A stretch of 64,000 nucleotides of DNA from Hydrolagus colliei. Lineage: Eukaryota. The stretch lies in contig CM068752.1 in assembly GCA_035084275.1 (NCBI GenBank), positions 2,914,001 to 2,978,000 on the forward strand. Direction: 5' to 3'. Position numbers and translations under genes: made by a program. This document shows positions 1 through 64,000 of the stretch, one piece after another (position 1 is the first letter of the stretch; each line of letters starts with the position of its first letter). The notes under the pieces were generated by a model. That model did not search any database. It saw only the letters and a list, made by a program, of their open reading frames with translations, and was not told where the DNA came from.

Positions 1-565
1 CGATGGCGAACATTTCCTGATTGGCTCTCACGTTGTAGTTATGCTTCTTTGCGAACATTTCGGACAGCGAGACGGTGATGGCAAAACCGATGATGGCAAT
101 GGGGAAGGCGCCAGGAGCCACACGACCAAGGATGCTCCAGTCTGGAAGGGACGGTGGCTGGAATCCCTTGGGGATCTCCCCAGAGACACTGGAACCGTAT
201 TTGGAATTCAGGTCTCCATAGTGCGAGATCAAAGTGGTAATGATGACAACTAGGAGCTCGCCCGGAATCGGTCCTTTCATCTTCGGCTTGCACCTCGCGT
301 TGACCTCTTTGATGGGTACGAGGACTAGGAGACACAGAATGCTGGTTATCAGGTCACATACGTTGGTGTGATGGATATTTTTAAAGATCTCCACCCAGGT
401 TAGCACAAGCGATCCAGGGCCTCGGGGCTGGTTGATCTTGATGCCCATGAGGTACTTCACTTGTGACGTGAGAATGGTCAACGAGGCTCCGGTGACGAAA
501 CCACCGAGCAAGGAATCAGACAGGTAGACCGACACAAAGCCGATCTGGAAGAGGCCAAAGGCCAC
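1..565 (-). CDS. SLC26A2: SLC26A2 sulfate transporter, second coding exon (continues beyond window start)
   Basis: Acceptor ttcag at 566-570 (minus). Translates [41 protein letters not shown]...[23 protein letters not shown], an SLC26 TM core. Phase 0, joins the upstream exon. Confidence 0.9.
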
Positions 566-1431
566 CTGAAATAATCAAATAAAACCGAGTGATTGCTGTG
601 TGATGTGACTCACTCCCCCACCAAAAAAACCCACACAATAATAAAAATCGGTCATTTCAATCCACGACTGTTTGTGGAGAAGCTGCTGTGTGCAATTGGC
701 TGCAGCGTTTCGCCCACAAATATACAGTCGATTCACTTTACAGTATATTCTGTGAAGCGCTTTGAGACGTCGATAAGATGTGAAAAGCACTATATCAAAA
801 TGCAAGGATTATTATTATTCTTCAATAGCCTCAACTTGGTTCAGATGGAATTTTTCCATCTGCTATGATTGCAATCATTCCTCTCCACACTACGCTGCCT
901 TGCCTACGTAACCCTGTCGCTTTAATGTATTTATCTGTTGATGAGGCATTGTGGTCCCGACTTTGCTGAACTGTACTGGATCTCGCACTACACTGCGAAG
1001 GAAAAGATTGCTTTTGGTGTAGATAAAGGTTGGGCAAATTGAAACAAAGTCCACAGGTTAATGATTAATCACTTGCAAAGCCAAGGGATTTGGCCTGTGA
1101 TAAGTGGCCACTTTGGTCTGTTTGAAGAGTCCACAAACGCTAGAGTGTGTCTCAGCCATAAACCGAAAGGAATCAATCCAATCTATTATATTAATAATCA
1201 TTTCATCAATATAATTCGTGCACAGTCAATCTGCTTTACAGTATATTATGCGAAGCGCTTTTAGAAGTCTGGATAATACAATAAGGCACAATATCAATAT
1301 CAATATCAAATACAAATATTATTATTATTAGTACAAGCATCTATGTTTCTGCATTGCTGGCAACTGCCCTCCTCTCATTTAGCCGAGTATGTATTGTTGC
1401 ATTGTGCATGGAATACAGATGGTGGGTCTAC

Positions 1432-2004
1432 CTGATAGATTCCAGCCATGAATGTTACCGTTGAAGCGATGGCAATGGAGCGACAGCCGATATCGCAATC
1501 GCTCGCTGTTGTATTCTGCACAGCCTCGAACTGCAGCTCCGCTTCCACCACCTCGCCGATCATCAGGCAAAGCACGCCGAAGATACCCACCGAGATGTGC
1601 TTGGATGTTCCCATCAGGAAGTAGATAATGCAGGCGAAAAATGAGGTATACAGGCCGTACCTGGCTTCCTGTCCTGCCAGCAGCGAATAGGCGATGGACT
1701 GAGGAACCAACAGGATGCCCACAATCAGGCCAGACATGATATCACCGAAAATCCACTCTCTCCACCTGTACTTGGGAAGCCACTGCAAGACGGGAAAGAA
1801 GCCAGTGACGTACTGTTTGGCCTTTTGTGGGGTACAAGCGCAGTATTTTCTCATCTTTCTCACGGCGATTTCCTTCACGTCAATTGGTATCTTGTCATGC
1901 TCTTCCAAGACGATGGGGGAGTATTGCTGGTGCCCGGGGCCGGGAGAGACGTGCGTTCCGAATTCCGGCGTGTTTTCATGGTTGTTAGCTCTGACTGAAG
2001 TCAT
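1432..2004 (-). CDS. SLC26A2: SLC26A2 sulfate transporter, first coding exon (191 codons)
   Basis: ATG at 2004 just after acceptor ctctcaag (exon starts 2020). Contains [53 protein letters not shown]. Donor CAG|gtagac. The A2 paralog call rests on the two-coding-exon structure and adjacency to PDE6A. Confidence 0.9.
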
Positions 2005-5000
2005 CTTGGCCGGCGAGTGTCTTGAGAGAAACAAAAACAGAAAGCTCTTCAATAACAAAAGAACAACAATCCTGGCGTTCGATGGAGACGTCATTGAGAA
2101 GCACAAAGCGCTTCACAGGATACGCAGCCAAGTGGAGTGACTGTGTATTTTGTGGGCAGAAGCCAAATGCGCACAGCAGTGTCCCACAAACAGTCGTGTC
2201 AATCATCAGGAGTATTTAGAAGAAAGCGGATTTGAGTCCACAACAACCACAAAATTACATTTGTAACGCGCTTTTCACGTCGGGAGGATGTCCCAAGGCG
2301 CTGTTTCAGGCCCGAGCTAGGGTCAGGATCAGGGAGGGTGGAGTGAAGGGAGGGGAAGGGGTGGGGTGGGGTAGGGGATGACCGATGGCACCCGTCAAAG
2401 AGGAGGGTCTAGACTTGCATACAAGAGATATGGGGATAAGGCGGGTAGGTAGAGTTAGATTAGAAGATCAGCCATGATCTTATTGAATGGCAGGGCAGGC
2501 TTGAGGGGCTGAATAGCCTACTCCTGCTCCTAATTCGTATTGTTCTTAAATTCTTAATCACAGATATCAGTAGCCTGAGACAATGAGGCCTTTTACTCGT
2601 GGAGAAACGAGACAAAACGAACCAAATGATAATAGTTTGAAACCCGACACTTCACTTTGTTACTAACGCTTATCAAATAACAGGACGTGGATTTTTTGCA
2701 AACATTTTATCTGCATTGAAATTACTTTCATCGAGAACTTTGCTTTCTTTCAGACAGCGTTTAATCTGCAGGTGTGGTTCAAATCGATCTGAACTGAGCA
2801 ATGTGGGCAGAAAATCTCCCCTTGTACCACGTTGGCCTGAATTGATCCAAGTGATTTTACTGCACGTATCTTGAAAGCAATCAAAGATAACATGGATATA
2901 ATTAACACCAGGATCAAAGATCACGATGAAATAATGGGGTACAAGAGATCGTATCTGCATTTTCATTCTCTGTCCCTCCTCACAAGGGTTTACTCCACGA
3001 ACACTGTAAAACAAGGCGTTTTCGCAATTGACTATTTTCTGTCAGATTAGGGGAAATGTTTGCAATTTCCACTTTGGCAAACCTTTCATTCACTCCTTTG
3101 TTACAAAAGAAAGCTGAGAACAATGCAAACAGCACAGATATGGCCTTTAATAGAGTGTGGTTAGAGATCATTTTACGGAATCACTTTTCATTTTGTCTCA
3201 TCCAACATATATTATGTATTTAAACATCCGCTGGGCTCACACATTTAGGATTGGAAACCTTCCATGCATATGCCTTTGGAGGCACACACACCCCACACAA
3301 CACTCGCTCACACCCGCACACACCATACAGCACGCACACACATACAACACTGCACACACACCCACAAAACAGAGTGAAGACACACACACATAAGAACATA
3401 AGAATTAGGAGCAGGAGTAGGCCATTTGGCCCCTCGAGCCTGTCCCGCCCTTCGATAAGATCATGGCTGATCTTCTCACCTAACTCTAATTACCTGCCCT
3501 ATCCCCATATCCCCTAATCCCTCTATTTTTTTAAAAAAAGAATACACATTCTTTAAAAAGAATACGCAACACAGAGCTAAGACACACACACACACCAGGT
3601 GCGCGCAAACACAGCACACAAATACTTGAATGAAATAAAATCTTCTGTCAGTCTCACTGAGATTATAACTTGCACTGTAACAGGATCAGGCAGGTGCCTA
3701 ACACATCACCGTGTTTAAGAGTATCCAAGCTAATCTGAGAATTCCACTCATCCCACCTACACATGGGAAATCCTAGGGATAGATTGTCGGAATGGAATGC
3801 GCTCTCTCTCTCCCTGGAGGGACGCATCCTGTTTTCCTGGTATCAGGAAGAATTAAGACATAGGTTGCCCAGAGCGTAAAAATGTTGTTGAGGTGCAAGA
3901 ATTTGACCCAACGATATTAAAAACCCGATCAGTGACCCGATTGCAACACAATAGGTGGCTTTGCATTCACACCTAGTTTCTCATGTAAAATAGGGAAAGC
4001 TAGATTCTATACTTCACACACACACAATAGCTGTTGGGAACCTCATCTGCTTCTGCTGCTGTTTCTAGCTGTTGTGGAGACAAGTTTGCATTGTCTTCCG
4101 CTGGTAAATAGGAAGGGGAGGGGTGGGAGGGTGGGTGGAGCAAGGTGAAGGGAATGAGGAAGGTTAGTTCCAGAGCCTCGGGGGTGTAGTGACTGAAGGC
4201 ACGGCCGCTGATGGTGGAATGGAGGATTCGGGAGACAAGGAAGAGGCCAGACCTTGTAGAACGAAGGCAACGGGTGTTGCTGTGAGGAGAGAGGAGGGTC
4301 AGAGAGGTAGTTGGGGGTGTGTGGGGGGGGCGGGGTGAAGAGGAGTGGAGGGATTTGAAAACAAGAGTGAGGATCTTGAAGGATCTTGAGGATCGTTTCT
4401 TCCCTGGTGCTGAAATCTGGAGGGATTTTTGTTGGGGGTGTGAAACCCTCGCCACCTATAATTTTACCAGGATAATCAATCGATTCCAGTAACCAAGGAA
4501 GTCAAGCACGCACACAACGTTCAATGAACGCTCACACACGCCGCTTGTTACAGGTTTGCAATCCCCCCCACCCCCGGATGTTGAACCCGAGGGCCTGATT
4601 TTGTCAGGTATTGCAGTTCAGGACCCCAAATTGCGAGACTTGCCTAATTATCCAGAATTGTACAATATGGAAGAGTTTCGAAAGAACGCAGGTCGCAATT
4701 TGCATTCAGACCGTAGATCAATTTATACAATGCGCGGCTTAAAGCTGATGGGGAAACGCACAAATTCACACGGTCTTTTTTCCACAGTGTCCGAGAGCAC
4801 ACTGTTACGTAAGTGTCCAGCTCAACCCTACAGCTAACTTTCAAGTCTGGGCTATCGTACGCTCTACTGGTCATTGTAAAACGCTGTCTCTTTTGGGCGT
4901 CCGGTATTTAGAGTACTCACCTCATGAGCAAAAGGTTCAATCCTCGCACGGCTAACACCTTAGGCAACTTTCCTGACTCCACACACCTCTGTTTACCTAG

Positions 5001-5489
5001 TTGGAAGTGGGAACCCAATGGTTCCTGGAGAAAACTGGTGAATAATAATAGCATAATAAGAACCCTTTGCATTCGATGTAGCGTCTTCTTTTCACGTCTT
5101 CCAGACGCATCAAAGCGCTTCGCGCCAAAAGTGAACTGACTGTGTATTTGTGGGAGAAAATGGAAGCAACAACAACAACAACAAAACAGAATTACATTTG
5201 CACAGATTCTCCCAGGCCTGGTGTCCCAATCAACTGCCCCCCCACCCCCACCCCCCCCCCCTCCCCCACCACCACACTCTCCTCCCCCCCCCCCCCCCCC
5301 CAGCCCCCGCCTCCCTCTCACAACCAAATAAAACTGTTTTTTCGTGCCACGGCTGTTTGTGGGAGGGACACTGCCATGTGCAACTGGCTGCCGCCGCGTT
5401 TCGCCCGCGAAAATACGCAGTTACTACACTTTACAGTGCATCCCGGGAAGTGCTTTGAGACGACTTGACGATGCGATGTGGTGCTGTAT

Positions 5490-5728
5490 GATAATAATAA
5501 TAATAATAATCCTTGCATTTGATATCGCGCTTTCCACATCTTATCGACGTCCCAAAGCGCTTCACAGGATACACTGTAAAGTGAATTGACTGTATATATA
5601 TCTGTGGGCGACTCGCGGCAGCCAATTGCGCACAGCAGCCTCCCCCCCCACCCCACAAACAGCCGTGGATTGAAATGACCAATTTTATTATTGTGGGTTT
5701 TGTTTTTTTAGAGGGATTATTATTAGGC

Positions 5729-5770
<42 letters not shown>

Positions 5771-5880
5771 AGTAAGGAAACGTGCCCGAGGTTTCTCCCT
5801 GAACCTGCCCGGATTCGAACGCAGGTCTCCCCAACTTGCAAGACAAGTGCTCTAATAACCCCTGAGCCACGGGAGCTCCA
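5490..5880 (-). mobile_element. tRNA-headed DeuSINE, full-length copy
   Basis: Head ggagctcccgtggctcagggg...gttcgaatcc; core gctgtgcgcaattggctgccgcg; tail caaatgcaaggattattatta. Confidence 0.8.
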
Positions 5881-6398
5881 CCTGTGCTATGTACGTCGCA
5901 CGCGAGGAAGGGAGTACTACTGTCGTAATAGTGACTTCACCCGAACAAATCTGAGCGACGCCAACCGTTCCTTGTGACACCCTGCTTATCACCACTCGAC
6001 GCCCGGGGTGCGACAAGCGGCTTTGTGAGCAGCGCGCAGTGATTAACCCTTCGCCGTTCTCTCGCGCTCGGTGTCGGGAGACAATCGGGTGGTAGGTAAC
6101 CTTACGCTCGATCGAAGGACTGAAACGAAAAGGCGAATACTGCGCTGGAAATGGTGATACAACCTCCCCCGAAAAAGGTATTCAAAGTAAGAATTTAGCT
6201 GAGTTATATCCGTCTGATGTGACTGATTGATTGTCCCACTCTGATCACAATCTCGGGTATTTTATTCTCTCTCTGTCTCTCTCTCTGGCTAGAAAAGTCC
6301 ACAGGATTCATTAGTCTGCTAAACTAATACTGGCAATGGGAGCACAGAGACAGCTCTGTAATAAAGGACTTCCTTTACACAGCTCCACTGAGCTGCCA

Positions 6399-7854
6399 NN
6401 NNNNNNNNNNNNNNNNNNNNNNNNNNNNNNNNNNNNNNNNNNNNNNNNNNNNNNNNNNNNNNNNNNNNNNNNNNNNNNNNNNNNNNNNNNNNNNNNNNNN
6501 NNNNNNNNNNNNNNNNNNNNNNNNNNNNNNNNNNNNNNNCTCACATTTAAATATATACACACACACACTCACTCACTCAATAGGTCTCTCTCACATACAT
6601 ACACACACAACCTCAATACAGATACACACACACACAGAGATATACACATACATTCTTACCCTAGCTCTCTCTCTCACACACAACACACACAGAGGCACAT
6701 AGACACACAGCAGCTCATCCACAGGTATATACAGACACNNNNNNNNNNNNNNNNNNNNNNNNNNNNNNNNNNNNNNNNNNNNNNNNNNNNNNNNNNNNNN
6801 NNNNNNNNNNNNNNNNNNNNNNNNNNNNNNNNNNNNNNNNNNNNNNNNNNNNNNNNNNNNNNNNNNNNNNNNNNNNNNNNNNNNNNNNNNNNNNNNNNNN
6901 NNNNNNNNNNNNNNNNNNNNNNNNNNNNNNNNNNNNNNNNNNNNNNNNNNNNNNNNNNNNNNNNNNNNNNNNNNNNNNNNNNNNNNNNNNNNNNNNNNNN
7001 NNNNNNNNNNNNNNNNNNNNNNNNNNNNNNNNNNNNNNNNNNNNNNNNNNNNNNNNNNNNNNNNNNNCATGGATCTTTAGTGACAGCCCCTGGCAACAAT
7101 GTAACCGATTGCAATAATATAGTAACAGTTCGTGGCAACAATGTAACAATTATAAGCCACGACAATCGCCGTCTGGGGCAACATTGTAAGGAAACAACGT
7201 GACACGTTTTCAGTGGCCACAAGGTAACGAATGAATGTCAACACATGTTGACACGTACAGGGATTATAACACAAACCAGAGACATACTCTCTCCCCCCCC
7301 CCCCCCCCCCACCCACCTACCCCCTCCTCAGTCACTCACCAACTCCTCCAGACTGTCACCTCCCCCCCCCCCCCGCTGTCTCTCTCTCTCTCTCTCTCTC
7401 TGGCTGCTTCTCTGCTGATCTTCACTCAAATTATACCAGAAAATGGGGATTCTCTGCCTCCCTCCCTCCTCCCTCCCTCCCAGCGCCGCGTCACCTACTG
7501 CCCGCCCCCTCCCCCTCCCTCCCTCCTCCCTCCCTCCTGTCACTGTAGTGCCCTCCTCCCTCCCTCCCTCCCTCTCCCTCTCCCTGCTCCTATCTCTCTC
7601 TCTCTGAGACACTAGNNNNNNNNNNNNNNNNNNNNNNNNNNNNNNNNNNNNNNNNNNNNNNNNNNNNNNNNNNNNNNNNNNNNNNNNNNNNNNNNNNNNN
7701 NNNNNNNNNNNNNNNNNNNNNNNNNNNNNNNNNNNNNNNNNNNNNNNNNNNNNNNNNNNNNNNNNNNNNNNNNNNNNNNNNNNNNNNNNNNNNNNNNNNN
7801 NNNNNNNNNNNNNNNNNNNNNNNNNNNNNNNNNNNNNNNNNNNNNNNNNNNNNN
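6399..7854. other. Three assembly gaps (6399-6539, 6739-7067, 7616-7854) around low-complexity C/T-rich sequence; a fourth gap at 54323-54522
   Basis: N runs. Confidence 0.98.
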
Positions 7855-9244
7855 CACAGTCCTCTCCATCACCCCCAGGTACCCTCACAGTAATATAACA
7901 GTAAAGAATAATTACGTATATACATTTGAAAATTTAGATTTATTTGTAATCGAGAGACCTGAGTTAGATTCCCGGCAAAAGCCTTGGGCATGTTTCCTTA
8001 CTCCACCCACACGATAATAATCACTTCCCCCCCCCCCCCATAATAAATTGGGTCACTTCAATCCACAACTATTTGTGGGGGAAGATGCTGTGCGGGAGGG
8101 GGGAGGGGGGGGGGGGGGTGGGTGAGGGAGCGAGGGATGAGGAGGGCGCCAATCTGAGGTGGAGTGAGGAGGTCGGAGAGGTTGGGAGGTGACAGGGAGT
8201 GAAGGGATTTCTCAACCGAACCAAACTTCGCTCCCCGATTACTCCAGTCCCCAGTCCTTGCCAGACCTCACTGGCTCCCTGTCTTGGAGCGGATCAATTT
8301 CAAGATCCTCACTCTTGTATTCAAATCCCTCCACTTCCCCTACCCCACCCCAACTTCTCCGACCTTTGCCTTCACACTACCGGGTCTGGCCTCCTCCTTG
8401 TCCCCTTAATCCTCCGTTCCACCATTGGTACGGCCGAACCTTCAGTCACTACACCCCGAGGCTCTGGAACTCTCTTCCTCACTCCCTTCGCCTCGCCTAC
8501 TTTCCTATTTTTAGGTCACGCCTAAAGACTTTTCTTTTCACTCGAGTGAGTGAGTGAGTGAGTGAGTGAGTGATCTGAAAACCAATCACTTCTTAGCTAC
8601 GCTTTATTTGTTAAAACAATATCAAGTTTGATAGAACTGAGAATGATGAAAAGCTGCTATTTGACATTTAGTTAAAGATTTACTTTGTCCAAAGTATTTT
8701 GATTTTGCTTCGAGTTCTGAGGATGTGGTTTGCCCTGTGTTACATGGCAATTTGCTGACATCATTCATTGTACAGGAAGCCCAGTAATTTGTGTATTGTA
8801 TGGCTATCATGTGCTCAGAAGCAAACGAACAGGTAATCTGTTAACTATGTGTTTCCAAGAATAGGGTATTTGAATTGCAAACTGGAGCTCCTGTATCTCA
8901 GTGATCAGAGCACTCACTTTACAAGCGTGAGACCTGTGTTCGAATCCAGGCAGGATTACTCTCTCTTACGGAGAGAGATGGGTTTCCACGTGTGTCAGAT
9001 ACAGAATTGGGCAGAAAGAAAACCCCTTTTCACATCAAGATGTTTTAGGAAATCGTCCACCCTATGATCACAGCTGCTCTCATCCCCTTTGCAATTGTAC
9101 AATTGCTGCTTTTCTTAAGAGCGTAATTTGTTTTCAATTTGGGCTCTAATAGAAAATCTGTTCAGGTTCTGAGGAGGATATCATTACCAAACTAGGCCGA
9201 GGTGGTGCTCTGGTCATCTTGTTTTGTGATCTTTAATAGTTTGT

Positions 9245-9590
9245 GGAGCTCCTGTAGCTCAGTGGTTAGAGCACTCGCCTTACAAGCGTGAGACCTGTGT
9301 GTTCGAATCCAGGCAGGTCAGGGCGAAACCTTGGGCAAGTTTCCTTACTCCACACACACACGCGCCTATTAATAATAATTCGTCCAAAAAAACAACAATA
9401 ATAAATTGGTCATTTCAATGGAAGACTGTTTGCGGGGACGCTGCTGTGCGCAATTGGCTGCCGCGTTTCGCCCACAAATATACAGTCAATTCACTTCACG
9501 GTATATTCTGTGAAGCGCTTTGAGGCGTCTAGAAGACGTGAAAAGCGCTATATCAAATGCAAGGATTATTATTATTATTATTATTTTATT
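9245..9590 (+). mobile_element. tRNA-headed DeuSINE, full-length copy. About 30 full or partial copies in the window, e.g. 600-822, 12075-12590, 16260-16560, 20925-21220, 24410-24980, 28860-29220, 30842-31230, 33798-34090, 34516-34960, 46374-46615, 49290-49730, 57535-57836
   Basis: Pol III A box TAGCTCAGTGG, B box GTTCGAATCC, Deu-like core CTGCTGTGCGCAATTGGCTGCCGCGTTTC, L2-like tail and (TTA)n end. Confidence 0.85.
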
Positions 9591-10929
9591 ATTACAGTAA
9601 TCCTTGCATTTGATATAGCGCCTTACCACATCTTTGCGATGTCGCAAAACGCTTCACAGTATACTCTGTGGAGTGAATTGACGTTCAGTTTGGGGGGTGA
9701 AACGCAGCAGCTAATTGCACACAGCAGTGTCCCACAAAGCGATCCGCTGGAAGACGAACAACCGGGTTCCGACTTATTGCCAGGTAAACAGGGGCTTGTG
9801 GAGCAAAGAAACTTGCCCAACATTTTGCCCTTTAACAACGTCAATCAATGAAGAAATCGAGTTGGTGGTTTGCGAACTGCTCCTTTCTTATTCAAGCTTG
9901 ATTGTGGCACAACGCTGTTTAGAAAAAATAATTGTGAAACATTTGTGTTATTGCCAGTGTCGTAACGAGCATGGACATCAATATCCTCCACCAACACTTG
10001 GAAACATTAGCTGATTAACATAATTATTATTGTGAAATACCTGAGCCAGGAAATGCCCAAGGTACTGTATACGCAAGATAATTCGATGCCCAGCCATATA
10101 CAGTTAGACTTGCTTCATAATGTGGCTTGGAAGAGCAGACTGGTCACTGGGGGTTGGGAATGTTCCAATTCAGCTCCAATAAGCAAAGGACTGGTAGGTA
10201 GGGCGTCTGAGCTGAAATATCAGTGGGAAACTCGCCATTGCCCTCTGACTTTTTCCCCAGCTCTGTGTCCTCTCAAAGTGGATGGCGCTGTTGTTGCTAC
10301 CATTGTTCGCTCTCGTTGTTTGTGTCCTTTTAGCTGGTTACACCACTACAGGTGTCTCACCACACACTCTTGGGTCCTGAAGCCTTGGCTCTGCCTGCGG
10401 AGCAAGTGGAAAATATTATATAATATTATTGATATTAAGCTGTTACTTTCGGAAGAAAAGCAAACTGTTGTGATCCAAAGTTGTACGCCAACAGTTGAGT
10501 TCAGTCTTGGCTTTCGATATGGTTTTCTGTGAAGAAACGGCCAGAAAAATAACAGCTCAAAAATGGAAGCCCACAAAAAATTAAGAATTTGACAAATTGT
10601 ACACACTGTGAAATATCACATCACTAGAGACTAGATCACGTGGAATTTCTTCCTGTGCTTATTTTGAAACATGTTTCCTATTATTTCTCTCACTTTTTAA
10701 ATTCTATTTTTGGAAATAATTGTTTAAAAAAAGGAAGGATTGGTATTATTACTATTGCTATAAACGCCACACCCCACATTATATTTATTTCTAAGAATAA
10801 CCTTGTCCAGAAAAATATAGCTTTATCCAATTAGAAGTATTTAATTCAATGAAAGATGACAGGAGGATTTTGCTTCATTTGTCTGTTTTGCACAACAAGG
10901 TACATTATACTGATATTAAATTGTAGATC

Positions 10930-11485
10930 CTCATAATCCTACTCTGGATAACGTACCTTCCTTCTCAATCAAGACAGGAGATTGAACCACTTTTAAACAA
11001 GATCCTAGTTAAAAGGCTCTCTCCTATTCTGACACCGTGCTGTTTTGTGAATTGGATGGGTTTTAATCTGCCAGGGTTAGCAAATCGATCAGATTCGACA
11101 AACCTGTGATGTGACATAGGTAAATTAGGCTCTCACTTAATTTTGACAGCACAAGAATTCTCGATATATTCCAGGGGGGAGAAGTTGGAAGCTAATCTTG
11201 AATTTTAGCCCTGTGTTAGTCTTAATCAACAGCATGTGACCACACGCAAAAACGATCACTCTAATCCTACTTTCACCTTCGCTACCACTACGCAGATGGA
11301 AAGATAAACCTCCCAGTAAATCTGACAGGGGCTTGCTTGTCTGGTCTCTGCTGTTCGTAAGATAGCAGGGCTTCCAACCGAGCATGAGCAAATCCAGTGT
11401 AAACAATCTTGTGTCGGTCCTCGTCTACTTTTGAGAATTGTCTTCTTCATTTGTGGTGTGAAGAACGTGAGACAATAGCCCAACC
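10930..11485 (+). promoter_or_regulatory. PDE6A proximal promoter/5'UTR with clustered CRX/OTX-type TAATC sites
   Basis: TAATCC 10934, TTAATCT 11063, CTAATCT 11192, TTAATCA 11222, CTAATCC 11261, upstream of a photoreceptor gene. Function is inferred. Confidence 0.55.
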
Positions 11486-29679
<18,194 letters not shown>

Positions 29680-30613
29680 CTAAAGGCCTGAAGACCTGCA
29701 CACTCTCTTAGCCCCAAACCACGAATGGCTCAAGGTGGGGGCTCCAGACAATAGAAGAGACTCACTACTCCTGCTACTAAAAAAAAAACACACCAATTAC
29801 TTTAGAGCTTGTATTGAAGAGTAAAGAAAGTAAGTATTGATTTGTGAGAGAGAATTGGTTGTAATGGGAGCGTTGGTTGACGGCACTGTTGAGGATCTTT
29901 GTCTTTTACATCTTTCGAAAAGAACTCCAGCACTGATTCCATCACAATCACACTTCCTCACCCCAGACTCTCACAAACAATCAGGTGTATAACATCCAAT
30001 GCATGACCTAGGTCCTGTTAACCAACTGTAGTACTGTAATATAGTGTGACTGGCATTAAGGCCATGATATGTTGCTTACTCCAGTGAATTGAGGACGTTT
30101 ATAACAACAACCATTTATTTGGCTGTTTAGCTGCGTCACCCAGTTTCCCAAAGACCTCAGATAGATCGGAGCTTGTTTTGATCAGTGTTACGGATCACAG
30201 AGTGTAGAGACAAATATTGATCAGTAGTTTGCAGGGAAATGTCACACCACCTTAATGGCGCTCGTTAAATTTCCTGCAACATTTTATTGTATCAATTGAT
30301 TTTTTTTGTCGCTTTCTATCAAACCTCCAATAGTAAGCCTGTCCTAGCTGTATATAGTTAAGCTTGACTGGGTTTCAGTGAGAGCCAATGTTCTCTTCAT
30401 CTTCACCGCTGAATGTACACATAGACACACATCTCACTAACACTGACCTCCACACTCTCTGAATATACCAGTAGGTTCAGCCTTCCTGATATCAGGAGGT
30501 TTGAGAGAGAGGAGTCAACAGCAATAGCTGTTTCTCAGACAATTCTTGTGAATCTCACACCCTCAAGTATTCCAGTGGCCCTTTCCCTCCTCTGTATCAA
30601 ACCTTCAATATTC

Positions 30614-30619
30614 AATAAA
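30614..30619 (+). terminator. Candidate polyadenylation signal of PDE6A
   Basis: AATAAA about 0.9 kb downstream of the stop codon. Confidence 0.3.
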
Positions 30620-31589
30620 TGAGGACCTCATGACTGAACATCTTTCTATTCATCAAAATTATCCAAACCACCTTCCTCGTTCTCAACTTGCTGAACGGCT
30701 GGAGCTCAACCAAGACTCCAGGAATCGAGCTTCTGTAGTTGCAGAGTCGATACTGGGGACTGGGGTCAATGAGTTTGAAATAACAAGTGCAACTAATGTC
30801 ACAAGTCACCAGCAAGAAGTCAAGTGTCGTTGCTGATATTATGGAGTCCTGTCGCTCAGGGGTTAGAGCACTCGCCTCGCAAGTGAGCGGACCTGGGTTT
30901 CATTCCAGGGCAGGGCAAAACATTGGGCAGTTTTCATTGTTCCACAAGGCCCTGTTTACCTAGCAGTGAGTAGGAACTCACCGGTTGGTGGTTAGTTGAT
31001 TGGCAGATTGATTTTCCAGGGAGTTAATAATTCCTTCAAAAAAAAATAATACATGAGTCACTCAATTCACGACTATTTGCCGGACACTGCTGTGCACAAT
31101 TGGCTGCCACATTTTGCCCACAAAATGTACAGTCAATTCTCTTGACGGTATATTCTACGAAGCATTTTGAGACGTCTCAAAGACCTGATAAGGCGCTATA
31201 ATCAAATTCAAAGATGGTTATTATTGGTTTATTGGCTAACCACATTGACTGTGCTGTCCTCTAGTGGCTGCTTTTCAAACCACACAGTGAGTTGCAAAAT
31301 CCCAGGCATGCGAACTGCTAAATGGTCTCAACCCACCAAACAGGTCTTGTGAATGGAATTCACCATGGAATCAGGCAATGAACATAGCAGAGTAGTGCAG
31401 AGCTGAGAGGTCCCAGGTTTAATGCCTGGTTCCAGGTCCTGGGACATCTTTCCAAAGTGAGGGGCGCAATAGCGCCTTTTGTATAGCAGCTTTCATGTCC
31501 AGAGAATGTCCCAAGGTGCTGAACAGACAGTGTTTCAGACCTGAACTGGGGTAGGGTCCTCCAACTGGGGGGTCCTCCGATGGATCGCC

Positions 31590-32200
31590 CGTCTCCAGCA
31601 ATACCTCACCTCAAAAGCTGCTGAAAGCTTGGTCCATGCCTTTGTCACCTCTCGGCCGGACTATTGCAACGCCCTCCTCGCCGATCTCCCCTCCACCACA
31701 ATCCACAAAATCCAGCTAATCCAAATTCTGCCGCCCGCATACTCACCCGCACCAAGCTTCGCTCCCCCATTACCCCAGTCCTTGCCAGACTTCACTGGCT
31801 CCCTATCCCAGAGAGGATTGACTTGTAGATCCTCACCCTTGTTTTCAAATCCCTCCACTCCTCTGCATCCCTCTATCTCTCCGATCCCTTCTCCCCCCAA
31901 CCCAGCACCCGTTGTCTTTGCTCCTCTGGGTCTGGCCTCCTCCATGTCCCCCCTCGAATCCTCCGCTCCACGCTCGGTGGCTGTGCCTTCAGCCACTACT
32001 CCCCGAGGCTCTGGAACTCCCTTCCTCGCTCCCTTCACCTCGCCCCCTCTCTTCCCAGTTTCATGTCACAGCTGAAGACCTTTCTCTTTGACCGGGCTTT
32101 TGGTCACCTTCCTGCCCCTGTCCCTGACTCAGTCCCAGGATCCGCTACTGTAAACCGTCTGGCAGGGAGGGCGCTATATAAATCGAAGTTGTTGTTGTTG
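31590..32200 (+). mobile_element. L2-type LINE 3' fragment (degraded ORF2 C-terminus plus 3'UTR)
   Basis: Translates LVHAFVTSRPDYCNALLADLP..IHKIQLIQ, typical of the L2 ORF2 end; (TTG)n tail. Confidence 0.8.
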
Positions 32201-32674
32201 TAGGGATTGTATTAATACTATCATCAGACTGGACTGTTCATCAGGGCATCATAAGCATTGTGTAAAGTTACTTATCAATGCTAACTGTGACCAGTTACTA
32301 ACCGTGGAAGAGAATTCCGAGGGGAAGCTTAGCTCGGGCAGTCTGTTCCCAGCATTAACTTTGGCCATGACTCTGTTCAAAACAAACCCAACCACATTTT
32401 ATGCGTGTGTGAAGATCAGCAGAGGTTTTATTATGGCTCAAATAGAAAAGACTAACAGGAGAGACAGAAGGAGACATCTTGGGAATATGAGGAGCACCTC
32501 TGGAGTCAGCGCTGGTTTGGGTGAATGAGTGAGTGAGTCAGTGAATCAGACGGAAATTCTCCTAGTGGCTGCTTTAATGAAAGCCCTCCAGTTGAGTAAA
32601 GGTGATCACTGACCACAGTCCGAATCGGAGATTCGCTCCACGCTTTTTCCTGTTCCTTGCCTTCGGTGCTTGAA

Positions 32675-32793
32675 TCACATGGACTGTGTGGTAAAGTTGT
32701 CTCCTCGGTTTCTTATGTACAAGACATCTAGGTACTCTTCATCCATGGGGTCTTCCAACACATAAGGCATTTCTCCTCCTTCCTCTTCAAATT
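32675..32793 (-). CDS. TRIM probable terminal exon
   Basis: ccttttcttgtcgattcag|EFEEEGGEMPYVLEDPMDEEYLDVLYIRNRGDNFTTQSM-stop; phase 1; minus-strand AATAAA at 32427-32432. Confidence 0.55.
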
Positions 32794-35700
32794 CTGAATC
32801 GACAAGAAAAGGTTTGAGTAACTCCAAAGAAACTCTTCGACTCTTCACTTTGATCTTAAAATGACCGAAGGCACAAGGTACATTTACTGATGTCGAACGC
32901 TTTTTAAAGAGAAACACAGAAACAAAACAACTGAAGAGGCCATTGAGCCCATCGTGTCTATGCGCTGGAACTTGATTTTCTAGGTCACACCATTGTTTGA
33001 GCTCACTGTCCAATTCGTATCGCTTTCGATGAATCTGTGTGTGTGTATATGGGGGATATGGGGGATATGTATTGAGGGATATGGGGAGAAAGTGGGAAAT
33101 TGGAATTGAAAATATTAGTAAAGGCACAGATCAGCCATGATCTAATTAAATGGCAGAGCAGCAGCAACAACAACAACAAAATTACATTTATAGAGCGCCT
33201 TTCACATCAGGAGGATGTCTCAAGGTTTACGGGGAAGACTCGAAGGGCTGAACGACTCACTCTTGTTCCTATGTTCCTATTGTGTTCTGTAGAACTGTAT
33301 CCCACAGTCCCTCTGCCTCCCCCCCTCCCCCCACTCCCATGCCTCCTTCAAGACACACCTCAAGACCCTCGTCTTCGACCGTGCCTTTGGTCACCCTCCT
33401 ACGCCTCCCTTCCCCTGCCCTCCAACCCTGCTGATCCCAACCACTAGCGCGGGTGCAGATCCCTAACTGTCCAGCTCCTTGGGACATCCTCTTGACGTGA
33501 AAAGCACAGTATAAATGTAATTTTTTGTGGCTATTAATCGACCAATTCACTATAAACACCCAAAGATGCCAGTAGAAAAGGCCTTTTCTGGGGATTACGC
33601 ATTTTTACCACAATACCTGCATAGTAAACAGGGGTATCCAGAGTGGAGATGCTGGATGTGCTGTCTTCACACCTCCTGTGGAAGTAATCAAAACCTGGTT
33701 ACTATTAAGCCTGTAAATGACAGTCACATTACACAAGCCTCAATATCTTGAACAGCATTGAACTGACTCGCAAACTTGCAACTTGAGGCAACACATTTGG
33801 AGTGTAGCTCCAGTGGTTAGAGCACTCGCCTCACGAGCGAAATACACTGGGTTCGATTCCCTGTGGGGCGATATCTTGGGAAAATTTCCTGACTCCACAT
33901 GCCTGATAATAATAATCTCTCAAGAAAAAAAAACAATAACGGAATTGATCAATTCAAATCCGCGACTGTTTGTGGGACATGGCTGTACGCAATTGGCTGC
34001 TTGCTACATTTCGCCCACAAATATACAGACTCAAATAGACAGAAAAAGTGCTATATCAAATGCAACGATTATTATTATATTATTATTATTAGTTGCTTCC
34101 CAAAGCACACAGTTACCACACTTTACTGAGCATCAAAGTGAATTGTTACTGTGAACTACAGTAACATCACGCTCACTATTTATTGCTGCTTTTACAAAGC
34201 CTCTCGGCCCAGATATGCACTAATTGTCAGGGCAGTTTCAACAGGTTGGTTTTCAGTTTTACTTACAAGTTTTCGGTCAAATTGTCCTCATCATCCTCAT
34301 CTTCCAGTGGAAATCTCTGGAGCATCACGTCATCTCTGGACTTAGCTTTCACAAAAAGATGTTTCAAAAAGTTCATGTAAAACCTCTTAAAATGGTCATC
34401 AGGCTAAAGCGCACAAGAGCTCTAATCCTTTTTTTTCCCAAAAGCTTAAACATCACATTAAAAAAACGCAGAGATTTGAAACGGTCTGACGTTTGCAATT
34501 TGAGTCAATACATTTGGAGTCCTGTAGCTCCAGTGGTTAGAGCACTCGCCTCGCAAGCAAGAGACCTGGGTTTGAATCCCAGCAGGGCGAAACCTTGTGT
34601 AAAAAATTTCCTTACTCCACACACCTGCTAACAATCAATCCCTCAAGAAAAAAAAACAACAATGAAATTGATCACTTCAATCCGCGACTGTTTGTGGGAA
34701 AACTGCTGTGCGCAATTGGCCTGCTGCCTTTCTCCCACAAATATACGGACACAAATAGCTGATATTTAAGAGCGCGAGAGAGCACAGAGCGACAAGTGGG
34801 TCATGTCACAACCTTCAAGCTCTGCCCGATTTCACTGACCAGCCCATAAATATCAGACAATCCCCGCTTTAAAGTATATCATGTGTAGTCCTTTGAGACA
34901 TCGCAACGACGTGATAAGGCACTACTTTATTATCAGATGCAAGGATTGCTATTATTAATTAGCCTACATCTCCCAGGGAAAGTATTATATACAGTAGTTC
35001 CCCTAAAGGCAACAACACCAACAACAACAACAATCTTTTACATTTGTATAGCGCCTTTCACGTCGGGAGGACGTCAAACAAAAACGCCACAGTGTAAATC
35101 TCTCCCCACATTGCCATGATTGATCCACAGACTCCTCTCTATCTCTTATGGTTTTTACATACACTCTCTCTCCCTTTCCCTAACGCTGCCTCTCTTTCTT
35201 CCTCTCTCTGCCCAGTGTCAGACGATTTTGAGTTTGATTCCTGTCTGGCCCCGTGCACGATTTGAAGCAGATACTCTCATCCAATCCTTTTGCTGAAGGA
35301 GTCAGCCCCAACTCGATGTTTATAAGTCTAACTCTGGCATCTGGCCGTAAATATTATTCTCACGGAGACGTTTAGCCTCAAGATCCTCTCTCTCATCTTC
35401 AAACCCCTTCATGCCCTCGCACCTCCCAATCATCCTGACTTGCTTACGCCCATTCCACTATCTGCTGCCTCCGCTCAGCTGGCTCAGTTTGTCCGTGGCC
35501 CACCCCCACTGCACTTCACCATCAGTGGCCGTGCTTTCAGTCACTCTACCCCCAAAGCTCTGGAAGGCTATCTCCCAATCCCTCTGCCTTGCCCCCTCCA
35601 TCCCCACTTTCGAATCCTGCCTAAAGGACCTTCCTTTCATGGTTGTGCTGTACGTATAGTCACTTCGCCCATTCTCTCACCACCCCCCCGGCTCAGACTC

Positions 35701-38700
35701 CGCCACAGACAAAAAAAACACTACCCAGTGTGAAAAAAAAAAGGGGGTGGGAGGGGGGGGCGGGGGGGGTGACGCTACATAAATGCAAGTTGTTGTTGTC
35801 CAGTGAAATCACAAGACGAGGAAAGCGAATCGGTTGAGAGAAGTCACTTTTAATAAATCTAGAGGAGTTATATTTTAGAGGGGATTAACCTGGAAAAGTG
35901 ACGGCTTTCCCACACAGCGGCCACGTGCTGCTCCTGGGAAGTCTGGCCTCTGCGTCGGCCGCCGCCTGCCACTGGACGCCGCGCACAGCGGCGCAGCCGG
36001 CGGAGACATTGCTCACGTTGACGTCTTCCAAACTCAAGGAAGGCCGACGCTTCGGGTGAGAGGGCCCCCCGCCGGCCGCCGCTGGTTTCCTCTCCCGCGC
36101 CGTCTCCCTCGGGGCCTCGGCCGCCTCCGCCCTCGTCGGGCTCAGTTTGCCGAGGAACTCGGCGGAGTCGGAGGCACTCCGGACGCCCGGCTCCCGGGAG
36201 GAGAGGCTCGCCATCAGCCCGATGTCCTTCCTGATCTGGGACAAGCCTTTGTGCACCGAGGAGTGGACCCCCTGGAGGTTGGCGTCGATCTGGTTGAGGC
36301 CGGTGTGGATGGTGTCCCATATGTTGGACATCCCGATGTGGAGAGCGTCCTGGATCTCGATCAGGCCGTTCTGCAGGGCGTTCAGGTGATCGGCCATTCC
36401 GTTCTGCAGGGAGTCCTGCATGTCCGCGAACATGCCGGACTGCATGTCCGTCAGGTCGGACTGCACATCGCCGCGCATGTTGGCCATGTGCCCCCCGTGC
36501 ACGGTGGTCTGCATGTCTCCCATGGCCGCCTGCAGGTCGGCGCTCTCTGCGTTTTTGCCCTCCTGCAACCTCAGGAAGAAGGTCTGGAAATTCAGGTCGA
36601 AGACCTCCTGAGGAGCCACGGACGACATGAGCTGCATCTGGTGAAGTTTGTGCTGCTTCGCGGAGGGTCTGGCCATCACCTCTTCCATCAGTTCCACCAC
36701 CACCGTCTGCTGAGAGGTGCTGAGCTGTGTTGGCGGCTCCTCCGATGACAGTATCCAGGTTGCCGTTTGATCACAAGGACAGTTTATCTTGGTGCTGGAG
36801 TCTGGCCTCTGGACCAACCAGGGTTCTGGCACATCTGTACAGATAAAAAGAAACAACTATGAAGCTATCAACTCAGCCAGCCGGGGCTCCGTCTTAACGT
36901 AGATGCCATCGGTTGGTTAGGGGAGAGAGAGTGTGGGTGGGATGGGTGGGGAGAACCAAGAATGGAAGCGTAGCTGCTTAGAGTACCAGGAGGAATAAAA
37001 CAAGGCTGAATGATTCAATGCTGCTGCGTTGAGGCACCGGTGATGCAGGCAGCCAATGTTTTGCAAGGAGACTTGTGAAGGCAGACAGTGGAGGTATGAC
37101 TAGATTCACTTTGAAACCGTGGAGGAAATCAGTCCGGTTGAGTGGAGGGCAGCGACATAATCACTGGAGTTTCTTGTTGTTCACTAAGTCGAGATGAAGA
37201 GACTGGGGGTCACTGCGTTGCCATATTGTAGGTGATGAGACAGAAGTTTGAAGTCTCGACTGGCTTTTCTTTGGTGGCGTTAAAGATCCAATGAGAAAAG
37301 AAACGTCTCTGCAGTTGTCCAGATAAATTGTCATTCATTTCACGGCTGTATGTAGGATATTGTAGCAAGTACATGGACGGATGGATGCCTCCATTCGCCT
37401 ACCGAAAACAGTCACTGCACTTGGCAGCAATTACCTCTGAAGTGTTTAAGTGACATTTGGACCTTACAGGCACGATATCAAATGCAAGTAGCAGGGGTGG
37501 TGGTGGGGGGGGAAAGTGGCACAAAAAAGTATTGTATGTACACACGATCTCTCGTGTGGTTTCAAAACTGTGATTAGTTTGAGAAAATGGTACTGCGTAT
37601 TACTTTCAAAAGATTTCTGGTGTGAGAGAGACCAGCGTGCGATAGATACATACCAGAAAGTCCGGTTCTGAGCTGATGTTCTTTTGTCAGTTGCTTAGAC
37701 CAGGTTTTGTGGCTTCCTTGTTGTAAAATGCGGCATTTTTTTTATATCCCGTTTTCCCTTCTGTTTTTCCTTTGCGTCTGTACTAGCTTCATAGTGGAAT
37801 ATTTGCTGGCGTCTGCGGCCCAGAACCCAGTGTCTGTGCCAAGTAGCGCTTAATGGCCCGTTACCCGAGATGTCAAATTGGCTGCCGCTTTCGCCCCGGG
37901 ACACGCGCACAAAGTCACTCCACCTTGCACTGTGTCCCGTCCTGCGAAGCTCTTTGAGACGTCCTCCCGGCGTGAAGGGCGCGGGGTCGAATGATAAGGA
38001 TTATACCCTCAGAGGTGATGAATTGACCAAGTGTCAGAGCCAAGTGGTTCAGTTTGAGAATCAGTTTTCATCTCCTGTGGAGTTCGGAGTGCCTTTGCGA
38101 CCTGAAGTGTGCTGCACAAGTCTAACTTGCTGTCAGCGTTGAGCTTCTTCAGGCATTTTCCATCCTTTCTTACCATGGGGACCTCACACTACAATCTTTG
38201 CGATGAGGCCATCCACATTAGAAAAGCCAGGTGTCTGCTTGGCGGGCTTTATAATAATATTGAATGATAATAATACTGTAATAAAAATAATCCTTGCATT
38301 TGATGTAGCGCCTTATCACGTCTTGGAGATGTCTCAAAGGGCTTCAGAGAATGTACTGTAAAGTGCAGTGACTGGATATTCTATCACTGGGTTATTAGTC
38401 TGTCGGTAGCAGAAGGGGAGAGCTGAAGAGAGGGACAGATAGGAGCCTCTACGATCCCCAGCCAGTCTTCACACTGCCTGGGTAGAGATCTTTCCCTGAC
38501 GCACTTCAATTCCAAACAGTCCCCCCAAAATCCCCGTTTAGGCCTCGCAATTCAAACATAATGAGCACCAAAACCAACAAGCTGTGGTTCACAATATCTT
38601 GCAGAACAATCTATAATTGTTAAAGTATGCAGAGCTCAAAGATATATAAACTCTATATATTTTTTAAATGAACTGTAGGAATAATTCAAGTATGTGTAAA

Positions 38701-41700
38701 TACCTTTGCAAAATACAGAAGAATATGGATTCCTTATTATGTCTCCATTTCCTATGGATCTCCTGTGGTGAGTAATCAGAAGTGCAGTTAATAATCGAGG
38801 TGTAGAGACATATGCTGACATTCTAATAGTTGCAGATGGTAACATTTTAAATCTACATTATAAATCTACACGATAATTGGCCAAATTACATTTTTAGAAA
38901 ACTGCGGTTTTCGTACGTGAATATAGGTGTGTGTGCATTTCTGTGTGCAGAACAGTAAAAGCCCGCTGATCCGTGACCCGATCAACCATAACTTCCGTAT
39001 AACCGGCACTTCAAAAAAGGTCCGCATTCGATTAACCGGAATGTATCTGGAAAAATGCTTTTTTTGGGGGTGTTTTTCAGCCGAATGTCCAGCCCACACT
39101 TTAATTGGCCAGGTCTCGAGGGTGCCGGATAAATGGCTTTTATGTATGCAGACCAGTATGCGTGCGGCTCTGTGCAGTATGGGTGTTTGTGCACGTGTGT
39201 GTGTGCATGCTTGTGTTTGTGTGTGTGTGCCTATGTGTCTGTGCATTTCCAGGCGTGTGTGCAGTACATATGTACAGTCCTATCCATCTGGCCTCCTTAA
39301 GTCTCGCCTCGGCAACTCCTAATCCCCCCATTCCCTCCGCGCCCCTCCATCCTCAGCTCGGGTCCGAAGCAGTTACTGTCCAGTGACTTGGGACATCCTC
39401 CTGATGTGAAAGGCGCTATACAAGTGTAATTTTGTTGTTGTTGTTGTTGTTGCGTGTGTGTCTATGGATGTGCCTATGTTTCCATGTACTACTAAGTGTG
39501 CAGACCAATGAGTGTGTGTGTGTGTGCACACACGCATGTTGAACATCATGTACACAGCTATTTTGGATCAATATGTGCCTGTCTACCTTCGCCTGACTTA
39601 GAATATTAGATTCCGAAATTGCTGAGTTCTCTACACACAGACACGGTGGAATCACAGAGCTTCTCTCCCTGATGTACTTACATTGTATCAGATACATTTT
39701 CCTCTTCGGTCTCTTCTTCCATTCCAAACCTTTCCTCCACTCCTTCATTATTCGACTGAACTTTAAAAAACAGGATAGAGTGACTTTAAGCAGGAGTCTG
39801 CCTCAACATTCTGTATGAAGTTTAAAATAACAGGGCAATTATACTTTCAGTGTTACTTGATCACATTTCATTTTACTGCAGTGAGATAGTTAGTGTTCCT
39901 GAAAGCCAGGACTTTAATTGCTGTGCATTTTAAAGTGCAAAGTATACCACTGAAACAATGATCGTCCAATTTTTCTTGGGGGGTAATAATCCCGTCAACG
40001 AAAATATAATTTGGCCACTCAATCCACCACCTTCTCATTTATCTCTCGTTCCTTTTCTCAGCAAACCAAGCACGCACAGGAGGTATTTTCCAAGTACAGT
40101 ATATGTTACCATTCCTCATTAAAAATGATTTCCAGTTACTCTGCTTTGTCTGCAAGGCTTATGTTTGCTCTGGGCCTTATTGTAACATACTGCACATCCA
40201 TGCAGAATGTTCTACTTTACTTCTGCCTTGAATGAGTCAATCTATTGACAATAACTTTGGGTTATTCAAGTATAAAACATTATTTATTGATGAATGCCCG
40301 GGGTATAAGGTCAGTCAACGCCTATAGCACCTGCCAAGTTCCAACCTCACAACTGGAATTTCTATCCAATAGTCTGCCATAATCCAATTTACAACTCTAT
40401 CTTGGAATCCAAACATTTTCACTTTGATGCCGTTAAAAAAAAATACACAGTCAATTCACTCAACGGTATAGAGTGAATTGGAAATCATGATAAGGCGTGA
40501 CATCAAAATGCAAGCGTTGCATTATTAGTATGGATTTTCTGATAGCTTTCATCCAAGATGTTTCTCAACATCAGCACATACTGTAGCTGTAATTTACACC
40601 ACTGTACTCCAACTCTTATCTGCTATTATCGCTTTTCCTAGATACCAAGTGTGTTAACTTGGCAACTTTGATCTCAGGTAATATGATTTGGATTTGGGCA
40701 GCACTTTGAGACATCTGGAAGATGTGTGAAGGCGCTATAATCAAAGGCAAGAATTGTTCATTACCAGTCGTAATCAAAGCTGCGTCACATACCAGGGTGG
40801 TCAAAAATCAGCGTGTTTAGTGTTTCAAAGATTCGCTTTGTTTCCTGTTTGATGTTGGATATCGTTGTTTCGTCCAACTTCTTCCAGGACACTTTTAGTT
40901 TTTCTACCTCGGTGTTGTTGTTGGAAATCCTGAAAAAGTGGTCACAGAGAGAAAAAATATCCAATCAAAATTTAAACCTGGTTATTCTTGTTACACCTTG
41001 TTAACCATATCAGGTGAAAGCTTTGACTTCAATCTGTACATTTGCCGCCGAGAATGGCAGTCTAACGACTTTTACAAACATTTAATGTTTGGCTTATTTA
41101 CACACACATACACATACACACGCACGCGCGAAAAACAGGTCAATAATCTTGATGTGGGTTACCTTTCATAAGTGGATTTGAAGTCCTAAAATGAGAACAG
41201 AATGACATTTTCAATGTGGCTAGGACCCATGTAATAAATATATTTAGCTTTCGTGTCGCATGTTATAATGCACGTCTTTTACGGTCGCATGTAAAAATGC
41301 ATTTGTTTTTCACATGAACAACAACAAATTACACGTGTACAGTACCTTTCACGTCAGGAGGAAGTCCCAAGGCACTGTACGGTCAGGGATCTGCAGTGCT
41401 GGTGGCTGGGATCAGGAAGGATCAAGGGTGGGGAGGACAGGAGTAGGAGGATGACCAAAGGCATGGTGGAAGAGGAAGGTCTTAAGTCAGCTTTTGAAGG
41501 AGCCAAGGGAGGGGGCGAGGCGGAGGGACTGCGGGGCAGAGAATGGGGGCAGAGAGTCTGAAGGCCCGTCTGCCAATGGTACAGCACATCAGAATATAAC
41601 AACAACTAAATTATATTTGCATAGGACTTCACGTTGGGCGGATGTCCCAAAGCACTGGACAATCAATGTTTCAGAACTGAGCTGGGGTCAGGGTGGGTGG

Positions 41701-44435
41701 AGGGTGGGTAGGGTAGTGGGGTGACCAAAACATGGATGAAGAGGAGGGTCTTGAGACGGGTCTAAAAGGAAGCAAGGGAGGGGGCAAGGTAGAGGAGGGA
41801 CTGTAGGCTGGAGTTCCAGAGGGCGGGGGCAGTGAGGCTGAAAACCTGCCCACAAATACTGGGAGCGGGCGAGGCAGGGGGAATAAACCAGGCCGGAGCC
41901 CACTGAGCAGAGGTAGTGAGCAGGTTGATACAGGGTTTGTAGGTTCTAGGGGCAGGGTGGATCAAGGCCACGAAGAGCTCTGAAGGTGATTCCAAGATCT
42001 TGAAGTGTATCCTCTGAGCAATGGCAAGTCAGTGAAGCCAATTTTTTTCAAAAATCCTCATGTCTGGATGAGAATTATATCATATTGATTATTAATTAGA
42101 TTGAATATTATAAATTAGATGCTAATTAATTCATTGGACGAGCATTCACAGTGGTTACAGGTTAACTTGTTATCACCTAATCGCAGTGGCCTTTCGAGTT
42201 TGCTTTACCTTAATAAAGAACAGCGGATCTTTCTGATTTCTCAAATCCTGCACCTCCTGAATGAGGTGTGTGATTACTTCCCGTTTGATCTCCAGTTCCT
42301 GTATCTTCTTCAACACCTTCGAAAGGTTCAGGTTCTTCTCTGAAATCACCATGTCCAGGATTTGTTTCTCTTGTTTCGTCAGCAACATCCTAATTTCCTG
42401 AAACAGATCTGAAATCTGCTTCCTCAAGGTCGCGCTGTCTTTCTGCAACGAGAGAGAAAAACTAGTCTAGAACGTTTCTCCCACACGTAATTCAAAATGC
42501 ACGCACATACACAAAATAGTCCAGCACCAAATGATCATTATAGGAACTATGGCATTTGCAGATTTTGGGGATATCTGTTGATATGATATTGTGGAGTCCT
42601 GTTTTAGAACACTCACCTTACAAGCGTGAGACCTGTGTTCGAATCTAGGCAGGTCAGGGTGAAACCTTGTGCAAGTTTCCTTACCCCCCACACACACACA
42701 CACACGCCTAATAATAATCCCTCCATAAAAAGAACAATAATAAAAAATTGGTCATTTCAATCCACGACTGTTTGTGCGACACTGCTGTGTGCAATTGGCT
42801 GCCGCGTTTCGCCCACAAATATACAGTCAATTCACTTTACACAGTATATTCTGTGAAGCGCTTTGAGACGTCTAGAAGAAGTGGAAAGCGCTATATCAAA
42901 CGCAAGGATTATTATTATATTACAGGGAACTATGCCTAACCAAACCCAACACAAAAAAGGTCATATATTGTTCCCCTAACATTTACTACCATGACTTTAA
43001 CAGGATGTGGAGGCCGGTAGCTCAGCGGGTGGGTCACTTGCCTCACAAGCGAGAGACCCTGGGTTTGTTTCCTGGCGGGGCAAAACATTGGGCAAGTTTC
43101 CTTACTCCACCATTCCAGGTGTTTCAGCTAGACTAGATGTGACAGCCGTGTCAGGGTTTCAAAAAAAAACACGTGAGCATACTCAATTAATACAGAAGCT
43201 GTTCATTAAATTACCTTTAAGTTCATTTCAGTTCCTTGCAGTTCTTTCGTTGCTTCTTCCAAAGACGCCCTGGAGCTCTGCAGTTTATCCAGCTTCTCAG
43301 AAAGGCTGGCCTGTCGAAATCAGTCCAAATTATGGGTTACCCCTCACTCCACCTGGGACACCGCTGCTGATCGCAATCGGCCGCCTCGTTTCACCCACAA
43401 GACACACAGTCGACCCACTTTACAACATATCCTGTGAAAGTGCTTTGCAAAGTCTCATCGACATGATCAGGCGACAACAGCAACAAAAGTACATTTTGTA
43501 TAGCGCCTTTCATGTCAGGAGGACGTCCCAAGGCGCTGGACAGTTACTGCAGGCACAACGTCAAACGCAAGGATTGTTATTAGTGTTAATATTATTATTA
43601 TTTTATTCGTTTTATTTATTATTATTATTTTTCCAGAGGCTTCAGCAGCGCACTAAAACGAAACTGATGTGAACTCGCTTGCAAATACGCGCACTCGATC
43701 ACACCCTTTCGCAGTGTATGGCTTGAGGCGCTTCGAGACGCCTTGACGACTGGCTTAAGCAAGGCTCTGCATCAAACACGAGGATTATCATTACCATCGT
43801 CCTCAACGCCGTGATGATTGACGTTTTACAATTCAGTGCAGTTCGGGTTTGTTCCCCCTTACCTTGGTCTCGTTGTGTATATCCTTCAGAATGCGTATGT
43901 CGTGGTTCTTGTGAGGCCCGGCCACGTAGCAGGTCACGCAGATGCAGGAGTGATCGTCCAAGCAGTAGTACTCGATGAGCTTCTCGTGATCCGAGCACTT
44001 GCGGTCTTCCAGCGAGCTGGCCGGTTCGATCAGTACGTGGTTCTTCTGGGCGGCTTTCTCGGTGTGTTTCCTGAAGTGATGCTCGCACAGCGAGGCTTCG
44101 CAGTTCATGCACGTTTTCACCGCCGGGAAAGGATCATCCAAGCAGAAATCACACAGGATCTTGACTGGCTCCTCGTTCATTTGTGTGGCTTCAAACCGTT
44201 CGATGATGTTGCAGAGCTTGAGGTTCTTCTGCAGGACGGGCTTTTGGTTGTACTCGGCACGGCACTCCGGACACGAGTAGACTTGGACCGTGTCGCGTTT
44301 GTCCCAGTTCTTCTCGATACACTTGCGGCAGAAGTTGTGGCCGCAGGTCAGCGAGACCGGCTCCGTGTAGATGTTCCAACAAATTGAACAGTTTAACTCT
44401 TCTTTCAAATTACCAACAGCTGAAGTTGAAGCCAT
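32675..44435 (-). CDS. TRIM family E3 ligase (RING-Bbox1-Bbox2-coiled coil, TRIM25/finTRIM-like N-terminus) with an atypical non-B30.2 C-terminus; gene span, 11-exon model, about 800 aa
   Basis: Exons of 573, 96, 234, 23, 137, 79, 59, 945, 79, 59 and 119 nt splice in one open frame (2403 nt). The 96/234/23-nt exons are the classic TRIM coiled-coil pattern. The 3' exons rest on splice/phase logic only. Confidence 0.7.
33617..33675 (-). CDS. TRIM exon 10 (59 nt; module copy 2)
   Basis: tgattacttccacag|RCEDSTSSISTLDTPVYYA|gtattg; same length, phase and acceptor context as exon 7. Confidence 0.6.
34267..34345 (-). CDS. TRIM exon 9 (79 nt, acidic; module copy 2)
   Basis: ctttttgtgaaag|AKSRDDVMLQRFPLEDEDDEDNLTEN|gtaagt; same length and phase as exon 6 and alignable with it. 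Confidence 0.62.
35890..36834 (-). CDS. TRIM exon 8 (945 nt GC-rich cassette encoding 11-mer repeats); could alternatively read through to a stop at 35885
   Basis: Strong acceptor ttctttttatctgtacag; 315-codon open frame with strongly G/C-ending codons; donor CCAG|gttaat; phase 1 to 1. Confidence 0.72.
38704..38762 (-). CDS. TRIM exon 7 (59 nt; module copy 1)
   Basis: tgattactcaccacag|RSIGNGDIIRNPYSSVFCK|gtattt; phase 2 to 1. Confidence 0.62.
38953..39144. mobile_element. Possible pogo/Tigger-like MITE remnant
   Basis: Imperfect terminal inverted repeats cagtaaaagcccgctgatccg ... ccggataaatggcttttatg, followed by TA. Confidence 0.4.
39682..39760 (-). CDS. TRIM exon 6 (79 nt, acidic; module copy 1)
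   Basis: ttttttaaag|VQSNNEGVEERFGMEEETEEENVSDT|gtaagt; phase 1 to 2. Confidence 0.68.
40793..40929 (-). CDS. TRIM exon 5 (137 nt, linker)
   Basis: ttttcag|ISNNNTEVEKLKVSWKKLDETTISNIKQETKRIFETLNTLIFDHP|gtatgt; phase 2 to 1. Confidence 0.78.
41163..41185 (-). CDS. TRIM exon 4 (23 nt micro-exon)
   Basis: cattttag|DFKSTYER|gtaac; a 23-nt exon at this position is typical of TRIM genes. Confidence 0.8.
42209..42442 (-). CDS. TRIM exon 3 (234 nt, coiled coil)
   Basis: tgcag|KDSATLRKQISDLFQEIRMLL...KDPLFFIK|gtaaa. Confidence 0.9.
42592..42920 (+). mobile_element. DeuSINE copy in a TRIM intron
   Basis: Same head/core/tail consensus. Confidence 0.8.
43215..43310 (-). CDS. TRIM exon 2 (96 nt, coiled coil)
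   Basis: gacag|ASLSEKLDKLQSSRASLEEATKELQGTEMNLK|gtaat. Confidence 0.88.
43863..44435 (-). CDS. TRIM coding exon 1: RING + B-box1 + B-box2
   Basis: LKEELNCSICWNIYTEPVSLTCGHNFCRKCI...YSCPECR; CDFCLDDPFPAVKTCMNCEASLCEHH; CSDHEKLIEYYCLDDHSCICVTC..H..H; donor AAG|gtaag. An acceptor (cctcag) just upstream of the ATG implies a non-coding first exon. Confidence 0.93.
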
Positions 44436-47400
44436 TTTCCACCTCTGAGGATCAGGATATGTTGCTGGAAGGAAGGGATTTGAAGGACCATAAGTTCACA
44501 GCTCGGGAGATCCTTTCGGTGTGGCCTGCTCCATGTTCCCCCCCCCACCCCCCGCCTGCCCGGCCTGCACCCCACTATTGGCTGTTAGGCCTTCAGCGTC
44601 TCTGCCCCCACCCTTTGGAAATCCATCCTTTAAGTCCCTTCTTCTCGCTCCCTCCCTTGCCTCCTTCAAGTCACGTCCTAAGACCCTCCTCCTACCACTA
44701 TCCTCACTGCCCTCCACCCTCCCTGATCCCAACCCACTGCTCAGGTCCTGATTGTCCAGTGCCTTGGGGTGTCCTTCCAATGTGAAAGACTTGCTACAAA
44801 TGTGACTTTGATTTGTACTGTATTTGCATCATATTCATTGTTGTTGTTGTATCATATAAAAAATATATGTCCACATTTTGCCCACAAAATATATAATCAA
44901 TCCCCTTTACAGTATATTCCATGAAGCACTTTCAGACATCTCAATTATGTAATGAGATGCTATATATCAAATGCAATGATTCTCATTTATTAATATGTAA
45001 TGCAAAAATTGCTCTCTTATCTCATCCTTAAGGGTTTTTTTAAAAAAAAATTCATACAATTCAACACCAACTTCCTGTTGGTGTTGAATTATTATTTAAT
45101 TGATGTTAAATAACGTTTACTTTGTCACTCAGAGACTCTGCTGTCAACCGTGATTTTAAATCCCTGCAAACCCCTTCACATTCACATTCCACATTGAGGA
45201 ATCTACTTGCATCTAGGTTACCATTGCCTCGTGTCGGAAAGAATTGGAATAGATCAAGTCTCCCTTTCCTTCTCTGATCTCCAACTAAACTCAATTCACG
45301 TCTACCCCCTTTCAATCCTTCCGTGAGCCTTTGCAATAATTCTGGTGATATGTGTGCATAAAAATATAGATGATTGAAAGCAATCATTTTCTTTCTGATC
45401 AAAAAAAACATACAAGAACTAAAATAACTCAACATATTCCACTGAATTCTCAAATACTTGAAGGCTGAGAGTATTGGGGTAGGGTGGCAGGGTGGGGGGG
45501 ATGATTTTTTTTCCCTTGTCAGCGCTGGAATGCCACAGAATGTGTTTTACAAGCTGTTGCCGTCCATTATCAGTAGCTGATTATCGACTAGTTCAGCTAG
45601 TAATCCATAAACAGCTCATTCCACTGAGTGCCAGATCAACTGCATCTTATGTCAAGTCCGATCACACAGCCACTGATGACTCAGTCTAGTAAGGGTGCTG
45701 GAAGCATTAGAAGCTAAAATAGTAGACGGCCAGTAAATCTTCAGTCGTCAGTAGTTCAGTAGTTCAGTATCAGCAAATTTTACAGTTGGGCAAAGTTCAG
45801 AGTTGGCTTTATCTTTATCGCTGTCTCACCAACATTTACTGGGATGATTATTAGAGCATAAAAAATTTGCTGGGCAATAGAACAACCAAGGTCCATTTAT
45901 AACCACAACCACAAAATTACATTTACATCTAGTTCTCCTTCCTATCCTGGTGTTTGCTTGTCATGTTGTGTCCCAAACTATATACTGTATCCCCAGATAT
46001 TATTTTCTAGCAGAAATCTATCTAATTTGTTCTTAAAACAAACAACATTTTCTGCTTCCACTGTCTCTCTAGGGAGACTGACTATTCTATAAGTTTACTA
46101 CTCGTTCACTGAAATCATGTTGTTCTGAATTTACTCCCTTTAATCACAGGCCGAGGCCTCTGGGTTTACTGTTCAATACAAGCTAACATAGCAAATCATG
46201 ATCTATTTCCTTCAGAATCTTCAACTCCCTCGTAATCATCTCAACCCTCAACCTCCTCATCTCCAGTTTGAACTTGGCCTAATATATCTAATCACTCCTC
46301 CGAGTCCAGTCCCTCCAACACCTCAATCATTTTGGTTGCCTTCCTCTGCATCCTCTCAATCATGGCAATATTGAGCTCCTGTAGCTCAGTGGTTAGAGCA
46401 CTCGCCTTATAAGCGTGAGACCTGTGTTCGAATCCACCTGTGTTTAAATCCACGACTGTTTATGGGGGACACTGCTGTGTGCAATTGGCTGCCACATTTT
46501 CGCCCACAAATACACAGTCAATTCACTTTACAGTATATTCTGTGAAGCACTTTGAGACGTCTAGAAGACATCAAAAGCGCTATATCAAATGCAAGGATTA
46601 TTATTAATTATTAATTATTTCTTTGAACATTCAGTTATTTTCTCCTCTCAGCTTCCTGTGTCCTCTCTGCTCACCGTCTGTTGAATTTTGTGCTCATCAC
46701 ACACTGAGGGCTGGCACAATCGGTCACTTTATTACCTATCGACATGCTTAACCCCTGATCTATGAACTGCTCCCTCCACTCAGCAGGCTCCAGCCTCCTG
46801 TGTGTCCCTAATTCTTTCATTCCACCATTGGTTTCCTCCTAACAGTGACTTCACAGAGGCTGGCTATCTGACCTGCCCACCCACTCCGTTCAACGGACTC
46901 TGATCTGCTCCGTGTCTCCAGCCCGACCCGTCCTACCATTGGTGGCGAGGCTTTCAGCCTCTCTGCCCCCACACTCTGGAATTCCATCCCATGGTCCCTC
47001 CACCTCGCTTCCTCCCTTGCCTCCTTCAAGGCCGGTCTCAAGACTCTCCTTTTCGACCGTGTCTTCAGCTGCCCTCCCAACTCTCTGCCTCCCCTCGCCC
47101 CTACCCCGCTCCGCCCCTTGCTTGGATTCCGATTCCTGACTGTTCATCGCCTTGGCCCGTCCTTCCGACGTGAAAGGCGCTCTATAAATATAATTTTATT
47201 TGTTTGTTTGTTTGATAAGGATGGGAATAAGGTAAGATGTGGATCGGACATCTAATCTCCTCTCCTCATAATCATAGCATGATTTGTTTCGCTCACAGAA
47301 CGCACAGTCACTCCACTTTACAGTAAGACCTGTGAAGCGCTTTGACAAGCCTAGAAAATGTGAAAAGCGCTATATCAAATGCAAGGATTATTATTATTAA

Positions 47401-48054
47401 TTAATTCATTAATACAATGGTGGTTATATTATATTAAACTTGGGCAAGTTTCCTTACTCCACGCGCCTAATAATAATCCCTATATATATTTAAAAAATTG
47501 TTATTTCAATCCACGACTGTTCATACTGCTGTGCGCAATTGGCTGCTGCGTTTCACCCACAACATATACAAGTCAATTCACTTTACAGTATATTCTGTGA
47601 AGCGCTTTGAGACGTCTAGAAGACGTGAACAGCACTATATCAAATGCAAGGATTATTATTAATATTATTATTCATTATTATTATAGCGTTCAGAACGATT
47701 GTAAGACAACTAGACAGCATGCTCATAGTTAAGACATTTAGACTGAGACAAGCTCACCAGACTGCTGTTAACGTTAGGCAATGTCCACATATCATTGATG
47801 GCTCATACTCAGAAGCAATTGAATTTATCGTTCAAGCCATTTAGCTATGTCATAAAGTGATGTTTGTGGTAGTGGTGATGATATCATAAGGTATTATGTC
47901 ATTAGTTGCTGAAAATCATGCAGCTACATTAATCCCACCGTTAGGGAGTGGGGGTAGGGGGGGTGGGTGGGGATACGCAATTGATATACTATTCCATAGT
48001 GTCCTAAAATCACTGCAGTCTGAATACCCAGGGAATAACTAAGGCAAAGTCACT

Positions 48055-48380
48055 TATAATAATAATAATAATAATCCTTGCATTTTGATATAGCGCTTTT
48101 CACATCTTATTGACGTCTCAAAGCGCTTCACAGAATATACTGTAAAGTGAATTGACTATATATTTGTGGGCGAAACGCGGAAGCCAATTGCGCACAGCAG
48201 CATCCCCACAAACAGTCGTGGATTAAATGACCAAGTTTTTTTTTATTATTGTGTTGTTTTTTGGGACGGATTATTATTAGGCGCGTGTGGAGAGTAAGGA
48301 AACTAGCCCAAGGTTTCACCATGATCTGCAAGGGTTCGAATACAGGTCTCAGGCTCGTAAGGCGAGTGAGTGCTCTAACA
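48055..48380 (-). mobile_element. DeuSINE copy
   Basis: Same consensus, reverse orientation. Confidence 0.8.
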
Positions 48381-50214
48381 GATCTCTATTAGAGCACTCA
48401 CTCATCATAGATCTCTATCACTTCTCACCAAAAGAACAGCAACACATTATGCCATCACACACAGTGGCAGCACCAAAGCAATGACATCACTGCTGCAGCC
48501 ACCAGCACGCCCGCCAAACACACAGTCGATTCACTACATAGTCTATTCTGTGAAGGGCTTTGAGACGTCTCAACGATGTGATGAGGCGCTGTATTCAAAT
48601 GCGGGGATTATTATTATCATTATCATTACATTACAGAGTCATCTGTCAGTAGAGAAGCAAGGTGGGACGATCTGGGAATTCCTTTGTGCAGCAACACCAG
48701 AATATAAATCATATGTTTGTATTCTAAATGCTCGAGACTGTGAATAGAGCTATAATCACCAGCCACGTTTATATCCAAACTCAAATGGGTTTTGCTGCGT
48801 GTGGAATGTCTTTCATGTAAATTGCCCACGAGGTTTGATCTGTGAACGTTTGTTTTCACTTTTTAATCAACTGTATATTTTGCAAGGAGCTCCCAGACAT
48901 TAATTAAATGTGAAAAGTGTACACGTGATTATCGTGTGGAATTATTAACAGCAAGGCACGGAAAGCAACAGAATGGCTCTAAAGGGAGCTTGTTTGATCC
49001 TAGATTAAAAATGCTGAATACAAAGTGAACACAATTCAGTGGGAATAGAGCCTGTGACTGGGAATACTCTTTGCATGAACACAAACATACCTGGATAAAA
49101 TTACAGGCAACCCCTCAGCTCGTCACTTTGAGACGTCGCGTTGACGTGAGAAGGCGCTATATCAAATACATGGATTATTATTATTTTATTATTGCAACAA
49201 TTCTTTTTCTTTTTAAGGTAAGTGAATCCTCAGCAAAGGCAGACCCAATCGGCTGGAAATTATTAATAATAATAAATATACTTGGTAAATGGAGTCGTGT
49301 AGCTCAGTGGTTATAGAGCACTCGCAAGACCAGAGGACCTAGGTTCGATTCCCTGGGCAGGTCGAAAAGTTGGGCAAATTTTGTTTCTTATTTCCTTACT
49401 TTACACTTCACTGTAACGGGCTGAGTGGCATCTGATTACCTAGCAGTATGTAGGAAACTGGCTGTTGTTTTTCCAGGGATAACAATCCCATTAAAATAAA
49501 TATATAATGCTGTATATAATATTAATTTGGTCACTCAATAAATAATACTGTATATAATATTAATTTGGTCACTCAATCCACACCTGTTTGTGGGACACTG
49601 CTGTGCGCAATTGGCTGCAGCGTTTCACTCACATATATATATCTACAGTCAATTCACTTTACTGTGAAGCGCTTTGAGATGCCTGGAAGACGAGGCGCTA
49701 TATCAAATGCAAGGATTATTTTATTACTGTATTACTTTCCAAAACAGTGCCTCTAGGGTGACTGAGTGACGTGCACTGAACAGGCTGTACAGCAGAGGGC
49801 AGTCATGCTCTATCTGACAACATTTAATCCAAACTCTTTACCTGGCAGAGATTGTTCAAAATGACAGTAAATTCAAAGCACATATCCACAGTCTGTGTTG
49901 CACTTTCAAGGGAAAAAAAAGTCTAACTTATTGTAGCAATCACTGAAGCCTTGAGGTATTAAGGCAAAAAAAAATCTGAGCTTTAGATCTCATTGATAGT
50001 GCTGGTCACTGATTAGAATGTGCTCAATGCTATAATGCTATCAGGAGATTAGAAGCTCCTGATTTCAAACAGCAAATTTTCAGAGGGATTGAGATCAATG
50101 AGCTACAGAGAGAGAGAAAAAAGACACTTGGATTATACTCTTTCGCAAAACAAAAGTGAAAGCGCAACCAATTTAAAGCTGTAAGCAAAGGAGATAAGAT
50201 AGGAGTTGCAATAT

Positions 50215-50528
50215 ACTGTAATCCTTGAATTTGATATAACGCTTTTCACGTCTTCTAAACGTCTCAAAGCGCTTCACAGAATATACTGTAAAGTGAATTG
50301 ACTGTATATTTGAGGACAAAACGCGGTAGCCAATTTGCGCACAGCAGTGTCCGCACAAACAGTAGTGGATTGAAATGACCAATTTTATTACTGTATTGCG
50401 TTTCTTTTGGAGGGATTATTTTTAGGCGTATGTGTGTGGAGTAAGGAAACTTGCCCAAGGTTTCGCCATGACCTACCTAGATTCGAACACAGATCTCACA
50501 CTTATAAGGCTACTGAGCTACAGGACTC
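50215..50528 (-). mobile_element. DeuSINE copy
   Basis: Same consensus, reverse orientation. Confidence 0.8.
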
Positions 50529-53500
50529 CCAACAACAACAACTACTGAGTTTATATTGTCAGGTGTGTGTGCGTGTGGAGGAGGGGTGGGGGGGGAGGGG
50601 GGGGGCAGGGTGGGGGGTGAGGAGAAGGAGAGGGAGGTGAACAAGTAGCTTGCAAAGAGAATAAAGTGAAAAATTAGGTAAGCTATTGATTGATAGAGAG
50701 AGGGTTTCAAGGACAAATGCAGCCCGCAGCAGTGTGCCAGGAGCTGGAGTGGGCGTGAAACAGCTTCCGTGGCCTTTACACACTCACACATTGTTCACTC
50801 TGTAAAGAGAGAGGATGTCCTTGATCAGTGGTGCCTTTGGACCTGTGCAGCCTGTGCCCTGAATCTAACAAACCCCAAACCCCGAGCTCCACAACATTTT
50901 CACCTTTAATCCCCGTGGTTTGATCTCTCTCTCTCTCTCTGTCTGTCTCTCACTGTCTCTCCGTCACTGTCACTATCTCTGTTGCAGTCGGACAGTTAAT
51001 ATTGATGGATGTACAGTACGGTGCTGTCGGGGACAAAGGTGGGAGTACAAAGGAGGTGGAGTTGCCTTCAAAATTATAGGGAGGAGGTTCTATTACATGG
51101 GAATGTAACTTATGGAGACCTTACCTCTCGGGCTGCTTCTCTGTTTTGATTTAACATTCTGGAATATCTCAGGGTGATTGATCTCCGTCTAACGAGCTGT
51201 GTGTTACCCAGGTATCTCTGAACCTGGAGTGGGATGGCCTAATAACAGCAGCAACTGCTAATATTAATGTATAATAATAATATAATTATTGTATAATAAC
51301 CCATGCATTTGACATAGCGCTTTTCACATCTTATCGACGTCTCGAAGCGCTTCACAGAATATATTGCAAAGTGAACTGACTGGATACTTGTGGGTGAAAC
51401 GCGGCAGCCAATTGCGCACAGCAGGGTCCTTCAGACTGTCGTGGATTGAAACGACCAATTTTATTATTGTGTTTATTATTGTGTAATGATCGATCAGCAA
51501 CAGTCAAAAATAGCCATTAGAAATGATCTGAGACCTACAGCCCCCGAACTTGTGATAAAAACATAAGTCACTGGGAACACTCAAGCAGATCAGGCAGCAC
51601 CTATAGAGAGAGGAAATTTTTCGCTCTCCATGGATGCTGCCTGACCTGCTGAGTGTTCCCAGCCACTTCTGTTTCCATTCCAGATTTCCGGTGTATTTCT
51701 TAACGCCTGAACAACAACAAAATTACATTTATAGAGTGCTTTTCACGTCGGGAGGACGTCTCAAGGCGCTGAACGTGTGTTGTGTTCACATGGAATGTTA
51801 AGGAAGTGGTTAAAACGAGAGAAAAATGGTTAAATGTCATTAAACAGTTAACATTGTGGAGTCAAGCGTTCAGGTTAAAGCAGAATAACTTGATCCACGA
51901 CTAGATCCAAATCCCTGACTGTCCAGTGCCTTGGGACATCCTCCCGATGTGAAAGGCGCTGTACAAATGTAATTCTATATTGTATTTTGTATTCTAATAC
52001 CTGCGATTCAGGGTGTGTGGAGGGGAGGGGTGTGTGGGGTGCGGGGGATGTGTGCGTGTGGGGTGGGGGGAGGGGGGTGGGGGATGGGGGGGGGGGTGTG
52101 AGTGGTGTGGTAGGGCATGGAGGAGAAGGTTTTTGATGAATTAACAGCTCTCCGTGTGTACAGTATAACAGGTGCCTCACACTCTTCACAGTGACTCATT
52201 GTTTTTCAGGAATCTGCAGAGCCAACAAGCCATGGTCAGTAATTGCGTTGTCTGGGCTCCCGGCTTCACTGAGCCCAATACTGCTTTGATTTCACTCTGG
52301 CCAGTGAGACACACATGACATACACATACACAAACTACACATACACACACACCACACATCCCACACATACATACACACAACACCACACATACATACACAG
52401 ACACCACATGCACAACACTCCACTCCCTCCACACCCCTCCCCGCACACTCACACAGCCCTGACTCCCAGTAACTGTTAATCAGTGGTAGTTTTCCACCAT
52501 CGAGACCAGCACCAACTACAGCCAATCCCGCAGAGATTCAGGCTTCCTTCCCAAGGTGATTAAGGCCGGAGCTGGCCATATGGTTAAGTAGATAGATACT
52601 CATGGAAACTCCGCTCACGGTCACAGACGCTCTTGTGGCTCTCAGTCTAGCTCCAGGCCTCACTCACCTGCTCTCCTCCTAGCGCTGGGCTAAGCTGGGC
52701 AGATACACAGATTGGTTGATGACTAAGTTCTGAGCCAACTCCCCCATGTGGTGCAACCCCCAGGCTCTGTCTTTAGGCCTGATCCTGCTATCATCAGGCT
52801 TGTTTACTGAAGCTGTACGTAGTAGGTACCAGCCTGGAGAGCAAGCACTCGCTCGCTGGACTCTTTCCTGATCTCAGCAGATGCTGGGGCCGTGGACACA
52901 AGACCCATGAGAATCTGTTGGGTGAAGGGAGAACCAAGGTCCATCCAGTTCACCATCCACCGTCCTGGCAGTCGCTTTGACATGGGCAGAAACAAATCCC
53001 AATAAGAATGTCCCATGAGACATAGTCACACCGAAGGTCTCCTCCGGCTTAAACCCGGTACTGACAACTTCCACAGGTGATTTTGCTTGCCTGCTTCTCT
53101 CCCACCTTCAACCACTGTGCCCCGAACCTCTGGAACTCTCTCCCCCAATCCCTCTGCCTCGCCTCCTCCCTCCCCACTTCCAAATCCCATTCAACGTCCC
53201 CTGTCTTCTCCCTCTCCCCTCGGCTCGGGCTCAAGCTCCTCCACTGTGAAGCGCTCCGGGGGTGGGGGTTACTACCCAGCGTGGCGAGCGTTACATAAAA
53301 TGCAAGTTGTCGTTACTAGAGTTTTGTTCCTTCTGAGGGAACGTTAAAAAAAATGCTAACGTACTTTGAAACCTCCCAACACTTGACCTGTTCGTTAGCC
53401 TGTTGCGCCAACAATCTCATTGATGTCTGACAATCTCACTGATGTCCGCACAATCGCATTGTTATTCTCGCCGTGTCGTGAGGAGAGCAGAGATTATCGC

Positions 53501-54723
53501 GATCCCGCAGAGTGGTTTCAGCTACAAATTAAAATGAAGTGCTCTGGCAGAGATCACCCTGAACTGACCTCCATAGTTTCGCTGGCTCTCTTAAGATACA
53601 CGGAACATTTTAATTGAAGCCTAAATGAGTTCCGCGTCTTATTTCCTCCTCGGGTTCCGCTTGTTTCATCAGTCAAACGCGTAATCCATGGAAAAATGAA
53701 TAACATTATCCCACTGCATCCATTCCAGGAGCGAATAAAAGATTCCACGTTATGTTTGTTTTTAATGAACTAATTATAGCTAAAGTTCCATCACTTTGGC
53801 ACCCTCCAACCCACATGTCTCCAGTGATTGCTGTGATTGAACCTAATGGCGTTGTGCGTGCAGCAATGGCTGTGCTATAATACACACTGCCGATCAGACT
53901 GCAGCTCATATCATCACATTTCGCTCTGTCCTCCCCACCACCGGCAGCCGATCTTACAGCCAAACCACCGCCTCTCTGTCCAGTGCCATCTCCCCTCCCC
54001 TCCCCTCCCCACTCTCAAACGCCAGCTTAACACTCACCTCTGCAGCAGTGCTCTCTGTCCCCCTCACTTACCCGCTCCCTCCCCTCCCTCCTCAGCTCCC
54101 ACCCCACTTTGGGTCGTCCTGAAAAGTGCTGTATGAACAATAATCCTTGCATTTTGATATAGCGCTTTTCACGCTTTCTCAAAGCGCTTCACAGAATATA
54201 CTGTAAAGTGAATTGACTCTATATTTGTGGGCGAAACATGGCAGCCAATTGCGCACAGCAGCGTCCCACCAACAGTCGTGGATTGAAATGACCAATTTTT
54301 ATAATTGTGTTTTTTTTTAAGANNNNNNNNNNNNNNNNNNNNNNNNNNNNNNNNNNNNNNNNNNNNNNNNNNNNNNNNNNNNNNNNNNNNNNNNNNNNNN
54401 NNNNNNNNNNNNNNNNNNNNNNNNNNNNNNNNNNNNNNNNNNNNNNNNNNNNNNNNNNNNNNNNNNNNNNNNNNNNNNNNNNNNNNNNNNNNNNNNNNNN
54501 NNNNNNNNNNNNNNNNNNNNNNCCCAAGGATTTTGATCTGACGAGCTACGGGAGCTCCATTTAAATATAATAATATGGATATAAATGATAATAATAATTC
54601 TATTTTGCCAGGCACAATACATTTATTATTGTATACAGTGGTAATACTGTGCGTGAGCCACACCCACTTGACAACTTATTGCAATGGGAGTCGGCACAAA
54701 CAGAAACAATTCCTTTGCTTTGT

Positions 54724-54741
54724 TTTATTGCTTTTTTTATT
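54724..54741 (-). terminator. Tandem AATAAA candidate polyA signals ending the PPARGC1B 3'UTR
   Basis: Two tttatt hexamers at the distal end of an AT-rich, SINE-free 1.6-kb stretch after the stop codon. Confidence 0.4.
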
Positions 54742-56366
54742 CAGTGGCAAATCATTGAAATATTGAAAAATAAAATACAATAGTTAAAAGAATGTGGTTA
54801 CATTCTGCCATTTTATTAATGTAAACAAGTGCACTGAAGGGAGTTTCAGAAGTTCTCAACATATTTACAAGACATTTAAAATATAACGTTTTAATACACT
54901 TTGTGATTTGGATTACTTCCCTAGGAAACTATAAGATATGATTTTAAAAAATACATAATATGTATTTGCTTTGAAGCCAGAGATTTTAATCACACTTACA
55001 GCTGTAGTGGAAAGGTACAAGGTTCCAAAGTTTCATCTTTTAACAAACATAAATAAAATAATTAACCCCCAAAAGAGAGATTGCATTTGATTTGCTTTGA
55101 AAGGAGATAAAAAGTTCTGATTCCATTATCAGGAAATAAACGCGGGGCGGGGGGGGGGGGGGGGGGGGGAGGAGAGGATGTGGGGTGCGGGGGGAGAAGA
55201 GGGGGTGGGAAGGGAGGAGTGGGGAGGGGAGGAAGGTGGGAAAGGCGGAGGAGAGGGGTGGGAGGGGAAGGGAGAGGTGGCAAGGGAGAGTAGGAGCGAG
55301 GTGGGGGAGAGGGAGGAAGGGGCTAAAATTGTTTTGGGAAGAGTGAAATGATCAAACAGCTTAACTGAACTCCCCGTACCTTCCCACTCACACAGTTTGA
55401 ACACAAAGTCTCACACACATATCCCTGAAACGATAAGAAAACACAATTCCTTTGTCTTTGCCACCTGAAGGTCTTCGAAACCCTGAAAGCTGCTTTAACC
55501 CTCCCTCCCCCTACCCCCCCCCCCCCCCACCCCACACACACACACACACACACACCCCATCACCCCTCTCTCTTAGGCAGTATATGATTCAGGTGAATTT
55601 GCTTTCATCAGACCAGACAACTTTGCCGTTCTGATGACTCCATCAATTAATGAATGGAATTATCACCCATGCACCCGGAAATAAATTCTCGATATGCACC
55701 TATCCAATGAGTTACAGTACAGCTCTGTCAATCTAGATATGTTAGTTCACTATAATAATAATAGTAAGCTCTATAATAATTACATGTAAACATTTCTGGT
55801 TAGGAAATCTTTGAGGACTGAGAGGCAAGGCTACAGATACAGTGCATAGTTTAGACAACAGAAGCACACAATAAATTACGACGGGGAAAATAAAAATAAA
55901 AAAAACCGTTTCAATACATGTAAACTCTTACGTCGGAAAATGCAGCACGTGAAAGCATGTCGAAAAGACCCGCGAGATTACCCCCCACCCCCCGATTCCT
56001 CTTACAACTAACACTGTCTCCCAAACTACACACATCAAATATGCCATCACAAACTGCAGCTCCACTATTGCTTTACGTATATTTATGGGAAGGATAATCG
56101 ATAAAAATGGACTGCGGTTTTTACTAAAAACCCATCTGCACTTGTGACATCTGACATCTATCTACCCCAAAGAACCACAGACAGAAGCAGCTTTTTTTTT
56201 TGTAGTTCATGTAAACTTCATTTGTTTTCGTTGATTCGCTTGTAAGAGGACTACTTGCGTGTGTGTCCCGTGTTTTTTCTACCGGACAGAGGTAAACAAA
56301 GGAAAAGTGCCTTGGTTGAGGTATTGTGGGTATCCTCTGGTAGGCGGTGGATGTAAAGTAAGGCCG

Positions 56367-56470
56367 TTACCTTGTCAGGCTTCTTTGTGCCTCTTTCAGC
56401 AAAGTGTCGAAATCCAGCGTGTCATACTTGCTTTTAATGGGAGCGGGTTCCAAGTCCTCCGCGCTGCAAT
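56367..56470 (-). CDS. PPARGC1B: PPARGC1B terminal coding exon
   Basis: ttgcag|DCSAEDLEPAPIKSKYDTLDFDTLLKEAQRSLTR-stop. Confidence 0.9.
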
Positions 56471-59400
56471 CTGCAACAGACGGGAGAGGTTTCTGGTCGT
56501 AAAACGAGAAGGTTGCGGACGAGAAGGGTGAGCCCTCCGGGGGAATGTGGACTAACTCCCAGTTTCGGGTTAAAACCACCTAATTTCTGGTGTTTTAAAA
56601 TAGTCCCCCATTCTGCACTACCTAACGCAACATGCCAACACTAAACAGCACTAACCAATCTGTTATTAACATAATACTAATGATACCTACAACAACTTGC
56701 ATTAATATTATATATATATGTATATGTATATATACACACAGACATATAGTGCATTCATAGTGTCTTTGAAACACCTACTAAACGATTCTTAAGGTAGACA
56801 ATTAAATTCCATAATTTCAGCCAAGAATTACTTGGTACAAGTCTACTGCGATTCAAACGGATTTTTGGTTTAAACCTTAGGCTGAAGGTTAAGAGATGAC
56901 TTTGCTGGCTGTGTGTTCATTACACTACGCGCCACTCATTAAACGGTCAACTCTTCCCTTATTCTAAAAGTCTATGTGTGTTGGTTTCTGCTCCTTCTCT
57001 CTCCAGGGCTACAGTTACAGCTCAGAACAAGTGTCTCGATCACACACAGCTCCTGTTAATTTACCCCCGAACACCATCTTTCTGTGAACTCCCCATTTCC
57101 AGGCAATCTTACTGCTTAACATCACGACTAGCTGCGGTTACAGTCATGCCTTTTGGTCACTCGATCCACGACTGTTTTTGGGACGCCGCCTTACACAATT
57201 GGCCGCCACCAAATACACACACATTCTGTGAAGCACTTTGAGACATCTCAACAATGTGACAAGGCGTCGTACCAAATAAAATATTTATTATTTATTGATT
57301 ATTTATGCCTGTCCACCAGCAATGGTCACTTGTCGTGTATAAGATTATACTGCTGCACACTGTTGGATACTGGATCTCACAGGCACGGGATACTGTGGGC
57401 TAAACAAATAGCCAAAGAATTATCGGTGTACTGGCGTCCCCAAGGCAGAACATCTTCTGCAGTTCTATGCATGAAACTTGTAACTGTTTAATAACTATCT
57501 TACAGATTGTTAAATTAATCCATCGATTTATCATAATAATAATCCTTGCATTTGATATAGCGCTTTTTACTTCTTCTAGACGTCTCCATGCGCGTCACAG
57601 AATATACTGTAAAGTGAACTGACTTTACTTTACAAACTGACAATTGCGCACAGCAGCGTCCCCACAAACAGCCGTGGATTCAAGTGACCAAATCATTATT
57701 GTTTGTTTCTTGAGAGATTCTTACCAGGAGTAAGGAAGTAAGGAAATTCGCCCAATGTTTCGTCCCGCCTGGGGATTCGAACCCAGGTCTCTCGCTTGTA
57801 TGGCAAGCGCTCTAACCCCTGAGCTAAAGGACTCCACAATCCGTTGCCTCTATCTACCTATCTTACCTCTGCGTCCACCACATTATTGAGACCCTCTTAC
57901 AAGTGAAGACGAAAAAAACATCCCTTCCCTGTTCCTCCTCCGCCCCTCCCCCCAAAAACAGAAGCCGGGAGAAGAGAGCAAACGGCCATTTGCTTACCCA
58001 GATTAGTGTAACTGGCTTTGCAGAAGCGCCTGAGAGCTCCATAGTATAGCTGTAGGGCAGACGGGTCGTTCTGCTTCTGCGAATCATGCCCATTCTCCAG
58101 TGCGGTAGAGGCACCGTGACTGTAACGATAAGTGACCAATCCATACTGGTCACTGCGTCCAACACACAGACACGTTAACCTGGGCTCCCACCAAGACGCA
58201 CGTGAGACTCGTCCACTCACATACACCACAGCCCCGCCCGCTGTGTCAATAGCCCGTCTCTCTATGCATCCTCACCCTTTTACATCCCTGATACCCGTGT
58301 CTTTTAACCCCTCCGCGTCCACGTAGCGCGAGGCTCCACAACACACCGTTGCATGATAGGTTTATACAGGAGGTCTATATACTGCGTATAACCTTACCCT
58401 TTATCACAGGCAAGTACTTTGCATTCCTCAATCTCCCCAAAGCCTTCAAAGCGCCGCACCACCTCAGAGCGGGTCATCCCACACGTTAGCTTCCCCACGT
58501 AGACTATACGGTGTTCATCCTGAACAACAACAAAAATTACACTCACAGAGAGAGAAGCCTTTCACGTCGGGAGCACGTCCCGAGGCGCTGACAAAAACAC
58601 AAATGGCGCGGTTTCGCACTTGGAACGAACGGCGCAGGGAGTGCATGTGAAAGCTCTCTCGGGAGAGAGGGTGAGTGGGGGAGCTGGGAGAGGGAAGAGG
58701 GTAGGAGTCTGAAAGAGCAGTGACTGGCAGCAAAGCACAGAGCAGACTGGAGCTGCCCCACTCGCTGTGTGAGATGCTGGACAATAATTATAATATAATA
58801 ATAATAATCCTTGCATTTGACATAGCGCGGTTCACATCTTCTAGACGTCTCAAAGCGCTTCACAGAATATACCGTAAAGTGAATTTACTGTATATTTGCG
58901 GGTGAAACGCGGCAGCCAGTTGCACACAGCAGCGACCCCACAAACAGTCTTGGATAGAAATTACCAATTTTATTATTGTGGGCTTTTTTTTTGAAATATT
59001 ATGATTATTATTGTTAGGCAATGTGGAGTAAGGAAACTCGCCGAAGGTTTCACCCTGATTTGCCTGGATTTGAACACAGGTCTCACGCTTGCAAGGCGAG
59101 TGCTCTAACCTCTGAGCTCCACAATGGCTCGATCGCTCGCTTCTCGGCTCCTGTATTATTCCAAACAAAAATCCTGCCTGCTCACAACACCCTCCTCCAT
59201 TGATTCTCTCAGAGTCGACTGTGACGCAACCCCAACCAAAGCAGATTTGTGTTGTGGACTGAGCCCGCTGAGAAGCAGCCAAACACACACAAGCCGGCAG
59301 AATTACAAAGAATTTCTTATTCAGTCGGATCCACAGATTGCCCAGATTACTGCCGCGCTGAGCCCCAGGGTTCGACTGTAAAAAAGCACAATTCGGCTCC

Positions 59401-59736
59401 GACTGTGCGATAAAAGGTTCATAAAAGCTCTGAAAGCGGTTGTCTGAATAATAATATCTTTTTATATCAGACCAACGCACACCAAAGTCTCAGTTTACAA
59501 CCACAACCCGAATTGGTGATAAGATTAAATCCGTTCCCTGCTTTTGTTTCATGTCTTTTACATGGGTGGGGGAGTATATATTTTCCTCGCGGTGATGTGG
59601 AGGAGAGGGTGTGGGGAGTGGGGGCTGAACGGTACTGAGCATGGTCACAGTGGCTGGAAGATGCATTCTTTCCCTCCCTCCCTCCCAAGCACACACGCAC
59701 GCACACACACGCACACACACGCACACACACGCACAC

Positions 59737-59769
<33 letters not shown>

Positions 59770-60455
59770 GGATCAGACGAGAGAACTATTGTGATTAAAT
59801 CGCCACCCGCTGGCCAGGATTGAATTGAGTCAATCAGGATTGTAGCATTCTGTATCTCGTATCTATTGCAACACGCAAGAACAAAAAAATGCACTGTAAT
59901 GCTGACAGTAAAAAGAGGGAGATCTGGCTTCTCGTGTTACTGTCTGAAGTCCAGCCTATATATCTGCTCAGTGAGAATCACGAGGAAACGAGCCAACCCA
60001 CAGCTTAACTTTTGCTAAGAACATAAGGACTTGCGAAACCGAAATCGATCCTGGCAGTCGCCTGCGTCCCAAACTACACACTGTATATCCCACAGTGTGC
60101 TCCCTAAAATAAATCTATCTGATTTGCCTTGGAAAGAATCCACACTTTCTGCTTCCACTGTCTTGTCTCCCAAAGATATATACATTTACTACTCAGTGCT
60201 TCATCAACTAAATGAATAGGTGCCCCGGGTTGTAAATCAATGTCACTAACAATTTCCATTCTGCTGCCAGGACCTCCAACAGCAACAAACAACAGCGACG
60301 ACAACTTGCAGTTAGTAAAGCGCCCTTCACGCGGTGGTAGGGGGGGAGGGGGAAAGCGCCCAGAAGCTTCTCAATGGCACCAAGCGCAACGCTGGACCGT
60401 TGGAATGATCTCTGCAACCCCAAATCCTTCATCGGACTCAGGGAAGAGAGAGAGT

Positions 60456-60491
<36 letters not shown>

Positions 60492-63400
60492 CAAGGTCAA
60501 TCCTGGAACTCGTCAGTGGAGTTAGGGATGTCGGTTACCAGGAATGTGTTGGGAGGCTGAGGTTACATAGCGACAAGTCAGAGAATGTCGCGATGGAACA
60601 CATTGAAACCTTGTGATCCCAATACAACAACAATTTATACAATGCCCTCCATGAAGGGTAGCATCTCAGAACGCTTCACAATGGTGGAACCTGACTCCGA
60701 GCCGGTGGTGGGGGGGGGGGGGGAGCTGGAAGTGGGGGGGGGGGTGGATGTAAACACTGTCAAAGAGGTAGGTTTACAGGCAGGACTTGTAAAAAGTGAG
60801 AGAGTGAGCAACCCATCCCCGTGCTTAAGAGTTTCCAATGAATGGAATACACACAGTCTCCTCTCTCTCACCCCACCACCCTCACTCCCTTCCCTTCTCT
60901 CCGTGCGCTACTGGTTAGCGTCTCAACTGGAGTTGAAACAGTGAAGTGGGAGACAGATTCCAGAGCACAGCACTTGGGGCGTGTGGCTGTCAAGGGGCAA
61001 AGAGACAGGTCACCGTTACAGCTGTACTCACTATGGCTCGATTCCGCTTGTCCCTTTGGTTTGTTTTCTCAAAGAAGTCATCTTCCTCCAAATTCTGTCC
61101 CTCCAACAAATATCCGTCACCGCTGTCGTTCCTGCGGGGTTTCCACACGCGAAAAAAAAAATGTTACAACTTCCAATTAATAAGCGTTTTTTCCCAGAGT
61201 GTTCTGCTTACCAGGAAAACGGTGACCGAGTTACTGAGGTTAACGGTTAGAATAATAATCCTTGCATTTGACATCGCACTTTTCACGTCTTCGAGACGTC
61301 TCAAAGCGCTTCACAGAATACGCTGTAAAAGTGAATTGACTGTATATTTGTGGGCGAAACGCGGCAGCCGATTGTGCACAGCAGTGTCTCCACAAACAGT
61401 CGTGGATTGAAATGACCCATTTATTATATATATAATAAATATTGTGTGTGTGTGGTGTGTGTGGTGTGTGTGGTGTGTGTGCGTGTGTTTGTGTGTGTGT
61501 GTGGAGTAAGGAAACTTGCCCAAGGTTTCGCACTGACCTGCCTGGATTCGAAACACAGGTCTCACGCTTGTAAGGCGAGGAGGTTATTATTATTAAGGCT
61601 CACGCTGTGGTGATGGCCTGGTTGTGTTCTCTTGCTCTGCGCTGCACGACAACAATTACATCACCTCTGTATCGCGCCTTTCAGGTCAGGGGCGATCCAC
61701 GAGCACCACAACACGGCATAAACTGAGCCGTTTTGCTCTCACCCAGGTCACAGTCTGGGCTCCATTTCTTACCTGGCAGATTCTAGCTGCTCTGGGGACC
61801 TGGACTGTGGGTGTGAGGATCCATCGCTGTGGCTGTACTGAGGCCTGGACGCCGACCTGCCCGACAGATTGCCGTCAGTGGGAAGCGTGGACCTGGGCAG
61901 TGGCCGGGGGTCTGGGCATGAGGACGGGAGAGGCCGAGACCGAGGGTTAACGCCAAGCTTCTTCACCCTCTCTCCCTGCCTCTGACCCGAGCAACGGAGA
62001 CGCGGGTCAGAGTCTCGCTCATTGTCCTCTGGCGCAGGCGGCTTTTCCTCCTCCTCCTCCTCCTCCTCCTCCTCCTCTTCCTCCTCTTCCTCCTCCTCCA
62101 ACTCCTCAGGGAGGGCTTGCTCCGGGTAACCAAAGTGCCGGTACAATTTGGCCCGAATCTCTTGGTCTTTCATCGGCTTTTTCCTGCTGCTCTGGCTCGC
62201 CGGAGGCCGGTTCCGTTCCACCGGCTCCGCGTGACCAGCAGAGACCCTCGGCCTCTTTCCGCCGCAGGGCTCGCATTTGGCCTTGGGCGGGTGCTGGGGG
62301 CCACCGTGTGCCGTGGGCAGCCCCCAGAGTCTCAGGACTTTCCTGTCGGGCTCGGGCTCGGGCTCCGAGTTGTACAGCTGGCAGTAATCGTGGTCGCCAA
62401 AGCACCTGGCGTACGCCCGCTTCCCCTTCCTGGCATCGCCCTGGCTGGGCGTGACCGCGGCTTTGCTCAGGTAAGCGTAGAGCTCGGTGTCCTCCAGCTG
62501 TTTCTTCGCCAGGCGCTTTGGCGAGGAGGATGGGTTGACCTCACTCCGGTCGCCCGGTGCCAGCTTCAGCGCTGTCTTGAAGGGGTCGTCTCTGGCGGTC
62601 TTGTGGGGCGGAGTGGTGGGAGGCGTGAGACCTTGTGATACAGGCAACACAGAGCTCAGGTCAAAGGACAGTCATGGGGAGGGGAGGGAGGGAGGGAGGG
62701 AGGTTTCTAGGGTTTTTTCACGAGAAAATCATTTGCAGCATTGTCAAAAAATAGTCGAAACGTTCTTCTCAGACTCTTTCACCACCTCCACCCCTCCACC
62801 CCTCCGTTCCCATCCTCCCCACCTCGTTGTATAAATATAACGGATGCATGTGCCTTGGGACGTCCTCCCGACGTGAAAGGCACCCTATATATGTACTGGT
62901 GGTTATTGTGTGTAGGGAATCTGAGTTACAACAACAACAACTTACAAGTATATTTATAACTTACAAATAAATCTCACCCACAAGTATACAGTCCATTCAC
63001 TTTACAGTATATCCTATGAAGCCCTTTGAGACGTCTAGCGAAAGCGCAATATCAAATGCAAGATTATTATCATTACATTTATACAGCGCCTGTCACATCA
63101 GGAGGACGTCACCAAAAAAATCACGATGTTTTGACTGGGGGGGGGGGGGGGGGGGGGGGGTTGGAAATGGCTGGAGCGATCGGGCATCGCTGATGTGAAA
63201 GCAGGTTTTAAAATCCATTTACGTTGGCTTATTAATATTTAATCTGACAGCACAAAGCGTCATCAAATAGAATAAGTTACAGCCTTGAGGCAATGTGTAC
63301 CAGCGCCCACGCACTTATACAATGGCAGCTCCTGCCTGAGTGTGTACTGATAACTAATCACACAGCCTGTGCTAACAGCTCCCGCCAGCATGTAGAGACA

Positions 63401-63882
63401 GCATAGCAGCTAGCGCAGAATCGCAAACCGTTCTCACAGCCGCACCTGCTTTTCCAGGGCACCACAAACAGCGACTTGCGTTGATATAAAATAATCGTCC
63501 TTGTGTTTGATCAACGTCTTCGAGGCAGACGCCTCGAGGCGCTTGGCAGAATGTGGCGGAAAGTGATTTGACTCTGTAATTTGGCGCCAAAATAAAATAT
63601 AGTGAAAGAAGGACAAGGTGGGCGTTGAATAGATGGGCAACAAAGCTATAAAAATACCACTGCAGTACTCCTCGTCTCACTTGCTCTTCTCTGTCTCCTC
63701 ACCTACTGGCCTCACCCCGTCTCCTTGAACCCTTTGCCCCACCACTTGCCCCCACCCTCACCCGTGCCAGGGAGGAACGAACGCGAGTGGTCCTGTTGAT
63801 GTCCTTACCAGCCGTTCCGCACAGCTCCACACTCAGGGTCTGCTCGAAGGCTTTGCTCTCCAGAAGAGGGTCCTTGGAGTCG
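56367..63882 (-). CDS. PPARGC1B: PPAR-gamma coactivator 1 beta, 3' six coding exons (gene starts beyond the window end)
   Basis: [29 protein letters not shown] HCF-binding motif, acidic tract, RRM, and C-terminal DFDTLLKEAQRSL. No RS domain seen. Adjacent to PDE6A as in mammals. Confidence 0.88.
57998..58152 (-). CDS. PPARGC1B: PPARGC1B RRM exon b (155 nt)
   Basis: DQYGLVTYRYSHGASTALENGH...YGALRRFCKASYTNL|gtaag. Confidence 0.9.
58398..58519 (-). CDS. PPARGC1B: PPARGC1B RRM exon a (122 nt)
   Basis: DEHRIVYVGKLTCGMTRSEVVRRFEGFGEIEECKVL|gtaag. Confidence 0.9.
58795..59121 (-). mobile_element. DeuSINE copy in a PPARGC1B intron
   Basis: Same consensus, reverse orientation. Confidence 0.8.
59691..59769 (+). 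repeat. (CA)n/(CACG) microsatellite. Others at 5730-5769, 52315-52455, 60443-60491 (GA)n, 8544-8573 (GAGT)n
   Basis: Directly visible tandem repeats. Confidence 0.9.
61032..61131 (-). CDS. PPARGC1B: PPARGC1B exon (100 nt)
   Basis: cgcag|NDSGDGYLLEGQNLEEDDFFEKTNQRDKRNRAI|gtgagt; phase 2 to 0. Confidence 0.8.
61250..61580 (-). mobile_element. DeuSINE copy in a PPARGC1B intron
   Basis: Same consensus with an internal (CA)n expansion. Confidence 0.8.
61773..62631 (-). CDS. PPARGC1B: PPARGC1B large exon (859 nt)
   Basis: [11 protein letters not shown]...DTELYAYL...FGDHDYCQ...E18...QLESAR|gtaag. Confidence 0.9.
63809..63882 (-). CDS. PPARGC1B: PPARGC1B exon (74 nt)
   Basis: ctcttcag|[24 protein letters not shown]|gtaag. 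Confidence 0.9.
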
Positions 63883-64000
63883 CTGAAGAGAGGAAAGAAG
63901 CCGTCAGTGGGAGCGGACGGCGCCCCCAAACGTCAATCAGTTAACATCAGGCCAGAGGCCGACATTCGTGAATTATTAACAGTAACGAGGAGAAGAGCTG

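Follow-up and report, generated by a model that had tools for sequence, protein, structure and literature searches.

A TRIM gene of Hydrolagus colliei without PRY-SPRY and with a predicted hendecad helix in its eighth exon

The C-terminal domains of TRIM proteins set the task of the ligase. In a stretch of 64,000 nucleotides from Hydrolagus colliei (the window; GCA_035084275.1, contig CM068752.1, positions 2,914,001 to 2,978,000), a first-pass annotation had noted a TRIM gene with a novel C-terminal half in place of a PRY-SPRY domain. This raises the question of what that half consists of, where it came from and what it could do for the ligase.

The gene and its RBCC N-terminus

The TRIM gene is real. 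It lies on the minus strand (44435-32675), where 11 exons give a single 800-aa frame with one terminal stop, and GT..AG and compatible phases are found at the introns bounding exons 1-10, with an AG at the 32793 acceptor. The Callorhinchus milii RefSeq model XP_007904455.1 (LOC103186970) is colinear with this frame over all 11 exons and identical at 699/800 positions, at 85-100% per exon with exon 8 at 72%. The features are as follows.

43863..44435, minus strand: exon 1, 573 nt; RING, B-box 1 and B-box 2
43215..43310, minus strand: exon 2, 96 nt, coiled coil; 32/32 identical to the C. milii model
42209..42442, minus strand: exon 3, 234 nt, coiled coil (TRIM_CC weak, E 0.004); 77/78 identical to C. 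milii
41163..41185, minus strand: exon 4, 23 nt, AG/GT, phase 0-2; 8/8 identical to C. milii
40793..40929, minus strand: exon 5, 137 nt, linker helix past the coiled coil; 44/45 identical to C. milii
39682..39760, minus strand: exon 6, 79 nt, phase 1-2, acidic; opening exon of duplicated pair A
38704..38762, minus strand: exon 7, 59 nt, phase 2-1; closing exon of duplicated pair A
35890..36834, minus strand: exon 8, 945 nt, phase 1-1; linker, shared module and low-complexity tail
36203..36613, minus strand: shared module in exon 8, aa 475-611, about 137 aa
36445-36203, minus strand: hendecad run within the shared module, aa 531-611
34267..34345, minus strand: exon 9, 79 nt, phase 1-2, acidic; opening exon of duplicated pair B; 23/27 identical to C. 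milii
33617..33675, minus strand: exon 10, 59 nt, phase 2-1; closing exon of duplicated pair B; 19/19 identical to C. milii
32675..32793, minus strand: coding part of exon 11 and stop codon, 119 nt, acidic Tyr tail; 37/39 identical to C. milii

The one open frame of about 800 aa that had been proposed across the 3' exons is thus borne out, and the proposed junctions 40793>39760, 38704>36834 and 35890>34345 coincide exactly with the confirmed exon boundaries; six exons do follow exon 5, but seven follow the 23-nt exon. Splicing in H. colliei is read from the genome sequence and the C. milii model rather than from RNA, and the join of exon 8 to exon 9 from a pair of holocephalan gene models together with one prediction from a shark (P0142). 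Sequencing run X1, over 32300-39100 only, has the same depth in introns as in exons (about 40) and no splice joints, and is therefore DNA-like. Alternative last-exon acceptors at 33031, 32899 and 33141 gave short ends that match no orthologue. The GC content of exon 8 is 0.63, that of the remaining exons 0.34-0.53.

The N-terminus follows the TRIM order of RING (aa 16-58; Pfam zf-C3HC4_4, E 1.4e-11), two B-boxes (aa 94-134 and 144-181) and coiled coil, the TRIM_CC match being weak and the Pfam domains of exon 1 having E values of 1e-11 to 1e-6. The top PDB match for exon 1 is TRIM25 (4cfg, E 9.5e-33). The ubiquitin and E2 contact positions of a TRIM RING named in the available text of PMC13769585 correspond to E12/E13, H33, R59, N76 and E79, and all of these, including the Arg59 linchpin, are the same in 6/6 orthologues checked. 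We predict that the product is active as a ubiquitin ligase. Between chimaera and shark (Chiloscyllium) the RBCC is identical at 324/354 positions (92%), so that it is slow-evolving, in contrast to the fast-evolving antiviral TRIMs. A full-length single-sequence AF2 model, too poor for use as a whole (pLDDT 37.6), has long helices at low confidence.

Absence of PRY-SPRY and place among TRIMs

With a B30.2 profile made from the sequences of 23 relatives, the highest score was -3.9 bits within the window and -2.5 bits within 30 kb of flanking DNA, as against 114-169 bits on four control paralogues from the same genome, and no B30.2 was found in the orthologue proteins; the claim that this TRIM has no PRY-SPRY therefore stands. 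Beyond the coiled coil Pfam recognised no family, and neither exon 8 nor the last exon had a significant match. The gene accordingly falls outside class C-IV (TRIM25/47/finTRIM), which ends in PRY-SPRY, and within class C-V (RBCC with no catalogued C-terminal domain), a mixed bag in the available text of PMC3137616.

The ancestor of the gene likely lost its PRY-SPRY, because most relatives within its supported clade carry one. The nearest paralogue in the H. colliei genome has the domain, and exon 5 aligns with an intronless PRY-SPRY paralogue (L004) up to the start of the PRY. TRIM25, the amphibian and coelacanth 'TRIM25-like' (XNF7-like) RBCC-PRY-SPRY expansions and the intronless paralogue G000:C26:6725449 share RING-BB1-BB2-CC and the Arg linchpin with our gene, and in two RBCC trees, both quick searches without bootstrap and with no TRIM8 sequence included, all of these except TRIM25 itself fall in the same clade as the gene (support 95-98). 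It differs from them in being slow-evolving, in being found in one copy and in having the module and an acidic tail instead of PRY-SPRY. The best bony-fish RBCC matches (47-48%; sister group, SH-aLRT 82) are sturgeon and paddlefish TRIMs (P0034-P0036), which also lack B30.2, but their tails are tandem repeats unrelated to the tail described here and they are candidate orthologues. Exchange of B30.2 for a foreign domain is also found in zebrafish ftr genes with a chromodomain or cyclophilin and in TRIMCyp (available text of PMC3137616); those genes gained known globular binding domains, whereas the present one gained an unnamed helical repeat that is ancient and fixed class-wide. A trim105 lead was dropped, that same text having 0 mentions of it.

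The RefSeq name 'TRIM8-like' suggests that the gene is TRIM8 or its genome-duplication sister, which we consider very improbable. TRIM8, also of class C-V, likewise has an RBCC with two B-boxes and lacks PRY-SPRY, although it is not known to contain a hendecad module; N76 and E79 correspond to TRIM8 N73 and E76; and the SLC26-PDE6A-PGC-1-like neighbours, part of a block that has a paralogous counterpart close to human TRIM8, would favour kinship as well. On the other hand, TRIM8 keeps Asn (N56) at the linchpin where the orthologues have Arg, and has an unstructured C-terminus, according to the available text of PMC13769585. No plainly named mammal or teleost TRIM8 was among the best 120 RBCC matches listed, and the nearest paralogue in the H. 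colliei genome is, as noted, a PRY-SPRY gene. A word-seeded search with the C-terminus gave 9 matches among 7986 candidates scored, all chondrichthyan and none TRIM8. Judged by its linchpin Arg and by these matches, the gene is not TRIM8.

The hendecad module of exon 8 and its relatives

The C-terminal half had been taken for one new recognition module. This is not supported, as it is pieced together from acidic exons present in duplicate, a Tyr/acidic tail and a helix of hendecads that two unrelated protein types share. The hendecads have L/I at a, G at d, L/M at e and I at h, with Gly at 38/44 d positions over 11 modules, a hydrophobic period of 3.63-3.65, near 11/3, and a self-similarity peak at lag 11. 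AF2 predicts one long helix (pLDDT 82-96). The available text of PMC9858780 states that hendecads require either a small side chain in the core or assembly into a higher oligomer, and the period together with a Gly at a core position fits this rule. A three-copy complex prediction, in which the alignment was not used, scored 0.10 and speaks neither for nor against a bundle. Foldseek on the helix gave 0 PDB matches and none at E<=0.001 in a viral library, and the ESM Atlas no usable match, with one 0.77 lead. Pfam Baculo_PEP_C (weak, E 0.008), CCDC90-like hendecads and 11-mer lipid-binding helices share the 11-residue hydrophobic period, but the likeness is one of periodicity only, below every Pfam cut-off.

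The Gly-at-d signature and the flanks are common only to chondrichthyan copies in two other contexts. The module is homologous (E~1e-22) to the tails of elasmobranch proteins with an Ig domain and five transmembrane segments (Ig-5TM), the copies being 31-43% identical, and the last exon of a TNFR-like gene without a TM segment in the H. colliei genome is probably a further homologue. With a TRIM-only profile the Ig-5TM tails scored 91-100 bits and the TNFR tails 40-44, the latter just 4-8 bits over generic hendecads, of which the best unrelated one reached 36. Paralemmin-3, phage-fibre-like and NACHT-ankyrin matches reflected multi-repeat periodicity and fell outside the 18 best scores of this profile. 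The module is preceded by a cytosolic ligase, a five-TM segment or a TM-less TNFR ectodomain, as would be expected if its task, for instance bundling, did not depend on the compartment. Its exon has phase 1 in both genes whose DNA was examined, and we infer that exon shuffling brought it into the TRIM before chimaeras and sharks parted, about 400 million years ago. A high-copy transposon origin is unlikely, as the genome search of H. colliei found the module on C19 and C34 only, in at least 2 copies.

We favor, by a little over even chances, a RING E3 whose shuffled exon 8 helix forms a predicted second, self-bundling coiled coil. The ancestor would have lost its PRY-SPRY, duplicated an acidic exon pair and received the module by shuffling. 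The RBCC would form the usual antiparallel dimer, and the hendecad helices could then bundle as trimer or tetramer and so cross-link RBCC dimers, bringing their RINGs together as TRIM catalysis needs; RING dimerisation is required for activity in the available text of PMC13769585. The acidic Tyr tail may offer short linear motifs at which substrate or adaptors dock, and in sharks splicing could switch between a bundling and a tail isoform, while chimaeras would join both. Counter to bundling, the module (49-54% identical between chimaera and shark, 86% between chimaeras) is far less conserved than the RBCC, and short shark isoforms do without it.

An 11-mer amphipathic helix could instead bind lipid surfaces, in the manner of perilipin, apolipoprotein or synuclein, and target the ligase to droplets or membranes, which we find unlikely. 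The 11-residue period, the strong moment (1.09 at 98 degrees versus 0.46 at 103 degrees), the single unpaired helix of the AF2 model and weak Apolipoprotein and Phasin Pfam matches of the TNFR copies would agree with this. However, a single-chain AF2 model is unable to reveal a bundle, and the confinement of large aliphatics to a narrow a/e/h stripe, together with an almost invariant Gly at d, resembles a coiled-coil core. The net charge of the module is negative (-3 to -6), whereas perilipin-type helices are usually basic and rich in small residues. No profile of the lipid-binding 11-mer families matched the TRIM proteins, Apolipoprotein reaching 20-24 bits against a cut-off of 90 and this in the TNFR copies. 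A still less probable reading makes the module a like-with-like docking domain, by which the Ig-5TM tail co-assembles with the TRIM copy and draws the ligase to the membrane. The identity between the two copies would allow this, and the tail, which comes after an extracellular Ig domain and five TM segments, is predicted to be cytosolic, on the side of the TRIM. Yet the Ig-5TM relatives of H. colliei on C38 have no module within the 40 kb examined, and the chimaera TRIM module is kept at 86% all the same. We would give similarly little chance to the broader scheme in which cartilaginous fishes have a private Gly-cored hendecad module, built into the TRIM ligase as well as into a five-pass Ig protein resembling CD47 and a TNF-receptor decoy that is secreted, with death-fold-like recruitment of the ligase by module co-assembly, switched by splicing.

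Acidic exons, isoforms and distribution

Exons 6+7 and 9+10 are identical at 72/138 nt without gaps, compared with a mean of 36 and a maximum of 54 in shuffles (n=5000), which suggests that the acidic pair was duplicated within the gene. In the tail of exon 11, (E/D)EYLDVL is conserved in 9/10 tail-bearing orthologue proteins; an LIR-like reading of EEYLDV is not significant alone, as 18% of shuffled tails match.

In shark RefSeq models the module and the tail are alternative C-termini, and one could argue that the short form, RBCC plus acidic Tyr tail, is the one that functions, the module being a minor alternative exon. Most shark and ray cluster representatives are indeed 443-549 aa long without the module, the tail (40-42/59 in two sharks and rays) is better conserved than the module, and in the window a stop lies just beyond the exon-8 donor. 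We nevertheless give this reading about one chance in ten: ever since chimaeras and sharks separated the module has kept its open frame and its register, four species have annotated long isoforms, and no phase-1 internal donor was found in exon 8 of the window.

With aa 475-611 the gene offers a defined, testable domain. The unnamed helical exon behind it recurs in a five-pass Ig protein and probably in a soluble TNFR, and cartilaginous fishes are the only group in which it was detected. It speaks for shuffling of an exon between scaffolds of immune type at the root of the jawed vertebrates, and for a possible splice switch of ligase clustering; the function is a predicted one, and relevance beyond chondrichthyan biology is modest.

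The gene is present chondrichthyan-wide, in sharks, rays and chimaeras, with orthologues named in 12 elasmobranch species, and as far as detected its tail is restricted to cartilaginous fishes. We found no published description of the gene or its architecture. The first-pass suggestion of an undescribed architecture holds to that extent, and that of a lineage restriction holds for the tail, but the gene itself is already in RefSeq under automatic names. These labels are discordant ('TRIM8-like', 'TRIM25-like', 'MID2', 'uncharacterized'), with no domain annotated beyond the coiled coil, and the names 'TRIM8-like', 'TRIM25-like' and 'MID2' on more than a dozen entries are thereby corrected.

Gene structure and the missing PRY-SPRY domain

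The TRIM gene in the window has 11 coding exons on the minus strand; its introns are GT..AG with matching phases, and the spliced frame encodes 800 aa.

44435 to 32675, minus strand: 11-exon TRIM gene; exons 1 to 11 measure 573, 96, 234, 23, 137, 79, 59, 945, 79, 59 and 119 nt
36613 to 36203, minus strand: module within exon 8 (aa 475–611)

With exon 8 as query against longer proteins, a single match was obtained among 7988 candidates scored, Callorhinchus milii XP_007904455.1 (800 aa), which is identical at 699/800 positions with all exons colinear. This confirms the first-pass annotation of a TRIM gene in one open frame of about 800 aa. Identity is 98–100% in exons 1–5, 85–100% in the small 3′ exons and 72% in exon 8; a later RefSeq version of the C. 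milii model carries 50 additional N-terminal residues and an unchanged C-terminus. The predicted splicing is based on the sequence and RefSeq models. At 0.63, the GC content of exon 8 (35890–36834) exceeds that of every other exon (0.34–0.53), and the 3′ third of exon 8 shows a sharp drop in similarity to C. milii.

The domains recognized by Pfam are a RING and two B-boxes, followed by a weakly scoring coiled coil; C-terminal of it no family is matched. A B30.2 (PRY-SPRY) profile built from 23 relatives, scored on the six-frame window and 30 kb of flank, reached at best −3.9 bits in the window and −2.5 bits in the flank, against 114–169 bits on four paralogues of the same genome, so the absence of PRY-SPRY claimed earlier holds. 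The neighbors are a sulfate permease gene, PDE6A and a gene whose motifs mark it as PGC-1 type; in the human 5q32 block the order is SLC26A2-PDE6A-PPARGC1B, with no TRIM known there.

TRIMs with B30.2 lost or swapped are already known (PMC3137616, PMC2657112, PMC3503706). We found no paper on this gene (LOC103186970) or its module in a search that covered the main text of papers, few of them from subscription journals. The principal new fact is a shared, unnamed hendecad exon.

Kinship of the gene

The region aa 310–800 matched nine proteins among 7986 candidates, every one chondrichthyan; 12 species of sharks and rays are represented in the clusters of these proteins. C. milii and Chiloscyllium share 324/354 residues of the RING, B-box and coiled-coil (RBCC) part, so the gene is conserved; RBCC-B30.2 TRIMs are described as fast-evolving in PMC3137616. 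Among the best 120 of 194 matches to the RBCC, the orthologues are followed by B30.2-free proteins of sturgeon, coelacanth and lungfish (47–53%) and by many amphibian and coelacanth PRY-SPRY TRIMs (about 40%).

In two trees, both quick searches on sets without a TRIM8 sequence, the orthologues form one clade (support 99–100) nested in a group (95–98) with an intronless PRY-SPRY paralogue (C26:6725449), and sturgeon and paddlefish TRIMs are their sister with a support of just 82. It is likely that PRY-SPRY was lost in the history of this gene. Kinship with TRIM8 is extremely improbable, and that identity was rejected, since TRIM8 has a conserved Asn linchpin (PMC13769585) whereas Arg59 occupies the position in 6/6 orthologues checked. 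Residues E12, E13, H33, N76 and E79 occupy ubiquitin and E2 contact positions, also in 6/6.

The closest paralogue is this intronless gene, whose open frame of 576 aa encodes an RBCC-PRY-SPRY protein; identity over exon 1 is 56%, and the gene may have arisen by retrocopying of the ancestral form. PRY-SPRY is also missing from P0034–P0036, the clade's TRIMs in sturgeon and paddlefish, which have long tandem-repeat ends; one of them is named AHNAK-like. More than 100 RING-bearing TRIM-like first exons, clustered on C36, C38 and many small contigs, represent a large lineage expansion; this count is a lower bound, with 153 matches and 150/310 candidates scored. A TRIM-like first exon at C27:10834988 carries very long low-complexity repeats, inserted between RING and B-boxes.

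A C-terminal half in three parts

The first-pass annotation proposed that the recognition domain had been replaced by a single new module, possibly in an undescribed lineage-specific E3 architecture. This is upheld for the absence of PRY-SPRY and for lineage restriction, all aa 310–800 matches being chondrichthyan, but not for a single unit, as three parts are found. Exon pairs 6+7 and 9+10 agree in length (79+59) and in phase (1-2-1), and aligned without gaps they are identical at 72/138 bases, where 5000 shuffles gave at most 54; this indicates an old tandem duplication, present also in sharks. Exon 11 encodes a tail that is acidic and contains Tyr; of the proteins bearing this tail, 9/10 carry (E/D)EYLDVL, a conservation that suggests a linear motif of some kind. 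The third part is the exon 8 module. Over its last 81 residues, hydrophobicity recurs with a period of 3.63–3.65 and self-similarity peaks at lag 11; hendecad position a is occupied by L/I, d by G (38/44), e by L/M and h by I. An AF2 model made with seven sequences gives one long helix with pLDDT 82–96 within the repeat.

Shark and ray RefSeq long forms (695–705 aa, four species) stop after the module, short forms (about 548 aa) exit exon 8 early into the acidic tail, and one model skips exon 8; two chimaera models join module and tail in one protein. No phase-1 internal donor was found in exon 8 of the window. Read-through beyond the exon 8 donor meets an immediate stop and, about 30 bases on, ATTAAA, a weak sign because such hexamers also occur in other introns checked.

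The module in other proteins and its possible role

A module profile run against 1.84 billion representatives gave 123 matches at E<=0.001, and elasmobranch proteins (Rhincodon, Narcine, Mustelus, Pristiophorus) are four of the top seven. At full length these combine an Ig domain and five predicted TM segments with a Ser/Thr-rich stretch, followed by the module (Ig-5TM proteins). On a TRIM-only profile, made against circularity and scored on 137 sequences, Ig-5TM tails reach 91–100 bits over nearly its full length; with 31–43% identity and a pairwise E of 3e-28, homology of the module between TRIM and Ig-5TM is firm. This uncharacterized chondrichthyan family (P0145–P0148, P0265, P0266; one or more Ig domains) has a CD47-like layout. 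Its chimaera relatives lie amid a RING/B-box TRIM cluster (C38:4538000–4552000 and 4504786–4505067).

A single further copy of the module was found in the H. colliei genome; it forms the phase-1 last exon of a TNF-receptor-like gene, to which cysteine-rich exons splice.

C34:8005511–8008497: the TNFR-superfamily-like gene, which is the third gene of a tandem cluster adjoining a cyclin-L-like gene

TNFR tails score 40–44 bits on the TRIM-only profile (best other sequence 36), and the TRIM-TNFR module alignment scores 125, where 2000 register-keeping shuffles reached at most 86, so that homology to the TNFR tails is likely. A 349-aa Logan-contig protein (P0152) runs through the exons in this order without a break and matches at 34% identity across 304 aa. 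Because the last exon of the C34 gene is the module and the three joined exons contain no TM segment, its product may be a secreted, self-bundling decoy receptor.

The module occurs behind a ligase, in the tail of a membrane protein and after a TNFR ectodomain without TM segment, and is most simply a bundling device. TRIM coiled coils are antiparallel dimers, and in TRIM5 and TRIM19 higher-order assembly aids RING dimerization (both from PMC8251876); hendecads call for either a higher oligomer or a small residue in the core (PMC9858780), in keeping with Gly at d. On balance we lean towards a reading in which the module would cross-link RBCC dimers and its bundling would cluster the RINGs, while the acidic tail could serve as docking site. 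That the module instead binds lipid surfaces is unlikely. Recruitment of the ligase by the Ig-5TM protein, like with like via the module, appears quite improbable; the shared module is found in elasmobranch members, but the chimaera relatives on C38 have none within the 40 kb examined, which speaks against a general link. It is very doubtful that the module is of secondary weight. A long 11-mer repeat insertion in salamander paralemmin-3 (P0144, P0150) looks like an independent hendecad expansion.

What the first reader, a model, noticed from the sequence alone, without database searches (positions are those of the whole stretch)
36197..36538. 11-residue amphipathic repeat array inside the TRIM cassette exon
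Seen: consecutive 11-mers SLQNGMADHLN / ALQNGLIEIQD / ALHIGMSNIWD / TIHTGLNQIDA, plus DLQAAMGDMQT, DVQSDLTDMQS and SVHKGLSQIRK. Hydrophobic residues fall at positions 2, 6 and usually 9, with Gly at position 5 in most units. The DNA motif gttctgcagg recurs 33 nt apart (36368, 36401). Known: 11-mer periodicity defines hendecad coiled coils and the lipid-binding helices of perilipins, apolipoproteins and synucleins. Inference: this segment may target the E3 ligase to lipid droplets or membranes, or form a second oligomerisation stalk.
Basis: partly seen in the sequence, partly recalled or inferred. Interest (0 to 1): 0.7.

Follow-up and report, generated by a model that had tools for sequence, protein, structure and literature searches.

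The report
Shuffled helix module in chimaera TRIM
In a chimaera-type fish, a ubiquitin-ligase (TRIM) gene lacks its usual recognition domain and carries a conserved 11-residue-repeat helix instead; the same unnamed module also ends a CD47-like membrane protein of sharks and rays and a likely secreted TNF-receptor-like protein, which suggests it is a portable clustering part, predicted but untested, rather than a lipid-droplet anchor.

Summary
The repeat is real: hydrophobic period 3.64, matched by 0 of 20,000 shuffles. It lies in exon 8 of an intact 11-exon, 800-codon TRIM25-like gene with no PRY/SPRY domain, the orthologue of Callorhinchus milii LOC103186970. The repeat core is 72/77 identical to C. 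milii, against 55/107 for the sequence behind it. AlphaFold2 models one long helix.

New here: the same ~140-residue module ends an Ig+5TM (CD47-like) protein of sharks and rays (35-41% identity; unit-order control 0 of 2000). It also forms the last exon of a TNFR-like gene without a transmembrane segment in this genome (HMM E=2.9e-16; control 1 of 2000). Shark and skate TRIMs and one ray Ig+5TM have annotated isoforms with and without it.

Best reading (0.55): a self-associating hendecad coiled coil that clusters its carrier; binding was not measured. Lipid binding stays open (0.22): composition is perilipin-like, but the helix is acidic and one copy is probably secreted. No Pfam family, solved structure or paper was found, and the scan's notes showed no earlier report of it.

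The parts
43863..44435 (-). Exon 1 (coding): RING, B-box 1, B-box 2
   Evidence: Pfam RING E=1.8e-11, ANCHR-like B-box, zf-B_box; tblastn with C. milii protein; boundaries
43215..43310 (-). Exon 2, 96 nt, TRIM coiled coil
42209..42442 (-). Exon 3, 234 nt, TRIM coiled coil
   Evidence: Pfam TRIM_CC E=0.0019, below cut-off
41163..41185 (-). Exon 4, 23 nt
40793..40929 (-). Exon 5, 137 nt, linker helix after the coiled coil
39682..39760 (-). Exon 6, 79 nt, acidic; duplicate of exon 9
   Evidence: 46/79 nt identical to exon 9 without gaps, 0 of 10,000 shuffles
38704..38762 (-). Exon 7, 59 nt; likely duplicate of exon 10
   Evidence: 26/59 nt identical, 9 of 10,000 shuffles
35890..36834 (-). Exon 8, 945 nt, phase 1-1, AG/GT; carries the module
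   Evidence: single-copy depth about 41-49 in DNA run X1
36197..36628 (-). The shared module, 144 aa: N-terminal helix, hendecad core and C-terminal cap
   Evidence: alignments A1 and A3; AlphaFold2 helices 6-45 and 55-143
36218..36445 (-). Hendecad core plus cap (76 aa): four strict 11-mers, one offset 11-mer before them, a 7-residue unit with His, a last 11-mer
35849..35887 (-). In-frame TAA (35887-35885) just past the exon 8 donor, and ATTAAA at 35854: possible end of an isoform that stops in exon 8 (inferred)
   Evidence: parallels the shark and skate X1 isoforms
34267..34345 (-). Exon 9, 79 nt, acidic tail
33617..33675 (-). Exon 10, 59 nt
32675..32793 (-). Exon 11 (coding part), conserved acidic C-terminus and stop
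   Evidence: ATTAAA 32578 and AATAAA 32432 downstream

Best explanation
The segment is the core of a conserved, portable helical module that likely self-associates as a hendecad coiled coil, and in this TRIM it would cross-link ligase dimers into larger assemblies in place of the missing PRY/SPRY domain. Shown: the 11/3 periodicity, an intact and conserved reading frame, the absence of PRY/SPRY, and homologous copies at the C-terminus of an Ig+5TM protein and of a TNFR-like gene model with no transmembrane segment. Predicted: one continuous helix of about 89 residues with Leu/Ile/Met at a, e, h and Gly at d. Inferred: helices from two to four chains pack along this stripe, with Gly at d and small residues at k allowing close packing. 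TRIM25-type dimers hold their RINGs at opposite ends and need higher-order assembly to work, so a second association site would switch on or raise E3 activity. Alternative splicing in sharks and rays would switch between the clustering form and a form ending in the acidic tail. The same module would cluster the CD47-like receptor from the cytosol and make the soluble TNFR-like protein multivalent. The oligomer number is unknown.
For: Period 3.64, 0 of 20,000 shuffles. Over 12 aligned cores (84 cells per position; the last two units and part of the TNFR row are out of register): a 78/84 hydrophobic, d 52/84 small (49 Gly), e 61/84, h 61/84, k 44/84 small, g 41/84 acidic, no K/R at a, d, h or k. 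This matches the a/d/h hendecad pattern in PMC4239116 (passages). Core identity 72/77 to C. milii and 39/77, 38/77 to bamboo shark and skate, against 55/107, 16/107, 25/107 for the exon part behind it. The order of units matters: window against an Ig+5TM-only HMM 91.2 bits, 0 of 2000 unit-order shuffles reach it; TNFR exon against the module HMM 55.7 bits, 1 of 2000 unit-order and 0 of 2000 within-register shuffles. Polar residues (Q63, Q93, H122) are invariant in all 13 rows. AlphaFold2: single helix 55-143, block pLDDT 81-95 over residues 71-140. The TNFR-like model has a signal-type hydrophobic start, 17 Cys, 0 internal stops and no transmembrane segment, while the TRIM copy is cytosolic; a self-contained assembly function fits both compartments. 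TRIM25 needs higher-order assembly for RING dimerisation (PMC5076470, summary and passages).
Against: An 11/3 amphipathic stripe serves lipid binding equally well, and the composition is perilipin-like. A run of Gly at d lowers helix propensity in water, so the segment may be unfolded without a partner or lipid (own knowledge). No solved structure matches significantly, so no oligomer geometry can be borrowed. Isoforms and the TNFR-like gene rest on automated annotation or on my exon model, with no RNA seen. The TNFR link is weaker than the Ig+5TM link: 19-30% identity, a cap-only HMMER search gave E=3.8, and ungapped controls gave 18 to 813 of 20,000.
Confidence: 0.55

Rival explanations
1. 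The module is a lipid-binding 3-11 amphipathic helix, unfolded in solution, that folds on lipid droplets, membranes or lipoproteins and targets its carrier there.
For: Hydrophobic fraction 0.40, aromatic 0.027, charged 0.15, mean 11-mer moment 0.44, against Plin3 0.37/0.01/0.23/0.35 and Plin4 0.35/0.002/0.15/0.257 (PMC5889406 Table 1 passage; moments computed by different procedures). Its length of 75-89 residues exceeds the >66 needed by Plin4. Sub-threshold Apolipoprotein Pfam hits for two homologues, E=0.0081 and 0.00066, and non-significant ApoA-I rows at E>=0.69. In the Ig+5TM protein the module would hang next to a membrane.
Against: Net charge -5 in the window core and -3 to -6 in 10 of the 11 homologous cores printed. 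In Plin4, reversing +1 to -1 per 33-mer removed droplet targeting, although more hydrophobicity rescued it. My HeliQuest-type factor D is below 0.68 in 22 of 24 windows (formula and threshold recalled). Unit order and polar positions are conserved across carriers. One copy is probably secreted and would not meet lipid droplets.
Confidence: 0.22
2. The module is a docking helix that binds another protein (a substrate, an adaptor, or the TRIM's own coiled coil) and so replaces PRY/SPRY as the substrate-recruiting part.
For: It sits where PRY/SPRY sits in related TRIMs. TRIM coiled coils contain hendecads, and pairing through hendecad segments has been proposed for IE1 and PML (PMC4239116 passages). 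Invariant polar residues.
Against: One partner shared by a cytosolic ligase, a receptor tail and a secreted protein is hard to picture. No similarity between the module and this TRIM's exon 3 coiled coil (hhalign probability 0.1%).
Confidence: 0.17
3. The repeat is a low-complexity expansion with no specific function, and the matches between genes are convergence of amphipathic repeats.
For: Coiled-coil-like sequences give spurious HMM hits (Baculo_PEP_C, Phasin and others below cut-off). Two unrelated repeat proteins (P0010, P0011) were among the 8 hits. The TNFR copy sits on a long branch.
Against: Core conservation far above flanks. 35-41% identity to Ig+5TM over the 144 residues including non-repeat ends. 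Unit-order controls 0 and 1 of 2000. The cap profile ranks the TNFR cap at 53.1 against 25.3 for the next of 53,046 windows, the window's own cap aside. The 3 differences in the module in run X1 are all synonymous (small number).
Confidence: 0.06

Closest known systems
Callorhinchus milii LOC103186970 (XP_007904455) and elasmobranch orthologues (XP_043559715/XP_043559718, XP_055498998/XP_055499000 and others), auto-named TRIM8-like, TRIM25-like, TRIM42-like, MID2 or uncharacterized
   Same: Same gene: RBCC 350/354 identical to C. milii and 321-323/354 to skate and bamboo shark; same module and acidic tail.
   Different: Only automatic names; no paper found. The chimaera models join module and acidic tail; the shark and skate models carry one or the other.
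TRIM25 / TRIM16 / finTRIM group (RING, two B-boxes, coiled coil, PRY/SPRY)
   Same: Best solved relative is TRIM25, E=2.8e-36 over residues 12-330. Exon sizes 573/96/234 match the finTRIM layout of 555-594/96/234 (PMC2657112 passage). Loss and gain of C-terminal domains in fish TRIMs is known (PMC3137616 passages).
   Different: No PRY/SPRY. A second helical module and a duplicated acidic exon pair stand in its place. RBCC is about 91% conserved between chimaera and shark, which looks unlike the fast-evolving antiviral TRIM expansions.
Hendecad (11/3) coiled coils, e.g. TRIM coiled-coil centres and the cytomegalovirus IE1 stalk
   Same: a/d/e/h core pattern and period near 3.67 (PMC4786415 and PMC4239116 passages).
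   Different: Gly at most d positions; no sequence or fold match to any solved example; assembly not measured.
11-mer lipid-binding helices of perilipins, apolipoproteins and synucleins
   Same: 11-mer period, few aromatics, similar hydrophobic fraction and length.
   Different: Acidic and nearly without K/R; position-specific conservation with a fixed cap; no significant sequence match.
CD47 (Ig + five transmembrane helices) and TNFRSF14-like receptors, the other two carriers
   Same: Ig_3 plus five hydropathy peaks; Atlas CD47 clusters score 0.85-0.86, a lead only. TNFR_c6 hits at E=0.00043 and 0.0026, below cut-off.
   Different: Pfam's CD47 model did not hit, so orthology is not shown; the TNFRSF14 label is recalled. 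From my own knowledge, neither mammalian family carries such a module.

Membership tests
TRIM (RBCC) E3 ligases | RING, B-box(es), coiled coil in this order at the N-terminus | tested here: met
   Pfam; PDB; intact frame
Class IV TRIM (TRIM25/finTRIM type) | C-terminal PRY/SPRY (B30.2) domain | tested here: not met
   No PRY or SPRY hit in the 800-aa orthologue at E<=0.05; none of the six-frame ORFs read between exon 5 and the PDE6 gene looked like one (by eye)
Class IV TRIM (TRIM25/finTRIM type) | Exon layout about 570/96/234 nt for RBB and coiled coil | tested here: met
   573/96/234 against PMC2657112
Hendecad coiled coil | Hydrophobic period near 11/3 with a/d/e/h core | tested here: met
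Hendecad coiled coil | Continuous alpha-helix | tested here: met
   Predicted only: AlphaFold2 helix 55-143
Hendecad coiled coil | Knobs-into-holes association of two or more helices | tested here: inconclusive
   No usable oligomer model was obtained; see Tried and rejected
Perilipin/apolipoprotein/synuclein 11-mer lipid helices | 11-mer amphipathic helix of moderate hydrophobicity, over about 66 residues | tested here: met
Perilipin/apolipoprotein/synuclein 11-mer lipid helices | Basic residues flanking the hydrophobic face, net charge zero or positive | tested here: not met
   Net -5, 3 K/R in 76 residues, all at the end. The class A rule is recalled; the Plin4 charge result is
Perilipin/apolipoprotein/synuclein 11-mer lipid helices | Sequence homology to these families (Pfam cut-off, or a significant PDB hit) | tested here: not met
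   Best Apolipoprotein score 19.9 bits against a cut-off of 90; PDB E>=0.17
Perilipin/apolipoprotein/synuclein 11-mer lipid helices | Lipid-induced folding and binding | not testable with these tools
   needs CD, flotation and cell imaging
CD47 family (for the Ig+5TM carrier) | Pfam CD47 and V-set_CD47 domains | tested here: inconclusive
   No Pfam CD47 hit at E<=0.5; Atlas similarity 0.85-0.86

The most novel reading that the evidence does not exclude
Cartilaginous fishes evolved their own portable clustering domain and grafted it, as a terminal or optional exon, onto three unrelated immune-type protein families: a TRIM ligase that lost its PRY/SPRY sensor, a CD47-like receptor, and a TNF receptor that it turns into a secreted multivalent ligand trap. 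Splicing then toggles each protein between a clustered and an unclustered state.
Probability: 0.3. Interest if true: 0.75.

Novelty: new variant of a known kind. Interest (0 to 1): 0.52.

Why it matters
Hendecad helices and swapped TRIM C-termini are both known, so the repeat alone is modest. What is unusual is an unnamed module, present in both chimaeras and elasmobranchs and found in no other vertebrate in my searches, re-used by three unrelated immune-type genes in apparently different compartments. If it self-associates, it is a lineage-specific way to cluster a TRIM ligase without a ligand-binding domain, and a natural multimerised soluble TNF receptor. It also gives a clean test case for what separates a Gly-rich 11-mer that binds itself from one that binds lipid.

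Tried and rejected
Three-copy complex prediction of the module: verdict 'no answer', score 0.10 against a mark of 0.32, alignment not used, job unlike the calibration; not used as evidence either way.

AlphaFold2 of the 800-aa orthologue: mean pLDDT 34, uninformative. Foldseek of the single-helix model against the PDB: 0 matches. PDB sequence searches: 0 hits with the single sequence, 14 non-significant with the profile. Pfam on the exon: 4 sub-threshold helical families. ESM Atlas on the module: best 0.80 with low recognition, not used.

RNA evidence: no RNA holder listed. The one run, X1, covers introns and exons evenly and so behaves as DNA; it may be the same data set or a close relative.

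Origin from the TRIM's own exon 3 coiled coil: no similarity; one search was void because the alignment held full-length TRIMs. Multicopy mobile-element origin: the DNA has 1 match in the genome and protein searches give 2 loci; a third hit, L007, is a 33-bp minisatellite with stops. An ancient element origin is not excluded.

An internal donor AAC|GTGAGC at 36017 was considered as the exon end and rejected: it is phase 0, while the C. milii model and the next exon need the phase-1 donor at 35890. An ORF at 33130-32678 suggested an earlier start of the last exon; only its last 40 codons match the orthologue.

The chimaera Ig+5TM homologue on contig C38 (38-44% identity) shows no module in about 32 kb around it; it may be a paralogue. 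One search used an unrelated fragment and is void. The tree of 13 module rows has 7 of 10 inner branches open and cannot order the transfers.

Rows dropped: P0010 and P0011 (simple repeats) from the 8 hits; P0005 from the cap profile. P0023 and P0026 were listed but not read.

Literature: searches (listings) found no paper on this gene or module; the five LOC identifiers gave 0 papers. No supplementary files were examined; annotation tables in shark or chimaera genome papers could list these genes.

Full report
Setting. The window is G000:C19:2914001-2978000 of a 1.0-Gb genome. The flagged exon finds one longer relative among 3631 candidates, Callorhinchus milii LOC103186970, 73% identical over the whole query, so the animal is a chimaera close to C. 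milii. Six-frame translation shows an SLC26-type gene, a PDE6-type gene, the TRIM and a PGC-1-type gene (these names are recalled from the sequences, not from a call).

The observation. All quoted peptides and both copies of the DNA motif are there. For the 76-residue core the hydrophobic period peaks at 3.64; 0 of 20,000 shuffles reach the peak or the lag-11 self-similarity. DNA identity at lag 33 is only 48%. Four units are in strict register, followed by a 7-residue unit containing His and one more 11-mer.

The gene. With the C. milii protein as guide the window gives 11 coding exons, 800 codons, no internal stop and GT-AG at all 10 introns. It has a RING, two B-boxes and a coiled coil. TRIM25 is its best solved relative (searched with the bamboo shark orthologue), and its first three exons have the finTRIM sizes (PMC2657112, passages). 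No PRY/SPRY is found. Exon 8 (36834-35890) is 945 nt and phase 1-1. Conservation peaks on the repeat: 72/77 identical to C. milii, 39/77 to bamboo shark and 38/77 to skate, against 55/107, 16/107 and 25/107 for the exon part behind it. DNA run X1 covers the exon at single-copy depth; of its 5 differences in the exon, the 3 in the module are synonymous and the 2 before it change residues.

Isoforms. A search with the acidic tail found 3 elasmobranch orthologues among 58 candidates, and their clusters hold two annotated forms. The six short proteins I read (P0017, P0018, P0019, P0021, P0024, P0025) keep the start of exon 8, leave out the module and end in the acidic tail. The two long ones (P0020, P0022) include the module and stop inside the exon. 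This implies an internal donor in elasmobranchs. In the window no phase-1 donor with 4 or more of 7 consensus matches lies inside exon 8 before 35890; reading past that donor gives a stop at once and an ATTAAA at 35854. So the chimaera probably always includes the module when it uses the exon, with or without the tail. These are automated annotations and my inference; no RNA holder was listed for this species.

The module is shared. A search of 1.84 billion representatives gave 8 hits: two shark TRIM fragments, four proteins of sharks and a ray from a different family, and two unrelated simple repeats that I dropped. A profile search added two more of the second family (7 hits among 7993 scored; it missed P0004, so it is not exhaustive). 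That family has an Ig domain, five hydrophobic segments after the signal region, a Thr/Ser/Pro-rich linker and then the module; it resembles CD47 in layout and in Atlas features at 0.85-0.86, a lead only. Identity to the window module is 35-41% over 144 residues, and 0 of 2000 unit-order shuffles reach the observed 91.2 bits. In the ray Narcine one annotated isoform (P0013) ends without the module. The chimaera homologue found on C38 shows no module nearby.

A third carrier lies in the same genome. Three protein searches link the window to G000:C34 near 8,008,100. There four exons join into 350 codons with a signal-type hydrophobic start, 17 Cys, TNFR cysteine-rich repeats and the module, with no transmembrane segment; the first coding exon was not identified. 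Between its stop and the next gene, two hydrophobic frames passed my threshold; I read them as non-coding but did not test that. The module HMM scores this exon at E=2.9e-16 among 872 ORFs, and hhalign gives 97%. 0 of 2000 within-register and 1 of 2000 unit-order shuffles reach the score. Weaker results: ungapped controls gave 18, 65 and 813 of 20,000, and a cap-only HMMER search gave E=3.8, or 0.06 without composition correction, although an ungapped cap profile ranked it at 53.1 against 25.3 for the next of 53,046 windows. I rate homology as near certain for TRIM and Ig+5TM and as probable for the TNFR copy. The tree cannot order the transfers.

How it most likely works. AlphaFold2 gives one helix over residues 55-143, confident over 71-140. 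The stripe has large aliphatic residues at a, e, h, Gly at d, small residues at k and acids at g, the pattern of a hendecad coiled coil (PMC4786415 and PMC4239116, passages). TRIM25 dimers hold their RINGs 170 A apart and need higher-order assembly to work (PMC5076470, summary and passages). A second association site in place of PRY/SPRY would supply that assembly. The same property would cluster a receptor tail and make a soluble TNF receptor multivalent. Each of these steps is inference, and I put the whole at 0.55.

The lipid reading. Composition and moment are within the range of perilipin helices (PMC5889406, passages), so it cannot be dismissed. Against it: net charge -5 with 3 K/R in 76 residues, negative charge in 10 of 11 homologous cores, conserved unit order and polar residues, no significant homology to lipid-binding families, and a copy that is probably secreted. 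I give it 0.22, a partner-docking helix 0.17, and a functionless repeat 0.06.

Novelty. Hendecad helices are known, as are gain and loss of TRIM C-terminal domains in fish (PMC3137616, passages). A domain-shuffling survey of early vertebrates relies on Pfam domain pairs, and the passages I read do not mention this module (PMC11788884). No Pfam family reaches its cut-off on the module, no solved structure matches, and paper searches (listings) found nothing on the gene or module. The scan's own notes showed no earlier report. All credible homologues were from cartilaginous fishes, but the searches are not exhaustive. Verdict: real, an undescribed variant of a known kind, interest 0.52.

Noticed in passing
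window 39760-38704 and 34345-33617 (minus strand): Exons 6-7 and 9-10 have the same sizes (79 and 59 nt) and phases and are 46/79 and 26/59 identical: the acidic C-terminus grew by duplication of an exon pair on either side of exon 8.
   Followed up: partly
window 32793-32675 (minus strand): The last 40 residues form an acidic, Tyr-containing tail with no Pfam match, 92% identical to C. milii and strongly conserved in sharks and skate; possibly a binding motif of its own.
   Followed up: no
L003 8812-8914 and L002 77-1896 (G000:C34): TNFR-like gene model with cysteine-rich repeats, no transmembrane exon and the module as last exon; it lies between a TNFR-like gene with a transmembrane exon and a cyclin-L-type gene (names recalled).
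   Followed up: partly
L011-L015 (G000:C38:4520350-4552600): Cluster of Ig-domain genes including an Ig+5TM homologue without the module in the stretch examined.
   Followed up: partly
L007 1501-1710 (G000:C24): 33-bp minisatellite whose translation mimics the 11-residue repeat but has a stop in each unit.
   Followed up: no
window 49499-49577: 38-bp tandem duplication, 95% matches, the highest-scoring tandem repeat in the window.
   Followed up: no
window 36628-36197: Third-position GC is 0.92 in the module against 0.70-0.81 in the rest of exon 8 and 0.75 in exon 1.
   Followed up: no
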